Shown here piece by piece: positions 1 to 64,000 of a stretch of 64,000 bases of DNA (within the stretch, counting starts at the first letter, position 1; each line of letters opens with the position of its first letter). The position numbers were made by a program, and so were the translations under genes. Source of the stretch: Thermoplasmatota archaeon (GTDB taxonomy: Archaea > Thermoplasmatota > Thermoplasmata > UBA10834). The notes under the pieces were generated by a model. That model saw nothing but the letters and a program-made list of their open reading frames with translations, searched no databases and had not been told where the DNA came from. The stretch is taken from assembly GCA_040751795.1 (NCBI GenBank), contig JBFMHR010000002.1, forward strand, positions 192,001-256,000, given 5' to 3'.

Positions 1-2
1 GC

Positions 3-215
3 GCCGGCCGCATAGAGGTAAGGCACCTCCTGACCGAGGCGGACACGTACAACAGGGAGGGCGAGGACCACACGGGCGTCCAGTTCGTCCTCTCGGACGT
101 GGACGAGGAGGCCGGGACGTTCACCATCCACAAGATCGACATGGACACGGGCTACAACGGGGAGATCTCGGGGAGGACGCTCCTCTTCGAGGTCACCATC
201 ATCAACATCACGTAG
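3..215 (+). CDS. C-terminal part of a probable FKBP-type peptidyl-prolyl isomerase (truncated by window edge)
   Basis: Frame from nt 3 reads ...GYNGEISGRTLLFEVTIINIT*, resembling the FKBP/SlyD C-terminal motif NHPLAGKTLxFEV. Confidence 0.55.
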   Translation, partial: AGRIEVRHLLTEADTYNREGEDHTGVQFVLSDVDEEAGTFTIHKIDMDTGYNGEISGRTLLFEVTIINIT

Positions 216-1077
216 GCCCTCCGGCCCCGTCCTGGTCGCCGACCAGCCTCGCCGACACGCGCCGCACCTGCCTGTCGACCGCCGCAAGCACCTTCTCGTT
301 GCCTGCCAGCATGGTCGCCCCCACCGCCAGGACGAGCCCGGCGAAGACGTCCGCGAGCCAGTGGACGCCCAGGTAGAGCACCGCGAACACGATCCCGACC
401 ACCGACGCCGCGAGGAAGTAGACGTACCCGCGCCTGTCCCACCCCGCCGACGCCAGCACCAGCATCGTCGTGAGGACTATGCTGACGTGCCCGCTGGGGA
501 AGTCGTTGTTGAGCGGGTCGACGCTCGTGACCACCCTGCCCCAGTTGGTGTTGATGTAGAGCAGGGGCGTGAGCCCGGAGTCCGAGTAGAAGCCCGTCAC
601 GGTCACCGGGAAGAACAGGTAGAACGGGATGAGGACGACGTAGTTGAACAGCATGGCCACCGAGTACCTCTTTATCGTCGCCCGGTCGTCCAGGCAGAGG
701 AGCAGGATCGGGGTGAAGTAGAGGATGAAGGTGAAGATCCAGACGTAGACGACTATGGACATGTCGACGAGGATCTGGTAGTCGAGCCTGTCCTGGAGGA
801 CCCTTATCGCGTCCCCGCTGATGCTGAATATCCAGTTGGTGTAGATGACCTCCTCCGTGGCCTCCTCCGGGTTCCTGATGGCGTTCTCGACAAGGGTCGT
901 CAGCGGGAGGACCGCCAGCAGCATGACGTAGCCCAGGTTGAGCTTGGCCGATGCGAGGGCCTTGCGCCACCAGAGGTCCTTCCACCCGATGAATATGAGC
1001 AGCCCTGCGAAGATGCCCACTATCATGGACACCGCGTAGGCGGCGATGAACAGGGGATAGGAGAGGGGCATTTCCAC
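208..1077 (-). CDS. PAP2-superfamily membrane protein (Aur1/inositol-phosphoceramide synthase-like)
   Basis: Multiple TM helices; PAP2 motifs NDFPSGH and HWLADV. Confidence 0.8.
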   Translation of the reverse strand: MEMPLSYPLFIAAYAVSMIVGIFAGLLIFIGWKDLWWRKALASAKLNLGYVMLLAVLPLTTLVENAIRNPEEATEEVIYTNWIFSISGDAIRVLQDRLDYQILVDMSIVVYVWIFTFILYFTPILLLCLDDRATIKRYSVAMLFNYVVLIPFYLFFPVTVTGFYSDSGLTPLLYINTNWGRVVTSVDPLNNDFPSGHVSIVLTTMLVLASAGWDRRGYVYFLAASVVGIVFAVLYLGVHWLADVFAGLVLAVGATMLAGNEKVLAAVDRQVRRVSARLVGDQDGAGGPT

Positions 1078-1121
1078 CTGGGAATCCCATCAGAGCCTGC
1101 GTAGAAATAACTTTGCTGGAC

Positions 1122-2297
1122 TCAGGGCTTCCTCCCCCAGATCTTCCAGCCGGTGTCCCTGGCGAGGACCTCCTCGGCGAGGGCGTAGGTCCTGACCAGC
1201 TTGTCCGTGCACGCGTCCACGGAGTACTCCCTGGCCGACGCGACGGCGTTCATCTTCATCGAGCTGGCCCTCGCGAGGCACCTCCTGATCCCCTCGGCGC
1301 ACGAGTCCTCCTCGAAGAGGCAGCCGTTCTTGCCCTCGGTGATGAACTCCGGGATCGCCCTGCACCTTATCCCCGCCACGGGGGTCCCCGAGGCGAGCGC
1401 CTCGAGCACCACGAGCCCCTGGGTCTCGAAGGTGGAGGCGAGCACCAGCATGTCCGCGGTGGCATATGCCTTGGGCAGGTCCTCGTCCGGGAGGAAGCCC
1501 GCGAAAACGACCCTGTCCGAGACGCCCAGGCTCTGGGCCATCGCCCTGTAGTGGTCGCAGGCGGGCCCCTTGCCGACGACGAGCAGCCTCAGGTCCGGCT
1601 CGTCCTTCCTCAGGCGGGCCATGGCCCTCAGGACTATGTCCAGCCTCTTCTCCATCGAGAGCCGCCCGACGTGGAGGGCCACCCTGTGCCCGTCGAGGCC
1701 GAAGCGCTCCAGGAACCCGCGGTCGTAGTTCTTCGGGGAGAACCTCGTGAGGTCCACCCCGGTGGGCACGACCTCGCAGGCGTGCATCCTCACGCCGTTG
1801 GCCAGGAGCTCCTCCTTGATGGGCGCGGACGGCGCGATGACCACCTCGGGCCTCCTCATCATGTTCCTCAGGTAGATCCAGACTGAGGGGACCAGGACGT
1901 CCTCCCGCATCGGCAGGAAGGAGTAGTACTTCACGGCCTCGTTGGCCATCGTGTGGAAAGTGAGGAGGTGCGGTATCTCCATGGCCCTGGCCGCAGTGAG
2001 GCTCAGTATGGCCATCGACGCGACGCCGTGGCAGTGCAGGATGTCGACCTTCTCCTTCCTGAGGTGCTCCATCATCCTCGGGGCCGCGTAGATTATGCGG
2101 TACCCCTTGTAGGACCTGAACTCCATGGAGGGGAAGTAGTAGACCTTCCTCGGGTAGTCCGGCCTCTCCGGGGTGTCGGGGGCGAAGACGACGACCTCGT
2201 GCCCCTTCGCCTCCAGGCCCCTGATCTGGGTCTCCATGGAGACGATGGCGCCGTCCACCGTGGGGTAGAAGGAGTCTGCGAACATCGCGACCTTCAG
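1122..2297 (-). CDS. Glycosyltransferase family 4 (GT-B)
   Basis: KVAMFADSFYP N-terminus, VGRLSMEK, ETQGLVVLEALASG. Probable CTG start at 2297 after a GGTGA SD; first ATG is at 2285. Confidence 0.9.
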   Translation of the reverse strand: MKVAMFADSFYPTVDGAIVSMETQIRGLEAKGHEVVVFAPDTPERPDYPRKVYYFPSMEFRSYKGYRIIYAAPRMMEHLRKEKVDILHCHGVASMAILSLTAARAMEIPHLLTFHTMANEAVKYYSFLPMREDVLVPSVWIYLRNMMRRPEVVIAPSAPIKEELLANGVRMHACEVVPTGVDLTRFSPKNYDRGFLERFGLDGHRVALHVGRLSMEKRLDIVLRAMARLRKDEPDLRLLVVGKGPACDHYRAMAQSLGVSDRVVFAGFLPDEDLPKAYATADMLVLASTFETQGLVVLEALASGTPVAGIRCRAIPEFITEGKNGCLFEEDSCAEGIRRCLARASSMKMNAVASAREYSVDACTDKLVRTYALAEEVLARDTGWKIWGRKP

Positions 2298-2301
2298 CGT
2301 C

Positions 2302-3627
2302 TCACCCTCTCGGCCTTCCGGCGACGGCCCTCTTGAGCTTCAGCACGACGTCCTGGGGCGACCGCCCCAGCAGCCTTATCATCGGCTCCTTGCCGACCCC
2401 GCCCCTGTCGAATATGGCGTCGGGGACGCTCCCCCGCCTGTCTATGGCGTCCAGGACTCCCCATGTCATGGAGGAGACGCCCCTGGGTTCCTTCGCCCTG
2501 TCGAAGGACGCGACCGAGAGCTTAGCCCTCCTGCAGAGGGAGAGGTTGTCCTCGGAGTACTTGATGTTCATGGCGCACCTGGCTTCCGGGTCCCTGGACG
2601 ACGCGGCCAGCACTATCCTCGCGACGTGCTTCGACGCGCCGAACCTGGCGCAGCCTATCCTCTTGGCCCTGGTGCCGCACCTCGCTATCCTCCCCTCGAA
2701 GGCCGCGACCTCGTCGGGCTCAAGGGCTCCCAGGACAGCATAGCCCATGTTCGTGCCCACCTCGGGCAGCAGGGACGCGTCCATGGTCTCCTCCAGGAGG
2801 GCGGCGGCGTCTTCCAGCTCCTGCAGCATGGACGCCTTCTGCGCCTCGATCCTCAGGATCGCCAGCGGGTTGGCGCAGGGGACCCCGAGCCCGACCCTCT
2901 CCCTCGCCAGGACCGCCTTGTATATCATCGACTTGGACGTGCGGACGGCCTCCTCCAGCTCGAGGCCGAGGGCGAGGTTCCCGGCGATGAGGGACGCCAG
3001 GGTGCAGCCGGTCCCGTGCACTTCGACGTCCAGCCTGGGCGAGGCGACCTTGACTGTCCTGCCGTCCCAGCAGAGGTAGTCCGCCGCCTCGGAGCCCTTG
3101 AGGTGCCCCCCCTTCACCAGGACGGCGTCGGGGCCCAGCTCCAGTATCTCCCGGGCGGCCCTCTTGGCGCTCCTCTCGTCCCTCACCCTGACGCCGGACA
3201 GCCGCTCCGCCTCCGCGAGGTTGGGGGTCACGAGCGCGCTCATCGGCAGGAGCCTGGATATCAGCGCCTCCACGAAGCCCGCGACGTGCAGCTCGCTCCC
3301 GGTCGTGGCGGCCATCACCGGGTCGACCACGATCGGCGCGCGCACCCCCTTGAGGCCGGTGCTGACCGTCCTGACGATCTCGGCGCTGTAGAGCATCCCC
3401 GTCTTCACCGCGTCCAGCTTCACGTCCTCCAGGACGGAGTCGAGCTGGTTGGCCACCTCCCCCGGGGGCACCGGGAAGATGGACGAGACACCCCTGGTGT
3501 TCTGCGAGGTGACGCAGGTGACGACGGAGCAGCCGTGGACGCCTAGGGCCTCGAATGCCTTCAGGTCCGCCTGGAGCCCCGCCCCGCCAACGGAATCGGA
3601 GCCGGCGACGGTGAGCGCGTTCGCCAT
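2302..3627 (-). CDS. thiD: Bifunctional HMP/HMP-P kinase with C-terminal ThiN thiamine-phosphate synthase domain (ThiDN)
   Basis: [31 protein letters not shown]; ThiN motifs [23 protein letters not shown]. Confidence 0.93.
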
Positions 3628-3723
3628 CGGCGGCTCAATCGCATACTGCCGATAAATCACTTGTGCCAACGGGCCTGGGAGCGCACCACCGTTATATACA
3701 CGATACCCCATCAGAACGGCTCG

Positions 3724-4101
3724 ATGAAGGCTGAGTCCGGCCACATAGTGTTCAAGGGCAAGTTCAAGTGGAAGGACCTGAAGGGCTGCTTCGAGGAGGT
3801 CCTCAAGGCCTTCCTCCAGGAGACGGACCAGGTCCCGGACGAGGAGGACATCTTCCAGATGTTCCTCCGGATCAACATGATGGACATCGAGAAGAACAGG
3901 AAGCCGGAGGGCTTCAACCGGAGGGGCCGCCTGAGGCTGGTCTTCCCGAACAGCCCCGACCGCAGGGAGATGTACATCAGGTCGGAGACCAAGACCGCCG
4001 AGGTCGTGAGGGTCACCGAGAAGCTCAGCAGGATGCTCAAGAAGGCCGGCGTCCCCCACACTGTCGAGTGGGACCAGCTCAAGCACCTCCAGCAGGCCTG
4101 A
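3724..4101 (+). CDS. Hypothetical protein (125 aa)
   Basis: ATG downstream of a TTATATA box; GC3-rich codon usage like neighbouring genes; no recognised motif. Confidence 0.7.
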   Translation: MKAESGHIVFKGKFKWKDLKGCFEEVLKAFLQETDQVPDEEDIFQMFLRINMMDIEKNRKPEGFNRRGRLRLVFPNSPDRREMYIRSETKTAEVVRVTEKLSRMLKKAGVPHTVEWDQLKHLQQA

Positions 4102-4141
4102 AGGCGCGCCGGACATCACGTCTTCCAGAGTCGCTGCTCAC

Positions 4142-6145
4142 ATGGACGTCAAGAAGCGCGTGGAGTCGGCAGTCGCCGAGACCTCCTCCCTGGACGGGAT
4201 GAGGCGTTCTTTCAAGACGATCAAGGACAGGCAGGCGGAGAACTCGAAGCGCATTGCCGACCTCGGGGCGCGCAAGGAGCGCCTCAGGGCGATGAAGGAG
4301 GCGGCCGTGGGAGACAAGACCCTCCTCGAGCAGGCCGTCGCCACCCTGAGGGGGAACGGGTTCAGGGTCGTCCTGGCCAAGACCAGGGACGCGGCCCTCA
4401 AGGCCATCCGCGAGGAGGTCCGGGGCTACGACCTCGTCGTCAAGTCCAAGTCGAACGTGACCAAGGACCTCCACCTCGCCGAGCACCTCGGCCGCGAGGG
4501 GATCGAGGTCGTGGAGACCGACCTGGGGGACAGGATCATACAGCTCGCAGGGTGCCCAGCCGCGCACCCGACCGGCCCCGCGTGCCACATGACCCGGCAG
4601 GAGATCGCCGCGCTCTTCACGGGGCACTTCGGCCGCCCTGTCTCGGACGACCCGATGGAGCTCACATCGACGATGCGCGACGAGATCGCCTCGTACCTGG
4701 CCAGGGCGAAGGTGGGCATCACCGGGGCGAACGCGGTGACCGCGTCGGAGGGGGCGGTCGTCATAGTGCACAACGAGGGCAACGCCGCCAAGTGCGCGAT
4801 GCTCCCTGACAGGCACATAGTCGTGACGACCCCGGACAAGGTCGTCCCGACCCTGGAGGACGCGATGGCGGTGGTCAAGCTCCAGACCTACCTCTCGACT
4901 GGCAAGGTCCTCAGCTCCTTCATCAACGTCATCACCGGCCCGAGCTACACCGCTGACATCGAGAAGAAGGTCTACAGGGGGATGCACGGGCCGAAGGACG
5001 TCGTCATAGTCATGGTCGACGACGGCAGGCTGGCCGCGGAGGACAAGGAGCCGCAGCTCTGCATCGGCTGCGGGATGTGCCTCATCGAGTGCCCAGTGTA
5101 CAACGCCGTCGGCCCGGTCTTCGGGACCTCCGGGCACATGGGGGGGCACGGCGCCTACCTGAGCGGCTCCCTCGGCAGGCTGGAGGAGTCCCTGGACGCG
5201 GGGCTGTACCTATGCGCCGAGTGCGGGGCGTGCACGGAGGTGTGCCCGTCCAGGATTGACACGAAGGGCGGGGTGAAGGGCCTCAGGGGGCAGAGCCGTT
5301 CGAAGGGCGCCGGGACGATGCCCGAGCACGACGCCGTCGTGGCCAGCATCAGGAACTACGACAACCCCTGGAGCGTCCCCAGGTCGCAGAAGTCGAAGTG
5401 GTCGAAGGGGCTCGGCCTGAAGCCGCGGGGCGAGGTCCTCTACTTCGCCGGCTGCTCCGCGTCGCTCCTCTCGCCCGAGACGGGCGCCAAGATGGTGGAG
5501 GTCTTCAGGGCGATGGGCACGGAGCCGGCCTACCTGGGCCAGTCGGAGAGGTGCTGCGGCTCGATGCTCAGGAAGATCGGCGAGGAGGCGCTGGCCAGGA
5601 AGAAGGCAGAGGAGTGCTTCGCCGACTTCGCGAAGGGCGGGGCGAGGACAGTAGTAACATCGTGCCCCGGGTGCGCGTCCGCGCTCAACCACTTCGAGGA
5701 CCTCCCCGAGGCCCACGGGGTCGAGGTCCTCCATGTCTCCCAGTACCTGGACAGGCACATCGACAGGGTCCCCGTGCAGCGGCTCAGGAAGCTGGGGAAG
5801 GTGACGTTCCACGACCCCTGCGACCTCGGGCGTGCGCTGGGAATCTACGACGAGCCGCGGCGCGTGCTCGCAGCCGTGACGGGGTCTCCGCCGGTCGAGA
5901 TGGAGCGATCGAGGGAGCACTCGTACTGCTGCGGGTCGGGCGCGGGGGTGAGGAGCGCCTTCCCCGCCCTCTCGGACCAGGTATCCAGGGACAGGCTGCG
6001 AATGGCGCGGGAGGCCGGCGCGGACATGGTGGTCACATCCTGCCCGTGGTGCGTCCAGAGCCTGAGGCAGTGCCAGGATGGGGAAGCCAAGACAGAAGTC
6101 TTCGACCTGGTCGACCTGGTGCACAGGGCCATCAGGAAGGGCTGA
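4142..6145 (+). CDS. LUD domain / 4Fe-4S / CCG-domain fusion oxidoreductase (LutB/LldF-like fused to a LutA/HdrD-like part)
   Basis: VKSKSNVT, ETDLGDRIIQL, GPSYTADIEK (LUD); CIGCGMCLIECP and CAECGACTEVCP; CCG motifs and HDPC. Confidence 0.88.
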   Translation: MDVKKRVESAVAETSSLDGMRRSFKTIKDRQAENSKRIADLGARKERLRAMKEAAVGDKTLLEQAVATLRGNGFRVVLAKTRDAALKAIREEVRGYDLVVKSKSNVTKDLHLAEHLGREGIEVVETDLGDRIIQLAGCPAAHPTGPACHMTRQEIAALFTGHFGRPVSDDPMELTSTMRDEIASYLARAKVGITGANAVTASEGAVVIVHNEGNAAKCAMLPDRHIVVTTPDKVVPTLEDAMAVVKLQTYLSTGKVLSSFINVITGPSYTADIEKKVYRGMHGPKDVVIVMVDDGRLAAEDKEPQLCIGCGMCLIECPVYNAVGPVFGTSGHMGGHGAYLSGSLGRLEESLDAGLYLCAECGACTEVCPSRIDTKGGVKGLRGQSRSKGAGTMPEHDAVVASIRNYDNPWSVPRSQKSKWSKGLGLKPRGEVLYFAGCSASLLSPETGAKMVEVFRAMGTEPAYLGQSERCCGSMLRKIGEEALARKKAEECFADFAKGGARTVVTSCPGCASALNHFEDLPEAHGVEVLHVSQYLDRHIDRVPVQRLRKLGKVTFHDPCDLGRALGIYDEPRRVLAAVTGSPPVEMERSREHSYCCGSGAGVRSAFPALSDQVSRDRLRMAREAGADMVVTSCPWCVQSLRQCQDGEAKTEVFDLVDLVHRAIRKG

Positions 6146-6719
6146 CCGGCGGCGCCCCAGGGCTCCCCGCCAGCGGCGCCTCCTTCACGGTCTGGTACGT
6201 CGGCCCCTGGGGGCAGAGGGTGCTCTTCTTCAGCCTTATCGCGTCGAACCTGTAGGTGCCGAAGTCGGAGGCGGCCCTCTCCCTCAGCATCGCCTGGACG
6301 GCCCCCATCCTAGCGGGGCTCCTCGCCCTCGCGATGGTGAGGTGCGCCCTGAAGCCCTTCTGGTCCCTCTCGAACCCCAGGTCCTTCATCGAGGCGTCCA
6401 GCCTCTGGGCGATCTCCGCGAGCGGCTGAGCGTCCTCGATCCCGACCCACACGACCCTTATGTTGGAGAGCGACGGGAAGGCGCCCATGCCCAGGAGCCT
6501 CACGGAGAACGGGGGGACGCCCTCGACCGCCTGGGCCATCCTCGCGGATATATCGTCCACCAGCCCCTCGTCGGTCTCCCCCAGGAACTTGAGGGTCACA
6601 TGCAGCAGCTCGGGCCTCACGACCTTCAGGTCCGCGCCCGACCGCCTCAGCTGTACGAGGATGTCCTTCAGCGGGTCGTTCGCCTCTATCTCGGCCGCGA
6701 TGAAAGCCCTGAAGCTCAT
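6132..6719 (-). CDS. thpR: RNA 2',3'-cyclic phosphodiesterase (2H family, LigT/ThpR)
   Basis: Two HxT motifs, HVTLKF and HLTIAR; C-terminal GPTY. Confidence 0.92.
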   Translation of the reverse strand: MSFRAFIAAEIEANDPLKDILVQLRRSGADLKVVRPELLHVTLKFLGETDEGLVDDISARMAQAVEGVPPFSVRLLGMGAFPSLSNIRVVWVGIEDAQPLAEIAQRLDASMKDLGFERDQKGFRAHLTIARARSPARMGAVQAMLRERAASDFGTYRFDAIRLKKSTLCPQGPTYQTVKEAPLAGSPGAPPVSPS

Positions 6720-6767
6720 CAAACAGGAGTATCCATCAGGCGGTATTTCGCATTTGCCGGACGGGGC

Positions 6768-7538
6768 TCAGCCGGTGCGCACCCGCCGGTGCCGACGGTC
6801 CAGCTGCCTGATCTTGCCCCTCATGACGCCGACCCCTATGATGACCATCGTGAAGGCGGCGACGAGGCCTATCAGGTAGGCGGAGTCACCCAGGGTGTCG
6901 TAGTAGACCACGCCGAACGAGGCGGCGAAGTTGAACCCGCCGTGCATGACCACCGCGCCGAGGTAGTAGGGCATCCAGCTCTTGCCCTGCAGCGCGCTCC
7001 TCGCTATGCCCAGGCCGACCAGGGACGACGCCGTCGCGTGCAGGAGGGCCGACGAGAGGCTGCGCAGGACCGCGGTCGCGGCCCACGCCTCGACGCCGTC
7101 GGCGAGGTACGCCGTGCTCTCGTAGAGGAGGTTCTCGGTCGCCGCGAAGCCGAGGCCGGCGGCCGCGCCGTAGACGATGCCGTTCTCGATCTCCATGAGC
7201 ATCCCCCTCCTCTTCACCCTGAGGACCCCGAGCGCCTTGGTGAGCTCCTCGACGACGGGGGCGATGACGCACGCGACGACGAGGGTCGGGACGGACGGGT
7301 TCTCGCCCAGGAACTGGTACACCCTCTCTATGTTCTGGTCGAACAGCGCTATGAGGATGAGCTCGAAGAGGACCGCCATGATGACGGAGAGGACCGCTCC
7401 GTACGCGAATACCTTGATGAGAGTGCCGTAGGGCTCCCTGGAGTGCTTCTCGGTGTTCCTGATCCAGACCAGGTAGAGCAGCGACGGCGCGAACGCGACG
7501 AGTATCAGGGCCGACCAGAACAGGATGTCGTCGTCCAC
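6768..7538 (-). CDS. PrsW-family intramembrane glutamic protease
   Basis: APVVEELTK, GLGFAATEN, LLHA, MHGGFN motifs; multiple TM helices. Confidence 0.9.
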   Translation of the reverse strand: MDDDILFWSALILVAFAPSLLYLVWIRNTEKHSREPYGTLIKVFAYGAVLSVIMAVLFELILIALFDQNIERVYQFLGENPSVPTLVVACVIAPVVEELTKALGVLRVKRRGMLMEIENGIVYGAAAGLGFAATENLLYESTAYLADGVEAWAATAVLRSLSSALLHATASSLVGLGIARSALQGKSWMPYYLGAVVMHGGFNFAASFGVVYYDTLGDSAYLIGLVAAFTMVIIGVGVMRGKIRQLDRRHRRVRTG

Positions 7539-7677
7539 GCGGGCACCACCAGCGTGATAAGTGTGTCCCTATATAAACACAACAAAAACCTTGGCGAGGA
7601 CGCCTCCAGGCGTCGTGCCGGGAGATGCCTCGCTCGGAACATCTTGGAAGGACGGAAGTCGGGTTTGGGAGGATCGC

Positions 7678-7851
7678 TCAGTCCTCGAGCTTGATCGCGT
7701 TGTTCGGGCACTCGTCGACGCAGGCGCCGCAGTCGAGGCACTTCTTCTCGTCGACGACGGCGACGTCCTCGCAGGTTATGGCGCCCTCAGGGCATACATC
7801 GACGCATGCTCCACACGCAACGCACTCGTCCTTGTTGATCTTCGCTGGCAT
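7678..7851 (-). CDS. 2x[4Fe-4S] ferredoxin (57 aa; missing from ORF track)
   Basis: [57 protein letters not shown]; two CxxCxxCxxxCP motifs; GGAGGT SD. Confidence 0.95.
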
Positions 7852-8044
7852 CTGACTACCTCCGTAGTGATTGCGGGGATTGTATCCCTGGATATAAACT
7901 TATTCAACCGAATCCGGCGCTGTTAGATTTATATTCGATACAACCTTAGAAATTCTGGCCGATGGGCCTGGAGGCCGCATCTGTCCCTGCCTTCGCCCGC
8001 CAATCGGGAAAGTATTAGGCTGGCGGAGGCGATGGCGCCCCGCC

Positions 8045-9121
8045 ATGAGCGGGACGAACGTCGGCAGATGGCTTTTCACGCACGAGGGCGTCGTCGAGGG
8101 GTACCTCCGCGTGGAAGGGGACTCCGTGGCGGAGGTCTGCAGGGGCAGGGCACCGGGAGGCTCCAGCAGGGCCATCGTGTTGCCGGCGTTCGTGAACGCG
8201 CACACACACATCGGCGACACCTTCGCGTACCCCGCCCCCAAGGGCTCGGTCGAGGAGATCGTTGCCCCGCCCAACGGGTACAAGCACCGTATGCTACGTA
8301 CCGCGTCCAGGGCCCAGAAGGTCGACGGGATGAGGGCGTCCATCGAGGTCATGGCCCGCACCGGGACCTGCGCCTTCCTGGACTTCAGGGAGGAGGGCCC
8401 CGATGGCATCCAGATGATCAGGGAGTCGGCGACGGCATCCCCTGTGTCGGCGATAGTTCTGGGCAGGCCGGTCCACAGCAACATGACGTCCCGCGCCTTG
8501 GAGGAGTTCGTCTCCGGGTGCGACGGCCTCGGGATGAGCTCCCTGCGCGACTGGCCGCGCGACCTGCTCCAGAGGGCGTCGAAGGCCGCGAAGGACAGCC
8601 ACAAGCTCTTCGGGCTCCACGCGAGCGAGGTGGTGAGGGAGGACATCGATGCCATACTGGACCTCAGGCCCGACTTCCTGGTCCACATGACCGCCGCCAG
8701 CGAGAGCGACATCGCCGCTGTGGCCGAGGCTGGGGTCCCCGTCGTGGTCTGCCCGAGGTCGAACGAGTTCTTCGGGATCGACCCGCGCATACCTCAGCTC
8801 CTCGCCGCCGGGGTCGAGGTCGCGCTCGGCACGGACAACGGGATGATATGCAGGCCGGACATGTTGGAGGAGCTCCGCGCCGCCCGCCGGATGAGCTCCC
8901 GCCATGGGGGCCTGGCTCCCGTCGACGCGATACGTCTGGCGACCATCTCAGGGCGCAAAGTATTAAATGCGGAACGGGACATAACTACGGAAATCGAACA
9001 CACTGACGACCTCGTGGTGGTAGAGGTGAAGGGGGACGACCCCCTCGAAGAGGTGGTCTCCGCCACAGGTCCCGCGAGAGTCGCGGCGGTGTCCCGCGGA
9101 GGAAGGCTACGGAGGCTTTGA
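8045..9121 (+). CDS. Amidohydrolase-family metal-dependent hydrolase
   Basis: PAFVNAHTHIGD, LHASE, VHMT, CPRSN, LGTDN. Confidence 0.88.
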   Translation: MSGTNVGRWLFTHEGVVEGYLRVEGDSVAEVCRGRAPGGSSRAIVLPAFVNAHTHIGDTFAYPAPKGSVEEIVAPPNGYKHRMLRTASRAQKVDGMRASIEVMARTGTCAFLDFREEGPDGIQMIRESATASPVSAIVLGRPVHSNMTSRALEEFVSGCDGLGMSSLRDWPRDLLQRASKAAKDSHKLFGLHASEVVREDIDAILDLRPDFLVHMTAASESDIAAVAEAGVPVVVCPRSNEFFGIDPRIPQLLAAGVEVALGTDNGMICRPDMLEELRAARRMSSRHGGLAPVDAIRLATISGRKVLNAERDITTEIEHTDDLVVVEVKGDDPLEEVVSATGPARVAAVSRGGRLRRL

Positions 9122-9122
9122 A

Positions 9123-9560
9123 TTGGAGGCCATCAAGAAGATACTCATCGCGACGGACGGGTCCGATTACACGAAGGAGGCGGTGTCGTACGGCCTGTGG
9201 CTGGCCAAGGAGCTGGGCGCGGAGGTCACCGCCCTCTACGTCATCGACCAGACGTCCTTCGTGAGCTTCCCGATGGACTCCTCGATAGTCAGCGTCTACT
9301 CCCTGCTCGAGAACGAGGGCAAGCGCGCCGTCGACGAGGTCAAGCAGGAGGGCGACGCGGCCGGGGTGAAGGTAACCCCGATGGTCCTCGAGGGGTCGCC
9401 CACGAGGAAGATAGTGGAGGCAGCCGCCGGGTTCGACCTGGTCGTCCTCGGCACGCTGGGCCGGTCCGCACTCACCAAGCTCTTCATGGGGAGCGTCGCA
9501 GAGAGGGTCACGAGGTTCGCCCCGTGCCCCGTCCTGGTCGTCAGGACCAGAAAGAGGTGA
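9123..9560 (+). CDS. Universal stress protein (UspA family)
   Basis: KKILIATDGS, DLVVLGTLGRS...GSVAERV, PCPVLVV; TTG start. Confidence 0.93.
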   Translation: MEAIKKILIATDGSDYTKEAVSYGLWLAKELGAEVTALYVIDQTSFVSFPMDSSIVSVYSLLENEGKRAVDEVKQEGDAAGVKVTPMVLEGSPTRKIVEAAAGFDLVVLGTLGRSALTKLFMGSVAERVTRFAPCPVLVVRTRKR

Positions 9561-9568
9561 CACGCCGG

Positions 9569-10411
9569 ATGAAGGTCAAGGAGATAATGACAGAGAACCC
9601 GATAGTCGCCGAGCTCCCCGGCACCCGCTCCGAGGTGCTCAAGCAGCTCGTGAAGCACAACATCACGGGCATGCCCGTCGTCAAGTCGAGCGACGGGACC
9701 CTCGCGGGCTTCGTCACGAGGCAGGACATATTCTCGAAGCCGGAGGAGGAGCAGCTCGCGCTGGTGATGAGGCGCGACTACCCGACCATCAACATCAACG
9801 CCAGCGTGAAGGACGCTGCGCGGATCATGGTCGACCAGGACCTCAGCCACCTGCCGGTCGTGGAGAAGGGCAAGCTCGCCGGCATAATCACCCCGACCGA
9901 CCTGCTGATAGTCGTCGAGAAGACGAACCCGCAGGTCTCGGTAGAGGAGATAGTGAGGTCCCCGTGCATACCCATCTACTACAACGCGCCGCTGACCGTC
10001 GCCCTCGCGACCTTCAGGGCGGCCAAGGTCGTTGCGCTGCCGGTCCTGGACGACGAGGCGAAGCTCGTGGGCATCATCACCGACAGGGACATATTCAACC
10101 AGACGGTCGTGGACAGGACCGTCGCGATGAGCGACCTCGGCATAAGCGACGAGGACGACAACTGGACATGGGAGGGCCTCAGGAACGTCATGAAGCTCTG
10201 GTACGAGGTCTCCAAGGTCGACCTCCCCAAGCTCACCGTGAAGGAGATCATGGTCAGGAACCCGATGACCGTCTTCAGGAAGACCCTCGTCGGGGACGCG
10301 GCCAGGACGATGAGGAAGAACGACTTCGGCCAGCTCCCGGTGAGGGACTCGAAGGACAACCTCGTTGCGATGATTTATGACATAGACGTGGTATCCACTC
10401 TCGCGAAGTGA
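9569..10411 (+). CDS. CBS-domain protein (four CBS repeats)
   Basis: MKVKEIMT, GMPVV, HLPVV..GIIT, LPVLD..LVGIITDRD, QLPV; GAGGTGA SD. Confidence 0.9.
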   Translation: MKVKEIMTENPIVAELPGTRSEVLKQLVKHNITGMPVVKSSDGTLAGFVTRQDIFSKPEEEQLALVMRRDYPTININASVKDAARIMVDQDLSHLPVVEKGKLAGIITPTDLLIVVEKTNPQVSVEEIVRSPCIPIYYNAPLTVALATFRAAKVVALPVLDDEAKLVGIITDRDIFNQTVVDRTVAMSDLGISDEDDNWTWEGLRNVMKLWYEVSKVDLPKLTVKEIMVRNPMTVFRKTLVGDAARTMRKNDFGQLPVRDSKDNLVAMIYDIDVVSTLAK

Positions 10412-10417
10412 TGCTGC

Positions 10418-12124
10418 ATGGATCCTCAGGAGGTGCTCTCCCTCTGCAAGCGCAGGGGGTTCCTGTGGCCGTCTTTCGACATCTACGGCGGCATGGCCGG
10501 GATGTACGACTTCGGCCCGCTCGGCGTGACCCTCAAGAACAACATCGAGAACCACTGGAGGCGGCTCTACGTCCTCCAGGAGGGCTTCGTGGAGCTCATG
10601 TGCCCGCTAGTGTCGCCCGAGCCCGTGTTCAAGGCATCGGGGCACCTGGACACGTTCTCCGACATGTACGTCGAGTGCACTAGGTGCGGCGAGACGTACC
10701 GCGCGGACCACCTGGCGAAGGGCCTGCACGAGAACCCGGCGACCCTGGGCGAGGGCGAGCTGGGCCAGCTGCTGCGCGAGAACGGCGTCAAATGCGCGTC
10801 GTGCAGGGGCGAGCTCACCGAGCCGAAGCGCTTCAACCTCATGTTCAAGACGATGGTGGGCGCGGGCAAGGCGAAGCCCGGCTACCTCAGGCCCGAGACG
10901 GCCCAGGGCATGTTCGTCAACTTCGGGCAGGTCTACAGGCTGGGGCGGGAGAAGCTCCCGGTCGGCGCGGTCCAGGTCGGCACGTCGTTCAGGAACGAGA
11001 TATCCCCCAGGCAGGGGCTCATCAGGCTGAGGGAGTTCCACCAGATGGAGGCGGAGCTGTTCGTGGACCCGGACGACAAGACCTGGCCGAGGTTCGACTC
11101 CGTCAAGGGCGAACGGCTGCTGCTGGTCGCCAACACGGGCGAGACGAAGGAGATCGCCCTCGAGCAGGCGGTCAGGGACAAGGTCATCGCGAACGAGGTG
11201 CTCGCGTACTTCATGTGGCTCACGCACAGGTTCGCGCTCGACGTGGGCCTCGACCCCTCCCGGATGCGGTTCAGGCAGCACGAGAGGACGGAGATGGCCC
11301 ACTACGCGTCCGACTGCTGGGACCTCGAGGCCGAGCTCGGGTACGGCTGGGTGGAGCTGGTCGGGGTCGCCGACAGGGGGTGCTACGACCTCTCCGCGCA
11401 CATCAAGCACTCGGACGCCGACCTGACGGCGTTCCAGAGGTTCGACGAGCCCAGGGAGGTCGAGCACGAGGCGGTCAAGGTCAGGTTCGACGTCATGGGC
11501 AAGATGTTCAAGGGCGACACGAAGATGGTCGCCGAGGCGTTGTCCGGCATGCCCGTCGGATCGCTCAAGGGCGTGGAGGAGGTCACCGTCCACGCTGGCG
11601 GGAGGGCCTTCCAGGTTCCATCGGAGTGCTTCGAGGTGTCGATGCGGAAGGAGAAGGTCACGGGGCGGAAGTTCGTCCCGCACGTGATCGAGCCAGCGTA
11701 CGGCGTCGACAGGATACTGTACGCGGTCCTCGAGCACGCGTACTCGAAGTCGGCCAAGGACGGCGAGGAGTATGTCACCCTCAAGCTGAAGGGGCTGGTC
11801 GCCCCGTTCAAGGCGGGCGTGTTCCCGCTCATGGCCAGGGACGGCCTGGACGACGTCGCGTCCTCGATACAGGCATCGCTCTCGGAGGCGGGGATGCACA
11901 CGTACTACGACGACGCTGGCTCCATCGGCCGCAGGTACGCCCGCATGGACGAGGTCGGCACGCCCTGCTGCATAACGGTCGACTACCAGACGAAGGAGGA
12001 CGGCACCGTCACCGTCAGGGACCGCGACAGCACCGAGCAGCGCAGGATTAAGAGGGAGAACGTCGTTCAAGCGGTCGCCAGGCTGGCCTCGGGGGCCGGT
12101 CTGGGGGCCCTCGACGGGCTCTGA
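10418..12124 (+). CDS. glyS: Glycine--tRNA ligase (archaeal/eukaryotic homodimeric type)
   Basis: YLRPETAQG, FRNEISPRQGLIRLREF, MAHYA, SIGRRYARMDEVG. Confidence 0.97.
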   Translation: MDPQEVLSLCKRRGFLWPSFDIYGGMAGMYDFGPLGVTLKNNIENHWRRLYVLQEGFVELMCPLVSPEPVFKASGHLDTFSDMYVECTRCGETYRADHLAKGLHENPATLGEGELGQLLRENGVKCASCRGELTEPKRFNLMFKTMVGAGKAKPGYLRPETAQGMFVNFGQVYRLGREKLPVGAVQVGTSFRNEISPRQGLIRLREFHQMEAELFVDPDDKTWPRFDSVKGERLLLVANTGETKEIALEQAVRDKVIANEVLAYFMWLTHRFALDVGLDPSRMRFRQHERTEMAHYASDCWDLEAELGYGWVELVGVADRGCYDLSAHIKHSDADLTAFQRFDEPREVEHEAVKVRFDVMGKMFKGDTKMVAEALSGMPVGSLKGVEEVTVHAGGRAFQVPSECFEVSMRKEKVTGRKFVPHVIEPAYGVDRILYAVLEHAYSKSAKDGEEYVTLKLKGLVAPFKAGVFPLMARDGLDDVASSIQASLSEAGMHTYYDDAGSIGRRYARMDEVGTPCCITVDYQTKEDGTVTVRDRDSTEQRRIKRENVVQAVARLASGAGLGALDGL

Positions 12125-12144
12125 GAAGGAGAGAAAGAACCGTC

Positions 12145-13467
12145 ATGTCCTTGGACTCCCGGGGGGACCCGCCGGATAGACGAGGCCTCGCGAAGCCCGT
12201 GGATCTGTCAGGCGAGTTCGGCAAGTACATCGGCAAGCAGGTCAGCTACGCCACCCACGGCATCCACAGGTACCCCGCCAAGTTCATCCCCCAGATCCCC
12301 GGGTTCTGCATCCAGTCGTACTCGAAGGTCGGGGACGAGGTCCTCGACCCCTTCATGGGCTCGGGCACGACCCTCCTCGAGTCCTACATGCTGGGGAGGC
12401 ACAGCTACGGGGTGGACATACACCCACTGGCAAGGATGATCGCCAAGGTCAAGACGACGCCCCTGGACCCGGTCAGGCTGAGGGCGGCCGCCGACTCCCT
12501 CCTCTCCGACATCGCCTCGGACCGGGAGGACAACTCCTCCCTGGCGCCCGAGATCCCGAACAGGGACCACTGGTTCAGGCCCGAGGTGCTGGCCGACCTC
12601 GCCACCATCAAGAAGCACGTCTGGGCGATGCGCAGGGGCGACCAGCAGGACTTCTTCAAGATCTGCTTCTCCTCGATCATCAGGAAGATGTCCAACTCCG
12701 ACTCCGACTCCCTCATCCCGGAGGTCACGTCCTTCCGCAAGAAGCTGGACGAGCAGGGGAAGACCTCCTTCGAGGCCCTCCCGAAGTTCGAGAACACCGT
12801 GAAGGGCAAGCTCCTGGACGCCGAGGAGCTATGGAGGATGTCGAAGAACGTCGAGCAGCGCTACCGCGGAGCCCCCTCCGTGGAGATCGTCGGGAAGGAC
12901 GCGAGGGACATATCCCTCGACGACTCCTCGGTGGACCTGGCCGTGACCTCCCCGCCCTACGCGAGCGCGGTCCACTACGTCAGCGTCCACAAGCTGGAGA
13001 TGTTCTGGCTCGACCTGATGCCGGACATGGCCAGGCTGGACGGGCAGGTCGTCGGGACCTCCAGGGCGTACGTGTCCGAGTACAGGCCGTGGGAGCCGAG
13101 GACGTCGATCCCCGAGCTCAGGGACGTGATGTCCGAGCTCATCGAGAGGGAGAAGAAGAGCGCCTACATCGTGTACAAGTATTTCGACGACATGCGCAGG
13201 AACTTCTGCGAGGTCAACAGGGTCCTGAAGAGGAACGGGGCGTACTGCGTGGTCGTCGGCGAGAACACCTTCAGGAAGGTCCGCATCCCCACCTACCGCA
13301 TACTGGCCAGGATAGGCGAGAGGTGCGGCTTCGAGCTCGAGGGGGCCTACGTCTACGACGTCATAAACCGCCACCTCGACATCCCGAGGTGGAACGACAG
13401 CAGGATCGAGAGGGACCACATCCTGGTCATGCGCAGGCGCAGGAAGCCCGCGGACGGGGGCCTCTGA
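12145..13467 (+). CDS. Amino-DNA methyltransferase (probably N4-cytosine; motif I before motif IV), no adjacent nuclease
   Basis: HRYPAKF, VLDPFMGSGTT (motif I), VTSPPY (motif IV), RVLKRNG. Confidence 0.88.
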   Translation: MSLDSRGDPPDRRGLAKPVDLSGEFGKYIGKQVSYATHGIHRYPAKFIPQIPGFCIQSYSKVGDEVLDPFMGSGTTLLESYMLGRHSYGVDIHPLARMIAKVKTTPLDPVRLRAAADSLLSDIASDREDNSSLAPEIPNRDHWFRPEVLADLATIKKHVWAMRRGDQQDFFKICFSSIIRKMSNSDSDSLIPEVTSFRKKLDEQGKTSFEALPKFENTVKGKLLDAEELWRMSKNVEQRYRGAPSVEIVGKDARDISLDDSSVDLAVTSPPYASAVHYVSVHKLEMFWLDLMPDMARLDGQVVGTSRAYVSEYRPWEPRTSIPELRDVMSELIEREKKSAYIVYKYFDDMRRNFCEVNRVLKRNGAYCVVVGENTFRKVRIPTYRILARIGERCGFELEGAYVYDVINRHLDIPRWNDSRIERDHILVMRRRRKPADGGL

Positions 13468-13527
13468 CCCGCCCCGTCGCTACCTTCTTAAACGACGAGC
13501 CGCATCCACTTTCCCAAGGGATGGGAA

Positions 13528-14070
13528 ATGAGAAAGGACTTGCCCCTCGAGCTCAGGGTCTCGAGGCTCACGGTCACGAGCCTCAGGAACCTCTGCGACG
13601 CGAAGAAGCTCACCGGATGGTCGAACCTCCTCAAGGATGACCTGGTGCGGTTCGTCATCGGCAGCATGGACCGCAGGGCGCTGGAGGACTTCCTGACGAC
13701 TCAGGAGGAGATCTACTTCGTCGAGAACATGGCCAAGGCGATCAAGCTCGCCGGGGGGAGGAAGATCATCGACCTCGACCCGGAGAGCGACGACACCATC
13801 GTGAACGCGGTCTTCTCGCTCCGGAGGTCGGACGGGTACGAGGTCTACCACATCCGGTTCGTCAACCAGACCAACGAGGACGTCGACACCTCCTGCGAGT
13901 GCGTCGAGCACAGGGAGAAGGGCTACTTCTGCCAGCACCAGATGGCCGTCCTTGTGAGATGCCTCCAGGAGGGCCTCTTCACCCTCGACCGGTGGAGCGG
14001 CCCCATGACCCCGGAGGCCGAGGACCTCATCCAGGCCAACGTCTTCAAGAAGAAGCGCCCGCGGAAGTGA
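13528..14070 (+). CDS. SWIM zinc-finger protein with N-terminal Rho_N/SAP-like helical motif
   Basis: SCECVEHREKGYFCQH (CxC..CxH); LTVTSLRNLCDAKKLTGWSNLLKDDLV resembles Rho_N/HeH. Confidence 0.7.
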   Translation: MRKDLPLELRVSRLTVTSLRNLCDAKKLTGWSNLLKDDLVRFVIGSMDRRALEDFLTTQEEIYFVENMAKAIKLAGGRKIIDLDPESDDTIVNAVFSLRRSDGYEVYHIRFVNQTNEDVDTSCECVEHREKGYFCQHQMAVLVRCLQEGLFTLDRWSGPMTPEAEDLIQANVFKKKRPRK

Positions 14071-14116
14071 CCGCCCCAACAGGTTTATCTACGCTTACCC
14101 TTTTGTCCAGGATTAG

Positions 14117-16735
14117 ATGGCCCAGTACGATTGGCGCGAGAGCGAGCCCAAGTGGCAGGCCAAGTGGAAGGAGTGGGGGGTACACCGCTTCGACCGCGGC
14201 TCCCAGAGGAAGGTCTACAGCATAGACAACCCTCCCAGGTACGCCTCGGGGAACCTCCACCTGGGCCACGCGTACGGCTACACCGTCATAGACTTCGCCG
14301 CGCGCTACAAGCGCCTCAGGGGCTTCAACGTCTTCTACCCGCTCTGCTTCGACACCAACGGGACGCCGGTCGAGGTCCGTGTGGAGAAGGTCCACGGCGT
14401 CAAGGCCACGGACGTCCCGAGGCAGCAGTTCATCCAGATGTGCGCGGAGTTCGCCGAGAAGTACATCGCCGAGATGACCAAGCAGTTCGAGATGCTGGGC
14501 CAGAGCATGGACCCGAGCATCTACTACCAGACCGACGCGCACTACTACCGCCGGCTCACCCAGATATCGTTCATACGCATGTTCAAGAACGGCCTGGTCT
14601 ACAAGGGGCACTTCCCCATCAACTGGTGCACCCGGTGCAGGACCGCCCTCGCGGACGCCGAGGTGGACTACGAGCACAGGACCACGAAGCTCAACTACAT
14701 CCGGTTCAAGGAGGCGGGGACCGGCAAGGAGGTCCTTATAGCGACCACGAGGCCGGAGCTCCTCTGCACCTGCCTGCTCGTGGCGGTGCACCCCGACGAC
14801 AAGGAGAAGGGCTGGCTGGTCGGGAAGGAGCTGGTCACCCCCGTCTTCGGCAGGAGGGTCAGGGTCATAGCCGACGCGAAGGTCGACCCGGCGTTCGGCA
14901 CGGGCACGCTCATGGTCTGCTCCATCGGGGACAAGGACGACCTGGAGCGCATCATGAAGTACGAGCTCCCGCTGGAGAAGGGCATCGACGAGGACGGGAA
15001 GATGACCGAGCTCGCCGGGAAGTACGCCGGCATGACGGTCCTTGACGCCAGGAAGGCCATCATCGAGGACATGAGGGCCCAGGGCCTCCTGGTGAGGCAG
15101 GAGCCGCTGGAGCAGAACCTCGGGACGTGCTGGAGGTGCAGCACCCCCATCGAGTTCCTCAAGGTCCCCCAGTGGTTCGTCAAGTCGGTCGAGTTCAAGG
15201 AGCAGGTCCTCCGGAAGGTCGACGAGATCGTCTGGAAGCCCGAGTTCATGAAGGTCAGGATCAAGGACTGGGTCGAGTCGCTCGCCTGGGACTGGGTGGT
15301 GTCGAGGCAGAGGTACTTCGCCACCGCAATCCCGCTCTGGGAGTGCGACAGGTGCGGGGACGTGCTGCTCGCGGAGGAGAAGGACTGCTACGTCGACCCG
15401 ACAGCGGCGCCCCCGGCGAAGGCGCAGTGCTCCTGCGGCGGGAGGTACGTGGGCTCCACCGACGTGTTCGACACCTGGATGGACTCCAGCATATCCCCGC
15501 TCTACAACACCTTCTGGGAGAGGGACATGAAGTCCTTCGACAGGCTCTTCCCGATGTCGATGAGGCCGCAGAGCCACGACATCATCAGGACGTGGGCCTA
15601 CTACACGATCCTCAGGTCGCTGCACCTCACCGGGAAGAAGCCATGGGACGAGGTGATGATCCACGGGTTCATCATGGCTCCGGACGGGCGGCCAATGCAC
15701 ACCTCCGACGGCAACGTCATAGACCCGATGCCCCTGCTCGAGAAGTACGGCGGCGACGCGATGCGCTACTACGCCGCCACATGCTCGCTGGGCATGGACC
15801 ACGCGTTCAAGGAGCAGGAGCTGGTCAGGGGCAACAGGCTCGCGACGAAGGCCTGGAACATCATGCGCATGGTCGGGGGCGCGTGCAAGGCGAGGCCGCC
15901 GAAGCCGGCCGCGATGCACCCGGTCGACGCTTGGATACTCAGCAGGTTCGGGAGGCTCGTGAGGGACGTCGAGGGGAGGTGCGAGGCCTACGAGTTCGAC
16001 AGGGCCATGGCCCTCGTCCAGGACTTCCTATGGCACGAGTTCGCGGACCACTACATCGAGCTCGCGAAGCACAGGGCCTACGCTGAGGACGACGGAGGCG
16101 CGAGGTACGCGCTCTACACTGTCGGGCTCGGCCTCCTGAAGATGCTGTCGGTGTTCATGCCCCATGTGGCCGAGGACTCATACCAGCATAACTTCAGGCA
16201 GCACGAGACGCCTGTCAGCATACACGTGTCCCCGTGGCCGGAGGCGCCCCCAGTCGACGAGGCCGCGGAGCGCCAGGGCGAGACCGTGAGGGACATAGTC
16301 GCCGCGGTGAGGGCATGGAAGGCCGCCAAGGGCCTGTCCCTGAACGCACCGATAGCGAGGGTCGAGGTCGTGGGCGCGAAGGCGGCGGAGCTCATCTCCG
16401 GGTCCGAGGGGGACGTCAAGGCGACCCTGAAGGCCGAGAGGCTGGACGTGCTGGAGAAGGTCGCGCTGAAGGAGTCGGTCTCCAAGGTGAAGCCTGTCCA
16501 CTCCAGGCTCGGCCCCGCGTTCAAGCGGGACGCGAAGGCGGTCGCGGAGAGGCTGGCGACCCTTTCCCCAGAGCAGCTGGCCGGAATCGACAAGGGCCTG
16601 ACCGTCGAGCTCGATGGCGGGAGGACCGTCGAGCTCGGGCCGGAGTTCTACGAGGTCGAGAGGCGCATCACGTCGGACAGGGGCGAGCTCGAGTCTGTTG
16701 CTGCCGCCGGCCTGGCCGTGCTGCTCTACCAGTGA
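14117..16735 (+). CDS. valS: Valine--tRNA ligase (archaeal type)
   Basis: DNPPRY, HLGH (HIGH), ATTRPELL editing domain, WVVSRQRY, DTWMDSS, RPQSHDIIRTW. Confidence 0.96.
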   Translation: MAQYDWRESEPKWQAKWKEWGVHRFDRGSQRKVYSIDNPPRYASGNLHLGHAYGYTVIDFAARYKRLRGFNVFYPLCFDTNGTPVEVRVEKVHGVKATDVPRQQFIQMCAEFAEKYIAEMTKQFEMLGQSMDPSIYYQTDAHYYRRLTQISFIRMFKNGLVYKGHFPINWCTRCRTALADAEVDYEHRTTKLNYIRFKEAGTGKEVLIATTRPELLCTCLLVAVHPDDKEKGWLVGKELVTPVFGRRVRVIADAKVDPAFGTGTLMVCSIGDKDDLERIMKYELPLEKGIDEDGKMTELAGKYAGMTVLDARKAIIEDMRAQGLLVRQEPLEQNLGTCWRCSTPIEFLKVPQWFVKSVEFKEQVLRKVDEIVWKPEFMKVRIKDWVESLAWDWVVSRQRYFATAIPLWECDRCGDVLLAEEKDCYVDPTAAPPAKAQCSCGGRYVGSTDVFDTWMDSSISPLYNTFWERDMKSFDRLFPMSMRPQSHDIIRTWAYYTILRSLHLTGKKPWDEVMIHGFIMAPDGRPMHTSDGNVIDPMPLLEKYGGDAMRYYAATCSLGMDHAFKEQELVRGNRLATKAWNIMRMVGGACKARPPKPAAMHPVDAWILSRFGRLVRDVEGRCEAYEFDRAMALVQDFLWHEFADHYIELAKHRAYAEDDGGARYALYTVGLGLLKMLSVFMPHVAEDSYQHNFRQHETPVSIHVSPWPEAPPVDEAAERQGETVRDIVAAVRAWKAAKGLSLNAPIARVEVVGAKAAELISGSEGDVKATLKAERLDVLEKVALKESVSKVKPVHSRLGPAFKRDAKAVAERLATLSPEQLAGIDKGLTVELDGGRTVELGPEFYEVERRITSDRGELESVAAAGLAVLLYQ

Positions 16736-16786
16736 GAGGAGCCTGGCGCGACAGCCTATTATACCCTTAGGGTGTTTTCTCAGACG

Positions 16787-17065
16787 ATGGACCGCAAGGA
16801 CTTCGTCGTCGAGGCGCTGAGGAGCGTCCTGGACCCCCACACGGGCGTGAGCGTCTACGACATGGGCCTCATATCCGAGCTGGTGGTGGGGGACGACTCC
16901 GTCAGCCTGACCTTCATGCCCACGAGCCCCTTCTGCCCCGTCGGCGTCGAGCTCGCGGTCGCGATACGCGACCAGGTCCTCACGGTCGACGGCATAAGGA
17001 AGTGCGACGTCAAGGTCGTGGGCCACGTCAGGGCCGACGAGATCAACAGGGCCCTGGGCGCCTGA
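16787..17065 (+). CDS. DUF59/SufT-like Fe-S cluster assembly protein
   Basis: VLDP...VYDMGLI...TSPFCP. Confidence 0.88.
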   Translation: MDRKDFVVEALRSVLDPHTGVSVYDMGLISELVVGDDSVSLTFMPTSPFCPVGVELAVAIRDQVLTVDGIRKCDVKVVGHVRADEINRALGA

Positions 17066-17066
17066 C

Positions 17067-18464
17067 TCACCTGATGATGTCCATCTTGACGTGCTTGTTC
17101 TGGATGTTGCACCTCTCCAGGTCCTTCATCGCGTAGAAGGCCACGCTCTTGTGGAGGCGGATCTCGCTGCTGCTCCTGCCGACGGTGACGTCGCCGATCA
17201 GGTGCTCGTCGATGTTGGCCTTCCTGGTGATGAACTTGATTAGGCTGAGCATGTCCACCCCGTCCTCCTTGCCGATGTTGAGCCTGAAGGGCACCATGCC
17301 GAATACGTCCGCGTACTCGTCCAGGTCCAGCTGCCTCTTGACCCTGTCCCTGCCGGAGCCGTCGGGGACGTCGTCCGCCTGGATGGTCGTCCTTCCGAAG
17401 TTTTCGATCTGCTTGACGAGGTACTGCTCCTCCTTCGAGACGAACGTGATGGCCTTCCCCGTCCGGCCGGCCCTGGCGGTCCTCCCGATCCTGTGGACGT
17501 AGTCCTCGGGGTTCTCGGGGATGTCGTAGTTGACCACGTGCGTTATGCCCTCGATGTCCAGCCCCCTGGCGGCGACGTCCGTGGCCACGAGTATCTTGAC
17601 CTTCCCGTGCTTGAACCGGTCCATGACCTTCTCCCTGGCGGCCTGGGACATGTCCCCGTGAATGCCGTCGGCCGAGTATCCGTACGCCCTGAGCTTGTGG
17701 ACCAGCATGTCGACCATCCTCTTGGTCGAGCAGAAGACCAGCGTGAGCGGGGGTTTCTCCGTGTCGAGTATCCTGCAGAGCGCCCAGAGCTTGTTCCTCC
17801 TTCCCACGTTGATGTAGCTCTGCTCCGCGTTGTCGACCGTCAGGGTGTCCTGGCTGATGATGACGCTCTTCGGGCTCCTCATGTACCTCTGGGCGAGCTC
17901 CCTTATCGCCTCGGGGAGGGTCGCGGAGAAGAGCATCGTCTGCCTCTGCCTCGGGACCCTCTGGAGGATCCACTCAATGTCGTCTATGAACCCCATGTCG
18001 AGCATCCGGTCGGCCTCGTCCAGCACGACGACCGACACCCCGTCGAAGTTCAGCTCCCCGCGCCTCATCAGGTCCATGAGCCTGCCCGGGGTGCCCACGA
18101 CGACCTCGACGCCCTTCCTGATCTTGGCGACCTGGACGTTGATGGACTGGCCGCCGTATATCGCGACGGTGTTGTGACCGGTGTGCTTGGCGAGGTCGTC
18201 GAAGTCCTCCGCGACCTGCATCGCGAGCTCCCTCGTCGGGACGAGGGCGAGCACCTGGATGTGCTTGTTGGCGGGCAGCCTGCTCAGTATCGGTATCGCG
18301 AAGGCCCCGGTCTTGCCGGTGCCCGTCTGCGCCTGCGCCATCAGGTCGTCCCCGGCCATGGCGATCGGTATGCTCTGCTCCTGGACCGGCGTGGGCTCCT
18401 CCCACTCCAGCTCCTTGACGGCCCTCAGTATCTCCTGGCTCCTGGTGAGCGATTGAAAGTCCAT
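17067..18464 (-). CDS. DEAD-box RNA helicase with probable C-terminal DbpA-type RNA-binding domain
   Basis: AQTGTGKT, PTRELA, DEAD, SAT, ARGLD, HRIGRTARAG. Confidence 0.95.
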   Translation of the reverse strand: MDFQSLTRSQEILRAVKELEWEEPTPVQEQSIPIAMAGDDLMAQAQTGTGKTGAFAIPILSRLPANKHIQVLALVPTRELAMQVAEDFDDLAKHTGHNTVAIYGGQSINVQVAKIRKGVEVVVGTPGRLMDLMRRGELNFDGVSVVVLDEADRMLDMGFIDDIEWILQRVPRQRQTMLFSATLPEAIRELAQRYMRSPKSVIISQDTLTVDNAEQSYINVGRRNKLWALCRILDTEKPPLTLVFCSTKRMVDMLVHKLRAYGYSADGIHGDMSQAAREKVMDRFKHGKVKILVATDVAARGLDIEGITHVVNYDIPENPEDYVHRIGRTARAGRTGKAITFVSKEEQYLVKQIENFGRTTIQADDVPDGSGRDRVKRQLDLDEYADVFGMVPFRLNIGKEDGVDMLSLIKFITRKANIDEHLIGDVTVGRSSSEIRLHKSVAFYAMKDLERCNIQNKHVKMDIIR

Positions 18465-18553
18465 GTTCGCAGTCTTCCTTGTTCTCGGACGGGGCGAGTT
18501 ACTTCTTTAATAGTATTTTAACCCCTACGTCATCTAGGGCGGCGGTGCTTCTT

Positions 18554-19198
18554 ATGGCGGCGACCAGGGTCATGAGGGCCAGGGAGGCCTGGCAGAGGCT
18601 CTACTCCAAGAGGGGCCTCCACTACGGGGGCACGGGCGACCTCTCGCTCCTCGTCCCCCACCTGAAGAAGGGGATGCTGGTCCTGGACGCGGGCTGCGGC
18701 GACGGGAAGACCGCGGAGGCGCTCGCGCGCCTGTGCGAGGTCGTGGCCTGCGACTTCTCCAGGGAGGCGCTCAACTCCCTCAGGTCCCAGCGCGACCCCG
18801 ACAAGGTGGTGGAATTGGTCGAATGCAACCTGCGGAACATGCCTTTTGCACCGGAAAAGTACGGTGCCATCACCTGCGTCCACACCCTGTCGCACATGGT
18901 CGAGAGGGAGCGCGCCGCGGCGGCGGAGCAGCTCTCCGGGCTCCTCGCGCGGGGCGGATACCTCTACGTCGAGGCCTTCGGGCGCGGGGACATGAGGTAC
19001 GGCAAGGGCGAGGAGGTCGAGCCCTCGTCGTTCCTTCGCGGCGACGGGATAATGACCCACTACTTCCAGGAGGGGGAGGTCGGCCCCCTGTTCCCAGGCC
19101 TGGAGGTCGTCACGGAGGTGGGTTCGGTCAGGCGGATCGTCTTCGGCGCGACGGCCGGGAAGAGGGACGTCATCAAGGCCCTCCTGAGGAAGGCCTGA
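18554..19198 (+). CDS. Class I SAM-dependent methyltransferase
   Basis: VLDAGCGDGK, CDFS, LARGG. Confidence 0.88.
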   Translation: MAATRVMRAREAWQRLYSKRGLHYGGTGDLSLLVPHLKKGMLVLDAGCGDGKTAEALARLCEVVACDFSREALNSLRSQRDPDKVVELVECNLRNMPFAPEKYGAITCVHTLSHMVERERAAAAEQLSGLLARGGYLYVEAFGRGDMRYGKGEEVEPSSFLRGDGIMTHYFQEGEVGPLFPGLEVVTEVGSVRRIVFGATAGKRDVIKALLRKA

Positions 19199-19315
19199 CA
19201 CCGCCACCGGAACGTGCTTAAGCCTTCCTCGCAGACGTTGATATCCGTCCTCCGTCATGCCCCCTCAGGACCGCGTCACCTTCGGTGGGGAGCGCCGTCC
19301 AGGAGGGAGAACAGC

Positions 19316-20752
19316 ATGGCAGTCGGCAGATTCGTGTTCTTGAGCAGGGACGAGATGGAACTCGTGCACTCGCAGAGCCTCGAGTGTCTCCGCGAGATAG
19401 GCGTGCACATACCCAGCCGCACGATACTCAGGTCCCTGAAGGACGCGGGCGCCTCCGTGGACGAGTCCAAGATGGTCGCCAGGATCCCCGAGGGGATGGT
19501 CGCCGAGGCGCTGAAGAAGGCACCGAGGTCGTTCAAGATGTGCGCGCGCGACCCGAAGAACGACCTCACGGTCCCGGTCAGCGGACCGCCGTACGCCTCG
19601 ACCACCGGCCTCGGCGTCTACATCCGGGACATGGACACCGGTGAGAGGAGGCCCTCCACCAGGAGGGACATCGCCGACTTCATCAGGCTCGCGGACGCGC
19701 TCAAGGGCGTGGACTTCGTGTGGACGACCCTCACAGCCACCGAGGTCAACCAGGCCTCCCACAGCCTGCACGAGCTCTGGACCGCGATGCAGAACACCAC
19801 GAAGCACGTCAATGGCGTCTCGATCCTCAGCGCGGAGGACGCGAGGGCGCAGGTCGAGCTGGCGTCGCTGGTCGCGGGCGGGAAGGAGGAGCTCAGGAAG
19901 CGCCCCCTCTTCTCGGTCATATGTTGCTCGATAGCCCCGCTGGCGTACGAGACCGGGATAGTCGAGGGGATGGTCGAGCTGTCCAAGGCCGGCATCCCCG
20001 TGATGTCCATGTCCATGTCACTGTCGGGCGGCTCCGCGCCGATAACCATGGCCGGCACGATATGCAACGCCAACACGGAGAACCTGGCCAGCCTCGTGGT
20101 CACGCAGACCTCGGCCCCGGGCGCGCCCCACATCTACTGCTCGTCCTCGGCCCCGATCAACATGAGGACCGGCTCCATCAACTACATGACCGTCGAGCAG
20201 TCCCTGATAGCGGCGTCGCTGGGCCAGATGGCCAGGAGGTACTCCCTCCCGTCGATGGTCGGGGACTGGGGGGTCAACGACACGCCGGACCCCGGGGTCC
20301 CGCACACGTTCACCGAGACGATGGGCCTCTGCCTCAGCACCATGGGCAACTCGGACCTGGTCTCCGGCATAGGCGGCCTCGACGCGGTCAAGGGCGCCTC
20401 CTTCGACCAGGCGGTCATAGAGGCAAAGCTGTGGGAGAGCGTCAGGCACTTCATGAAGCAGTACACCGTCAGCAAGGAGACCATCGCGCTGGACGTCGTG
20501 AAGAAGGTCGGCCACGGCAACACCTTCATAACACACCCTCACACGGCGAGGAACTTCAAGTCCGAGCTCATATTCAAGGACCAGACCTTCGCCAAGTGGG
20601 AGGCGACCTTGTCCCGGGCGATGGTCCCCGAGGCCAAGGAGATCGCCCGCAGGCTGCTGGCCGAGCACAGGGTCCCGGAACTCGGCCGTGACATCGTCTC
20701 CAAGGGGGACGGGGTCATAGCCGCGTTCGAGAGGTCCCACGGCCGCGCCTAA
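19316..20752 (+). CDS. Trimethylamine methyltransferase (MttB) superfamily protein, pyrrolysine-free
   Basis: MttB-type motifs MQNTTKH, IAPLAY, GGSAPITMAG..NTENLA, GHGNTFITHPHT; no in-frame TAG; GGAGG SD. Confidence 0.88.
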   Translation: MAVGRFVFLSRDEMELVHSQSLECLREIGVHIPSRTILRSLKDAGASVDESKMVARIPEGMVAEALKKAPRSFKMCARDPKNDLTVPVSGPPYASTTGLGVYIRDMDTGERRPSTRRDIADFIRLADALKGVDFVWTTLTATEVNQASHSLHELWTAMQNTTKHVNGVSILSAEDARAQVELASLVAGGKEELRKRPLFSVICCSIAPLAYETGIVEGMVELSKAGIPVMSMSMSLSGGSAPITMAGTICNANTENLASLVVTQTSAPGAPHIYCSSSAPINMRTGSINYMTVEQSLIAASLGQMARRYSLPSMVGDWGVNDTPDPGVPHTFTETMGLCLSTMGNSDLVSGIGGLDAVKGASFDQAVIEAKLWESVRHFMKQYTVSKETIALDVVKKVGHGNTFITHPHTARNFKSELIFKDQTFAKWEATLSRAMVPEAKEIARRLLAEHRVPELGRDIVSKGDGVIAAFERSHGRA

Positions 20753-20784
20753 AGCTTGATATCCGGGCCGCCTGATTCGCCACC

Positions 20785-21066
20785 ATGGCAAACAAGGTAC
20801 GCGCAGCGCACATACTGGTCAAGAACGAGGGCCTCGCGAAGGACATCCTGGTCAAGGTCAAGGGCGGGGACTCCTTCGCCGATCTCGCGAAGAAGCACTC
20901 GGAGTGCCCGTCCGGCAAGCAGGGCGGGGACCTCGGCTGGTTCGGAAGGAACATGATGGTGAAGGAGTTCGAGACCGCCGCCTTCAACGGGAAGAAGGGC
21001 GAGGTCGTCGGACCGGTCAAGACGCAGTTCGGCTGGCACATCATCCAGATCGTGGACCAGAAGTGA
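20785..21066 (+). CDS. ppiC: Parvulin-type peptidyl-prolyl isomerase (PpiC-like)
   Basis: AAHILVK, HSECPSGKQGGDLG, MVKEFE, GPVKTQFGWHII. Confidence 0.93.
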   Translation: MANKVRAAHILVKNEGLAKDILVKVKGGDSFADLAKKHSECPSGKQGGDLGWFGRNMMVKEFETAAFNGKKGEVVGPVKTQFGWHIIQIVDQK

Positions 21067-21128
21067 AGCCGCCCGGGGCAACAATCTAATACTCCTACTG
21101 GATGGCGGCGCCCAGGCACAGTGCCACC

Positions 21129-22007
21129 ATGATGGACGCATCGATAGCCTTCGCGCTCACCTCGCTAGCGATCTACGGCTCCACCCAGGTCATCGCCAAG
21201 TTCGCGGTCGGTTCCCTGAACGCGGAATCCATGGTCGCGATGAACTTCCTCGCGTCGGTGCCCGTCTACGTCTTCATACTCGCTGGGGCGCTCATCCTCT
21301 GGGGGGAGTACCTCGACCACCTGGAGTACACGCTCTACGCGGTAATAGGCGCGTCGACGGCCAGGGGCGGCTACTACATCTACCTCCAGGCGCTCGAGAA
21401 AGGGGACGTCAGCATGGTGGGGAGCATAACGGCCGCGTTCCCCGCCGTTACCGCCATCCTCGCCGTGACCCTCCTGGGGGAGGACATCCGCCTCGTCAAC
21501 GCGGGCGGCATCGCCGTCATCATAGCGAGCATGGTCGCCCTGTCGTACTCCCACGGGAGGAAGAACGGCGGCGTCGGGTTCTCGCGGTCCTCGCTCCTCC
21601 TGAGCCTCGCGACGTTCGCGATATGGGGCGTCGGTGGGATATTCATCAAGATGGCCCTGGACGGCCTGCCGCTCATCGCCTACCTGGGCGTCTACCCGCT
21701 CATCCTCCCGCCGATAGCGTTCGCGTACCTGAGGCACAGGAAGGCGACGTGGCGCGTGTTCCTCCCGAAGTGGGTGGCGCCCGTGATCCTCGCGATAGTC
21801 GTCGCGGAGCTGTGGCAGCTCGCGTACTTCGCCGAGACGTCGGCGATATCGGTGGGCTCGGCCTCCGTCGTGTTCCCCCTGATATCCGCCTACCCCATCG
21901 TGACCATAATCGGGGCGCGCCTGTTCCTGAAGGAGAGCATGACGCGCCTGGACCTGGGCCTGATCCTCGCGGTCATCGCGGGGATAGTCATGACTTCCTT
22001 CGCATGA
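21129..22007 (+). CDS. EamA/DMT-family transporter
   Basis: About 10 TM helices in two EamA repeats (LLGE, FLKE). Confidence 0.85.
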   Translation: MMDASIAFALTSLAIYGSTQVIAKFAVGSLNAESMVAMNFLASVPVYVFILAGALILWGEYLDHLEYTLYAVIGASTARGGYYIYLQALEKGDVSMVGSITAAFPAVTAILAVTLLGEDIRLVNAGGIAVIIASMVALSYSHGRKNGGVGFSRSSLLLSLATFAIWGVGGIFIKMALDGLPLIAYLGVYPLILPPIAFAYLRHRKATWRVFLPKWVAPVILAIVVAELWQLAYFAETSAISVGSASVVFPLISAYPIVTIIGARLFLKESMTRLDLGLILAVIAGIVMTSFA

Positions 22008-23172
22008 CGCCCGGGTCGAAGGGTTTTCCCTCTCCGAGCACACGGTGGACCTCGGCCATGAGGCTGCTTATCGGGAGCTTCTGGGGGCACTTCTTCTCGC
22101 ACTCCCTGCAGTGCTTGCACGCGCTGGCCCTCTTCTTGGGGTTGAAGAACCTCTCGTAGGTCCTCCTGGCGTTCCCGAGGTCGTTGTGCACGTAGGCGTC
22201 GTTGTACTCCTCGAAGTTCGTGGGTATGGCTATGCCGTGCGGGCACGGCATGCAGTAGTTGCACTTGGTGCAGGGGATGACCGCCATCGAGCGGTACATC
22301 TTCGTCACGCGCTCGATCAGCCTCCTCTCCCCGGCCCTCAGCTCCCCCACACCGGACCTTCCAGCGGCCCTGAGGTTCCCCCTGACCTGGTTCATGGTGC
22401 TCATGCCGCTGAGCACGGTGGCGACCTCCGGCTGGTCCCAGACCCACTTGAGGGCCAGCTCGAACGGGACAACCCTCCTGCCGCGGAGCCTGAGCGCGTC
22501 CCGTATCTGCCTCGGGGGGTTCGCCAGCCTCCCGCCCAGCAGCGGCTCCATGACCACCACCGGGATCCCCTTGGACGCGGCGTATCTGAGGCCCTTGGTG
22601 CCGGCCTGGTTCTGCGTGTCGAGGTAGTTGTACTGTATCTGGGCCAGGGCCCAGCCGTCGTAGCCGTCGACGATCTTCTTGAACGCCTTGAGGTCGTCGT
22701 GGAAGGAGAACCCTATGCCGCCTATCCTCCCGTCCGCGATGGCCTTCTCGGCCCTCTTGAGAAGGCCGTGCTTGAGGACCGTCTTCTCCCATGCGTCCCC
22801 GTTCAGCGCGTGGAATAGGTAGAAGTCGATATGGTCCGTCCTCAGCCTCCTGAGCTGGGTCGCGAGGAGTCTGTCGAAGTCGGTCTTCTTCTCGATGAGC
22901 CAGACCGGGGACTTGGTGGCTATCCTCACCCTGTCCCTGTACCCGCCCCTCAGCGCCTTGCCCACGATGACCTCGCCCTTCTTCTCGTGGTAGCCGTAGG
23001 CGGTGTCGACGTAGTTCACGCCCCTGTCGATGGCGTGGCGGATCATGCCGATGGCCTCCGCCTCCCTGATCCTCTTCGTCATGGGCTGGTCGCCCACGGT
23101 GGGCAGGCGCATCGCCCCGAACCCGAGCGCGGACACCTTCCAGCCGGTCTTTCCGAAGTCGCGGTACTGCAT
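21988..23172 (-). CDS. Aldo/keto reductase with C-terminal 4Fe-4S dicluster domain
   Basis: LGFGAMRLP, YVDTAYGY, GFSFH, MEPLLGG; CTKCNYCMPCP and CKHCRECEKKCPQ. Confidence 0.92.
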   Translation of the reverse strand: MQYRDFGKTGWKVSALGFGAMRLPTVGDQPMTKRIREAEAIGMIRHAIDRGVNYVDTAYGYHEKKGEVIVGKALRGGYRDRVRIATKSPVWLIEKKTDFDRLLATQLRRLRTDHIDFYLFHALNGDAWEKTVLKHGLLKRAEKAIADGRIGGIGFSFHDDLKAFKKIVDGYDGWALAQIQYNYLDTQNQAGTKGLRYAASKGIPVVVMEPLLGGRLANPPRQIRDALRLRGRRVVPFELALKWVWDQPEVATVLSGMSTMNQVRGNLRAAGRSGVGELRAGERRLIERVTKMYRSMAVIPCTKCNYCMPCPHGIAIPTNFEEYNDAYVHNDLGNARRTYERFFNPKKRASACKHCRECEKKCPQKLPISSLMAEVHRVLGEGKPFDPGVMRRKS

Positions 23173-23255
23173 CCGGTCACACCCAGTCGGGCCTATCCGG
23201 TCCCTCGTCCGGGTGACCTGCCTGCGGAGTAAAGAACGTTGCCCCGCCCATCAGG

Positions 23256-24386
23256 TCAGCGCTTCTTCCCCGCGAGGAGCTCCCTGAGGAGCTCGTCGAC
23301 CCTGTCCAGGCCCGCATGCAGGTACTCCTTCGGCGGGCCCGTGCCCATCCTCATGTAGCCGTCCATGCCGAAGTGGTCGCCGGGCACCATCAGGACGGAC
23401 TTCTCCTTCCTAAGGCGCTCGGCGAGGACCGTGGAGTTGATCTCCATGTTGTACCTGATGTAGCATATCGCGCCCGCCGCCGGAGGCACGTGCGAGAACA
23501 GCTCGCCGTGCGCGTCCATCCACTCCTTCACGATGGGATAGTTCTTCTTCAGGATCGACCTGGTCCTGTCGAAGATCCACTTCCTCTTCTTCGGCTCGAG
23601 GGCCAGCGTGGCCAGCCTGTCCGACGGGGCGGCCGGCGTGAGGGTGAGGTAGTCGTGGTGGTGCTTCACGCGGGCGAGCACATCCGGCTGGCCCACGAGC
23701 CATCCGATGCGAAGCCCTGGCAGACCGTAGGCTTTGCTCAGGCCGTTCGTTATGAGCGTCCTCTCATAGTCGCTCCAGAGCGACTCTGTAAGCGGCGCTT
23801 CCCTCTCGGCCCCGAGATACACCTCGTCGGAGAGGAGCCACGCGCCCGAGTCCTTGGCCGCGTCCAGGAGCGCCTTGCGCTGCTTCTTGCCCATGATCGC
23901 CCCGGTCGGGTTGTTCGGGTTGCAGACCTGGATGGCCTTGGTCTTCTTGGTCACGACCTCCTTGAGGTCCTCGGGGTCGAACTGCCAGCCCAGCTCCTCC
24001 CTGAGCTTGAGCTGCCTGATCTTGAGGCCCCAGGTCTTCGCCAGCCCCCACATCTGCGCGTAGTTGGGGGTCATCAGGGCGACCTCGTCCCCCTTCTCGA
24101 AGAGGTGCCACGCGGCGATGAAGTTCGCCTCCGACGAGCCGTTGGTGACGAAGATATTCTCGACGCCGGCTCCCTTGTACGTGGCCGCAACGGCGGCCCT
24201 GAGGCCCGGGGTCCCATCTGCGTGCGGATACCCCAGAGGGAGCTGGAGGAACTCCTTCGCCGCCTTCTCCCCGCCCAGCAGCTCCTCGATCTTCAGGGCG
24301 TGCACTCCGCTCTCTGACAGCTCGTAGTCGACGACCCGTTCGTACATCGATTGCCAGCGTTCCATCTCGAAAAGTTCGACCTTCAT
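23256..24386 (-). CDS. PLP-dependent aminotransferase class I/II
   Basis: NPNNPTG, SDEVY, SKAYGLPGLRIGW. Confidence 0.92.
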   Translation of the reverse strand: MKVELFEMERWQSMYERVVDYELSESGVHALKIEELLGGEKAAKEFLQLPLGYPHADGTPGLRAAVAATYKGAGVENIFVTNGSSEANFIAAWHLFEKGDEVALMTPNYAQMWGLAKTWGLKIRQLKLREELGWQFDPEDLKEVVTKKTKAIQVCNPNNPTGAIMGKKQRKALLDAAKDSGAWLLSDEVYLGAEREAPLTESLWSDYERTLITNGLSKAYGLPGLRIGWLVGQPDVLARVKHHHDYLTLTPAAPSDRLATLALEPKKRKWIFDRTRSILKKNYPIVKEWMDAHGELFSHVPPAAGAICYIRYNMEINSTVLAERLRKEKSVLMVPGDHFGMDGYMRMGTGPPKEYLHAGLDRVDELLRELLAGKKR

Positions 24387-24550
24387 CCTTACCGTCCCCG
24401 CGCCCGCATGCGCTTGCCCAGGTTAAATAATTCGCGTGGACGCCGGCGGCGCTGCGGGAGGTCTCGGAGCTACTTGAGCCGAGGAAATCACCGAGTGCAA
24501 TCAAACCTTTGATTGAAAACGAAAAATATTTGTCTGGCTACGCATAGGTG

Positions 24551-24624
24551 TGCGGCCGTCGGGATTTGAACCCGAGTTTTTAGCTTGGCAAGCTAAAGTG
24601 ATAACCAGTCTACACTACGGCCGC
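24551..24624 (-). tRNA. tRNA-Gly (anticodon GCC), CCA not encoded
   Basis: Reverse complement: acceptor GCGGCCG/CGGCCGC, anticodon arm TTAGC-TTGCCAA-GCTAA, T arm TCGGG-TTCAAAT-CCCGA, discriminator A. Confidence 0.97.
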
Positions 24625-24656
24625 ATTCGAGCACGCCTCCAATATCGAGGGGCCAT

Positions 24657-25979
24657 TTATACCTTGTGCGCCGCCTTGTTGTCCGCCTTCTGCCTGGCCC
24701 GGCGCCACTGGATGGCCTCCCCGACCAGGTACAGGGAGCCTATCGCGCACACGCCCTCGCCCCTGAACTCTGCGAGCGCTTTCTCGATGGCGTCGCCCGA
24801 GCGGAGGACCACGCTGACGGGCCCCGCGTACTCCTGCCTCACGACCGCGCCCAGCTCTTCGGCCCCCATCGCCCTCTTGTTGTCGACCTGCGTGACCACG
24901 AACATCGCGGCACGGGGTGCCAAGGCCCTCACGATCTCCCTCGCGTCCTTGTCCTTCATGCACCCGAGCACGAACGTGAGCGGGGTCATGCCGAACGCCT
25001 CGAGGGTCCTGGCCGTGGTGAGGGCCCCGTCCGGGTTGTGGCTGCCGTCGAACATGAGCATGGGTTTCCTCGAGACCACATCGAGCCTGCCCGGCCACCT
25101 CGCCCCCTTCAGCCCCGCGCGGACCTCCTCGTCCGTCACCTGGACCCCTTTGGCGGCCAGCCGCTCGACCGCGGCCACTGCGAGGGCAGCGTTCTCCGCT
25201 TGATAGGCACCTAAGAGCCCGGTCCTGAGCCCGGGGATCTCCCGGAGGCCCCTGTAGTCGAAACGTGTCCCGGACAGGCTCTGGCTGACGCAGGAGACAC
25301 CGAAGTCCCTCCCGAACCTCGCCAAGCGGCACCCCCCCCTGTCGCAGGCCTGCTGGAACAGCCCAAGAACCGCAGGATCCTTCTCGCAGGTCACGACGTC
25401 GCATCCACCCTTGATGATCCCGGCCTTCTCGCCAGCGATCTCCATGATGGTCTTGCCCAGGTAGTCCGTGTGCTCCAGCCCTATGCGGGTTATGGCCGCC
25501 ACGTCCGGCAGGATTATGTTCGTAGCGTCGAGCCTGCCACCCATCCCGACCTCCGCCACGACGAAGTCCACGCCCTTCTCCTTGAAGTACTGGAACGCGA
25601 GGCCCGTGGTGAACTCGAAGAACGTCAGCTGCTTCTCCTTTCCGTGGGATGCCATGTCCTCCATTTGGACCCGGAGTTCCTCCCCCAGCCTCACCACGTC
25701 CCTCTGGGGGATCATCCGTCCGTCGACCCTGATCCTCTCCCTGAAGTCGACCAGGTGCGGCGAGGTGTAAAGGCCCACCTTCAGCCCGTGCCGCCTCAGC
25801 ATCTCCGAGACGAACGTGCAGACGGAGCCCTTCCCGTTGGTGCCCGTGACGTGGACGGACCTGAAGTCCAGGTGGGGGTCCCCTATCCTGTGCGAGAACT
25901 CCCTCATGTTGTCCAGGCCGAGCTTGATGCCGAACCTCTCGAGGTTGAACATCCAGTCGACCATCTGGGCGTAGGACAT
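24657..25979 (-). CDS. folC: Dihydrofolate/folylpolyglutamate synthase
   Basis: HVTGTNGKGS, YTSPHL, EVGMGGRLDATN, WPGR, DGSHN. Confidence 0.93.
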   Translation of the reverse strand: MSYAQMVDWMFNLERFGIKLGLDNMREFSHRIGDPHLDFRSVHVTGTNGKGSVCTFVSEMLRRHGLKVGLYTSPHLVDFRERIRVDGRMIPQRDVVRLGEELRVQMEDMASHGKEKQLTFFEFTTGLAFQYFKEKGVDFVVAEVGMGGRLDATNIILPDVAAITRIGLEHTDYLGKTIMEIAGEKAGIIKGGCDVVTCEKDPAVLGLFQQACDRGGCRLARFGRDFGVSCVSQSLSGTRFDYRGLREIPGLRTGLLGAYQAENAALAVAAVERLAAKGVQVTDEEVRAGLKGARWPGRLDVVSRKPMLMFDGSHNPDGALTTARTLEAFGMTPLTFVLGCMKDKDAREIVRALAPRAAMFVVTQVDNKRAMGAEELGAVVRQEYAGPVSVVLRSGDAIEKALAEFRGEGVCAIGSLYLVGEAIQWRRARQKADNKAAHKV

Positions 25980-26003
25980 GCAGGGTGGGAATGGAATCCT
26001 GTA

Positions 26004-26777
26004 TTAAGGGATTCTGCGGCCCGCGGCGGCCTCATCCGTCCACGCGCCCAGGCCCATCCCCCTGGCCTTCGCGAGGCGCTTCATCTCCTTCATGACGCCG
26101 GAGCTGTACTGGGCGGCCTTCTTGGGAGCGTCGTGCGACACGACCCCGAGGGACCTCGCTGCGTCCCTCAGGACCGCCTTCCTGTTCCCGCCGCCCAGCT
26201 TCCTGTCCAGGGGGAGCGACTTCGCGAAGGAGACGATCTCCGGGGAGGCGAACGGCGCCTCGAGGCGCTTGCCGAGGGAGGAGGCGTACCCCCTGAGGAG
26301 CGCGTGCTCGGCGAGCATCTTGCCCAGGTCGCGCTCCATGGACGCCTCGACGGCGGCGTCATCGGCGTACTTGGCGTACCCTCCGAAGAGCTCGTCGGCG
26401 CCGCTTCCCACGAGCACGACGCTCTCTTCGCAGGAGTCGATGACGCAAACCACGGGCACCGTGTACGCCACCCTGAGCGGGTCGCTGGTGCCGAGCGCCG
26501 CGGCCGTCTTCCGGACCGCGTCCATCAACCCCTGCTCGTCCAGGGCCAGCATGCGCAGGTCGGCCCCTTCCTCCTCCGCGGCGGTCGGGGCGCGCGAGTG
26601 GTCGTGGGAGCCGCGGACGGCGCACGTGTACGCCCTGGTCTCCGCGCACTCCCTGGCGACCCTCTCCACCAGTGCGCTATCGACGCCTCCCGAGTACGCC
26701 ACGGCGACGGAGCCGGAGCTGGCCACGCATTCCCTGACAGAAATCCTAAGGAGTTTGAGCAGCCGCTCCGCGTCCAT
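26004..26777 (-). CDS. Stand-alone asparagine-synthase C-terminal (ATP pyrophosphatase) domain protein
   Basis: AYSGGVDS, GSGADELFGGY, KKAAQYSSG; no N-terminal glutaminase domain. Confidence 0.85.
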   Translation of the reverse strand: MDAERLLKLLRISVRECVASSGSVAVAYSGGVDSALVERVARECAETRAYTCAVRGSHDHSRAPTAAEEEGADLRMLALDEQGLMDAVRKTAAALGTSDPLRVAYTVPVVCVIDSCEESVVLVGSGADELFGGYAKYADDAAVEASMERDLGKMLAEHALLRGYASSLGKRLEAPFASPEIVSFAKSLPLDRKLGGGNRKAVLRDAARSLGVVSHDAPKKAAQYSSGVMKEMKRLAKARGMGLGAWTDEAAAGRRIP

Positions 26778-26848
26778 GGTGCACGGAACAATCTATGTCC
26801 GTGATATAGTCATCGCGGCGGGGCTGCTGGAACATCGGAAGCTCTCGC

Positions 26849-26944
26849 TCACTTCTCTAAGAAATCACCGTCGACCTCGTCCGCGAAGTCGTCGAAGAGT
26901 TTCAGATAGTCGATCGAGGACTCGTCTGTCCTCACATTGTCCAT
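26849..26944 (-). CDS. Small acidic protein (31 aa), unannotated
   Basis: MDNVRTDESSIDYLKLFDDFADEVDGDFLEK* preceded by a GAGGTGA SD. Confidence 0.55.
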   Translation of the reverse strand: MDNVRTDESSIDYLKLFDDFADEVDGDFLEK

Positions 26945-27020
26945 CTTCTCTCACCTCGCCCCCCATCTCGTCCCCAGGGGATATCATCCTTGCGGCCCGA
27001 GGTCCAATAGGCCGCAGCCC

Positions 27021-27041
27021 TCCTATATATTCTATATAGGA
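27021..27041. promoter_or_regulatory. Perfect palindrome TCCTATATA-TTC-TATATAGGA, candidate operator upstream of the PhoU regulator
   Basis: 9-bp inverted repeat about 70 bp upstream of the ATG at 27110. Confidence 0.55.
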
Positions 27042-27109
27042 AGGGGATTATACGGCAACCAGGTATGAGAGGTAACAGCCGGGGCAGTCCAGGGTAGGAG
27101 GTTGACAGC

Positions 27110-28120
27110 ATGGAGACCAGGAAGATCCAGAAGACCGGCGGCTCGACCTACATAGTCTCGCTGCCCAAGTACTGGGTGGCGGGGGCGAAGCTCAAGGAGG
27201 GGGACTCTGTGTCCATGTCCGTCGACAGCGGCGGGACCTTGGTCGTGGACCCCGTGACCGGCGGCAAGCGCCCCGCGGTCTCGATAGAGGTGTTCGTGGA
27301 CGAGGAGGAGAATTCCCTCCACTTCCTGCGGAGGCTCATAGGCCTGTACGTCACCGGCTACGACGAGATCGTGGTTCGTTCGAGGGGAAGGATCCCCACG
27401 GAGACCAGGACGGCCGTCCGCGACTTCACCAGGAGGGTGATCGGCCCCCAGATAGTCGAGGAGTCGGCCTCCGCGATAACAATACTCGACGTCGCGGACC
27501 ACTCTCACCTGGACATGAGGAAGATTCTCAAGCGCATGCACCTGATGGCGCGCTCGATGCACGGCGACGCCATCGAGGCCATGGTCGAGGGCAACGCGGA
27601 GCTCGCCGCGGACGTCGTCGCGAGGGACGACGAGGTTGACAGGCTCTACTGGTTCATGTCGAAGCAGCAGGGCATGATGATGAGGGACCCCGGAATGGTG
27701 AGGAAGGTCGGCGTGAGCGTCCCGGAGGCGACCTACTATCTCTCCGCCTCGAAGGCGCTCGAGAGGATAGCGGACCACGCCGCCCGGATAGCCCTCAGGG
27801 CCGGGGCGCTCGCGGGCGAGAGGCTCCCCGAGAAGGTCGTCGCGGAGGCGAGGGCCTACAGCGCGACGGTCGTCTCGGTGCTCGACAGGTCCGTGGAATC
27901 GATGCTCAAGGGCGACCTGAAGGTGGCCAACGAGGTCGTCGACGAGGCCGAGACCCTCCGGGGGAGGAGGGAGCCCTTCATGAGGCTCCTGATGGACCAG
28001 AAGGGGCGGTTCGCGGTCCCACTGACCCTGATCATGGAGAGCCTCGAGAGGACCGCCCTCTACTCGGCGGACATCGCCGAGATAGGCATCAACCTGGCGG
28101 GGAACCACGCCAAGGCATGA
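27110..28120 (+). CDS. phoU: Archaeal phosphate uptake regulator (AbrB-type N-domain plus two PhoU domains)
   Basis: RKIQKTGGSTYIVSLPK; DDEVDRLY, LERIADHA, SLERTALY. Confidence 0.92.
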   Translation: METRKIQKTGGSTYIVSLPKYWVAGAKLKEGDSVSMSVDSGGTLVVDPVTGGKRPAVSIEVFVDEEENSLHFLRRLIGLYVTGYDEIVVRSRGRIPTETRTAVRDFTRRVIGPQIVEESASAITILDVADHSHLDMRKILKRMHLMARSMHGDAIEAMVEGNAELAADVVARDDEVDRLYWFMSKQQGMMMRDPGMVRKVGVSVPEATYYLSASKALERIADHAARIALRAGALAGERLPEKVVAEARAYSATVVSVLDRSVESMLKGDLKVANEVVDEAETLRGRREPFMRLLMDQKGRFAVPLTLIMESLERTALYSADIAEIGINLAGNHAKA

Positions 28121-28241
28121 GCCGCCGGGGCGGCGCCGCTGGCCTCCCGTGTGCCAGCCAGGCATTTACCAAAGGCTTAAGAGGGGCAGAGTTTATTTAC
28201 CCGAAGAGCATGTTTGAGCCTCCCTGAGCGGAGGGGACCTT

Positions 28242-28784
28242 ATGAGCGACGATGACCTAATGAAAGTCAAGATATGCTTCATCGGGGACGCGGGCGTCGG
28301 CAAGACCAGCCTTATAAAGAGATTCGTCCTGGACGTCTTCGACGACAGGTACATTGCCACCATCGGCACGAAGGTCACCAAGAAGATCGTGGAGGTCAAC
28401 GACCAGGGTGTCAACACCAAGGTCATGATGCTCGTCTGGGACATCATGGGCCAGAAGGGCTTCAGGGAGCTGCTCCGCGAGGCGTACTTCTTCGGCGCCC
28501 ACGGCGCCATCGCGGTGTGCGACCTGACGAACAAGGAGACCCTGGAGGAGCTCAGGTACTGGATCAAGGCCCTGACGGACGTGGCGGGCGATGTCCCGAT
28601 CGTGTTCGCGGGGAACAAGGCCGACATGGAGAACGAGCGGGTCGTCAAGGAGACCGACCTGCAGGAGCTGGCCGCCAAGTACAATTCCAAGGCCTTCCTC
28701 ACCAGCGCCAAGACCGGACAGAACGTCGACGAGGTCTTCAAGGCCCTCGGCCTGGCCGTCTCCGAGAAGATGGGCTCCAAGTAG
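28242..28784 (+). CDS. Rab/Ras-like small GTPase
   Basis: G1 GDAGVGKTS, G2 YIATIG, G3 WDIMGQ, G4 NKAD, G5 TSAKTG; no C-terminal prenylation cysteine. Confidence 0.95.
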   Translation: MSDDDLMKVKICFIGDAGVGKTSLIKRFVLDVFDDRYIATIGTKVTKKIVEVNDQGVNTKVMMLVWDIMGQKGFRELLREAYFFGAHGAIAVCDLTNKETLEELRYWIKALTDVAGDVPIVFAGNKADMENERVVKETDLQELAAKYNSKAFLTSAKTGQNVDEVFKALGLAVSEKMGSK

Positions 28785-28915
28785 GCGCCAGTGTCCATTA
28801 CCAGGCCTGATAACGATTTGAGAACGCTTATAAGCCCAGCAGCGGCTATGAACCTACCTGCGGATAGCGAGAGGGGCGTCTTAGACGCATGATGGAGGTT
28901 CGCGTAGGAGGCAGC

Positions 28916-31900
28916 ATGCCCGCTCGGGTTCGGGGCGGCCCAACCGCGGTTCTTCTGGCGGTCATCATCCTCGGGAGCTCGGTCATCCCCCTCATGGACT
29001 ACTCGGTCGCCCCCGCCTCTGCCGAGTCGCTCCCGCTCTGGTCCAAGACATTCCGGATGCACGAGGGGGTCCCGTCAGTCGTGAGCGACTACGACTGGCT
29101 CAACACCTCCGCCCCGCAGAACCCAGGTGACCTGGACTACGACGGGGACGGCCTCCTCGGCGTCACGATCAGGAAGAACCTCCCGTCGCAGAGGTGGAGG
29201 CACTTCTGGGCCCTGGACCCGCCCGTCAACGCGGACGTGAGGGTCCTCGGCGACATCGATTTCCACATATGGGCGGCCTCGAGGGACAACGAGTCCGCGT
29301 CCATACTGACCGTCCTCCTCTCGGACATGGCGCCTGGGCAGTGGTCCCTGCCTGGCGACTGGGTCGCGGTGGGCACCGCGAGCATCCCCCTCCAGGGGCC
29401 GGTGTTCTCCGCCTTCAAGGCGTACGACCTGACCGTCGCGGGAGTCGACCACACCCTTGCGGAAGGCCACCGCCTCGTGCTCACGATCATGAGGGGGGAC
29501 TCCCTCAACGACGGGCTCCTCATCCTGTACGACGACGACTACTTCGACTCCTACATCGTGACCCCGGTCGAGGACTTCGTCTCGGTCTCGTCCGTCTGGA
29601 CCGAGGACGGCTCCGGCGCTGCGACCGATGTCTTCTCCGACTCGGAGCCGATAGTCGTGCTCGCGAACGTCACGAACCCGTTCGGGACCTACGAGACTGC
29701 GCCCGCGGAGTGCACGGTCGTCTACAGCTCCAACGGGACGGTCGTCGAGCCCAGGGCCGCCATGACGGCGGTGGCCGTGGACCCCTCTCCCGACTCATCC
29801 TGGATCCTCTTCTCCTCCTCCGTCGGCCCCCTCGGCAGCGGCGAATACACCATATCGGTCAACGGCAGCGACCCCCACGGCTCCCCGACCTGGATGAACG
29901 CCTCGGTGTCGGTCGTGGCCGTCGACCACTTCTCCGTCGCCGCCCCGGCCTCGGTCACCGCGGGCGTGGAGTTCGAGATGAGCGTGACGGCCCTCGACTC
30001 GGCTGACGCGGTCATCCCCAACTGGCGCGGAACCGTCACTCTCGAGGCCTACGAAGAGGACATGGTCACGCCCTTGCCAGAGCCCCTCTGGAACTCGTCG
30101 GTGGAGTTCGACGGGACGAGCGGCGGGGCGGTCACGGTCTACGACCAGGTATACAACGTCAGCGAGGAGGTCATGGTGATCAGGGCCTCCTCCAACGGCC
30201 ATCTCGGCTGGAGCGCGCCGGTCGCCGTGTTCGCGGGGCCGGTGGCCTCGGTCTCCTTGGAACCGTCCGGTCCGCTCTCCGTGGAGCTGGGCGGCTCCCA
30301 GCTGTTCACGGCCGAGGGGCGCGACTCGACCGGGCACCTGAACCTCAGCTGGTCCGCGGTGTGGTCCCTGGACGGGGACATCGGCGGCCTGGTCCCGTCG
30401 GGGTTCGCCGCGACGCTCACCGTCGACTCCGCGGGCAGCGGGGTCGTCCGGTGCGTGGACGCCTCCTCCGACGCCAACGCGTCCGCCGACGTGACGGTCG
30501 ACGCGGGCCCGCTCGCGAGGATCGAGCTGACCCCTGCCGGCCCCATCACGGTGAAGGAGGGGGAGACGGTCCCCGTGACGGCCGTCGGCTACGACTCGTT
30601 CGACAACGTCGTCCCGCTACCGGGCCCGATGTGGTACACGAACACATCAGGCCAGATCACGGGGACGGGCCCATCCGTAACTTACAAGGCGGGCTTCATC
30701 CCGGAGGCGGGCGTGATAACCGTGTCCTCGGGGACGACGAGCGCGTCCCTCGCGGTCACGGTCACCAACGCCCTGAACGGCCCGTGGCTCAGCACCATCC
30801 CGACCCAGATCGCAAACGAGGACGGTTCCTGGACGCTCAGCCTCGCGTCCTACTGGAACCACGTGAACGGGACGTCCGCCCTGAGGTGGTACGCGGAAGG
30901 GGTGGACAACTCCCTCTACATCATCACCTTCGATCCCGCGTCCCCCGCGCTGGTCCTGTTCATGACCCAGCCCGACAAGTCGGGGACCGACACGTTCAGG
31001 CTCTGGGTCAGGGACGCCGACGGCTACTCGACCTACCAGGACGTCGTGGTGAGCATCCAGCCGGTCAACGACATGCCGGTGTTCGTGCACACGCCCCCGA
31101 CCGAGTTCTACGTCAAGTTCAACACCCCGTACTCGTTCGACTTCGAGTACTACGTCTCCGACGTCGACAACCCGCCCGAGGAGCTCATGATGTTCGCGAC
31201 GTCCTCCGAGTGGGGCTCGGTCGTGTTCGAGGGCTTCATAGCGTCGTTCCTCTTCATCGAGAAGGACGGCAGGGAGAGCTACTTCGAGACCATGAGGGTC
31301 ACGCTGACGGACGCCTCGTCCCAGCAGGCGGCGGACTCGACCAACTCCGCCTACCTCGGGATAGTGGTGTGGGTGACCGAGGACACGCCGCCGGACCTGA
31401 CCGCCGAGCTCCCGGACGTCACGGACCTCATGGAGGGCGAGATGGACAGGCCGGTCTTCGACCTCGACGACTACTTCGAGGACATCGACGAGGACGTGCT
31501 CCTCTACGACTACGGTTTCCTCAACATCGACGTGGACATCGACCCGGACACCCACGTCGTCAACATGTCGGCCCCCTACGAGTGGTCTGGCATGACGGAC
31601 GGGACCTTCACCGCGGTCGACCCGACGGGCGCCTTCAAGACGGACACGGTCACCGTGACGGTCATCCCCGTCAACGACGCCCCCTCCGTGACCTCGCCGG
31701 AGTCGGTCCATGTACGCTACGACGTCGAGTATAGGCTCGACGCTGGCATGTACGTGCACGACCCCGACCACTCGTTCGCCGAGCTCACGTTCACCTTCGA
31801 CAGCCCGTACGTCTCGTATTCCGGCGGTGACATCTGCCTGCTCTTCCCCCCGGACCTGCTGGGGGGGTCGTACGATGGCGCCTACAACGTCTACGTCATG

Positions 31901-33109
31901 ATGATGGTGGAGGACCCGGAGGGGGCGAGGGACTGGGGCAACTTCACGGTCACCGTGAGCGACAACTATCCCCCGGGGACGGTCGACCCGGTCCCCTACC
32001 CCGACATCGTCTCCTTCCCCGAGGACGGCTACCTCAACGGCACCATCGACCTGGACGCGCTGTTCTTCGACCCGGACGACTCGGACCTCACCTACGTCGT
32101 CGAGTTCGTCGGCGGGGGCGGCGACCTGAAGGTCGCGATATATGAGGACGGTTCCGTGAACTTCTCCGCCGCGGCCAACTGGTCCGGCTATCAGGTCGTG
32201 AAGTTCATATGCAACGACACCCACCATGCCCGGGCCTTCTGGAGCCTCATGGTCGTCGTGACCCCGGTCAACGACGCGCCAGTCGTCGAGCAGATCCGGG
32301 ACAGGACATTCGTCGGGTGGCCGGGCAGCTTCCAGCTGTTCATCATGCAGTACGTGTGGGACAGGGAGACGCCCTTCCTGGACCTGGACATCTTCGCGAC
32401 CCCGGACACGCAGGTCTCGGCGGTCGGAAGGTACCTCTTCGTCAGCATGCAGGAGGGCCAGGACGAGATAGCCATCACCCTCTACGTCGAGGACGCCGAG
32501 GGCGCGCGCTCCGAGACCGTCACGTTCACAGTCAAGCTGGAGAAGACCACCGCCGACGCCATCGGCTACCCATACACCTTCCCGCTGGTCCTCCTCGCTG
32601 CCGCGGTCGCCGGCTACTTCATCGCGAGCAGGCTCCCGAGACCCTACTCCCTCGAGAACCTCTTCCTGATACACAACGACGGAAGGCTCGTGGCCCACGT
32701 GACCAGGGAGGAGAACACCAGCATAGACAAGGACGTGGTGAGCGCCATGTTCACCGCGGTCCAGGAGTTCGTGCGCGACTCCTTCCAGGCCGGCGAGGTC
32801 GGCCTCAAGAAGCTCGAGATAGGCGACAAGAACGTCCTCATCGAGAAGGGCAAGTCCGTCTACGTTGCGATGATCTACTCCGGCTGGCCGCCGAAGGACG
32901 TCTTCGGCAACATCCCGATGCTCCTCAGGGACATCGAGGAGCGCTACGGCGAGAGGATCGAGCACTGGAACGGGACGATGAAGACGGTGAAGGGCGTCGA
33001 GGGCATGCTGCAGAAGTTCATGTCGAAGGAGTTCAGGCCCGGCTCGTGGACCGCCGAGGAGGAGATCCGCGAGGAGGAGTGGGTGGACATCCTCTCCAAG
33101 GAGAGCTGA
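28916..33109 (+). CDS. Large single-pass cell-surface protein: signal peptide, Ig-like and cadherin-like repeats, TM helix, cytoplasmic longin/roadblock-like domain
   Basis: AGGAGG SD then MPARV..AVLLAVIILG..PASA; linkers PVNDMP and PVNDAP (x2); acidic DxD motifs; TM FPLVLLAAAVAGYFIA; tail LFLIHNDGRLV...SAMFTAVQEFVRDSF. Fold of the tail is inferred. Confidence 0.85.
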   Translation: MPARVRGGPTAVLLAVIILGSSVIPLMDYSVAPASAESLPLWSKTFRMHEGVPSVVSDYDWLNTSAPQNPGDLDYDGDGLLGVTIRKNLPSQRWRHFWALDPPVNADVRVLGDIDFHIWAASRDNESASILTVLLSDMAPGQWSLPGDWVAVGTASIPLQGPVFSAFKAYDLTVAGVDHTLAEGHRLVLTIMRGDSLNDGLLILYDDDYFDSYIVTPVEDFVSVSSVWTEDGSGAATDVFSDSEPIVVLANVTNPFGTYETAPAECTVVYSSNGTVVEPRAAMTAVAVDPSPDSSWILFSSSVGPLGSGEYTISVNGSDPHGSPTWMNASVSVVAVDHFSVAAPASVTAGVEFEMSVTALDSADAVIPNWRGTVTLEAYEEDMVTPLPEPLWNSSVEFDGTSGGAVTVYDQVYNVSEEVMVIRASSNGHLGWSAPVAVFAGPVASVSLEPSGPLSVELGGSQLFTAEGRDSTGHLNLSWSAVWSLDGDIGGLVPSGFAATLTVDSAGSGVVRCVDASSDANASADVTVDAGPLARIELTPAGPITVKEGETVPVTAVGYDSFDNVVPLPGPMWYTNTSGQITGTGPSVTYKAGFIPEAGVITVSSGTTSASLAVTVTNALNGPWLSTIPTQIANEDGSWTLSLASYWNHVNGTSALRWYAEGVDNSLYIITFDPASPALVLFMTQPDKSGTDTFRLWVRDADGYSTYQDVVVSIQPVNDMPVFVHTPPTEFYVKFNTPYSFDFEYYVSDVDNPPEELMMFATSSEWGSVVFEGFIASFLFIEKDGRESYFETMRVTLTDASSQQAADSTNSAYLGIVVWVTEDTPPDLTAELPDVTDLMEGEMDRPVFDLDDYFEDIDEDVLLYDYGFLNIDVDIDPDTHVVNMSAPYEWSGMTDGTFTAVDPTGAFKTDTVTVTVIPVNDAPSVTSPESVHVRYDVEYRLDAGMYVHDPDHSFAELTFTFDSPYVSYSGGDICLLFPPDLLGGSYDGAYNVYVMMMVEDPEGARDWGNFTVTVSDNYPPGTVDPVPYPDIVSFPEDGYLNGTIDLDALFFDPDDSDLTYVVEFVGGGGDLKVAIYEDGSVNFSAAANWSGYQVVKFICNDTHHARAFWSLMVVVTPVNDAPVVEQIRDRTFVGWPGSFQLFIMQYVWDRETPFLDLDIFATPDTQVSAVGRYLFVSMQEGQDEIAITLYVEDAEGARSETVTFTVKLEKTTADAIGYPYTFPLVLLAAAVAGYFIASRLPRPYSLENLFLIHNDGRLVAHVTREENTSIDKDVVSAMFTAVQEFVRDSFQAGEVGLKKLEIGDKNVLIEKGKSVYVAMIYSGWPPKDVFGNIPMLLRDIEERYGERIEHWNGTMKTVKGVEGMLQKFMSKEFRPGSWTAEEEIREEEWVDILSKES

Positions 33110-33123
33110 GCCGGACCGGCCCC

Positions 33124-34812
33124 TCACTTCGCGGCTTCCCTCAGTGCGAAGTCGACCAGCCTCTCCCTCGGCTCCCCGAGCTCGACCCCGTACTCCTCCC
33201 TCAGACGCATGGCGATCTCGCGCCTCATGAAGGGGATCGGGAGGCACCCCGCATAGAGCAGCGTGTCGTGGAAGAGCTTCATGGAGAACCGGTCGCCGGT
33301 GGCGCGCCTCACGTCCTCGAGCAGCTGCAGCAGGGCGAGCTTCCCGATGAAGTACGACAGGTAGTAGGTGGGGCAGTAGGTGTAGCTCCTCGCCTCGCTG
33401 AGGGCGGCGTCCCTCTGCATGCTCGTCTCCCGCACGAGCATCTCGGCGACCTCGTCCGGCGTGGTCTCCCCCCTGGACAGCTTCACGTCCGCTATCACCC
33501 TGACGACCCTGAACATGAGGTCGCTCAGCTGGGCGAGCCTCCCCTCAGGGGTGTCGTTGAACCCCTGGTCCAGCATGAGCTCCTCGCAGTAGAGCGCCCA
33601 GCCCTCGCCGAAGTCCATCGAGTTGCTGAGCACGCGCACGAACGACGGGTGGGTGTTGGCGCATATCCCCTGCAGGTGGTGGCCAGGGTACCCCTCGTGG
33701 ACGGCCGTGTTGGATATCAGCGGGTAGCAGTGGTCCCTGAGTATCTCCTTGTTGTCGCTGGGCGTGACGAGGAACATGCCCGTCCGGGCCCCCGTGAACT
33801 TGCCGGGCTCGAACTGCGCCGCGAAGGGGGCCACGTGGCGCATGAAGGTCGGGGTCTCAATCACCCTGAGCTTCTCGCCGTCGGGCACCGTGGCGAGGTC
33901 CTTCCTGACCAGGAAGTCCCTGGCCCTCTGTATGTCCCTCCTGTAGCAGGCGAGGACCTCGTCGAAGTCGACCGGGTGCATGGACTTCATCAGGTGCAGC
34001 GCCTCGTCGACCGAGCCGGACCTCACCATCCTCCCCGCCGTCAGGGCCATGCGGTCCCTGGTCCTCGCCAGGTGGGCGGATCCGACCTCCAGGGCCTCGT
34101 CTGGGGTGATGTCGAACCCCTTGAGCCTCATGTAGCGCTCGAAGACGTCGGCGGCCATGTGCGTGTCCGGCCCGGAGCGAGGGAGCACCTCGTCCGCGAG
34201 CCATCGGTTGTACCCGTCCAGCGCTTCCTTGGCGCACCTCGCGGCCGAGGATAGCCTGGCGGTCCTGTCCGTCCTTCCGAACATGGCGGAGGCGTGCTCA
34301 TCGATGGTGTCGATGAACGGCAGGAGGGCCCTGCCGGTCTCGAGCGCGATCTCCGTCCAGAGCCTGCACGGGGCGGTCAACGCCGGCTTCGACCGCTCGA
34401 GGTACTCGGGGACCTTCTCCAGCCTGGAGGTTATCGCGTCTATCCTCTTCTCCAGGGGGCGGTCCTCCCGCGTGAAGAGGAAGAAGAGCGAGCTGCCGAG
34501 GTCCTCCGTGGCCATGGCCATCCTCTCGTGCATTCGGAGCTCCTCTATCTCGAAGATGCGCACCCTGAAGAGGTGGATGGCCAGGTCCCTGTCGATCCTC
34601 TCCTCCTCGGAGAGCTGGCCGTCCTGGAAACCCTGGAACTCCTTCACGACGGCCCTCAGCCTGGCCGCCTGGCGGGCGAACGCCTCGGGCGAGAGGTCCC
34701 TCACGCTGTGGTCGTACCTGTCCCACCCGAGCTGGGTCGCGTGGGCCGGGTCCCAGCCGAGCACTTCGTCTAGCACACGCTCGGTGAACTGAAGGAAGAG
34801 GGTGTTTGCCAC
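33124..34812 (-). CDS. DUF885-family putative metallopeptidase
   Basis: HEGYPGHHLQ, EGWALYCE, ADVKL, YLSYFIGK; GTG start inferred. Confidence 0.9.
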   Translation of the reverse strand: MANTLFLQFTERVLDEVLGWDPAHATQLGWDRYDHSVRDLSPEAFARQAARLRAVVKEFQGFQDGQLSEEERIDRDLAIHLFRVRIFEIEELRMHERMAMATEDLGSSLFFLFTREDRPLEKRIDAITSRLEKVPEYLERSKPALTAPCRLWTEIALETGRALLPFIDTIDEHASAMFGRTDRTARLSSAARCAKEALDGYNRWLADEVLPRSGPDTHMAADVFERYMRLKGFDITPDEALEVGSAHLARTRDRMALTAGRMVRSGSVDEALHLMKSMHPVDFDEVLACYRRDIQRARDFLVRKDLATVPDGEKLRVIETPTFMRHVAPFAAQFEPGKFTGARTGMFLVTPSDNKEILRDHCYPLISNTAVHEGYPGHHLQGICANTHPSFVRVLSNSMDFGEGWALYCEELMLDQGFNDTPEGRLAQLSDLMFRVVRVIADVKLSRGETTPDEVAEMLVRETSMQRDAALSEARSYTYCPTYYLSYFIGKLALLQLLEDVRRATGDRFSMKLFHDTLLYAGCLPIPFMRREIAMRLREEYGVELGEPRERLVDFALREAAK

Positions 34813-34983
34813 TGCGTTTCGAGCGAACGCCTCGCCGCGATATAAAAGTATATATAACTGCGTTAGGCGCGCCGACCTCCGCCCCGCCAGTGGCCAGTGC
34901 CCAGGGCCAGTGGGCCATCGGCGGCCCTGGCGCGCCCCCACCGCAAAGACTTATACCGCCCCCGTCTAATCCCAAAGACCCAG

Positions 34984-37275
34984 ATGTCGAACCAGAGCGG
35001 ACAGTCAGTCACTGTCACACTTCGGCGTGACCTCGGCCTTTTCGACGTGACGATGATAGGCGTGGGCGCCATGATCGGCACGAGCATCTTCGTGCTAATC
35101 GGCGTCACGGCCGGCGAGGTCGGCTCAGCGGTCATGCTCGTGTTCCTGCTGAACGCGTTGGCAACGCTGTTCACCGCGGGGACCTACGCGGAGCTAGGGT
35201 CGACGTTCCCCGAGGCCGGCGGCGGCTACCTGTGGGCCAAGAAGGGGCTGAGGCACCCCGCTGCGTTCCTCTCCGGGTGGATGTCCTGGTTCGGCCACAC
35301 CGTCGCATGCAGCTACTACAGCCTCGGAATGGGCTACGCGATGCTGGCCTTCATGGGCTACTTCCAGATCGACTTCTTCGGCCTCAGCGACGAGATGATC
35401 GTCAAGGCGTTCGCCGCCGTGGCCATACTGGCGTTCCTCGGAGTCAACTACGTGGGCGTGGGAGCGACCGGGAAGGCCGGCTACAGCATCACCCTGGTCC
35501 AGGTCCTGATAGTGACCTTCTTCGTCGCCTTCGCGGTCCTCTACGCGCTGGACCTGAAGGGCGTCCACGTGCTGGAGAACTTCGACCCCCTCATCCCGGA
35601 GGACAAGGGCCTGGCCGACGTGTTCATGGTCATGGGGTTCACGTTCATCGCCTTCGAGGGGTACGAGATAATCGTCCAGTGCGGCGAGGAGGTCAAGAAC
35701 CCCAAGAAGAACGTCCCGAGGGCGATATTCATCTCGGTGGGGGTCGCGGCGCTCCTGTACCTGGGCGTGGCCTTCGCCTGCATCACCAACTTCACCCCAG
35801 AGTGGATCGGCTCCGAGGGCGAGAACGCGGTCATATCGGTCTCGGAGCAGGTGATCCCGTACTTCGGCGCCCCCCTGGTCATATTCGGCAGCGTGCTCTC
35901 GGCCATGGCGGCCCTCAACGCGACCGTCTTCTCCTCGTCCAGGGTGAGCTTCGCCATGGGCCGGGACAGGTCCCTCCCGCGGCTGTTCGGCTCGATCCAC
36001 AGGACCAGGAGGGTCCCGCACAACGCCATACTCGTCACCGGCGCGATCATGCTCTTCATGGCCCTCTTCTTCCCGCTCGAGGTGGTCGTGGCGTCCACCT
36101 CGATCATGTTCCTCCTGCTCTTCACCCTGGCGAACGCGGCCTCCATAAGGCTGAGGCGGAGGCTCACCAAGATAGACATCGGCTACAAGACCCCCCTCTT
36201 CCCCCTCTTCCCCGTCATGGGGATCGTCTGCAGCCTGGCCATCGCCGCGTACCTCTATCTCTTCATGCCCATCGCGTGGTACATCACCGCCATATGGGTC
36301 GCCGTCGGGCTCGCGTTCTCCGCGTTCGCCAAGCCCTCCGAGGAGTACCAGTCCATCGTGGAGAGGAGGAGGGTCCCGCAGAGGCCCCTGTCGAAGGAGC
36401 AGATCGACAGGTACAGGGTCTTCCTCGCCCTCGGCGACCTGGGCGACCTCAGGCTCGTCGAGACCGCGGGCATAATAGCGAGGTACTTCAAGGGCGACCT
36501 GACGGTGAACAACGTGGTCGAGGTGCCGAGGGCGATGCCCCTGGAGGCCATCAGCAAGGACTATGTCGACGAGATCGCCATGGGCCTCAAGAAGGCGGTC
36601 AAGGTCGCCCCGTCAACCGTCTCCGTCAGGCCCGTAGTCTCGGTGTCGTACTACGTCCCGGGGGCGATACTCGACCAGATCAAGCACGAGGCGGCCAACC
36701 TCCTCGTCCTCGGGTGGAAGGGCACCAAGAGGCGCGGCAGGACCATCCTCGGCAGGAACCTGGACGAGGTGGTGAGGCGCGCGCCGTGCGACGTCGCCAT
36801 CATCAAGACGAAGAGGCTGAGCAAGAGCATAGACCGGATACTGGTCGTGTCGGGGAAGTACTTCGAGACGAGGAAGGCGCTCCTCCTCGCCCTCCCGCTC
36901 GCGAGGGAGTACGGCGCCTCCATCGAGATACTGGCCGTGATCACCGAGGACCGTCAGGTCGCCCTCGCGAAGGGCAACGCGGAGCGGCTGAGCAAGGTCT
37001 GCGCCCGCGCCAACGTGAGCCACGAGGTGAGGTACCTGAGGTCCAAGTCCCTCGTGCACGCCGTCCAGCAGGAGACCCCGAAGTTCGACCTCCTCGTGAT
37101 GGGCGCGGGCCCGCAGACCGCCATAGAGAGGACCCTCTTCGGCGCGTCGTTCGACAGGATAATCAGGTCCGTGGACGTGCCCGTCATGATACTGAAGACC
37201 ACGAACGTCGGGAAGACGCCCCAGCCCGGGGCGATGCCCTTCCCGCAGTTCATGCCGCCGGGCAGGACCTCCTAG
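34984..37275 (+). CDS. APC-family amino acid permease with two C-terminal USP-like domains
   Basis: GAMIGTSIF, EAGGGY, FIAFEGYE, EEVKNP, SSSRVSFAMGRD; LLVLGW..APCDV and LLVMGA..DVPVMI. Confidence 0.9.
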   Translation: MSNQSGQSVTVTLRRDLGLFDVTMIGVGAMIGTSIFVLIGVTAGEVGSAVMLVFLLNALATLFTAGTYAELGSTFPEAGGGYLWAKKGLRHPAAFLSGWMSWFGHTVACSYYSLGMGYAMLAFMGYFQIDFFGLSDEMIVKAFAAVAILAFLGVNYVGVGATGKAGYSITLVQVLIVTFFVAFAVLYALDLKGVHVLENFDPLIPEDKGLADVFMVMGFTFIAFEGYEIIVQCGEEVKNPKKNVPRAIFISVGVAALLYLGVAFACITNFTPEWIGSEGENAVISVSEQVIPYFGAPLVIFGSVLSAMAALNATVFSSSRVSFAMGRDRSLPRLFGSIHRTRRVPHNAILVTGAIMLFMALFFPLEVVVASTSIMFLLLFTLANAASIRLRRRLTKIDIGYKTPLFPLFPVMGIVCSLAIAAYLYLFMPIAWYITAIWVAVGLAFSAFAKPSEEYQSIVERRRVPQRPLSKEQIDRYRVFLALGDLGDLRLVETAGIIARYFKGDLTVNNVVEVPRAMPLEAISKDYVDEIAMGLKKAVKVAPSTVSVRPVVSVSYYVPGAILDQIKHEAANLLVLGWKGTKRRGRTILGRNLDEVVRRAPCDVAIIKTKRLSKSIDRILVVSGKYFETRKALLLALPLAREYGASIEILAVITEDRQVALAKGNAERLSKVCARANVSHEVRYLRSKSLVHAVQQETPKFDLLVMGAGPQTAIERTLFGASFDRIIRSVDVPVMILKTTNVGKTPQPGAMPFPQFMPPGRTS

Positions 37276-37727
37276 GCCGCCGCGCCGCCGAAGAGCTCCT
37301 CGAGGGCCTTCCTGGCCGTCCTGGTGAGGTCCATGGCCTTGGCCTCCTCGAAGGTGACCCACTTGATGTCCGTGACCTCCCCGCTGAGCCGCTCCTTGCC
37401 GCCCACGGGCTTCGAGAGGAAGTCGACCAGGACGTAGTGGTACTTCGCCCGTCCCTCCCCGTCCAGGTCCACCATGTCGAACACGTTTATCAGCTCCAGG
37501 ACCTCGACCCTCAGCCCCGTCTCCTCCTCGGTCTCCCTCACGGCGGCCTCGGACAGCTTCTCGCCGACCTCCACGAGGCCGCCCGGGATGCTCCACTTGC
37601 CCGCCCCTGGCTCGAAGGCCCTCCTGATGAGCAGTATCCTGCCGTTCTTGATGGTCACCGTGCCCACGCCCACTAGCGGCGCCTCGGGGTACTCCCGCCT
37701 GGGCCCTCCCTTGTCGTCACCGGTCAT
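37272..37727 (-). CDS. NUDIX hydrolase (ADP-ribose pyrophosphatase-like)
   Basis: Nudix box GLVEVGEKLSEAAVRETEEETGL. Confidence 0.92.
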   Translation of the reverse strand: MTGDDKGGPRREYPEAPLVGVGTVTIKNGRILLIRRAFEPGAGKWSIPGGLVEVGEKLSEAAVRETEEETGLRVEVLELINVFDMVDLDGEGRAKYHYVLVDFLSKPVGGKERLSGEVTDIKWVTFEEAKAMDLTRTARKALEELFGGAAA

Positions 37728-38800
37728 CCAGATGCCCTGCCTCGCCTTCTGCGAAAGTGAATGTACAATGCGACCGACACGGTCGCTGCGGACATTATAA
37801 CTGTCCCGAAAAGCAGGAGGTCCGCCCCCCCGTCGTCGTCCATCAGGAGGAGCCCCCCGAGGAGCGCCTCCGCGACCGCCTCCACCTGGTCCATGGCCAG
37901 GGTCTCGAGCGTGTCCGCGGCCGTGTGGTAGTACGGGTTCACGGGGAAGTCGCGGTCGCCGAGCTCCTCGATCACGAGCATGCTGGGGATGCCGGCGTCC
38001 CAGAAGGAGCCGTGGTCGCTGAACGTGATGTCGGGCTCCACCAGTGCCTCGAGGGAGAGGTCGACCCCGAACGCGTCGACGGCCCCCGCGACCGACCGCG
38101 CGAGGGCGTCCTCGCCGTCGTTGAGGACCAGCACGGCCCTGTTGTCCTCGCCCGCCCTGTACCCGACCATGTCCAGCACCGCGGTGCCGGCGTAGGTGTG
38201 GCCCAGTGCCTCCTCCACCTTCACGAAGTACTCGCTCCCCTTGCACCCCCCGGAGTCGTCGTAGCCGTACTCCTCGGCCCCGAACATGACGAACTTGACC
38301 GTCCACGGCAGGTGGGCCCCGCTCAGGACCCTGGCGATCTCCAGGACCGCCGCCACCCCTGAGGCGTCGTCGTCCGCGCCCGGCGCCGAGAGGTTCTCCG
38401 CGGACGACAGGTCGGACGCCCCCGAGTTCTCGGAGTCGTAGTGGGCCCCGAAGAGGTACATCCCGTCGCCCCCGCTGCCGGGGATGGTCGCGACGACGTT
38501 GGACACCAGCGCGTCGCCGACGGCGAAGTACTGGTGCTCGACCTCCGCGCCGAATCCCTCGAAGGAGCCATGCAGGAACTCGGCCGCCTCCATGGCCGAA
38601 CCGAGGTGGAACTCCCTGGACCCGAAGCCCTGGAGGGCGGCGATGGTGGCGGCCATGTTCCCCTGGTCCAACGAGGCGACGAGCCCGATGTCCTCTGGCT
38701 CGGCGCCCGCGGCGCCGTCCGCCGCCCAGAGGGCGGGCGCAATCAGGGCCGCCACGGCAAGGGCCGCGGCCCAGCCGGCACCGCGTCCGTCAGTCGCCAT
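37724..38800 (-). CDS. Secreted, membrane-anchored M28-family peptidase
   Basis: Signal peptide; GAHYDS, GADDDASG, AEEYG, LDMVG, SDHGSF, YHTAAD; C-terminal TM plus basic tail. Confidence 0.9.
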   Translation of the reverse strand: MATDGRGAGWAAALAVAALIAPALWAADGAAGAEPEDIGLVASLDQGNMAATIAALQGFGSREFHLGSAMEAAEFLHGSFEGFGAEVEHQYFAVGDALVSNVVATIPGSGGDGMYLFGAHYDSENSGASDLSSAENLSAPGADDDASGVAAVLEIARVLSGAHLPWTVKFVMFGAEEYGYDDSGGCKGSEYFVKVEEALGHTYAGTAVLDMVGYRAGEDNRAVLVLNDGEDALARSVAGAVDAFGVDLSLEALVEPDITFSDHGSFWDAGIPSMLVIEELGDRDFPVNPYYHTAADTLETLAMDQVEAVAEALLGGLLLMDDDGGADLLLFGTVIMSAATVSVALYIHFRRRRGRASG

Positions 38801-38867
38801 CAGACCAGGGCCTCACGGGCTACCTGAGAGGTCAACCATATAATGCAGGTTTCGCCATACCCGGCGC

Positions 38868-39575
38868 GTGGACCTAGAGTGCGTCTTCAGGAGGGTGGGG
38901 AAGCAGATCTCGGCGGACAGGGTCTCGGCCGAGTTCCACCCGTACAGCGAGCTCAAGCACACCTGGAGGCACAGGCGGGGCACCGTCTTCTTCCGCATTA
39001 GCGACTACATGGACGCGTCCCCGGAGCCGGTCGTCGAGGCCCTCGCCTGGTTCCTCCTATGCCGCGCCTACGGGAAGAGGTGCCCGGACGGCATGGCGGG
39101 GAGGTACCTGGAGCACGCGCGGTCCAGGGAGATGTGGGCGCCCAAGAAGCCGGTCTACATGGGCAGGGCGCGGAACCTGGCCTTCAGGCCCGTGGGCGCC
39201 CACCGCGACCTCGGCGCGGTCTTCGACTACGTCAACTCCTGCTACTTCGGCGGCTCGATAAGGCGCCCCGACCTGGCGTGGGCGAGGGAGTCGCCGTCCG
39301 TGAGGCTGGGGTTCTACTTCGAACCCCTCGACATCCTGGCCGCGAACCGCGCGCTCGACTCGGAGAAGGTGCCCAGGTACGTCCTGGAGTTCGTCATGTA
39401 CCACGAGCTGCTCCACGGGGTCTTGGACGCCAAGGGCACCCCGACCCGGCGACTGCACCACACGAAGGAGTTCAGGGAGAGGGAGCGGCGCTTCTCCATG
39501 TACGACGAGGCGGAGGAGTGGCTGTCGAGGCTGGCCAGGCGGAAGCGGGCCGAGAAGGGTGTCCCCCAGGTGTAA
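38868..39575 (+). CDS. YgjP/SprT-like zinc metalloprotease domain protein
   Basis: YVLEFVMYHELLH...HTKEF. Confidence 0.8.
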   Translation: MDLECVFRRVGKQISADRVSAEFHPYSELKHTWRHRRGTVFFRISDYMDASPEPVVEALAWFLLCRAYGKRCPDGMAGRYLEHARSREMWAPKKPVYMGRARNLAFRPVGAHRDLGAVFDYVNSCYFGGSIRRPDLAWARESPSVRLGFYFEPLDILAANRALDSEKVPRYVLEFVMYHELLHGVLDAKGTPTRRLHHTKEFRERERRFSMYDEAEEWLSRLARRKRAEKGVPQV

Positions 39576-39770
39576 CAGCGCGGTTCATGGCATGCGCACG
39601 CACTCTCGCCGCCCTGACCCTCCTGGGGGTTTTTGTGGCACGCCACGTTGTCCCCTACACACGCCTCGGTGTCGCACCGGTGGTTCATAGAGGGACCCAC
39701 TTATGGCGCACTGTCGCCTGGTGTCGGAACACTGCATCATCGGGTCCGCAGCATTTTGTTTCCAGGCACG
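39557..39770 (-). ncRNA. Three-hairpin H/ACA pseudouridylation guide sRNA
   Basis: Three stem-loops, each followed by ACA (plus-strand TGT at 39712, 39634, 39560); GA/UGA K-loop or K-turn motifs; upstream AAAGCGATATAT promoter-like element; hairpin 3 pocket complementary to the 23S H69 consensus. Confidence 0.8.
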
Positions 39771-39906
39771 TGTGGTTACGAAGCTCCCTGGATATATCGC
39801 TTTCCCCCCCTGGGGGAGGGCCTCGAGGGCACTGGCGCGGCCCGCCTGGCAGGGGCTGGGGCCCCCTCCAATCATTTTTATAGCCTTAAGTCATCTATAA
39901 AAGACG

Positions 39907-40800
39907 ATGGCAGCGCTGATAGGCTGCTCGGGGTGGTCCTACGACGACTGGGTGGGCCGCTTCTACCCGACCGAGCTGGCGAACAGGAAGGGTGAGTGGT
40001 TCGCGTACTACTCAAGGTACTTCCCCACGGTCGAGATCAACTCCACCTTCTACAGGGTCCCCAACGAGTTCATGGTCCGGTCGTGGATCGAGAAGGGGCG
40101 GCAGAGGATGGGCTTCGAGTTCTCGGTGAAGCTGCCCCAGATCGTCACGCACGACTCGATCCTGAAGGACTCCCCCGACACCGCGGCCGCGCAGGCCAGG
40201 AGCTTCGAGGAGATATGCGTGACCCCCCTCGCGGAGGCGGGGCTGCTCGGCGGTGTGCTCATCCAGATGTCCCCGTACTTCAGGCTCGAGGACCGCGGGA
40301 GCCTCGGCAAGCTCAGGGCCCTCTTCCAGATGCTCGGGACGGACAGGTACGACTACGCGGTCGAGTTCAGGCACAGGTCGTGGCTCAACGAGAAGGGGAA
40401 CGAGCTGGCCTCGGACGCCCTGGAGGTCCTCCAGGAGTTCAAGGTCGCCAACACCATAGTCGACGGGCCGGGCTTCCCCATAACCCGCTCCCTTACCGCG
40501 AGGCACGCCTACGTCAGGTTCCACGGGCGGAACTACGACATCTGGTACAGGGAGGAGGACGAGGACGACTTCCGCCTCAACCGGTACGACTACCTGTACA
40601 CGCACGAGCAGCTCTCGGAGTGGGAGCCCCGCCTGGGCGAGATAGTCTCCAACTGCGAGAAGGCCAGGGTGTACTTCAACAACCATGGCAGGTCCAAGGC
40701 GGTGAAGAACGCCTTCCAGATGATGGACATGCTCGGCATACCCCACGAGGCCAGGGACGTCGTGATACAGGACCAGATGACCCTCGGCGGGTTCGAGTGA
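39907..40800 (+). CDS. DUF72 (YecE-like) protein
   Basis: IGCSGWSY, VEINSTFY, FSVK, VEFRHRSW, YVRFHGRN, YDYLY, YFNNH. Confidence 0.92.
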   Translation: MAALIGCSGWSYDDWVGRFYPTELANRKGEWFAYYSRYFPTVEINSTFYRVPNEFMVRSWIEKGRQRMGFEFSVKLPQIVTHDSILKDSPDTAAAQARSFEEICVTPLAEAGLLGGVLIQMSPYFRLEDRGSLGKLRALFQMLGTDRYDYAVEFRHRSWLNEKGNELASDALEVLQEFKVANTIVDGPGFPITRSLTARHAYVRFHGRNYDIWYREEDEDDFRLNRYDYLYTHEQLSEWEPRLGEIVSNCEKARVYFNNHGRSKAVKNAFQMMDMLGIPHEARDVVIQDQMTLGGFE

Positions 40801-40803
40801 CCG

Positions 40804-43224
40804 CTACACCAGCGCGGCCGTGCTCGTCCCGTCGTCCGCCTGCTGGACCCTCACCACGTTCTCCATGAGGTCCTTGATGTCGTCTATGTGGGTTATGAGG
40901 AATATCTGCCTGAACTGGGCCGAGAGCCCGTTGAGGGCGGTCATGACGCTCCTCTTCCTCTGCGGGTCCAGGGACCCGAATATCTCGTCCAGTATGAGGA
41001 AGTTGATGGGGTTGGCCCCGGTCCTCTCCGCGATTATCCTGGATATGGCGAGCCTGAGCGCCAGGTTCGCGAGGTCCGACTCCCCGCCGGAGAACCGCTT
41101 CAGAGGGTGCAGGGCGCCCTCGTCGTCGACCTGGATGTCGTAGCTGTCGCCCAGCTCGACGCGGGCGTACCTCCCGCCCGTCGTGGCGGCGAACAGGTGC
41201 GAGGTGAGCTCCGCCAGCGTGGGGGCGACCTTCCCGATGAGGTGGTCCTTGAACGAGAGCATGACCTCCTCGAGGACCGCGAGGTCCTCCTTCCTCCTCC
41301 TCTCGGCCTCGATGCTCTTCCTGACCCTCCCGATCTCCTCGAGGTCATCCTCCGCGGACTTCAGGGCGCCCTTGGCCGCCTCGTGCTTGGTGGCCCTCGA
41401 GTGGGCCTCGTCCTTGGCCCTCTTCATGATGTCCGTTTTATCGTCAACTTCCTTTGACACCTTCTCGTATTGCGCCTTCTTAGGTTCAAGCGTCGCCATC
41501 ATCCCGAGGAGTGACTCTATCTCCACCGCGAGCCTCGCCCTGCGCCCCGTCATCTCGCCGCGCTCGGCCTCCTTGAGGGCCAGGTTCTTCTCGGTCTCCT
41601 TGAGCCTGACGAAGTCGTCGCGGAGGGGCTTGAGGCGGGCCCTCTCGCGCACGGCCGAGTCGTAGGCCTCCTTCGAGAACTCGACCGCGCCGAGGGACGA
41701 GCGCTCCGCCGACTTCTTCGCGATCCTCGCGTCGAGCTGCGCCAGCTGGGCCTTGAGGGAGTGGGCGGCCGCCTCGGCCTTCCTCCGCCGGTCCGACTCC
41801 TGCTCTATCCTGGCAACCTTCTTCTTCAGGGCCTCGTCCTTCCTCCGGAGGGCCTCGAGCTCCCCCTGCAGCGCGGTCATCGCGGCCGCCGCCTCAGACG
41901 CCGCGGCGGCCGCCTCCTCTATGTCCTCCTGCAGCTTCGATGCGAGCAGGTCGTAGGCCTCGTCCAGCCTCCTCTCGCACGTCGGGCAGACGCCGTCCTT
42001 GCCTAGCCTCCGGATCTCGTCGAGCTTGGCGCGGTCCTTCGCCGCCGCCTTCTCCCTGTCCGCCCTCCTCGTCCGCTGCTCCCCCTGCCTGTCGGAGATG
42101 CTGGCCCTCTCCTTCTCCGCCTCCTCCCTGGAGCGTTCCACCGAGGCCTTCTGCGCCTCGATGTCCTCCGCCCCGGCGGCCGCCTTCTCCGCCTCCTCGA
42201 GCTCCCTCCTGCGGGCCTCAGAGGACTCCCTGTCGGCCCTGATGTCCTCGTCCAGGTGCTTCGCCTTCTCGTCCTTCAGCCTCTCCTTCTCGAGCTTGGC
42301 GACCGCCGCGTCGGCCTCAGTCCAGGCCCTGTCGGAGGACTCGAGCTCGGGGAGGCGGGCGAGCTTGGCCCGGGCCTCGGCCGCCTGCCTGTCGAGCCGC
42401 TCGATCGTCTTCTCGAGCTCCGCCACCGTCGACCTCTTCCCCTGGAGCTCGGCGGCCGTCGTGCCGTAGGCGTCCGCGTCCTTCTTCAGGGCGTTCCTCT
42501 GCGAGAGGGCCTCCTGGTACGCCCTCTCGGCCGCCGCCTCGGCCTCCTTCGCGGCCTTCAGGAGCGCCTCCGCCTCGCCGAACGCCGAGCGGAGCTCGGG
42601 CAGCCGGGCGGCTATGAGCGCCTCGCGGTCCCTGCCCTGGTCGTCCAGGAGGGTGCCCTCGGCGCCCTTGATGTTCTGCTCGACGTCCCTCCTGTCCTCC
42701 CTCACCCTCTTGATGACGTCGTCGATGCCGTCGATGCTCAGCATCCTGAGGACGGCCTTCTTCCTCTCGGCGTCGGTGGCGCTCTGGAGCGCGCTCAGCT
42801 CCTTCTGCCTGGCGAAGACCGACGTGAAGAACGACTTGTGGTCCATCCCAATGAGCCTCTCCACGGCCCTCTTGACCTCCCTGTCGCCGTCGGCCAGGAC
42901 CGTCTCCCCGGCCCTGAGGGACGCCTTCATGAGCAGGCTCTTCCCGCCCATCTCCCGCTCGACCCTGTAGTCGGAGCCCCCGAGCTCGAACTCGAGGACC
43001 GCCTTGGTGGTCTCGGAGGCGCTGGCCCCGGCCCTCTTGATGCTCTCCCTCGAGGTCCTCACGGCCTCCTCCGTGTTGCCGAACAGGGCCCAGGCGACGC
43101 CCTCCACGAGGGTGGTCTTCCCGGAGCCGTTGAGGCCGATGATCCCGACGATGCCGTCGGGGAACTGGATCTTCACGTCCCTGAACCGGCGGTAGTTCCT
43201 GAGCTCGAGGTAGGAGAGCCTCAT
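40804..43224 (-). CDS. rad50: Rad50/SbcC SMC-family ATPase
   Basis: Walker A GLNGSGKTT, Q-loop ARQ, coiled coil with zinc hook CPTC, signature FSGGE, Walker B/D-loop LILDEIFGSLD, ITH. Confidence 0.92.
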   Translation of the reverse strand: MRLSYLELRNYRRFRDVKIQFPDGIVGIIGLNGSGKTTLVEGVAWALFGNTEEAVRTSRESIKRAGASASETTKAVLEFELGGSDYRVEREMGGKSLLMKASLRAGETVLADGDREVKRAVERLIGMDHKSFFTSVFARQKELSALQSATDAERKKAVLRMLSIDGIDDVIKRVREDRRDVEQNIKGAEGTLLDDQGRDREALIAARLPELRSAFGEAEALLKAAKEAEAAAERAYQEALSQRNALKKDADAYGTTAAELQGKRSTVAELEKTIERLDRQAAEARAKLARLPELESSDRAWTEADAAVAKLEKERLKDEKAKHLDEDIRADRESSEARRRELEEAEKAAAGAEDIEAQKASVERSREEAEKERASISDRQGEQRTRRADREKAAAKDRAKLDEIRRLGKDGVCPTCERRLDEAYDLLASKLQEDIEEAAAAASEAAAAMTALQGELEALRRKDEALKKKVARIEQESDRRRKAEAAAHSLKAQLAQLDARIAKKSAERSSLGAVEFSKEAYDSAVRERARLKPLRDDFVRLKETEKNLALKEAERGEMTGRRARLAVEIESLLGMMATLEPKKAQYEKVSKEVDDKTDIMKRAKDEAHSRATKHEAAKGALKSAEDDLEEIGRVRKSIEAERRRKEDLAVLEEVMLSFKDHLIGKVAPTLAELTSHLFAATTGGRYARVELGDSYDIQVDDEGALHPLKRFSGGESDLANLALRLAISRIIAERTGANPINFLILDEIFGSLDPQRKRSVMTALNGLSAQFRQIFLITHIDDIKDLMENVVRVQQADDGTSTAALV

Positions 43225-44333
43225 TCCTCCGCCTCCGAGAAGTACGGGAGCCCCGCCGAGACCAGCCTGTCCTTCTTCTCCTGGGGGTAGTCCCTGGACG
43301 CGACGTAGAGCCTGTACTCGTGCTCGAGGGAGCCGATGTGCGTGTCCCCTGCGGGCGCGCGCCCCTCCTCCTCGAGCCTGGTGATCACGGGCTCGAAGTG
43401 CATGGCGCTGGCCGCCATCTTCCTTATGGCCGGGAGCTCGAGGGAGCGGTACGAGTCCGCGGGGACGTCCTTGATCGCCATCCTGACGATCTGGTCGTCG
43501 ATGTCGGCCGAGCTGATCCTGGCCCTCGCCTCCGCGAGGATCTCGGAGGCGGTCATCTTGGACGCCATCACCGGCTCGAGGTCCACCATCCCCCTTATCC
43601 TCAGCTCGTGGAACCTGTGGCCGCCGGTGTCCAGGTCGACCTCGACGACGCCCTTCGCCTGGTGGATCTCCCCGAACCCGAGCCTCTCGGTGGAGCCGGA
43701 GTACCACATGCCCTTCCGGACCTCCTCGTGCTTGTGGAAGTGGCCCAGGGCGACGTAGTCGAATCCGTCGGAGACCGCGGAGCCGGGGACGTTCTGCTCG
43801 TTGAACTCGTCCATCCTGAACGTCTTCGAGCCGAGTATGCCGGCGTGCAGGACGAGGATGTTCCTCCCCGTGGCCTTGGACGGGGCTGCGTCGGCGACGA
43901 CCTCCTGCAGCGGGGGCGTCACGGAGTGCGGCACCGCGTGGACGGTCAGGTCGCCCACGACCACCTTGGACACCCCTGGCTCGTGCACGGGGTGTATGTG
44001 GGGGAGGTGCTCGAATATCCTGAAGATCGTGCCCGTCTCCCTGGTCTTCGGCGTGGAGTGGTTGCCTGATATGAGGACGGTCTCTATCCCCGCCTCCGAC
44101 AGCCTCCGCATCTGCCCGAGGGCGAACGTGATGGCCCTGTTCTGTGGCCTGACGGTGTCGAAGAGGTCGCCCGCGTGGACGAGGACGTCGGGCCTCAGGT
44201 TGACGGCGATGTCGACGGCCTGCCTGAACGCGTCGTAGAAGTCAGACTCCCGCTGGTTGATCCCCTCGACGGGGTCGAGCCTGGAGAACGCGCCGTACCC
44301 GAGGTGCGTGTCGGAGACGTGCAGCACCTTCAC
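43221..44333 (-). CDS. mre11: Mre11/SbcD metallophosphoesterase nuclease
   Basis: SDTHLG, AGDLFD, SGNHS, LGHFH, YSGS; overlaps the rad50 start by 4 nt. Confidence 0.9.
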   Translation of the reverse strand: MKVLHVSDTHLGYGAFSRLDPVEGINQRESDFYDAFRQAVDIAVNLRPDVLVHAGDLFDTVRPQNRAITFALGQMRRLSEAGIETVLISGNHSTPKTRETGTIFRIFEHLPHIHPVHEPGVSKVVVGDLTVHAVPHSVTPPLQEVVADAAPSKATGRNILVLHAGILGSKTFRMDEFNEQNVPGSAVSDGFDYVALGHFHKHEEVRKGMWYSGSTERLGFGEIHQAKGVVEVDLDTGGHRFHELRIRGMVDLEPVMASKMTASEILAEARARISSADIDDQIVRMAIKDVPADSYRSLELPAIRKMAASAMHFEPVITRLEEEGRAPAGDTHIGSLEHEYRLYVASRDYPQEKKDRLVSAGLPYFSEAEE

Positions 44334-46156
44334 GCGCGCTCACGCTCCATCGCCGAGATGATCTCGCTGATCTCCGCCAGCTCCTTGGAGGAATCGACGT
44401 CCTCCGCGAGCTCCTTGCGCTCGAACACCTCGCACATCTTGGTGTTCACTGTCTGGACGGAGTTCCAGAGGGCTATCACGACGAGGGAGACTGCGACGAT
44501 CGCGACGGCGATGTAGGCCAGGTTCTCCTCCAGGACGGAGTGGAGCATCGGCGAGACGATGATGAACCCTACGGCGATGTACAGGCCGAGTATGGCCCAC
44601 TTGAGCGCCTTGGACGTCGCGTGGTACCCGACTGTCTCGGCCGACTTGGTTGTGAGCATCGCCTCGCTGGTGGACACCTCGACGAACCTTATGGTCCTGG
44701 ACCACACGTTGTACATCGCCGGGACTATCAGCACCAGGCCGACCGTGACGACGATGAGTATGAGGAGGTCGGTGCTCCCTCCGACCAGGTAGGCGTACTC
44801 ATCGGCCCTGGGGAATATGCTTCCGAGGCCGACTATCACCGATATCACGACGACCAGGTTCACGAACAGGCTGGATATGTTGTTCCTCATCTCGTTTGAT
44901 ATGCGGTGAGACGACCCCGAGCGGTTCCGCAGGTTCCTGACCACAAGGTTCAGGTACGACGCCATGAAGAGCACCGGCCTGGGGACGCTGGAGCCCAGCG
45001 AGTCGACGATGGCGCCTGTGGACTTGATGCTGTAGGAGACGACCAGCGCCGAGATGGTGGTGACGACCACGATCATCGGGTAGATCTCCGGGCGGATGTT
45101 CTCGTTGCCCGCGGCCACGGAGGCTATCATGAGGGAGAACTCGCCGATTGCGATCATCCCCAGGCCCGCCCCTATCGCATTCCTCGCGCCGAAGCCGGCG
45201 GCGAACGTCGAGAGGGTGCAGGAGAAGACCTTCGCCAGCACGAAGACCGCGAAGATTATGATGGCCGGGATGACGAAGTCGGAGAAGTCCGCGAACAGAC
45301 TCAGGTCCACCAGCATCCCGATCGCGATGAAGAATATCGCCCCGAAGACGTCCCTCACCGGCTCGACCTTCCTGACGACGTCTGAGATGAACTTCGACTC
45401 CGACACCAGGACGCCCATCACGAACGCGCCTATCGCCTCCGAGAACCCGATGATGATGGCGAAGGCCGACATGGCGAAGCACAGGCCCAGCACGGTCACG
45501 ATGAGCAGCTCGCCGGAGCGCTGCCTGCCCACGTAGTCCACGAGCCTGGGCACGACCATGAGCCCGAACACCAGGGAGGCGGCGACGAACAGCCCCATCT
45601 TGACCAGCAGCCCGCCGATCTGCTCCGGGTTGACGCCTCCGGAGGACACGAGGCCGGAGACGGCGGCGAGGATGAGGACGGCGGCGAAGTCCTCCACTAT
45701 CAGGAGGCCGACGATGAGCCTCGCCCGGTCGTTGTCCAGGCCGCCGTACTCGCGAAGCGCCCTGACGATGATCATGGTCGAGCCGACCGAGAGGATCGCG
45801 CCGAGCAGCGTCGCCTCCAGGACCGTCCACCCCAGCGCGAGGCCGAGCTGGAACCCGAAGCCGATCATGAGTATGATCTCGACCGTGGCCGCGGCGATGA
45901 CCGTCGCCCCTATCGCCCTGAGCTTCTTGAGGTTGAACTCCAGGCCTATGGAGAACGTGAGCAGGATGATGCCCAGCCTCGCGAGCAGCTCCACGTAGTC
46001 CCGGACGTCCACCACGACGGGGCCGACGAGGATGCCCGCGACAAGGTAGCCGAGGATGAGCGGCTGCCTCAGCCGGTGGAAGAGGATGATGATGATGGCC
46101 GCCACGGCTATGACCAGGGCCATGCTCATCACGAAGTCGGTCTGCAGGTCCGCCAT
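44330..46156 (-). CDS. Cation:proton antiporter (CPA2/KefB-like)
   Basis: LGYLVAGILVGP, FSIGLE, LIVED, GAFVMG, IGEFS; many TM helices. Confidence 0.9.
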   Translation of the reverse strand: MADLQTDFVMSMALVIAVAAIIIILFHRLRQPLILGYLVAGILVGPVVVDVRDYVELLARLGIILLTFSIGLEFNLKKLRAIGATVIAAATVEIILMIGFGFQLGLALGWTVLEATLLGAILSVGSTMIIVRALREYGGLDNDRARLIVGLLIVEDFAAVLILAAVSGLVSSGGVNPEQIGGLLVKMGLFVAASLVFGLMVVPRLVDYVGRQRSGELLIVTVLGLCFAMSAFAIIIGFSEAIGAFVMGVLVSESKFISDVVRKVEPVRDVFGAIFFIAIGMLVDLSLFADFSDFVIPAIIIFAVFVLAKVFSCTLSTFAAGFGARNAIGAGLGMIAIGEFSLMIASVAAGNENIRPEIYPMIVVVTTISALVVSYSIKSTGAIVDSLGSSVPRPVLFMASYLNLVVRNLRNRSGSSHRISNEMRNNISSLFVNLVVVISVIVGLGSIFPRADEYAYLVGGSTDLLILIVVTVGLVLIVPAMYNVWSRTIRFVEVSTSEAMLTTKSAETVGYHATSKALKWAILGLYIAVGFIIVSPMLHSVLEENLAYIAVAIVAVSLVVIALWNSVQTVNTKMCEVFERKELAEDVDSSKELAEISEIISAMERERA

Positions 46157-46355
46157 GTTCCAATCACCGGCCGCAAGGACCGTCCGCCGGCCCGATGCGG
46201 CAGTCCCCTGACCGCATCAGCGACCGAGCCCTCGGGGCATAGTCTGACTGCTACTGGATGGCTGATGCAGATTCCATTACTTAAAGGCTGACGGATGGCG
46301 CCCGGAGCGCTGCCCCGCTGAAAGGTTAAATTCGGGTACCGTGATTGTCGCGGCG

Positions 46356-47273
46356 ATGCCCGAGGTCGTGAGGTTCTCCCCTCCGGACGATGGCCAGCTC
46401 GTCCGCGCCAAGGTGTTCGGGCTGGGGAGCGCGGGGTGCAACATGATCGGCGGCATCCCGTTCCCCAAGGTCGCGGTGTCGACCTCCAGCACCGACCTGG
46501 AGAGGACCGCCAGCGAGCGGAGGGTCCTGATAGGGCAGGACCGCCTGGTCGGCATCTACTCCTCCGACAAGGAGGTGGTGAAGCACCTCCCCTCCGTCGC
46601 GGGGCACGAGGTGGTGGATGTCTTCAACAACACGGACGTCGCCTTCCTGATGTGCGGCCTTGGCGGGGTGAGCGGCTCCCTGGGGGCGATGGTCCTCTCG
46701 GAGGTCGCCCAGGCGAGGAACGCCCTCGACATAGTGCTAGCCGCCACGCCGTTCTCCGCCGAGAGCGCCCGCAGGAGGGACTTCGCCGCGAGGATCCTGG
46801 GCGAGCTGAGGGGCACCTCGACCCTCTGCGTGGACTTCGGCAACGACCAGCTCTCCACCCTCGCCCCCCACATGCCCATGTCCCGCGCGTTCCAGCTCAT
46901 GAACGGCATAATGTCCCGCCCAGTCATCGACCTGTGCGCCGCCGTTCCGAAGGAGGGGCTCCCGCGGCTCAGGAGGGCGATAGGGGACGCGAGCGCCGGC
47001 AGCTTCGGTCTCGGCATGGGCCGCGGGGACGACCGCGTCGAGAGGTGCGTGTCCGAGGCCCTCAGCTCCCCATGGTTCGACTACGACACGTCGCAGGTGC
47101 GCTGCGCCGTCGCAGTGTACTCGTCGCCGGACCCCTGGGACAAGGAGATGGACGCGGTCCTCGCCATGATCGCCGCCAGGGTGCCGTCGGCGTCCATCGT
47201 CTTCGGCTCGTACGCGGACCCCACCCTGGGAGACCGAATCAGGCTGAGCGTGGTCCTCTGCCGCAAGGCCTGA
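46356..47273 (+). CDS. Divergent FtsZ/tubulin-superfamily protein
   Basis: KVFGLGSAGCN, CGLGGVSGSLG (vs GGGTGTG), TPFSAE, NDQL, ALSSPWFD; T7 loop NxDFAD absent. Confidence 0.8.
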   Translation: MPEVVRFSPPDDGQLVRAKVFGLGSAGCNMIGGIPFPKVAVSTSSTDLERTASERRVLIGQDRLVGIYSSDKEVVKHLPSVAGHEVVDVFNNTDVAFLMCGLGGVSGSLGAMVLSEVAQARNALDIVLAATPFSAESARRRDFAARILGELRGTSTLCVDFGNDQLSTLAPHMPMSRAFQLMNGIMSRPVIDLCAAVPKEGLPRLRRAIGDASAGSFGLGMGRGDDRVERCVSEALSSPWFDYDTSQVRCAVAVYSSPDPWDKEMDAVLAMIAARVPSASIVFGSYADPTLGDRIRLSVVLCRKA

Positions 47274-47312
47274 GGCCGGCCATGAGATGAAATGGGAAGA
47301 GGTTTCTCGTGG

Positions 47313-47816
47313 TCACTCCAGTATGGGGAAGCGCTTGACCAGCGGCTGTTCCGACCACCACTTTCCCAGCCCGAACCATTTTCCCGGCAGGACGGCCGCG
47401 ATGCCAAGGAGGATGATCAGGTAGACTATGTGGTCGTCTATCACCGGGTTGTTCTCGGGCGGCAGCCTGGATGTCCACATCAGCAGCATCAGGAGCGCCC
47501 CTCCGTATCCGGCCAGCTTGTTCGCCACGCCGAGTATCAGGGCGACCCCCAGAAGCAGCAGCGCCGCCATGAAGACCGCGTCGACCGCTGCGTTCCCCGC
47601 GAGCCCTTCGTAGAACCCGCTGAGCGGGCCGCTCGTGGCATAGGACAGGAACCCCGTGGTCGGGGACCCGCCGTTGATCCACGCGCTCTCGGCCTCGGTC
47701 GCATACCCCAGCCCGAAGGCCTTGTCCAGGAACGCCCAGAGGAAGGTCCACCCCAGCGCCAACCGGACGCCAACCCATGCATACTGCTCCTTCGTGAGTC
47801 TCTCCGTGTTCGTCAC
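47313..47816 (-). CDS. DoxX/DoxD-family membrane protein
   Basis: RLALGWTFLWAFLDK, WINGGSPTTGFL, NNPVIDDH. Start is GTG 47816 or ACG 47807. Confidence 0.85.
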   Translation of the reverse strand: MTNTERLTKEQYAWVGVRLALGWTFLWAFLDKAFGLGYATEAESAWINGGSPTTGFLSYATSGPLSGFYEGLAGNAAVDAVFMAALLLLGVALILGVANKLAGYGGALLMLLMWTSRLPPENNPVIDDHIVYLIILLGIAAVLPGKWFGLGKWWSEQPLVKRFPILE

Positions 47817-47850
47817 CTCCCGTATATAACGGTGTTAATAGTGAAGTCCA

Positions 47851-48022
47851 GGAAGGATATGAACATGGCTCCGAACCCATGCGCCGGGGGTGTCCGCGGT
47901 CACGGAACGGCCCAGGAACGTTTCAACAATGCACCAAAATAGCCTTTTAGCAGCATGTGCAATTGGGGTTCTGCGGGGATCCGGGCGGCGAAAGCCGCCG
48001 AGGGTCACTTCATATCCTTCTT
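47851..48022 (+). ncRNA. Candidate structured non-coding RNA of unknown class
   Basis: 12-bp terminal helix (47852-47863 with 48009-48020), nested helices with G-U pairs on this strand, GGCGGC-GAAA-GCCGCC hairpin, TATATAA about 22 nt upstream. Confidence 0.55.
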
Positions 48023-48045
48023 TCCACACTGAATGAGCGGCCTAC

Positions 48046-48549
48046 TCAGCCCACGGAGAACCGGTCCCTGCTCGTGACCTCATCGATCGGCCTCGCCTTC
48101 CGCTCGCCCTTCGGCTTGTCGGATGCGTGGCCGAGGGCGAGCATCGCGACGACCGAGAAGTGCTCCGGCACGTCCAGCGCCTTCTTCACCGTGGCCTCGT
48201 CGAAGCTGCCGATCCAGCACGTCCCCAGCCCCTCAGCGGTGGCCTGGGTGACCATGTTCTGGAGGGCGATGGTCACGTCGACCGCGCACCACTCGGGCGA
48301 TTTCTTCTTGTCACCGCACCCGACTATGACCACGGGGCACTCCTTGAGGAATCCCGCCCACCTCCCCCCGGAGAGGGCCTTCCTCCTCTCTGGGTCATGT
48401 ACGACCACGAAGTGCCACGGCTGGCGGTTGTTTGCCGACGGCGCTATCCTCCCCGCCTCCAGGACCCTCGTCAGGGCTTCCTCCGGCACCGGCCTGCCCG
48501 AGTAGCTCCTCACGGACCTCCTGCTCTTGATCGCATCCAAGACTTCCAT
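48046..48549 (-). CDS. Nitroreductase family protein
   Basis: RRSVRSY, APSANNRQPW, GLGTCWIG. Confidence 0.92.
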   Translation of the reverse strand: MEVLDAIKSRRSVRSYSGRPVPEEALTRVLEAGRIAPSANNRQPWHFVVVHDPERRKALSGGRWAGFLKECPVVIVGCGDKKKSPEWCAVDVTIALQNMVTQATAEGLGTCWIGSFDEATVKKALDVPEHFSVVAMLALGHASDKPKGERKARPIDEVTSRDRFSVG

Positions 48550-48707
48550 CGGGACCACTGGGACGGGCATCGAGTGCGGCGTCATGAACCTTGCGCCAGC
48601 GGGTTCGGGGGGAGGAGGGCAAGGGTTATGCCGCCGCATGCGGTTCTGGGTGCGTCGGCGCCCAGGCCTCTCGGAAGGAGTGGCCGCGGCGCGGGTCAGG
48701 GGGAGAG

Positions 48708-49829
48708 ATGATGTCGGGCATCATGAACGGCAAGTCCGTGGGGATCGCATTCTCGATGGGGATCGTGGCGCTTCTCGTGTCGATGGTACCGGCGTCGGTG
48801 ATGGCCACCGCGCTGCCGGCCGAGTACAAGATCGAGGGCGTGCCCCTCTACCAGCAGATCGACGCGAAGGGGTGCGGGCCAGCCGCCCTCCAGATGATGT
48901 TCGACTACTACGGGGAGTTCGTCGACCAGAAGGAGATATACAACGCGGCGAGGGCCGGCGGAACAACCCTCCCTGACATGGCCAGGGCCGCCCAGTTCAG
49001 CGACCTCAGCACAACGGTCGGGGAGCGGTGGCCGGACAACATCGTCACGGGATACACGGCGCGGTCCGTCGGGTACGCGGCCTTCTACTACGCGTCTGAC
49101 GTGGAGTGGATGCAGGAGCTGAAGGGGGTCGTGGCCCAGGGCTACCCCGTCGCGGTCCTGCAGAACTTCTACCCCGACAGCGACGACCCGCACTACCGCG
49201 TGGTCGTTGGCTACGACCAGCTCAGGGAGGTGTTCATCGTCAACGACGGATGGGTCAGGGAGTTCAAGGTCCCGAGCGGGTACGTCGGCTCCACCAACCC
49301 GATGTCCAACCCGGTGTCCTGGGACGACGAGTTCCCGGGGATGGAGATGTCCTTCGCGGACTTCGAGCTCGCCTGGAGGTGCCCGACCGATGTCTGGGGC
49401 ATCGAGGGGCTCAGGTACGGAGCGGTCGTGGTCGTGCCGTGGGAGGTGGAGGTCGTCGCCCCGGCTTCCGCATCACCGGGCGAGGAGGTCACGCTTGATG
49501 TGACCGTGAGGTACCCGTGCCCTGCGCCCTTCGGCGACCCCGCCTACCCGGTCTTCACCGCCTCAGGCGTGGTGGTCCAGTTGGCCGCGTCCGACGGCAG
49601 CGGGAGGCCTTTCGCCGAGGCCAGCGCGGAGCTGGGGACCCTTGCGGCAAGGGGGAGCCTCTCCTGCGCTCTGACCATCGTGCTCCCCTCCGAGGCCGGC
49701 ACCGTCGCGTTCGAAGTCATCGCGTCCGGAATCGTCTCGGGGCACCTGGAGGAGTGGAAGGACTACCCCGCATACGACTACTCGGACAGGATTGGGGCGT
49801 GGGCGTCCTCGGAGACGGAGGTCTCATGA
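48708..49829 (+). CDS. Secreted C39-like cysteine peptidase with C-terminal beta-sandwich domain
   Basis: Signal peptide; YQQ...GCGPAAL (Cys), HYRVVVGYD (His), VNDG (Asp). Confidence 0.82.
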   Translation: MMSGIMNGKSVGIAFSMGIVALLVSMVPASVMATALPAEYKIEGVPLYQQIDAKGCGPAALQMMFDYYGEFVDQKEIYNAARAGGTTLPDMARAAQFSDLSTTVGERWPDNIVTGYTARSVGYAAFYYASDVEWMQELKGVVAQGYPVAVLQNFYPDSDDPHYRVVVGYDQLREVFIVNDGWVREFKVPSGYVGSTNPMSNPVSWDDEFPGMEMSFADFELAWRCPTDVWGIEGLRYGAVVVVPWEVEVVAPASASPGEEVTLDVTVRYPCPAPFGDPAYPVFTASGVVVQLAASDGSGRPFAEASAELGTLAARGSLSCALTIVLPSEAGTVAFEVIASGIVSGHLEEWKDYPAYDYSDRIGAWASSETEVS

Positions 49830-49889
49830 GGCCGGCACCCCTGTGATACGTCGAACGTATAATCCCTGCTCCGGGCGAATCGGCCCGAT

Positions 49890-50429
49890 ATGGTCCAGTC
49901 CCTGCGGTACGACGTGTTGCGCTCATACGACGATTTCGAGCTGAGGCGCTACCCGCTGACGGTCCTGGCCACGGTCCGCGGGATGGACGACTACGACGCG
50001 TTCAGCATCCTCTTCGCCTACATCTCGGGCTCGAACACGCGGAGGGAGAAGGTCGCCATGACCGCGCCCGTCGTGTCCGCGGAGCCAGGCCCTGAGAAGA
50101 TACCGATGACCGTCCCCGTGGTGTCGGGGGAGAGGTCCTTCTCCTTCGCTCTGCCGGCGTCCCACTCCCCTGGGGAGGTGCCGGAGCCGACGGACCGCCG
50201 CGTCCAGATCGAGGTCCTCCCAGGAAGGGAGGTCGCGGTCAGGAGGTTCCGAGGCCGCACGGGCGAGCGCGCAGTGGCGGAGCGCAGCGAGGCGCTGCTC
50301 GGAGCGGTGAGGCGCTCGGGCCTGTCGCCGAGGGGCGAGCCCTTCCTTATGAGGTACAACCCCCCGTTCACGCCCGGGTTCCTGAGGAGGAACGAGGTGG
50401 CGGTGGAGGTGTCTGTGGCGCAGGGCTAG
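49890..50429 (+). CDS. SOUL heme-binding family protein
   Basis: FELRRY, LFAYISGSN, MTAPV, YNPPFTPGFLRRNEV. Confidence 0.9.
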   Translation: MVQSLRYDVLRSYDDFELRRYPLTVLATVRGMDDYDAFSILFAYISGSNTRREKVAMTAPVVSAEPGPEKIPMTVPVVSGERSFSFALPASHSPGEVPEPTDRRVQIEVLPGREVAVRRFRGRTGERAVAERSEALLGAVRRSGLSPRGEPFLMRYNPPFTPGFLRRNEVAVEVSVAQG

Positions 50430-50452
50430 GGCAACCTGGTCACGCCGCCGGC

Positions 50453-51235
50453 TCAGAGGCCCGCGAAGGCCCTGAGGGCCTCCTCCTCCATGAAGTGCAG
50501 CTTCCCAGGCACGACTATCGAGTGGAGCGGAGGCCCGAAGTCCTCGTCCACGAGCTTCGAGAGCGGGCCAGCCCTCACGACCGCGTCGTCCGAGCCGGCC
50601 CTCGCGACCACGCCAACGACGGTGTCGCCCGTGAGGACGCCCTTCCCGGCCCTCCTCTCCATGTCCAGGAGGAGCCGGAGACCCTCGTTGGCCGTCATGT
50701 ACCTCGAGTTCTCGGCGTCTATGTCCAGCAGGACGAGCGTGTGGAGCCTCCTGGACACGTTCTCGCAGACGACCTCGTACGGGCTCGTCGGGGAGTAGCC
50801 CTCCTGCGGGAACGGGAGGGTCGTGGTCCTGCCGAACTTGTAGTGCTGGAGGCCGAGCAGCCCCGCGGCGGATGTGAACACCGAAGGCCCATGGACCACG
50901 GCGGTGCGCGCCCCGGCCGAGTGCGCCCTGATCCTCAGGTCGACGTGGGTCGTGGCGGTCATTGGGTCGCCCGCGACCAGGAGCACCACCCTGCCCTCGG
51001 CGCAGGCCTCGAGTATGACTTTGGCGTCCTCGACGTCCGTCCTCCCGAGGACCTTGATGTTCTTGCCGACGGCCTTCTCGAGCCTCTCGATCGAGCCGGG
51101 CCTCAGGGCCGAGGTGTAGAACTCGGCGAAGACCACGTCCGCCGCCCTCGCCTCCTCCAATCCCCTCAGCGTGATGCCCCTCTCGTCGTCGAGTCCCAGG
51201 CCGACGAAGACCAGGCTCCCTCCGCCCGCTTTCAC
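50453..51235 (-). CDS. dph5: Diphthine synthase
   Basis: FVGLGL, EFYTS, GDPMTATTH, GLQHYKFGRTTT, HTLVLLDI, GPPLHS. Confidence 0.95.
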   Translation of the reverse strand: MKAGGGSLVFVGLGLDDERGITLRGLEEARAADVVFAEFYTSALRPGSIERLEKAVGKNIKVLGRTDVEDAKVILEACAEGRVVLLVAGDPMTATTHVDLRIRAHSAGARTAVVHGPSVFTSAAGLLGLQHYKFGRTTTLPFPQEGYSPTSPYEVVCENVSRRLHTLVLLDIDAENSRYMTANEGLRLLLDMERRAGKGVLTGDTVVGVVARAGSDDAVVRAGPLSKLVDEDFGPPLHSIVVPGKLHFMEEEALRAFAGL

Positions 51236-51406
51236 GCCCCATCGAATCCATCCCTCGTTGATTTACTTTTCTTCGATTTCCCCGCCCCGGCGCTGGAAAG
51301 CGTCTTAAGGGTTGGCGAATAGCGTCTTAAATGCCTAGACCATTGCCCCTCCGGGGATTGTCCGCCGCTCCAGGGGCGGCCATACACCTCAAGGAGGGAA
51401 GTTACA

Positions 51407-52054
51407 GTGGGCGACGACAAGATTCTGAAGCAGTTGCAGGACTCGATACTGAAGTGCGATTCCGCCGCCGCGGTTTCCGCCGCGAAGGCGGCCATCCAGG
51501 CCAAGACGGACCCGCTCCAGGCAATCGAGAAGGGGCTGGTGCCGGCCATCGAGACGGTCGGGGAGAGGTTCGAGAAGATGGAGCTCTACCTGCCCGAGCT
51601 GATGCTCGCGGGCGACGCGATGAAGGCCGCGCTCGACCTGCTGCTCCCGCTCGTGCCGAAGGGCCAGAAGACCTCCAAGGCGACGGTCGTCATAGGCACC
51701 GTCCAGGGGGACGTGCACGAGATAGGCAAGAACATAGTCTCCAGCCTCCTGATGGCGGGCGGCTTCAGCGTCGTCGACCTGGGCGTGAACGTCAAGACCT
51801 CCGTCTTCGTGGACGAGGCCAAGGCCAAGAACGCGAGGATAATCGGCGCCTCCGCGCTGATGTCCAGCACCATAGGCTCCCAGAAGGACATAGTCGACTA
51901 CCTGAGCGCTTCGGGGGAGAGGAGGAAGCGCGCGTTCCTTGTCGGCGGAGGGCCGACGACGCAGGAGTGGGCGAAGGAGATAGGCGCGGACGGCTGGGGG
52001 AAGGACGCCGTGTCGGCCGTCAGGCTCGCGGGCAAGTTCGCCAAGGGGAGGTGA
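51407..52054 (+). CDS. Methyltransferase cognate corrinoid protein (MtmC/MtbC/MttC-like)
   Basis: Cap domain YLPELM; B12 motifs GDVHEIGKN, SALMS, VGGG. Confidence 0.93.
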   Translation: MGDDKILKQLQDSILKCDSAAAVSAAKAAIQAKTDPLQAIEKGLVPAIETVGERFEKMELYLPELMLAGDAMKAALDLLLPLVPKGQKTSKATVVIGTVQGDVHEIGKNIVSSLLMAGGFSVVDLGVNVKTSVFVDEAKAKNARIIGASALMSSTIGSQKDIVDYLSASGERRKRAFLVGGGPTTQEWAKEIGADGWGKDAVSAVRLAGKFAKGR

Positions 52055-52059
52055 GCCGG

Positions 52060-53448
52060 ATGGTCCAGATCCTAGACGTCATGCAGAAGGCCCTCGAGGG
52101 CAAGCCCATGAGCGAGTCGGACTACCAGCTGAAGCTCTTCGCCAGCAAGGTGGCCGAGAAGATCAGGGAGTACGACATCAAGTTCGACAGGGAGAACCCG
52201 ATCCCGGACGACCCGTCCCTCGCGGACGACGTCTTCAAGGCCGCGTTCGACCTGGTCGTGGACGTCGGCGCGTACTGCACGAACACCAACAGGGTCATCT
52301 CCTACACCGAGGCGGAGGTCCGCAACGCGCTCAAGTTCGCCCCGGGCGAGCTGTGGTTCGGCGAGGGGATGGACAGGAAGCTCATGAGGACCAGGGGAGT
52401 GGGCGACAAGTCCCCGCCCTGGTGCCTGCTGGGGGCCGGCGGCGGCGCCTGCTCCAGCGACAGGTCTTTCCTCACCCTCGTCGAGGGGTACGCCGAGATC
52501 CCCGAGACGAACGCCATAACCACCCCGGCCCTCACGAGGGTCGGGGGGATGAGGATCCGGCCCGCGTCGCCCCTCGAGGTCCTGGGCGCGCAGAGGAACG
52601 CGGTCCTGTTCAGGGAGGCGTGCAACCGGGTCGGCCGGCAGGGCATACCCGTGATGAACACCCTCTCCACCGCGGAGTCGGACATAGCCCTCGCGGGGGC
52701 GCTGCACCCGAAGTACGGCCTCCGCCAGTCGGACGGCTATATGATCTGCTGCATGGACCCGATGAAGGTGGACTTCGCGAGGCTCAACAAGGTCACCGCC
52801 GTCCTGGGGCTGGGGGGCGCCATAGGCATGTGCTTCGGCCCGATGATGGGCGGGTACGCCGGCGGCCCCGAGGGGAGCACCGTCTCCAACGTCGCGCACC
52901 ACATGATGGGCATAATGACATACCAGTCGAGCTGGCTCCTGCCCTTCCCGCTGCACCTGAGGTACGTCTCGAGCAGCTGCAGGGAGCTCCTGTGGCTGAT
53001 CAGCCTCACGGGCCAGGCCGTCTCGAGGAACACGCACCTGCTGACGGTGAACCTCAACTACACCTCCGCCGGGCCGTGCACACCGATGTGCCTGTACGAG
53101 ACCACGGCCTCCGTGGCGGCCGCCGTCACCTCGGGCATGCACATCGAGTCGCTCGGCGTCGCCTCCAACAAGCAGGAGGACAGGACCACCCCGGTCGAGC
53201 CGAGGATATCCGCCGAGGTGGGCCACGCGGTCGCGGGGATGAGCCTCGCCGACACCAACCAGATGGTGCTGAAGCTGGTCCAGTCCTACGAGAAGAGGCT
53301 CGCGGACCCGCCCCTGGGCAAGATGCTCTACGACTGCTGGGACCCGGAGGCCAGGCGCCCGAGCAAGGAGTACCTCAGGGTCGTCAGGGAGTACAAGAGG
53401 AAGATGGCCGACCTGGGGCTGCCCCTCAGAAGGGACGACTGGGACTGA
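52060..53448 (+). CDS. Monomethylamine methyltransferase MtmB-family protein, pyrrolysine-free
   Basis: IPDDPSLADDVFKAA, GGYAGGPEG, AGPCTPMCLYE, PPLGK; Met at the Pyl-equivalent site (GRQGIPVM); no in-frame TAG. Confidence 0.88.
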   Translation: MVQILDVMQKALEGKPMSESDYQLKLFASKVAEKIREYDIKFDRENPIPDDPSLADDVFKAAFDLVVDVGAYCTNTNRVISYTEAEVRNALKFAPGELWFGEGMDRKLMRTRGVGDKSPPWCLLGAGGGACSSDRSFLTLVEGYAEIPETNAITTPALTRVGGMRIRPASPLEVLGAQRNAVLFREACNRVGRQGIPVMNTLSTAESDIALAGALHPKYGLRQSDGYMICCMDPMKVDFARLNKVTAVLGLGGAIGMCFGPMMGGYAGGPEGSTVSNVAHHMMGIMTYQSSWLLPFPLHLRYVSSSCRELLWLISLTGQAVSRNTHLLTVNLNYTSAGPCTPMCLYETTASVAAAVTSGMHIESLGVASNKQEDRTTPVEPRISAEVGHAVAGMSLADTNQMVLKLVQSYEKRLADPPLGKMLYDCWDPEARRPSKEYLRVVREYKRKMADLGLPLRRDDWD

Positions 53449-53542
53449 GCGGGACGCGCCGCGCCCCGGAGAGCCGTGTCAATGCGAGCGGCAGCCCCGC
53501 CGCCCGATTGGGTTATCTATCGAGGAAGGCGATTAGGCGGCG

Positions 53543-54547
53543 ATGGACTCTCTGTGCGTGGTGGTCCCGAGGAAGAAGGCCGAGCCCGTCCGGAGGAGGC
53601 TCATGGAGAAGGGCGTCCTCAGGAAGGGCCTGCAGGTCAGGTCCGACTCCAAGAACGTCTACCTCCCGGTGACGCAGAGGGTCGACCTGGGCTACCCGCT
53701 CGAGACCATGTCCTTCGACGAGCTGGATGAGCAGGTCAAGGACTACAGGCTGCTTGTCGACGTGCCCGACGGCCTGAGGGCGAAGCTCCCATCGTCGTAC
53801 GACGTCCTGGGCTCGGTCGCCCTCGTGAAGATGAGCGAGGAGGTCCTGCCCTTCGCCGGGCAGATCGGCAAGGCGATCATGGCCGTCCAAGGCGCGGTGA
53901 GGACCGTCTGCGTCGACTCGGGCGTGAAGGAGGAGTACAGGACCAGGGACCTGCGGGTCGTGGCCGGCGACGACACCACCGAGACGACCCACAGGGAGTA
54001 CGGCATGGTCTTCAGGATGGACGTCAAGAGCGTCTTCTTCTCGCCGAGGCTGGCCACGGAGAGGGACATCGTCGCGAGGCAGGTGCAGCCCGGCGAGGTC
54101 GTAATAGACATGTTCGCGGGGATAGGCCCCTTCTCCATCATGATCGCCAAGACCCGGAGCCCGAAGGCCGTCTACGCCATAGACACCAACCCCGAGGCCA
54201 TCAGGTACATGCGCGAGAACATCGCGCTCAACAAGGTCACTACCGTGACCCCGGTCCTCGGGGACGCCAGGGAGGAGGTGGCAAAGCTCGGGCCTGCGGA
54301 CAGGGTCATCATGAACCTTCCGCACAACGCCAGGAACTTCCTGCCGGAGGCCATAGACGCCCTCAGGCCAGGCGGCGTCATACACTTCTACGAGATCATG
54401 GAGGACTCGGAGCTGGAGGAGCGGTTCGGGAGGCTCGCGGACGCGGCCGTGAGGAAGGGGCGCGTCATGAAGGAGCTCGCCCGCCGCAAGGTCAAGAGCT
54501 ACAGCCCGACCATGAGCTTCTACGCCTTCGACCTGTCGTTCCTCTGA
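53543..54547 (+). CDS. Trm5/Taw2 (Met-10+) family tRNA methyltransferase
   Basis: SYDVLG, THREYG, FFSPRLATER, DMFAGIGPF, RVIMNLP. Confidence 0.88.
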   Translation: MDSLCVVVPRKKAEPVRRRLMEKGVLRKGLQVRSDSKNVYLPVTQRVDLGYPLETMSFDELDEQVKDYRLLVDVPDGLRAKLPSSYDVLGSVALVKMSEEVLPFAGQIGKAIMAVQGAVRTVCVDSGVKEEYRTRDLRVVAGDDTTETTHREYGMVFRMDVKSVFFSPRLATERDIVARQVQPGEVVIDMFAGIGPFSIMIAKTRSPKAVYAIDTNPEAIRYMRENIALNKVTTVTPVLGDAREEVAKLGPADRVIMNLPHNARNFLPEAIDALRPGGVIHFYEIMEDSELEERFGRLADAAVRKGRVMKELARRKVKSYSPTMSFYAFDLSFL

Positions 54548-55029
54548 CGCACGGGCTCCAGGGTGATCCCCCTCTGCCCGTGGTAGTTCCCCGACCTCTC
54601 GCTGTAGGTCTTCAGGGGCGGGGAGCGCAGCTCCTCGAAGACGACCTGTGCGAACCTGTCGCCCACCGGCACGTCCACGGGCGACTGGGAGGCGTTTATC
54701 GCGGAAAAGGTGAGGTTGCCGTGGAAGCCCGCGTCGATTCTCCCGAAAGAGGACAGTATCCCCTTCCTCACCCAGCTGGTCCTCATCCATATCTCGCCGA
54801 CCAGGTCGGGGGGCAGCTCGAGGTACTCGAGCGTCCCGACGGTGAACCACGTGCCCCCAGGCACGCGCGCGACCCCCTCCTTGGTCCTGGAGTCGGACGA
54901 CGGGACCCACACCTCCGATACGGTGACGTCGTACCCGTTGGGGGTGAGGTTGCCCTCCTTGAATGACCCTATCCTCAGCGAGCCGGACCCCAGCCTCGCC
55001 ATGATGTCCGCATCCGAGAGGACGGCCGT
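54520..55029 (-). CDS. dcd: dCTP deaminase / trimeric dUTPase family
   Basis: VLSDADI N-terminus, PNGYD, TLEY, RTSWVRKG, IDAGFHG, YHGQ; probable ACG start, first ATG at 55002. Confidence 0.85.
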   Translation of the reverse strand, partial: TAVLSDADIMARLGSGSLRIGSFKEGNLTPNGYDVTVSEVWVPSSDSRTKEGVARVPGGTWFTVGTLEYLELPPDLVGEIWMRTSWVRKGILSSFGRIDAGFHGNLTFSAINASQSPVDVPVGDRFAQVVFEELRSPPLKTYSERSGNYHGQRGITLEPVRQRNDRSKA

Positions 55030-55033
55030 CGCA

Positions 55034-55609
55034 TCACCCCTTCCTCGGCTTCCTCTTCGCCTTCGCCGCGGGCGGCGCCTCGGCCTCGTCGCCCAGCCTC
55101 CTGGACGCCTCCTCCGCGAGCCCCTTGAACCGCCTGAACGCCGCCGGCCACTTCTCCTCGAGCTCGACGGCGAAGGCCTCAGAGACGTCCCGCGGCCCGG
55201 ACAGGGACAGGGGCCTGAACCCCTTCCCCTCCAGGAGCGCGTCCACCGGCCCGGCCGCCTTCGCGATCCTCTCCCACCTGAAGATCTGGTCGATGCCGTC
55301 CAGCTCCTTCACGAGGTCGCGGATGTACTCCGTCCCGAGCTTAGCGAGGAGGTGGGTGTGTAGCTCGGAGAGCTCCTTGGCGGACTCGGTCGCGGCCTTC
55401 CTGAGCCTGACCATGAACTCGTCGAGCTCGTCGTCGCCCATGGCCCTCAGCTTCCCGGGGGACGAGGCGAGGGAGTCCCTCGCCGCGACCATGATGGCCG
55501 GCTCGAGCTCGCTCTCCACGCCCCTCATTATCACTATGCCGTGCCTCGCCAGGGCCGCCTTGGCCTCCCCGACCTCCTTCCTGAGGGCGGCGTCGAGGGC
55601 TCCGTCCAT
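55034..55609 (-). CDS. Hypothetical helical protein
   Basis: Open frame between the M42 peptidase and dcd with typical codon usage; no recognised motif. Confidence 0.7.
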   Translation of the reverse strand: MDGALDAALRKEVGEAKAALARHGIVIMRGVESELEPAIMVAARDSLASSPGKLRAMGDDELDEFMVRLRKAATESAKELSELHTHLLAKLGTEYIRDLVKELDGIDQIFRWERIAKAAGPVDALLEGKGFRPLSLSGPRDVSEAFAVELEEKWPAAFRRFKGLAEEASRRLGDEAEAPPAAKAKRKPRKG

Positions 55610-55628
55610 CTCGCCGTGCACCCCGCGC

Positions 55629-56747
55629 TCAGATGGCCGTGAAGCCGTCCGCGGTCTTCCTGTCGAGCCTCTTGACGACCTCGACAAGCAGCCTTATCGC
55701 GTTCTCCGTGTCGGTCAGGCTGAGCAGGCCCGCGTGGGCGTGGATGTGCCTGGTGGGTATCCCTATGACGAGGCTCGGGCAGCCCGCGTTGGATATGTGG
55801 ATTATGCCGGCGTCGGTGCCGCCCCTCGCGATTTGCGAGAGCTGGTACGGGACCTTCGCCTTCTTGGCGACTTCGAGGACGAACTCGAGGAGCTCCTGGT
55901 TGGGGATCATCGAGGAGTCGTACGTGGTTATGGAAGGCCCGTGGCCCATCTTGGTCGGGGCCTCGCTCGCCTCTATGCCGGGCACGTCCCCCGCGATGTC
56001 GACCTCCAGGGTGAGGCAGACGTCCGGGTTCACCACGTGGGCCGTGGTCCTCGCGCCCCTCAGGCCGACCTCCTCCTGGGTGGTGGCGGCGCCGACGACC
56101 GTGTTCGGGTGCTTGACCCCCTCCTCCTTCAGGATCCTCACCACCTCCGCCGCGATGAATGTGCCTATCCTGTCGTCGAAGGCCTTGCCGACGGCGATGG
56201 TGTCCGTGCCCTTCCTCTTCCCGTCCTTGAAGACCTTCTTCTGCATCATCGAGAAGCACGAGTCGGGGATGATGGGGTTGCCGATCCGCACACCCATCTC
56301 CTTCGCCTCCTCCTCGTTCGACGCGCCGATATCGATGAACATCTTGTCCTTGGTGACGACCTTGGCGCGCTCCTCGGGCGGGAGCAGGTGGGGGGGCTTG
56401 GCGGCTATGATGCCCGGCACGATGCCCTTCGATGTCCTGACCTTGACCCTCTGGCCCAGCAGCACCTGGTCGAACCATCCGCCGAGCGGGTTGAACGTCA
56501 GGAAACCGTTCTTGTTCACGGATGATACGATGAAGCCGACCTCGTCGATGTGCCCGGGGAGCAGTATCACGGGCTTGTCGGAGCTCCCCTTCTTGGTGAA
56601 GAGGAACGAGCCGAGCTTGTCAGTGCTCGTCGAGTCGCTGTACTTGGACACGTACTCCTTGACGATCCTCGCCGGCACCTTCTCGAACCCCGATGGGCCG
56701 AAGCAGTTCGTGAGCTCCTCCAAGAACTTGACCGATTCCGTTCTCAT
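55629..56747 (-). CDS. M42-family aminopeptidase (TET/FrvX-like)
   Basis: GPSGFE, GHIDEVG, KAFDDRIG, QEEVGLRGA, GGTDAG, RHIH. Confidence 0.94.
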   Translation of the reverse strand: MRTESVKFLEELTNCFGPSGFEKVPARIVKEYVSKYSDSTSTDKLGSFLFTKKGSSDKPVILLPGHIDEVGFIVSSVNKNGFLTFNPLGGWFDQVLLGQRVKVRTSKGIVPGIIAAKPPHLLPPEERAKVVTKDKMFIDIGASNEEEAKEMGVRIGNPIIPDSCFSMMQKKVFKDGKRKGTDTIAVGKAFDDRIGTFIAAEVVRILKEEGVKHPNTVVGAATTQEEVGLRGARTTAHVVNPDVCLTLEVDIAGDVPGIEASEAPTKMGHGPSITTYDSSMIPNQELLEFVLEVAKKAKVPYQLSQIARGGTDAGIIHISNAGCPSLVIGIPTRHIHAHAGLLSLTDTENAIRLLVEVVKRLDRKTADGFTAI

Positions 56748-56891
56748 CAGAAACCTCTCCCTGGCGCGCCAATGGATTCAGCATAGATAACCCTATCTGT
56801 CTGACCATCTGGCCGTGCGCCCGGGCGGGTGATTGGCGAAGTTATAAATCGAGATATGCTAATCAGAGCGGGCGGTACGGGAGGCCAGTCG

Positions 56892-57275
56892 ATGTCTGTA
56901 GTCTTGCCGGATCTCAAGTACACCAAGGACCATGAGTGGGTGAAGGTCGAGGGCAACCTCGCGCGCGTGGGCATCACGGACCACGCCCAGGCCGAGCTGA
57001 CCGAGATAGTGTTCGTCGAGCTGCCGAGCGTCGGGAAGGACGTGGCCAAGGCCGGGATCCTGGGCAACGTGGAGTCCGTCAAGACGGTCTCCGAGGTGTT
57101 CTCGCCGGTGGGCGGCACCGTCAGGGAGAAGAACGACAAGCTGGTCGACTCGCCGGAGCTTCTCAACAAGGACCCGTACGGGCAGGGATGGATCGCCGCG
57201 GTCGAGATGAGCAACCCCGACGACCTCTCGGAGCTCATGTCCGCCGAGGACTACAAGAAGCTCCTGGGCGAGTGA
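56892..57275 (+). CDS. gcvH: Glycine cleavage system H protein
   Basis: YTKDHEW, GITDHAQ, VESVK (lipoyl Lys), NKDPYGQGW. Confidence 0.95.
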   Translation: MSVVLPDLKYTKDHEWVKVEGNLARVGITDHAQAELTEIVFVELPSVGKDVAKAGILGNVESVKTVSEVFSPVGGTVREKNDKLVDSPELLNKDPYGQGWIAAVEMSNPDDLSELMSAEDYKKLLGE

Positions 57276-57285
57276 GGCGCGGGCC

Positions 57286-57792
57286 TTGAAGAAGGAGATA
57301 CCTGCCGGCGAGGGGACGGACGCCTTCTCGGGCTTCCCGGTGGTCCTCTGCAGCGTCGGCGGGGAGAAGGACAACATCATCACCCTGGCCCTGTGCCACG
57401 TGTTCTCGTTCAAGCCGCCGCTCATCGGCATCGGGGTCGCTCCAGCACGGTTCAGCTACGGCCTCCTGAGGAAGAGCAAGGACTTCGCCATCAACGTCCC
57501 CACGGGGGAGCAGCTCAAGGCCGTGGAGGTGTGCGGGTCGAAGTCCGGGAGGAGGGTCGACAAGTTCGCGGCCTCCGGGCTCACCAGGGAGAAGGCCAGC
57601 AGGATATCCTCGCCCCTCATAGCCGAGTGCCCGGTGAACATGGAGTGCGTCAAGGTGAAGGAGGTCGAGACCGGCGACCGCACCTGGTTCGTCGGAGAGG
57701 TGGTCGCGGCCAGGAGGGAGGAGTCGTACGACGCCAAGGAGTGCCTCCTGTACTGGGGCGACTACAGGGTCATAGGCGACAAGGTGGGCTGA
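57286..57792 (+). CDS. Flavin reductase-like FMN-binding protein
   Basis: FAINVP, CGSKSGR..DKF, IAECPVNMEC, GD..FVGEV. Confidence 0.9.
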   Translation: MKKEIPAGEGTDAFSGFPVVLCSVGGEKDNIITLALCHVFSFKPPLIGIGVAPARFSYGLLRKSKDFAINVPTGEQLKAVEVCGSKSGRRVDKFAASGLTREKASRISSPLIAECPVNMECVKVKEVETGDRTWFVGEVVAARREESYDAKECLLYWGDYRVIGDKVG

Positions 57793-57859
57793 GGCGCCCT
57801 TGGCGGGCTGTCCTCAGAAAGGTTCTTAGGCCCCCTCGCCCCTGATATGCATCGGAGAG

Positions 57860-58264
57860 GTGGCGAAGGTGTCCAGCTCGACGACCAACGTGAGCGTGTT
57901 CGCAGGGGAGGGCCTATCGAAGCCGGCCGCCCCCGTGCATGACAGGTTCTGCCCCTCCTGCGGGAGGAGCATCGCGTGGGAGGCGCTCTCATGCCCGCAC
58001 TGCCAATGGAGGCAGGGCGAGGGCTCCCGCTTGACGGTTCATCACGACCCCATCCCGGCGGGGAGGAGGACGCTCACCTATGTGGGCTCCGCCCTCGTCC
58101 CGCTCCTCGGGATAATCCTCGGCGCGTTGTACATGGGGAGGGCGGACGAGGAGCACAGGCACGCCGGCATGATTTGTCTGGTGCTCGGAGTGCTCAACAT
58201 CTTCCTCCTCCCGACGGTGCTTGCAGCATTGCTGTACTTGATGGTCCTCGGATGGGGGTCGTAG
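57860..58264 (+). CDS. Zinc-ribbon membrane protein
   Basis: CPSC..CPHC followed by two TM helices, ending VLAALLYLMVLGWGS. Confidence 0.75.
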   Translation: MAKVSSSTTNVSVFAGEGLSKPAAPVHDRFCPSCGRSIAWEALSCPHCQWRQGEGSRLTVHHDPIPAGRRTLTYVGSALVPLLGIILGALYMGRADEEHRHAGMICLVLGVLNIFLLPTVLAALLYLMVLGWGS

Positions 58265-58282
58265 GCCTTCGGAGGTGTTGCC

Positions 58283-59074
58283 ATGTTGACATGCCAGAAG
58301 TGTGGAGCAGCGAACCAGGACGGATCGGCTGTGTGCAGCGCGTGCGGCAGCAGGATGGATGCGGGCGTGAGGTACTGCGTCTCGTGCGGCCGCTCGGTCG
58401 ACTTCAACGTGAACGTATGCCCTTACTGCGGCCACGATTACCGCGTGGCGCCATCCCCCCCCGCAAAGGAATCGCTGAGCGGGGGGATGAGGGTCCTGCT
58501 CTACCTCGTGTCGGTGTTCGTCTGGATCGCCGGGATAATCATCGGCATCGTGTTCATGATGAAGGACGACCCCGAGTACAAGCGCGTGGGGAAGATATGC
58601 CTCATACTGGGCATAGTCTCCATCCTCATCAGCGTCGGCCTTGCGGCGGCCCTCTATGTGATGGTCCTCGGCTTCGGCACCTCGGGGGGGAATCAGATCG
58701 GACCGACCGCCACCTTGTCGAGGAGCACTGGCTTGGACGGGGTGACATTCACGTTTGTCGCAATCACGGAATCGGTGGCGTGGGGGGATATGTCCTTCCT
58801 CCTCAACGATGGCTATGAGTCGATCTTCTGGCACCCAGCGACCGTCGATATGGTCGGGGGGCTGTGGGAGTCCGAGTACTACGATGCCGAGACTCTCTCC
58901 AGCATCAGCGTCTCCATGACGGCCACGGACCTCGCGGGGGATGGCCAAGTGCAGGGAGGCGACTTCTTCCTGTTGTCGCCGTCCCCGGAGTTCAACGCCG
59001 CGACGGCATATACACTGACGGTGATATGGAACCCCTCAGGCGAAGCCATCTGCTCTTCCACGTTCTCGGGCTGA
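58283..59074 (+). CDS. Double-zinc-ribbon membrane protein with C-terminal pilin-like domain
   Basis: Four CxxC motifs, two TM helices ending LAAALYVMVLGFG, then a beta-rich domain with DLAGDGQVQGGDFF; GGAGGTG SD. Confidence 0.75.
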   Translation: MLTCQKCGAANQDGSAVCSACGSRMDAGVRYCVSCGRSVDFNVNVCPYCGHDYRVAPSPPAKESLSGGMRVLLYLVSVFVWIAGIIIGIVFMMKDDPEYKRVGKICLILGIVSILISVGLAAALYVMVLGFGTSGGNQIGPTATLSRSTGLDGVTFTFVAITESVAWGDMSFLLNDGYESIFWHPATVDMVGGLWESEYYDAETLSSISVSMTATDLAGDGQVQGGDFFLLSPSPEFNAATAYTLTVIWNPSGEAICSSTFSG

Positions 59075-59162
59075 GCGACCAGCGGGGCCACGCTTAAATG
59101 CTCGTAGATGGTTCTACGTCCGGCATCGGCAGCCAGCACCGCGAGCTAACGGAGGGGCCCTT

Positions 59163-61106
59163 CTGTACGTCTTCAGCACCTGCCCGAGGGACTGCTACGA
59201 CACCTGTTCAATGGTCACCAGGGTGAAGGACGGCCGCCTCCACGGCTCCGAGCCGAACAGCAAGCACCCGTTCACCGGCGACCTCCTCTGCCCCAAGGGG
59301 CGCAACCTCACCCAGTACGTCTACTCCAAGCAGAGGCTCCTCTACCCGATGAGGCGGACGGGCCCGAAGGGCTCGGGCCGGTTCGAGAAGGTCACCTGGA
59401 ACGACGCGCTCAAGGAGATCGCCCAGAAGGCGCGGGAGGCCTCCGAGAAGCACGGGCCCGAGTCGGTGCTGCAGTTCGACTACGCCGGGACGATGGGGCT
59501 CGTGCAGAGGCACTTCCCGAGCAGGTTCTTCAACGCCATCGGCGCCTCGAGGGTGTCGCACACGATCTGCTCCCGGGCGGGGGACAAGGCCCTCGAGATC
59601 GTCTGGGGGTCGAGCCTGGGCATGCTGCCCGAGGAGATCGAGGAGTGCAGGCTCATTATCGTCTGGGGGATGAACGTCGCATGGAGCAGCCCGCACGGCT
59701 TCGAGATCCTGAAGCGCGCGGCGAAGCGCGGCGCCAAGATCTACGTCATAGACCCACTGAGGACACCGACCGCCGAGATAGGCATCCACCTCCAGATCCG
59801 CCCGGCGACCGACTCCGCCCTCGCGCTCGGCATCATGAACCACCTCATCCAGAACAGGCTCTGCAACGAGATCTTCCTGGAGAGGAACGCCGTCGGCTTC
59901 GACAGGCTCGCGGGCGTGGCCGGCAAGTTCGACATGACCACGATCTCCAAGGCGACGGGCCTGACGACGAGGCAGATCGAGGACTTCATAGGCGACTACG
60001 TGTCCCTGAGGCCCAACTGCATCATGATCGGCTACGGCATGCAGAGGCAGAGGAACGGCGGCGAGATGGTCAGGGCGATAAGCACCCTCCCCGCACTCAT
60101 CGGGGAGAACCGGGGCTTCTTCTACTCCACGGACCTGGGCAACTTCGACATGGACTACCTCGAGGGCAGCGCGCTCAGGACCAGGAGGCGGGTGACGCAC
60201 AACATGGTGGACATCGGGCGCACCCTCCAGTCCGGCAGGGTGAGGATGATGTTCGTGTACAACTGCAACCCGCTGGCGACCCTGCCCAACCAGTCCCTGG
60301 TCAGGAAGGGCTTCGCGAGTGACGACGTCTACACCGTGGTGCACGACCTGTTCCAGACGGACACGGCCGACTACGCCGACATGGTGCTCCCCGCGACGAG
60401 CTTCTTCGAGCACTATGACATCAACACGTCGTACTTCCACAGCTACCTCTCCGTGAACGAGAAGGCAATCGAGCCCATCGGCGAGGCGAGGAGCAACAGC
60501 GACACCTTCAGGGCCATCGCCTCCGCCATGGGGCTGACCCAGAGGGAGCTCTTCGAGGAGGACGAGAAGGTCGCGAAGACGTTGGTGTCGAAGAGCAAGT
60601 CCGTGGAGGGAAGGTCCGAGGACATCACCAAGAAGGGCTTCCTGAGACTCAAGGTCCCGGACAGGAGGACCTACGCCACCCCGTCCAAGAAGATCGAGCT
60701 GTACTCCGCGTCGGCCGAGGCGGAGGGCCTGGGCGGCCTGCCGTCGCACGTGCCGGTCTCCAGCACCCTGCCGTACATGCTCCTCACGCCCGTGCACAAG
60801 TTCCTGGTCAGGTCGCAGTACCACCAGAGGTGGCAGGACATCAGGCCCATCGTCTACATGAACCCCAAGGACGCCAAGGCCGAGGGGGCGGAGGGCGGGT
60901 CGACCGTCACGCTCGCCAACGAGCTGGGCGAGTGGGAGGTCGAGTGCGAGGTCTCCGACGCGGTGCCGCGCGGGGTGATCGTGGCGTACTCGGCCCTGTG
61001 GCCCAAGCTCAGCGGAGGGATGAGCGCCAACTTCCTCACGACAGACTTCGTCCAGAGGTACGGCCAGAACTCCGCCTTCAACTCCACGTTCGTCAAGCTG
61101 CTCTGA
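59163..61106 (+). CDS. Molybdopterin (Mo/W-bisPGD) oxidoreductase, uncharacterised YyaE/YoaE-like subfamily
   Basis: CPRDCYDTC...LCPKG Fe-S motif (partly upstream of first ATG, so CTG start inferred), RLLYPM, TICSRAG, TDTADYADMVLPA, MNPKDA. Confidence 0.88.
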   Translation: MYVFSTCPRDCYDTCSMVTRVKDGRLHGSEPNSKHPFTGDLLCPKGRNLTQYVYSKQRLLYPMRRTGPKGSGRFEKVTWNDALKEIAQKAREASEKHGPESVLQFDYAGTMGLVQRHFPSRFFNAIGASRVSHTICSRAGDKALEIVWGSSLGMLPEEIEECRLIIVWGMNVAWSSPHGFEILKRAAKRGAKIYVIDPLRTPTAEIGIHLQIRPATDSALALGIMNHLIQNRLCNEIFLERNAVGFDRLAGVAGKFDMTTISKATGLTTRQIEDFIGDYVSLRPNCIMIGYGMQRQRNGGEMVRAISTLPALIGENRGFFYSTDLGNFDMDYLEGSALRTRRRVTHNMVDIGRTLQSGRVRMMFVYNCNPLATLPNQSLVRKGFASDDVYTVVHDLFQTDTADYADMVLPATSFFEHYDINTSYFHSYLSVNEKAIEPIGEARSNSDTFRAIASAMGLTQRELFEEDEKVAKTLVSKSKSVEGRSEDITKKGFLRLKVPDRRTYATPSKKIELYSASAEAEGLGGLPSHVPVSSTLPYMLLTPVHKFLVRSQYHQRWQDIRPIVYMNPKDAKAEGAEGGSTVTLANELGEWEVECEVSDAVPRGVIVAYSALWPKLSGGMSANFLTTDFVQRYGQNSAFNSTFVKLL

Positions 61107-61109
61107 GCC

Positions 61110-62492
61110 TCAGTCCTCCTGCTTCGCCCCGGGCGAGCCGAAGAACTCCCTGTGGATCGCGGTTATCGTCTTCTTGAGGTCCTTGTGGTCGACGGTGAAG
61201 TGGTAGGCGACCGTGGACGCCCCGGCGGATATCAGCTCGACGTTGACCTTCTTCGCCGCGACCGCCCTGAACACCCTGGCCGCGACGCCCTCGGTGTAGC
61301 CGAGGCCTTCTCCGACGGTGCACACGAGCGCCACCCCCGGCTTGATCTCGAAGCTCTCGCCGACGCCGCCTATGACGCCCTTGATGGCCCTCTTGGCCTG
61401 GGGGATCTGCTGCTCGTCTATGAGGACCGCCACGCAGGTCTGGGACGTGGTGGCGGAGAATATGTTGACCTCCTCATCCGAGAGGCAGTTGGTGATGTCC
61501 GCGAGGAACCCTGACTTGTAGCCGGCGCCCGTGTCGTACACCTTCAGCGTCGCTATCTTCGGCACGTACGACACGCTCTTGATGACGTCCTTGCGGGTCA
61601 TCTTGCCGTTGCCGATTGTCGTGCCGGGCGACTCGGGGGTGTAGAGGTTCTTGATGATGATCTCGATCCCCTTGATCCTGGCCGGCTGGACGGCCCTGGC
61701 GTGGAGGACCTGGGCGCCGAAGTAGGCCAGCTCCGCGGCCTCCTCGTACGAGAGCCTGTCGATCATGAACGCGTCCTTGACCAGCTTGGGGTCTGCGCTC
61801 ATGAACCCGTCGACCTCCTTCCATATCTCGATCGGCTTGGCGCCGGTGGAGTACGCGACCACCGCGGCGGTGTAGTCCGTCCCGCTGCGGCCGACCGTGG
61901 TCACGTGCCCGTCCTGGGTGATCCCGAAGAAGCCCGTGACGACGGGGACGATCCCCTTCTCCGTCGCGCTCTTGAGGGTCGGGCCCATGTTCATCTCGCA
62001 CAGGTCGAGGAGCGCCACCGCGTTCCCGTGCTGCTCGTTGGTGATGAACCCGAGCGCGTCCGTCTCCATGGGGACGGCGTCGATCCCGTCGTGCGAGAGC
62101 CTGGACGCGACCACTATCGCAGAGAGCCGCTCGCCGAAGCTCAGGATCAGGTCCTTCGTCCTCGGGGTCAGCTCCTCCGTGTAGGTTATGCCGTACAGGA
62201 GCCGCTCGAGCTTGGTGACCTTCCCCTCGATCATGTTGAGGGACTCCTTCCTGGCGGCACCGTCGCTCCTGGGCAGCGTGTCTATGTGCCTCATCCTGAG
62301 CGCGAGGAGGAAGTCGTCGATCTCCCTCTCCTGCCGCGGCTTGGATATGAAGTCCTTCAGGGCGTTCGTGACGCCGGACGCGGCCGACACGACGACGACC
62401 TTCTGGTCCTTCTCCGACCCGACCACACCGGATACCCTGTCCAGGGCGTCCTCCGTCCCGAGGCACGTCCCTCCGAACTTCATCACCTTCAA
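61110..62492 (-). CDS. lysC: Aspartate kinase with ACT domains
   Basis: VMKFGGT, VVSA, SFGERLS, GRSGTDY, DGFMSADP, LAYFGAQVLH; TTG start after GAGGTGA. Confidence 0.92.
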   Translation of the reverse strand: MKVMKFGGTCLGTEDALDRVSGVVGSEKDQKVVVVSAASGVTNALKDFISKPRQEREIDDFLLALRMRHIDTLPRSDGAARKESLNMIEGKVTKLERLLYGITYTEELTPRTKDLILSFGERLSAIVVASRLSHDGIDAVPMETDALGFITNEQHGNAVALLDLCEMNMGPTLKSATEKGIVPVVTGFFGITQDGHVTTVGRSGTDYTAAVVAYSTGAKPIEIWKEVDGFMSADPKLVKDAFMIDRLSYEEAAELAYFGAQVLHARAVQPARIKGIEIIIKNLYTPESPGTTIGNGKMTRKDVIKSVSYVPKIATLKVYDTGAGYKSGFLADITNCLSDEEVNIFSATTSQTCVAVLIDEQQIPQAKRAIKGVIGGVGESFEIKPGVALVCTVGEGLGYTEGVAARVFRAVAAKKVNVELISAGASTVAYHFTVDHKDLKKTITAIHREFFGSPGAKQED

Positions 62493-63262
62493 GGCCTCAC
62501 CTCTTGAGATGGATGCGGGGAGCACGAGTAGCACGCGGCGGGCATCCTCGAGTGGGCCGTGAGCCTCTCGGGGCTGTGCGCCACCTCGACCAGCTCGGGC
62601 AGCCTCCCGTGGACGGCGACCTCGCCGTCGAACATGGCCAGGCCCCCCGCCATCCCGGGGACGCCCTTGAACGGGTCGAAGCATGTCGCGAGCGACCCGC
62701 GCCCGCGGACCCTGTTGCCGATGGCGGTGGCCAGCGCGTCGGCGAGCGCCGCCGAGTCGGCGATGGCGACCGCGACGTCCGCATCGCCCAGGCTGATGGA
62801 GTGCCCGAGCCTCCCGCTCGACGTGCATACTCCGAACGCGCCCCCGGCCGGCTCGAGCCTCAGCCCGAACGCGGTCCTGGCGCCCGGCTCGTGGAAGACC
62901 TCCATCGTGACGGGACGGTCGAGGACGAGGGCGACGTCGCCGCCGTTGTCGACCCACCCGTGGGTGCAGCCCTGGGCAACCATGGCCTCCAGCCCCGCCT
63001 GCGCGACGGCCCCTGCGACCGCCGCCATCGGGCCCACGCCGGCCAGCGCCGCGGCGTCGCACATCCTCGCGACCGTCGGCTCAGCGCCGTCGGGGGTGTA
63101 CGGCTCCAGCGTGGCGAGGAAGAACGGGTCCCTGCGGACCTGCCTCTCGACCTCCCTCCTCGCGGCCTTGATGGCGTCGACGGCAGCCTCGACGAACCTG
63201 CCTTCGGCTGCTATGGTCGCTGCCGTCTCGGCGATCTCCACCCTCGCGTGCACGAAAGCCAT
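62489..63262 (-). CDS. UPF0280 (ApbE-like, COG2122) protein
   Basis: GPMAAVAGA, DNGGD, CTSSG..GHSISLG.AD, ADALATAIGN. Confidence 0.9.
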   Translation of the reverse strand: MAFVHARVEIAETAATIAAEGRFVEAAVDAIKAARREVERQVRRDPFFLATLEPYTPDGAEPTVARMCDAAALAGVGPMAAVAGAVAQAGLEAMVAQGCTHGWVDNGGDVALVLDRPVTMEVFHEPGARTAFGLRLEPAGGAFGVCTSSGRLGHSISLGDADVAVAIADSAALADALATAIGNRVRGRGSLATCFDPFKGVPGMAGGLAMFDGEVAVHGRLPELVEVAHSPERLTAHSRMPAACYSCSPHPSQEVRP

Positions 63263-63263
63263 C

Positions 63264-63665
63264 TCAGATCAGTATCTCCATGGCGCGGGGCGGGCAGGCG
63301 TCTATGCACACGCCGCACGCCACGCACTTCTCCTCGTTGAAGCTGACCTTCCCGGTCCTGGGGTCGATGGTCAGCGCCTTGGTCGGGCATATGGAGACGC
63401 ACATCCCGCAGTGGGTGCACGCCTCGTCGTCCCTCCTCACGCCCTCCTTGATAGGCCTGACGCCCACCCTGTTCGCCTTCAGGTAGTCGATGCCACCCCT
63501 GATGTCGTCCGCCTTGCCGGAGAGCTCGAGCACCATCTTGCCCCCCACCTCGTCTATCTCCGCCCTCAGTATGTTCACGAGGAGGTGGTGCTTGGCGATC
63601 AGGTTGTGGGTGATCGGCTGGTTCGACGCCTCCGGGCTGAAGGTGAGCACTACCTTGGTCTTCAT
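63264..63665 (-). CDS. NIL domain plus 4Fe-4S ferredoxin (iron-sulfur partner of aspartate-semialdehyde sulfurtransferase)
   Basis: LVNILRAEI; CTHCGMCVSICP and CVACGVCIDACP. Confidence 0.9.
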   Translation of the reverse strand: MKTKVVLTFSPEASNQPITHNLIAKHHLLVNILRAEIDEVGGKMVLELSGKADDIRGGIDYLKANRVGVRPIKEGVRRDDEACTHCGMCVSICPTKALTIDPRTGKVSFNEEKCVACGVCIDACPPRAMEILI

Positions 63666-63666
63666 C

Positions 63667-63999
63667 TCAGGTCGCCTCCCTCTCGGTCCTGACGTCCAGG
63701 GTCCTCAGCGGCCGGTCCCTCGGGAAGCTCTGCATGGGCTCCTGCACCGTGAACTCCCCCTTCAGTATCCAGCTCTTCAGCACCTCCGCCACCTTCCGCG
63801 CCTTGTATATGCTCGAGAGGGACGAGGTCGGGACCTGCTTCCCCTTGATCTCGATCTCGCCGGACCTGAGCTCTGCGTAGGACACCTCCCTCAGCACGGG
63901 CCTCGACCTGGTCGCGTGGCTGTAGTCGAACACCGCGGTCGTCACGTCCGCGTCCGTGACGGCGCAGAACCTGGCCATGTCCTCGTCCAGGATCGGTAT
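63667..63999 (-). CDS. C-terminus of homocysteine biosynthesis protein (DUF39/COG1900, MA1821/MJ0100-like), truncated by window edge
   Basis: IPILDE..., VSYAELRSG, SLSSIYKARKVAEVLKSWILKGEF; adjacent NIL-ferredoxin and UPF0280 genes. Confidence 0.85.
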   Translation of the reverse strand: MPILDEDMARFCAVTDADVTTAVFDYSHATRSRPVLREVSYAELRSGEIEIKGKQVPTSSLSSIYKARKVAEVLKSWILKGEFTVQEPMQSFPRDRPLRTLDVRTEREAT

Positions 64000-64000
64000 C

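What the first reader, a model, noticed from the sequence alone, without database searches (positions are those of the whole stretch)
28242..33109. Candidate receptor-to-small-GTPase signalling module: Rab-like GTPase beside a cadherin/Ig-repeat surface protein with a cytoplasmic longin/roadblock-like domain
Seen: a 180-aa GTPase with all five G motifs lies 131 bp upstream of a co-oriented 1,397-aa protein. That protein has a signal peptide, about 1,200 aa of acidic beta-rich repeats (PVNDAP-type linkers, DxD motifs), one TM helix and a ~150-aa C-terminal domain (LFLIHNDGRLV...DVVSAMFTAVQEFVRDSF...LKKLEIGDKNVLIEKGKSVYVAMIY). Known: longin and roadblock domains regulate small GTPases as GEF/GAP platforms (Mon1-Ccz1, TRAPP, Ragulator, MglB). 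Inferred: the tail has a longin/roadblock pattern, so an adhesin-like ectodomain could couple surface or cell contact to a cytoplasmic GTPase switch. I know of no characterised system with this architecture in non-Asgard archaea.
Basis: partly seen in the sequence, partly recalled or inferred. Interest (0 to 1): 0.88.

Follow-up and report, generated by a model that had tools for sequence, protein, structure and literature searches.

The report
Membrane longin-tail receptor with Rab-like GTPase
An uncultured Thermoplasmata archaeon encodes a Rab-like GTPase next to a large surface protein whose cytoplasmic tail is predicted to have the longin fold that regulates Rab GTPases in eukaryotes, and the two gene families occur together in many archaea and some bacteria.

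Summary
A 180-aa Ras/Rab-like GTPase gene (28242-28784) lies 131 bp upstream of a co-oriented 1,397-aa type-I membrane protein gene (28916-33109).

The 159-aa cytoplasmic tail matches no Pfam, NCBIfam or PDB sequence. AlphaFold2 (pLDDT 87.6) gives a beta-beta-alpha-beta-beta-beta-alpha fold. Its best structural matches are all longin domains (Z 10-14); roadblock/MglB domains score lower (Z 8-9.6).

The tail belongs to a large unnamed family: 3,792 cluster representatives, in Thermoplasmata and some bacteria.
- Family genes sit directly beside Ras-like GTPase genes in 37 of 80 diverse loci.
- The orthologous pair is kept in 23 of 40 relatives.
- In a 121-genome sample, 22 genomes have both families, 97 have neither and 2 are discordant.
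- Domain and neighbouring-GTPase divergence correlate (r = 0.96).

The bacterial members are the "domain of unknown function + TM + OmpA" proteins of the Group 1 Rup GTPase neighbourhoods described in 2014. The gene linkage is therefore a known kind. The longin fold assignment, the archaeal expansion and the fusion to giant adhesin-like ectodomains I did not find in print.

Binding and GEF/GAP activity remain untested, because the complex predictor was unavailable.

The parts
28189..28201 (+). TATA-like element (TTTATTTA) about 45 nt upstream of the GTPase start; a GGAGGGG motif lies just before the ATG
   Evidence: Read directly from the sequence. Weak; this is inference only.
28242..28784 (+). 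Small Ras/Rab-like (Rup-type) GTPase, 180 aa. It has all five G motifs including the G3 Gln, and no C-terminal Cys
28785..28915 (+). 131-bp spacer with a TATA-like TTATAAG (about 28828) and a GGAGG 4 nt before ATG 28916. There is no T-run terminator
   Evidence: read directly. Whether the genes are co-transcribed or have their own promoters is not resolved.
28916..33109 (+). Type-I membrane protein, 1,397 aa: signal/anchor, acidic beta-rich ectodomain, one TM helix, cytoplasmic longin-fold tail
28916..29026 (+). N-terminal signal peptide or anchor (hydrophobic residues 5-32)
   Evidence: Kyte-Doolittle scan. Cleavage was not tested.
29027..29572 (+). Membrane-distal beta jelly-roll domain (residues 38-219), similar to the C-terminal galactose-binding-like domain of CocE/NonD and X-Pro dipeptidyl peptidases
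   Evidence: AF2 model m5ee7f7c5dfa0, pLDDT 80.8. VIA Z 16.7, 14.9 and 13.5 over 151-161 residues. Foldseek agrees.
29579..29920 (+). Ig/FN3-like beta sandwich (residues 222-335)
   Evidence: Z about 10-11 to many Ig, FN3 and CBM sandwiches. This is a generic fold.
30836..32545 (+). Cadherin-like/bacterial Ig repeat region (residues 641-1210) with three PVND(A/M)P linkers
   Evidence: Cadherin_4 at residues 911-960 and Big_9 at 1025-1105; tandem-95 repeat; stronger hits in orthologues
32561..32629 (+). Single transmembrane helix (residues 1216-1238), followed by RLPRP (positive inside)
32630..33106 (+). Cytoplasmic tail, 159 aa. The longin-fold core is tail residues about 7-134, followed by an acidic C-terminal helix. 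It is the most conserved part of the protein

Best explanation
The two genes form a minimal membrane-to-GTPase module.

The large protein is a type-I surface protein. Its ectodomain is acidic and probably glycosylated: a jelly-roll domain, then Ig-like and cadherin-like repeats. This part probably binds a surface, cell or polymer ligand. Its only cytoplasmic part is a longin-fold domain sitting directly under the membrane.

The neighbouring Rab/Ras-like GTPase has no lipid-anchor signal. The most likely mechanism is that the longin tail binds this GTPase at the membrane, probably as a dimer like other longin and roadblock platforms. It would then set the GTPase's nucleotide state as a GEF or GAP, or act as its membrane docking site. 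The state of the ectodomain would thereby be coupled to a cytoplasmic GTP switch.

Shown here: the gene structures, the GTPase family, the predicted longin fold, the size of the family, the conserved adjacency, the phyletic co-occurrence and the co-divergence.

Inferred, not shown: physical binding, dimerisation, direction of signalling, GEF versus GAP, and the downstream effector, which is unknown in archaea. My rough split if binding is real: GEF-like 40%, GAP-like 30%, docking/effector 30%.
For: Fold:
- AF2 pLDDT 87.6 and pTM 0.81, topology b-b-a-b-b-b-a-a.
- In the VIA wide search the top 29 rows are all longin-fold chains: AP-3 sigma Z 14.1 (143 aligned, rmsd 2.6), VAMP7 13.1, Sec22 13.0, Ykt6 11.1, sedlin 11.3, the Lokiarchaeota longin 8yqg 10.6, Mon1-Ccz1 10.0-10.3. 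Roadblock/MglB chains score Z 8.3-9.6.
- Foldseek returns only longin and roadblock entries at E<=1e-3. The best TM-score is to Sec22b (0.62/0.75, rmsd 2.9).
- Weak sequence echoes: Fuz_longin_1 in 2 of 30 members (best E 0.0011) and Robl_LC7 in 3 of 30 (best E 0.04).

Linkage:
- Own genome: 4 domain genes and 5 GTPase genes; 2 of the 4 domain genes are adjacent to a GTPase gene.
- The orthologous GTPase-then-receptor pair, with the same spacing, is present in 23 of 40 relatives. It was verified in 8 of 8 fetched regions. One of these is G033, where the receptor is only 24.5% identical and none of the flank genes compared (QueC-like, PhoU-like, DUF885) gave a hit.
- In 80 diverse loci, 38 hold a Ras-like GTPase gene. 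It is a same-strand immediate neighbour in 35 and an opposite-strand neighbour in 2.
- 7 of 8 bacterial loci show the pair; the eighth locus ends 342 bp after the match.
- In a phylum sample of 121 genomes, 22 have both families, 1 has the domain only, 1 has the GTPase only (both discordant hits are weak), and 97 have neither.
- Distances between domains and between their neighbouring GTPases correlate at r = 0.958 over 38 pairs; 0 of 2000 permutations reach this value. The two pairs in this genome each group with their own class from other genomes.

Constraint: the tail is the most conserved region of the receptor (92-36% identity, against 85-14% for ectodomain bins).

Anchor: the GTPase lacks a C-terminal Cys. 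Surkont and Pereira-Leal proposed that archaeal Rab-like proteins might reach membranes by protein-protein interaction (PMC4915359, passages).
Against: - No binding test was possible.
- About half of the family's genes (42 of 80 loci, many truncated) have no GTPase gene in the flank held. That includes 2 of the 4 in this genome.
- No natural fusion of the domain with a GTPase was found among the proteins and loci held.
- Sequence profiles do not reach any Pfam longin or roadblock threshold or any solved structure, so homology to eukaryotic longins is not shown. The fold is also part of the wider profilin/PAS/GAF-like class.
- The archaeal loci and genome gave no hit to my profiles of the bacterial coiled-coil protein and output-module N-terminal domain, so no output is known.
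- Co-occurrence and the Mantel correlation are inflated by shared ancestry.
- Each gene has its own TATA-like element, so co-transcription is not shown.
Confidence: 0.6

Rival explanations
1. Inside-out control. The same two proteins interact, but information flows from the GTPase to the surface protein. The GTP-bound GTPase docks on the longin tail and controls clustering, localisation, turnover or adhesiveness of the adhesin, much as MglA positions motility and adhesion machinery.
For: It rests on the same linkage evidence as the main model. Archaeal loci contain no output gene next to the pair, which fits the surface protein itself being the output. The ectodomain looks like an adhesin rather than a small-ligand sensor.
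Against: In the bacterial homologues the operon ends in classical signalling outputs: PAS, cyclase, GGDEF-EAL and HD-GYP. That points to outside-in signalling for the family. Nothing tested here distinguishes the two directions.
Confidence: 0.2
2. The tail is only a dimerisation or anchoring module for a surface adhesin or S-layer-like protein. The GTPase gene is a co-inherited neighbour with no direct interaction.
For: Many family members have no GTPase neighbour. Longin domains in SNAREs and adaptor sigma subunits, which are the top structural hits, do not themselves regulate GTPases. Within the family, flanking synteny is also conserved: the QueC-like and DUF885 genes.
Against: Adjacency recurs in two anciently diverged paralogous pairs, in a distant relative (G033) where none of the flank genes compared gave a hit, and in bacteria. 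The genome-level co-occurrence is nearly perfect: 22 both, 2 discordant, 97 neither. The two partners co-diverge.
Confidence: 0.12
3. The tail is a PAS/GAF-like small-molecule sensor domain rather than a GTPase platform.
For: Longin, roadblock, profilin, PAS and GAF share a core architecture, a view quoted in PMC4917890 and PMC3521125 (passages).
Against: All of the top 50 VIA rows are longin, roadblock or SRX-type chains or complexes containing them, and none is a PAS or GAF sensor. The most conserved residues lie on the central helix and in a W-x-G turn, not in an obvious pocket. That last point is inference, as no pocket analysis was done.
Confidence: 0.05

Closest known systems
Group 1 Rup GTPase gene neighbourhoods of bacteria (Wuichet and Sogaard-Andersen 2014, PMC4316618). 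These were predicted from genomes and have not been characterised experimentally.
   Same: The 'conserved domain of unknown function' in their membrane protein (domain + TM + OmpA) is homologous to this tail: tblastn E 1e-22 to 7e-22 to the bacterial loci, with OmpA confirmed in 2 of the 4 membrane proteins scanned. It sits directly upstream of a Ras-like 'Rup' GTPase gene.
   Different: - The topology is inverted. In bacteria the domain is N-terminal and cytoplasmic, followed by a TM helix and a periplasmic OmpA domain. Here a 1,180-aa ectodomain comes first and the domain is C-terminal.
- The archaeal GTPase keeps the G3 Gln that the bacterial ones lack.
- My profiles of the bacterial coiled-coil protein and output-module N-terminal domain gave no hit in the archaeal loci or this genome.
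- The paper does not mention a longin fold: 0 occurrences of the word.
MglA-MglB (Ras-like GTPase with a roadblock-domain GAP) of Myxococcus and Thermus
   Same: A small GTPase gene lies next to a gene for a domain of the roadblock/longin structural class. MglB structures match the tail at Z 8.4-8.7.
   Different: MglB is a soluble roadblock protein with an N-terminal helix, and MglA has a different G3 motif. Here the fold has longin topology, it is membrane-anchored, and the GTPase is of the Rab/Ras type.
Eukaryotic longin-domain platforms for small GTPases: Mon1-Ccz1, TRAPP, CPLANE, FLCN-FNIP and GATOR1, and SRX-SRbeta
   Same: The predicted fold matches these at Z 8-11.4, and the partner is a Rab-like GTPase.
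   Different: No sequence-level homology was detected. Those are soluble multi-subunit complexes, whereas this is a single-pass receptor tail. Its activity is untested.
Asgard archaeal longin and roadblock proteins with Rab-, Rag- and Arf-like GTPases (PMC10933270; PDB 8yqg)
   Same: These are archaeal longin-fold domains. 8yqg matches at Z 10.6. The ESM Atlas places unnamed Promethearchaeota clusters among the nearest neighbours, at 0.92 (a lead only).
   Different: In the Asgard strain MK-D1 the GTPase genes are reported as generally not in operons with roadblock or longin genes (PMC10933270, passage). Here adjacency is the rule for about half of the family. The host is a Thermoplasmata archaeon, not an Asgard archaeon.
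Streptomyces conservon (CvnA-D): membrane sensor kinase-like protein, roadblock protein, DUF742 protein and MglA-like GTPase
   Same: The concept is the same: a membrane sensor coupled to a small GTPase through a roadblock/longin-class domain. Wuichet and Sogaard-Andersen use it as the analogy for Rup systems.
   Different: The conservon has four separate proteins, a histidine-kinase-like sensor and an MglA-family GTPase. None of those families is present here.

Membership tests
Ras superfamily small GTPase | G1 GxxxxGK[ST], G2 Thr, G3 DxxG(Q), G4 NKxD and G5 SAK motifs; Pfam Ras above its cut-off | tested here: met
   GDAGVGKT, T40, WDIMGQ, NKAD and SAK are present. Ras scores 131.9 bits against a cut-off of 21.6.
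Eukaryotic Rab family | C-terminal prenylatable Cys motif and hypervariable tail | tested here: not met
   The protein ends ...SEKMGSK with no Cys. The best solved relatives are nevertheless Sec4, Rab and Ypt proteins. RabF motifs were not examined.
Longin domain | beta2-alpha-beta3-alpha2 topology with no N-terminal helix, and structural similarity to solved longin domains | tested here: met
   AF2 elements are E7-15, E20-25, H34-51, E59-64, E67-73, E77-84, H90-111, then further helices. Z is 10-14 to sigma-adaptins, VAMP7, Sec22, Ykt6 and sedlin. This rests on a predicted model, not an experimental structure.
Longin domain | Sequence-profile membership in a Pfam longin family | tested here: inconclusive
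   The tail itself has no hit. Fuz_longin_1 matches 2 of 30 relatives, best E 0.0011, below threshold.
Longin/roadblock GTPase platform | Direct binding to a small GTPase and GEF or GAP activity | not testable with these tools
There is no biochemistry.
Roadblock/LC7 (MglB) | alpha-beta-beta-alpha-beta-beta-beta topology with an N-terminal helix; Pfam Robl_LC7 | tested here: not met
   The model starts with two strands directly after the TM helix. Robl_LC7 matches only 3 of 30 relatives, best E 0.04. Roadblock structures score lower than longins.
Group 1 Rup system (bacterial) | Membrane protein carrying the conserved 'Unc' domain next to the rup gene | tested here: met
   Homologous domain and adjacency.
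Group 1 Rup system (bacterial) | GTPase lacks the G3 Gln; a coiled-coil protein and an output module with a conserved N-terminal Gln domain are in the operon | tested here: not met
   The archaeal GTPase has DxxGQ. Profiles of the two bacterial partners find nothing in the archaeal loci or in this genome.
Bacterial cadherin-like/Ig repeat surface proteins | Pfam Cadherin_4, Big_9 or Cadherin_5 repeats in an extracytoplasmic region | tested here: met
   Cadherin_4 scores 28.0 bits against a cut-off of 25.1. In orthologues Big_9 reaches 55.6 bits and Cadherin_4 reaches 35 bits.

The most novel reading that the evidence does not exclude
A genuine longin-Rab/Ras-type GTPase partnership exists outside Asgard archaea and eukaryotes, as a widespread family of single-pass 'receptor-longin' proteins in Thermoplasmata and as the membrane component of bacterial Rup systems. 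If so, the longin-small GTPase regulatory pair that organises eukaryotic membrane traffic predates eukaryogenesis. It would have first worked as a transmembrane signalling or adhesion switch, and it would be open to biochemical study with small soluble domains.
Probability: 0.3. Interest if true: 0.85.

Novelty: new variant of a known kind. Interest (0 to 1): 0.68.

Why it matters
Longin domains are usually treated as eukaryotic, or at most Asgard. [quoted passage not shown]

This work finds a family with a confidently predicted longin fold, 3,792 cluster representatives at E<=1e-3, outside Asgard archaea and in bacteria. It is genetically tied to the prokaryotic GTPases most similar to Rab and Ras.

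Three things follow if the coupling is real:
- The "unknown" domain of bacterial Rup systems gets a structural identity.
- Lipid-free archaeal Rab-like GTPases get a candidate way to reach the membrane.
- There is a simple two-protein system in which to test whether longin-GTPase regulation predates eukaryotes.

Tried and rejected
- Complex prediction (tail dimer plus GTPase) was not available.
A 10-row alignment then worked.
- Sequence searches of the tail found nothing significant: against PDB as a single sequence and as a profile, and against Pfam and NCBIfam.
- No natural longin-GTPase fusion was found among 170 held proteins and the ORFs of 80 loci.
- The look-up of sequencing runs listed no RNA holder, so co-transcription could not be examined and read laying was not used.
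- The search of earlier findings returned nothing.
- Looking for partners of the other three GTPase genes of this genome by listing ORFs gave nothing obvious and was not pursued.
- Literature searches for a description of this family as longin found none. The searches covered 'Rup' with 'longin', 'longin-like' with 'Ras-like GTPase', Thermoplasmatota with small GTPases, and longin with Thermoplasmata or Euryarchaeota. Subscription journals are outside the library, including Klinger et al. 2016 and De Franceschi et al. 2014, which I recall but have not read here. The supplementary tables of PMC4316618 were not opened.
Full report
**Observation**

The window is G000:C12:192001-256000, from a 2.05-Mb, 53-contig, about 65% G+C genome. 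Close homologues carry the names Thermoplasmata, Thermoplasmatota or Methanobacteriota archaeon MAG.

The GTPase ORF is 28242-28784 (+), 180 aa. The large ORF is 28889-33109 (+). ATG 28916 is preceded by GGAGG at a distance of 4 nt.

The GTPase matches Pfam Ras at 2.1e-38. Its best solved relatives are Sec4, Rab and Ypt proteins. It has all five G motifs, including the catalytic Gln of G3, and no C-terminal cysteine.

**The large protein**

It has exactly two hydrophobic segments, residues 5-32 and 1219-1240. The ectodomain has net charge -128 and 18 N-x-S/T sequons, and the TM helix is followed by RLPRP. It is therefore a type-I membrane protein with a 159-aa cytoplasmic tail.

An AF2 model of residues 38-400 (9 orthologues, pLDDT 80.8) starts with a jelly-roll domain. 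This resembles the C-terminal galactose-binding-like domain of CocE/NonD and X-Pro peptidases: Z 16.7, 14.9 and 13.5 (Foldseek agrees). An Ig/FN3-like sandwich follows.

Further on there are cadherin-like and Ig repeats: Cadherin_4 above its cut-off, with Big_9 and the tandem-95 repeat below theirs. The same positions give Big_9 at 1e-14 and Cadherin_4 at 2e-8 in orthologues.

**The tail**

It has no Pfam, NCBIfam or PDB sequence match. An exhaustive HMMER search of 1.84 billion cluster representatives found 3,792 proteins at E<=1e-3 and 1,544 at E<=1e-10. These include:
- short proteins of 140-320 aa, consisting of a TM helix plus the domain;
- very large proteins with the domain at the C-terminus;
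- proteins with two or three copies of the domain.

Thirty of these hits were scanned against Pfam. None showed a Pfam match over the domain itself. The partner domains found were CARDB, Big_9, Cadherin_4, TPR, AAA_16 (STAND), DUF835, DUF5915 and zinc ribbons.

A 30-sequence alignment defines a core of about 125 residues. On 129 non-redundant domains the most conserved positions, in tail numbering, are G18, L20, H23, R26 (72%), D33, M40, F47, G74, G85, W113 (99%) and G115 (98%).

AF2 on this alignment gives pLDDT 87.6 and pTM 0.81, with the order b-b-a-b-b-b-a-a-a.

At E<=1e-3 Foldseek against the PDB returns only longin and roadblock entries. The best TM-scores among the rows listed are to Sec22b (0.62/0.75, rmsd 2.9) and Ykt6.

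The independent VIA search of 48,161 chains puts longin domains first:
- AP-3 sigma Z 14.1, VAMP7 13.1, Sec22 13.0, AP2 sigma 12.6, sedlin 11.3, Ykt6 11.1;
- a Lokiarchaeota longin 10.6 and Mon1-Ccz1 10.0-10.3;
- roadblock/MglB/LAMTOR at 8.3-9.6 and SRX at 8.2-8.3.

The topology has no N-terminal helix and has extra C-terminal helices, which is longin rather than roadblock.

At the sequence level there are only sub-threshold echoes: Fuz_longin_1 in 2 of 30 members and Robl_LC7 in 3 of 30, plus an ESM Atlas lead. The fold assignment is well supported as a prediction. Homology to eukaryotic longins is not shown.

**Linkage to the GTPase**

Own genome. It has 5 Ras-family genes and 4 genes with the domain. 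Two of the four are next to a GTPase gene. One is the pair in question. The other is a short TM-plus-domain gene (C12:70041-70448) immediately upstream of a 271-aa GTPase gene (C12:70507-71322).

Forty relatives. The domain is in 38 of 41 genomes and the GTPase in 39 of 41, both counts including G000.
- The orthologous GTPase-then-receptor arrangement, with the same spacing of about 4.2 kb, is seen in 20 of 24 same-family genomes, in 2 of 3 genomes of a second family, and in one class-level relative (G033). That is 23 of 40.
- In G009 and G027 the GTPase lies at a contig end.
- In G001 the tail has no listed orthologous GTPase.
- In G008 (55% complete) no orthologous pair was listed.
- G017 shows an orthologue of neither gene.

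Eight regions were fetched and all eight have the pair. The PhoU-like gene upstream is present only in G000 and G013. In G033 the receptor is 24.5% identical and the GTPase 58%, and none of the flank genes compared (QueC-like, PhoU-like, DUF885) gave a hit.

Eighty diverse loci found with a family pattern.
- 38 contain a Ras-like GTPase ORF.
- It is a same-strand immediate neighbour in 35 loci, an opposite-strand neighbour in 2, and lies 3.6 kb away in 1.
- Many of the other 42 loci are truncated.

Phylum-wide sample of 121 genomes. Both families are present in 22, the domain alone in 1 (weak hit), the GTPase alone in 1 (weak hit), and neither in 97.

Co-divergence. Over 38 adjacent pairs, domain distances and GTPase distances correlate at r = 0.958, and 0 of 2000 permutations reach this value. 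The two pairs of this genome are as far from each other as from other classes, and each groups with its own class elsewhere.

Shared ancestry inflates the last two figures. The recurrence across paralogous classes and across domains of life does not depend on it.

**The bacterial connection**

Eight of the 80 loci are bacterial: Acidobacteriota including Pyrinomonadaceae, Cyanobacteria, Gemmatimonadales and a proteobacterium.

Seven of them show the GTPase gene directly after the domain gene. The eighth (L088) ends 342 bp after the domain match. In the loci where the flanks were examined, the operon reads:
1. a protein of about 200 aa with no Pfam match;
2. a 470-600-aa protein with the domain, and OmpA in 2 of the 4 scanned (a TM helix is expected from the paper but was not scanned here);
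3. a GTPase of about 170 aa that lacks the G3 Gln;
4. an output protein: PAS, cyclase, GGDEF-EAL or HD-GYP.

This is exactly the Group 1 Rup neighbourhood of Wuichet and Sogaard-Andersen (PMC4316618; passages read). [quoted passage not shown] OmpA" domain, and they hypothesised a conservon-like signalling system. The word longin does not occur in that paper.

Profiles of the bacterial coiled-coil protein and of the output N-terminal domain find all bacterial loci but nothing in the archaeal loci or in this genome.

The archaeal system is therefore a reduced two-gene version. Its membrane topology is inverted and its GTPase keeps its own catalytic Gln.

**Mechanism**

Established knowledge: longin and roadblock dimers bind small GTPases in a conserved orientation and act as GEFs or GAPs. 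This is reviewed in PMC10933270 and PMC3521125 (passages).

Given the fold, the position directly under the membrane, the strongest purifying selection falling on the tail and the genetic linkage, the best-supported model is as follows. The tail binds the neighbouring lipid-free Rab-like GTPase and controls its nucleotide state or its residence at the membrane. This links the adhesin-like ectodomain to a GTP switch.

Surkont and Pereira-Leal noted Rab-like GTPases in a Thermoplasmatales archaeon and in Aciduliprofundum that have no prenylation site. They suggested membrane localisation through protein-protein interaction (PMC4915359, passages). This family is a concrete candidate for that role.

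GEF versus GAP versus docking site, the direction of signalling, dimerisation and the downstream effector are all inference. A conserved Arg (R26) in the beta2-alpha1 loop could serve as an arginine finger, but this is speculation.

**Comparison and novelty**

The system works like the MglA-MglB, conservon and Rup systems, and like eukaryotic longin platforms.
- It is not a member of the roadblock family: the topology does not fit.
- It is not a Rab in the strict sense: there is no prenylation site.
- It is not a full Group 1 Rup system: the GTPase has the G3 Gln and the two partner proteins are missing.

The gene linkage between this domain and Rup GTPases was published for bacteria in 2014. 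What I did not find in print is:
- the longin-fold identity of the domain;
- its large expansion in Thermoplasmata, 3-7 copies per genome in this family and up to 24 elsewhere;
- its fusion to giant adhesin-like ectodomains;
- the near-perfect co-occurrence with Rab-like GTPases.

I rate it a new variant of a known kind, of fairly high interest for the prehistory of longin-GTPase regulation. The central biochemical claim is still untested.

Noticed in passing
G000:C12:70041-71322 (outside the window; locus L009): A second paralogous pair in the same genome. A short TM-plus-longin-like protein lies immediately upstream of a 271-aa Ras-like GTPase with a C-terminal extension of about 100 aa and no Pfam match. 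The pair is conserved in at least 9 relatives.
   Followed up: partly
L076, L077, L078, L082, L084, L086, L087, L088 (bacterial loci): Bacterial Group 1 Rup operons. Their 'unknown' membrane-protein domain is homologous to the archaeal tail. The output genes seen downstream of the GTPase are PAS, cyclase-like, GGDEF-EAL and HD-GYP. The output N-terminal domains share a conserved QQK.N.LSL stretch.
   Followed up: partly
Proteins P0098 and P0144; P0067 and P0082; P0005, P0015, P0018, P0123 and P0132: Other architectures of the domain. It appears to lie within or beside a STAND-type AAA_16 ATPase with TPR repeats. It is fused to DUF835. It also occurs together with DUF5915 and CARDB.
   Followed up: no
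L031:2964-9506; P0005: Single proteins with three tandem copies of the longin-like domain: a 2,181-aa ORF in a 5.2-Mb Thermoplasmata MAG chromosome, and P0005 with three matched stretches.
   Followed up: no
Genomes G029, G034, G088, G152, G054: Lineage-specific expansions to about 20-24 domain matches per genome, alongside 9-36 Ras-like GTPase matches. These include tandem arrays of GTPase genes, for example G040:C9:23710-26133 and G152:C529.
   Followed up: no
window 27110-28120 (+): A PhoU-domain protein with an N-terminal AbrB/MazE-like domain lies just upstream of the GTPase. Among the 8 fetched relatives it is present at this position only in G013, so it is probably not part of the module.
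   Followed up: partly
window 34897-37275 (+): An amino-acid permease fused to two universal stress protein (Usp) domains, 792 aa.
   Followed up: no
window 33124-34941 (-): A DUF885 protein convergent with the receptor gene. It is syntenic in close relatives but gave no hit in the fetched region of G033.
   Followed up: partly
G000:C45:190835-202022: A third longin-tailed giant protein of about 1,690 aa lies convergent with another surface-type ORF of about 1,710 aa. No GTPase gene is nearby.
   Followed up: no
window 24550-24624 (-): tRNA-Gly (GCC), the only tRNA gene in the window.
   Followed up: no

Follow-up and report, generated by a model that had tools for sequence, protein, structure and literature searches.

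A putative HgcG/Pab40-type box H/ACA guide RNA of Thermoplasmata with predicted targets in helix 69 and the A-loop of 23S rRNA

Related H/ACA guide RNAs and the family of the locus

The closest described relatives of the RNA reported here are the HgcG/Pab40/Pf7/Afu4 sRNAs of Thermococcales and Archaeoglobus, which have three H/ACA motifs in tandem: the first bears a K-loop, the second and third each a K-turn. Pab40 motif 3 and Afu4 made a helix 69 pseudouridine in vitro, at a site numbered 2016 in P. abyssi and 1956 in H. marismortui (PMC2377435, PMC2584109). The excerpted rules for archaeal H/ACA motifs include an H2 helix of 5-6 bp and a distance of 14-15 nt between the ANA and the target U (PMC2377435). 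RNA-seq is reported to place the start of the Pab40 transcript on the first base of motif 1 (PMC4652768). In the H. volcanii/halobacterial RNA, HP2 is a homologue of Pf7 stem III and a guide for the helix 69 pseudouridines, and HP1 is a homologue of stem II; this RNA differs in having two hairpins with a long spacer between them and no stem I homologue (PMC2584109). Eukaryotic H/ACA snoRNAs share the mechanism and the same large-subunit rRNA regions; they lack a K-turn, and differ further in their two hairpins with H and ACA boxes. For the A-loop the snoRNA is snR10. For helix 69 sites, snR191 and U19 are named (excerpt of PMC2584109).

We analysed a window of 64,000 nucleotides from an uncultured Thermoplasmata archaeon, in which three tandem H/ACA hairpins lie on the minus strand at about 39770-39555. 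The Rfam model HgcG (RF00064) aligned to 39555-39780(-) over model positions 45-276 of 276 with 33.8 bits and an E value of 1e-7, an alignment (cmscan) that spans all three hairpins; no other H/ACA model reached E < 1 in the Rfam scan. Against it weigh a score below the RF00064 gathering score of 77 and the lack of a match to this model in any of 14 control genomes. Given the score, we call the RNA a distant homologue rather than a curated member of the family. For the same reason standard annotation misses it: the Rfam scan at gathering thresholds returned no match, leaving a conserved non-coding RNA of an uncultured archaeal class out of sight. The RNA is a homologue of the HgcG/Pab40/Pf7/Afu4 sRNA. 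The motif 3 strands are GGGUCAG and UGUUAC here versus GGGUUAG and UGUUAC in the HgcG consensus, a pocket nearly identical to that of Pab40, with the same helix 69 uridine as its target (P. abyssi 2016 in the excerpt of PMC2377435).

A first-pass annotation of the window, made from the letters alone, had described a three-hairpin H/ACA RNA at this place. The anatomy and covariation given below bear out that description; its novelty is lower than the annotation implied, because a homologue with the same helix 69 target was already known and active in vitro. A literature search in a limited full-text collection found no paper on H/ACA guides in Thermoplasmata. The understanding of H/ACA guides is unchanged by this RNA, which is a solid annotation and no new kind of system.

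Anatomy, transcription and conservation

The hairpins are built to one plan, in which an internal pocket separates the lower stem from the upper, a K-loop or K-turn caps the upper stem, and an ACA box follows. The RNA is about 210 nt long with its three tandem motifs. Stem-pocket-stem units thus stand directly before an ACA three times; the K-motif is regular in hairpins 1 and 3 and a variant in hairpin 2. The upper helix between pocket and K-motif is 6 bp in each hairpin, one bulged nucleotide being required in hairpins 2 and 3, and the distance from pocket top to ACA is 15, 15 and 14 nt in hairpins 1, 2 and 3, so that all three agree with the rules for H2 length and ANA distance excerpted from PMC2377435.

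All coordinates that follow are on the minus strand unless stated. Hairpin 1 (39712-39767; sequence, fold and covariation of helices 1 and 2) has the lower stem GCCUGG 39767-39762/CCAGGC 39721-39716, followed by G and then ACA at 39714-39712. Its 5′ pocket strand AAACAAAA (39761-39754) leads into an upper stem of 6 pairs, UGCUGC/GCAGUG, which is closed by a K-loop with GA ... UGAU (39747-39736); the 3′ pocket strand UUCCGACA (39729-39722) together with the lower stem and spacer gives the 15 nt to the ACA. Hairpin 2 (39634-39711; sequence, fold and covariation of helices 3-5) has a lower stem of 9 pairs, GUGCGCCAU 39711-39703/GUGGCGUGC 39646-39638, and the box C-ACA with ACA at 39636-39634. Its pocket is formed by AAGUGGGU (39702-39695) and ACAAC (39651-39647), and above the upper stem CCC(U)CUA/UAGGGG stands a variant K-turn, with 5′ GA (39686-39685) opposite 3′ GU (39660-39659), under the apical stem CGGUG/CACCG. 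In hairpin 3 (39560-39629; helices 6-8) the lower stem CCCCCAGG 39629-39622/CCUGGGGG 39570-39563 is followed by ACA at 39562-39560. The 5′ pocket strand is AGGGUCA (39621-39615; GAGGGUCA at 39622-39615) and the 3′ strand GUUACA (39576-39571; GUUAC at 39576-39572), GUUACA plus CCUGGGGG making up the 14 nt to the ACA; the upper stem has 6 pairs and one bulged purine, and the K-turn consists of 5′ GA (39607-39606) and 3′ UGA (39587-39585).

Upstream of hairpin 1 is a promoter-like element, AAAGCGATATAT (39803-39792), composed of AAA (39803-39801) and the TATA-like ATATAT (39797-39792), about 28 nt before the first base of the hairpin. The same combination stands 27-30 nt before hairpin 1 in 26 of the 27 aligned homologous loci. 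Transcription is predicted to begin with the first base of motif 1, which is also where the Pab40 transcript starts. A sigma-70 promoter and terminator scan, which is irrelevant to an archaeon, found no promoter, and its terminator-like matches were dismissed because each was either on the opposite strand or beyond the limits of the RNA. At its 3′ end the RNA overlaps in antisense (39560-39575) the end of the ORF at 38868-39575(+), whose stop codon TAA (39573-39575) falls within the 3′ pocket strand of hairpin 3; the product of this ORF had no Pfam match at E <= 0.001. On inspection of the sequence, every element that the first-pass annotation had described was found at its place on the minus strand, including the promoter-like sequence near 39790-39803, the degenerate K-turn of hairpin 2, seen here as GA opposite GU, and the antisense overlap with the last codons of the 38868-39575 gene.

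Of the three outcomes that would have refuted the first-pass annotation (a helix 69 that does not match the pocket, absence of a transcript, unconserved ACA and K-turn motifs), none was observed. As to the transcript, contigs from RNA libraries cover the RNA. Eight pieces of 77-199 nt from four runs (X1, X3, X5 and X7) of four studies cover 39572-39758, and they speak to the presence of the RNA rather than to its strand, ends or level. Three are at least 99% identical to the locus and five 95-99%; with likeness ranging over 95-100%, some of them come from relatives. The contig ends at 39758, one with an adaptor-like loose end (X5) and one without (X7), were not accepted as the 5′ end of the RNA. 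None of those four runs covered the flanks 39300-39571 and 39759-40100, an observation that carries no evidential weight.

We propose that a BRE/TATA-like promoter of its own drives minus-strand transcription of the RNA. By analogy with the archaeal H/ACA system, Cbf5-Nop10-Gar1 would bind the ACA box and lower stem of each hairpin, and L7Ae would bind its K-turn or K-loop. The two pocket strands would then pair with rRNA flanking a uridine, which Cbf5 would isomerise to pseudouridine. The genome encodes Nop10 (77.1 bits), the Cbf5 DKCLD domain (46.4 bits) and L7Ae (104 bits), all over the cut-off, and has a weak match to Gar1 (25.5 bits versus a Pfam cut-off of 29.3).

The locus was found by DNA search in 27 of 41 genomes, including 24/24 of the same family. 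A covariance model built on it, R1, gave one full-length match in 116 of the 151 genomes sampled from the class (15/15 for the same family in this sample) and matches in 59 of 151 genomes of a phylum sample, 45 belonging to other classes; the model can be reused for finding the RNA across the class. Across 26 aligned homologues, 93.6% of cells are paired, and 18 of 53 pairs show compensatory changes at the family level, as against 6.5 ± 1.6 in shuffles (0/500 reach 18) and 3-6 in slid controls. At the class level, where the alignment had been fitted to the model, 37 of 52 pairs do so, as against 28.5 ± 2.2 in shuffles (0/500 reach 37) and 10-19 in slid controls.

While the stems covary, the pocket letters are invariant in the 26 family sequences, with the exception of the hairpin 1 5′ pocket, which varies. 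ACA follows hairpins 2 and 3 in 26/26 sequences and hairpin 1 in 21/26. In hairpin 2 the pocket letters UGGG and ACAA are invariant, as are GGGUCAG, UGUUA and GGGGGACA in hairpin 3, GGGUCAG also being present in 21/21 class-wide sequences. The K-turn GA/UGA of hairpin 3 is kept in 26/26, whereas the 3′ strand of the hairpin 2 K-turn has GU instead of GA in 25 of the 26, the canonical UGA being found in the f2 sequence and in 13/13 sequences from other families. Relatives thus retain the ACA boxes and K-turn motifs, whose loss would have spoken against the first-pass annotation, together with the pocket letters. The substitution of G-U for the usual K-turn G-A, which also sets hairpin 2 apart from HgcG motif 2, could weaken L7Ae binding.

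These patterns also bear on the reading that the conserved block is a coding or DNA-level element, such as a crossing ORF or the 3′ end of a neighbouring gene, and not an RNA gene. Two ORFs do cross it in this GC-rich DNA, one of 96 aa (39585-39875, minus) and one of 274 aa (39059-39883, plus), and the folding energy is not significant (z = -1.39; 21/200 shuffles fold equally well). However, eight helices are kept by compensatory base changes, alignment gaps of 1, 2 and 4 nt occur within the block, conservation falls precisely on the ACA boxes, K-motifs and pockets, an Rfam H/ACA model aligns across the block, and the RNA-library contigs cover it. A non-RNA element is extremely improbable in our judgement. 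We conclude that the locus encodes a real box H/ACA guide sRNA, and put the probability of the full explanation offered here at roughly 0.87.

Predicted targets in 23S rRNA

Complementarity points to the large rRNA: most likely, the RNA guides the formation of pseudouridine at two key positions there, in the loop of helix 69 and in the A-loop. Both modifications are predictions for Thermoplasmata 23S rRNA. The pockets of hairpins 2 and 3 show bipartite complementarity that leaves 5′-UN-3′ unpaired; that of hairpin 1 does not. For these comparisons we used an annotated E. coli 23S rRNA of 2,898 nt, the positions of which are presumably 4 lower than the standard numbers, and an H. marismortui-to-E. 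coli offset that we take to be 35. From this offset and the correspondence of P. abyssi 2678 to H. marismortui 2621 (excerpts of PMC2377435 and PMC2584109), we infer that P. abyssi 2588 equals E. coli 2496 and that 2647 equals 2555.

Helix 69 of the organism's own 23S rRNA reads GGGGGUAAC-UA-UGACCCUCUU. In a scan of 23S, 16S and 34 tRNAs, the best site for hairpin 3 was GUAAC-UA-UGACCCU at own 23S position 1962, with 5+7 bp; it is the single best bipartite match to this pocket, and 0 of 300 shuffled pockets equalled it with the pockets fixed and 5S rRNA added. In the alignment to the annotated E. coli 23S rRNA, position 1962 falls on the first U of the helix 69 loop, which we take to be U1915 in standard numbering, and the target motif is present in the 23S rRNAs of 12 of 13 relatives. 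Hairpin 3 is thus predicted with high confidence to guide this uridine. A helix 69 guide would then be common to Thermococcales/Archaeoglobus and to the sampled phylum that contains the Thermoplasmata.

For hairpin 2, the best site was GUUGU-UC-GCCCAUU at own 23S position 3292, with 5+7 bp including 2 G-U. This site in the A-loop was the best among 1,546 uridines, and no shuffled pocket of 300 reached its score; for pairing there, two base pairs that could form at the top of the pocket (G-C and U-A) have to open. Position 3292 aligns with the second U after G in the E. coli A-loop, the U2555 equivalent, and 12 of 13 relatives have the target motif in their 23S rRNAs. That hairpin 2 guides some uridine of the A-loop (helix 92) is a likely prediction; that this uridine is 3292, paired by canonical rules, is somewhat favoured by the complementarity. 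The first-pass annotation had assigned hairpin 3 to helix 69 at E. coli 1915, and the 5+7 bp match of the organism's own helix 69 agrees with this; its tentative assignment of hairpin 2 to the A-loop is likewise supported, and is sharpened to the U2555 equivalent.

Motif 2 thereby differs from its counterparts elsewhere. Motif 2 of Pab40 has its site at P. abyssi 1932, and for Pf7 and Afu4 the expected position is 2678, whereas motif 2 here matches the A-loop; the sites that motifs 1 and 2 serve in Pyrococcus (P. abyssi 2588 for motif 1, 1932 or 2678 for motif 2) were not found for the present RNA. In H. volcanii, HP1 is proposed for H. marismortui 2621 and HP2 for two uridines (excerpt of PMC2584109). 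The position equivalent to 2678/2621 is C in the organism's own 23S rRNA (own 3323, versus U in E. coli), so that the HP1 target cannot exist here. Motifs 1 and 2 of this RNA would thus have changed targets around the shared helix 69 guide.

Hairpin 2 might not serve U2555 at all, and might instead guide U2554 with three unpaired letters or be inactive with its degenerate K-turn (G-U for G-A in 25/26 sequences). In eukaryotes (yeast) the A-loop pseudouridine sits at the U2554 equivalent, one nucleotide to the 5′ side of our predicted site, and with U2554 as target the 3′ strand CAAC would keep 4 pairs with GUUG at a distance of 14 nt. What makes U2554 an alternative is that, with U2555 as target, the pocket top of other families stands 16 nt from the ACA (manual count), and that three class-wide sequences have the pocket UCAAC or CCAAC, with a top letter unable to pair with U2554; a functional 5′-UNN-3′ interaction is on record in the excerpt of PMC2377435. 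For U2555, however, the pairing is canonical, with 5+7 contiguous pairs, 15 nt to the ACA and the scan and shuffle results given above; the 5′ strand letter facing G2557 changes only from U to C, so that the pair is kept or improved; and the variant K-turn is fixed in the family while the pocket is invariant, which argues for continued selection on guiding. We hold the U2554 or inactive reading to be fairly unlikely beside U2555. In the case of hairpin 3, the idea that alternative pairings let it guide two uridines of helix 69, at E. coli 1915 and at 1917, is suggested by the H. volcanii homologue of Pf7 stem III, for which alternative structures serving both positions were proposed (excerpt of PMC2584109). 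Here, though, the 3′ strand gives only two consecutive pairs at the second U before a U-C clash, and Pab40 and Afu4 made the 1956 equivalent and not the 1958 equivalent in vitro, as excerpted from PMC2584109; dual guiding is quite unlikely, and guiding of the first loop U is preferred.

The replaced pocket of hairpin 1

The 3′ pocket UUCCGAC of hairpin 1 is identical in 21/21 parsed sequences, while the 5′ pocket varies. The first-pass annotation had left this hairpin without a target, and so did all our target scans. The contiguous-pair scan of 23S, 16S and 34 tRNAs gave no hairpin 1 site of at least 10 pairs that respects the upper stem, and the scan allowing one mismatch gave weak matches only, such as 23S 1738. 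When the scan was extended to 5S, SRP RNA, RNase P RNA and 150-nt rRNA flanks, with UN and UNN targets and registers of 13-16 nt, the best site had 6+3 pairs (RNase P RNA 266), besides 5-bp matches to the T-arm of two tRNA-Pro. With the pocket fixed, one register yielded no site, and in the other 36/300 shuffles were as good. Scanning the whole genome on both strands turned up a single 7+3 site, close to the number expected by chance on a rough estimate, and the literal complement of the 3′ strand occurs 25 times in the genome, each time outside the known RNAs. We rejected a pairing between CCGAC and GUCGG in the peptidyl-transferase loop (E. coli 2505-2509 equivalent), because it has only 5 pairs, a 13-nt distance and no 5′ arm, and because the next base is C in one genus.

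In other Thermoplasmata families the hairpin 1 pocket fits CUUGC-UA-CUUCG in the U2496 region, as seen on the 23S rRNA of one such genome (G028). The numbering offsets lead us to equate this site with P. abyssi 2588, the one served by motif 1 of Pab40. The motif 1 pocket of the present family is unrelated to that of Pab40 and has no target. Hairpin 1 is thus an orphan guide, with a pocket replaced relative to other Thermoplasmata and a fully canonical geometry. It may have been re-targeted in the family and in one sister-family genome to a substrate outside the known stable RNAs of the assembled genome, a suggestion that we regard as doubtful; the options would be an unrecognised RNA, a one-strand interaction through the 3′ guide only, or a chaperone-like role in 23S folding. 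The family's own 23S rRNA has C and C at the equivalents of E. coli A2503 and U2504, in the peptidyl-transferase loop beside the old target, and the switch of the hairpin 1 pocket coincides with this unusual change.

Structure and surroundings of the guide RNA

Read on the minus strand, positions ~39770-39555 hold three tandem hairpins of one common design, and the coordinates that the first-pass annotation had assigned to this RNA are all correct. Hairpin 1 (39767-39712, minus strand) combines the lower stem GCCUGG/CCAGGC with pocket strands AAACAAAA (5′) and UUCCGACA (3′), an apical K-loop GA ... UGAU and a box made of G then ACA, at 15 nt. Hairpin 2 (39711-39634, minus strand) has a lower stem of nine pairs, pocket strands AAGUGGGU (5′) and ACAAC (3′), and a K-turn-like apex in which 5′ GA lies opposite 3′ GU below a small apical stem-loop; C then ACA follow, at 15 nt. 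In hairpin 3 (39629-39560, minus strand) the lower stem is CCCCCAGG/CCUGGGGG, the pocket AGGGUCA (5′) and GUUACA (3′), the apex a GA/UGA K-turn, and the ACA box lies at 14 nt. Every upper helix has six pairs (UGCUGC/GCAGUG in hairpin 1); those of hairpins 2 and 3 also contain a bulged nucleotide. These lengths and distances agree with the H/ACA rules of Muller et al. 2008 (PMC2377435), which call for 5-6 bp in the upper helix and place the target U 14-15 nt from ANA.

The promoter-like AAAGCGATATAT (39803-39792, minus strand) places an A/T hexamer ~28 nt 5′ of the first paired base, and an AAA/TATA-like element stands 27-30 nt upstream at 26 of 27 loci. At the other end, the stop codon TAA (39573-39575) of the ORF at 38868-39575 (plus strand) falls within the 3′ strand of the hairpin 3 pocket, which confirms the antisense overlap that had been claimed; thus, the RNA pocket and the last codons of the gene constrain each other. 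This ORF encodes 235 aa with an HELLH motif, and a Pfam search with it gave no match at E ≤ 0.001. A DUF72 gene adjoins the RNA, and its close relatives occupy the same position beside the RNA in Thermoplasmata/Thermoplasmatota MAGs.

Of the proteins expected for an H/ACA system, the genome encodes Nop10 (77.1 bits), the Cbf5-specific DKCLD domain (46.4 bits) and L7Ae (104 bits), with a weak Gar1 match (25.5 bits, under the 29.3 cut-off). A small share of the sampled words of the stretch occurs in thirteen RNA-labelled public runs. Transcription, one of the proposed checks, is supported by eight contig pieces, 77-199 nt long and 95-100% alike, that all fall within 39572-39758 and come from four RNA libraries of four studies; such contigs are uninformative on strand, ends and level. 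Some probably come from close relatives, and several loose contig ends look like sequencing adaptors.

Conservation and kinship with HgcG

Folding energy is uninformative by itself (z = -1.39; 21 of 200 shuffles fold equally well), and it is comparison with relatives that decides that the RNA is real. Of 41 genomes searched at the DNA level, 27 have the block, among them every one of the 24 that belong to the same family. Twenty-six of these sequences were aligned, and in them the drawn helices are paired in 93.6% of cells; compensatory double changes occur at 18 of 53 pairs, compared with 6.5±1.6 for shuffles (0/500 reaching 18) and 3-6 when the partner is slid by 1-3 columns. Long ORFs run through this GC-rich sequence; gaps of 1, 2 and 4 nt in the alignment exclude them as the cause of conservation.

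The invariant columns of this alignment are the pocket strands, K-turn letters and ACA boxes (e.g. GGGUCAG, UGUUA, UGGG, ACAA), so that the conservation of ACA and K-turn motifs, named beforehand as a check, was found. An ACA box is present after hairpins 2 and 3 in 26/26 sequences and after hairpin 1 in 21/26. In one genus (g4; L022-L026), hairpin 1 is kept as a plain hairpin without an ACA box, the K-loop letters also being gone in three of five sequences; hairpins 2 and 3 are intact. The K-turn of hairpin 2 (39659-39660 and 39685-39686, minus strand) has G-U for the consensus G-A on the bulged strand in 25/26 family sequences; UGA is kept there in the sister-family sequence and in 13/13 sequences of other families.

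Searched against a sample of 151 genomes of the class, the covariance model R1, built from the 26-sequence alignment, gave a single full-length match in each of 116 (a tally that takes in one unpublished genome, G116), with 15/15 in the same family and 0/12 in one other. In a phylum sample it matched 59 of 151 genomes, 45 of these in other classes. Among 21 class-wide matches, compensatory changes occur at 37 of 52 pairs, versus 28.5±2.2 when shuffled (0/500) and 10-19 when slid, in an alignment that was fitted to R1 and is thereby biased towards the structure. The RNA is a genuine three-motif H/ACA guide sRNA, conserved class-wide.

At Rfam gathering thresholds the whole window yields a tRNA only and no H/ACA model. 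Under an E-value threshold, HgcG (RF00064, the Pyrococcus RNA Pab40) aligns at 39555-39780 with model positions 45-276 of 276, spanning all three hairpins (33.8 bits, E 1e-7; far under the gathering score of 77), and in motif 3 the pocket strands barely differ from its consensus. Pab40 (P. abyssi), Pf7 (P. furiosus) and Afu4 (Archaeoglobus fulgidus) are three-motif H/ACA sRNAs, of which our RNA is a distant homologue. According to Muller et al., Pab40 motif 3 efficiently directs modification in vitro of P. abyssi 23S 2016, placed in stem-loop 69 (PMC2377435). Grosjean et al. 2008 equate this position with H. marismortui 1956 and state that Pab40 and Afu4 yielded the 1956-equivalent pseudouridine in vitro, not that equivalent to 1958 (PMC2584109). 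A limited full-text literature search found no report of H/ACA guides in Thermoplasmata; this occurrence, the predicted A-loop target, the variant K-turn and the orphan, re-targeted first motif are modest new points.

Predicted targets of hairpins 3 and 2

Every uridine of the organism's own 23S, 16S and 34 tRNAs was scanned against each pocket for bipartite pairing that leaves the U and the next base unpaired; the shuffle test used fixed pockets and added 5S rRNA (7,890 nt, 1,546 uridines). The best site of hairpin 3 is GUAAC-UA-UGACCCU at 23S 1962, with 5 + 7 Watson-Crick pairs extendable by three into the lower stem, and 0/300 shuffled pockets matched its score. Against annotated E. coli 23S, this is the first helix 69 loop U following GUAAC, which we take to be U1915 in standard numbering (4 above the 2,898-nt copy used). 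Among the 23S sequences of 13 relatives, 12 contain the motif. It is almost certain that motif 3 is the guide for the helix 69 pseudouridine, the assignment already made by the first-pass annotation.

Hairpin 2, tentatively assigned to the A-loop before, indeed finds its best site there: GUUGU-UC-GCCCAUU at 23S 3292, with 5 + 7 pairs (two G-U) and again 0/300 shuffles. The position aligns with the second U after G, presumably E. coli U2555 by the same offset, and the motif occurs in 12 of 13 relatives. The exact site is less certain than that of hairpin 3, because pairing requires two potential pocket-top pairs to open, in other families this register puts ACA at 16 nt, and in three class-wide sequences the 3′ strand has a top letter that is unable to pair. 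These points make it possible that hairpin 2 guides U2554 instead, with three unpaired letters. The target proposed for Pf7 stem II, Afu4 and halobacterial HP1, H. marismortui 2621, is inapplicable, because the aligned position here is a C. By our numbering offset, the A-loop site would be P. abyssi 2647. Muller et al. report 2647 as the target first proposed for Afu4 motif 2, which they doubted for structural reasons; the A-loop pairing of our hairpin 2 conforms to their rules.

The 23S gene (L001; G000:C12:61671-65296, minus strand, same contig, outside the window) is 3,626 nt long and contains at 1979-2676 a 698-nt insertion, absent in G009 of the same genus (2,928 nt), that begins 8 nt past the segment pairing with hairpin 3. 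The insertion carries the gene of a 219-aa homing endonuclease of the LAGLIDADG type (PF00961, 87.9 bits) and is therefore very likely an rRNA intron. Other relatives' 23S genes measure 3.18-3.65 kb, which suggests further insertions. Pattern search did not find the helix 69 motif in L040 (23S of G010); in L035 (23S of G026), GACCCU is followed straight by UAGCA and unrelated sequence, suggesting that an insertion adjoins the 3′ side of the segment that pairs with the guide.

A re-written first motif

Hairpin 1 has canonical geometry and a 3′ strand, UUCCGAC, identical in 21/21 parsed sequences, with a freely variable 5′ strand. It stays without a target, as annotated before: no convincing site was found in 23S, 16S, 5S, SRP RNA, RNase P RNA or tRNAs, nor genome-wide. 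In other families (13 rows of the class-wide alignment) the pocket is mostly ..GAAGR (5′) and RGCAAG (3′); that of G028, the sole genome so tested, matches its own 23S at CUUGC-UA-CUUCG, the U of which falls on E. coli 2496 in the alignment. The pocket of G033 differs, and hairpin 1 of G026 is degenerate. From the numbering offset, the 2496 site would be that of Pab40 motif 1. Motif 1 has thus been re-written in our family.

In the peptidyl-transferase loop (own 23S 3240-3241; L001, relatives L031-L041), eight of nine family genomes read CGCCGUCGGUUC and the ninth CGCUGUCGGCUC; E. coli and G028, of another family, read CGAUGUCG.., and G026, of the sister family, CGCUGUCGG. The family 23S thus has C and C at the positions aligned with what we take to be E. 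coli A2503 and U2504 in standard numbering, which to our knowledge are near-universal.
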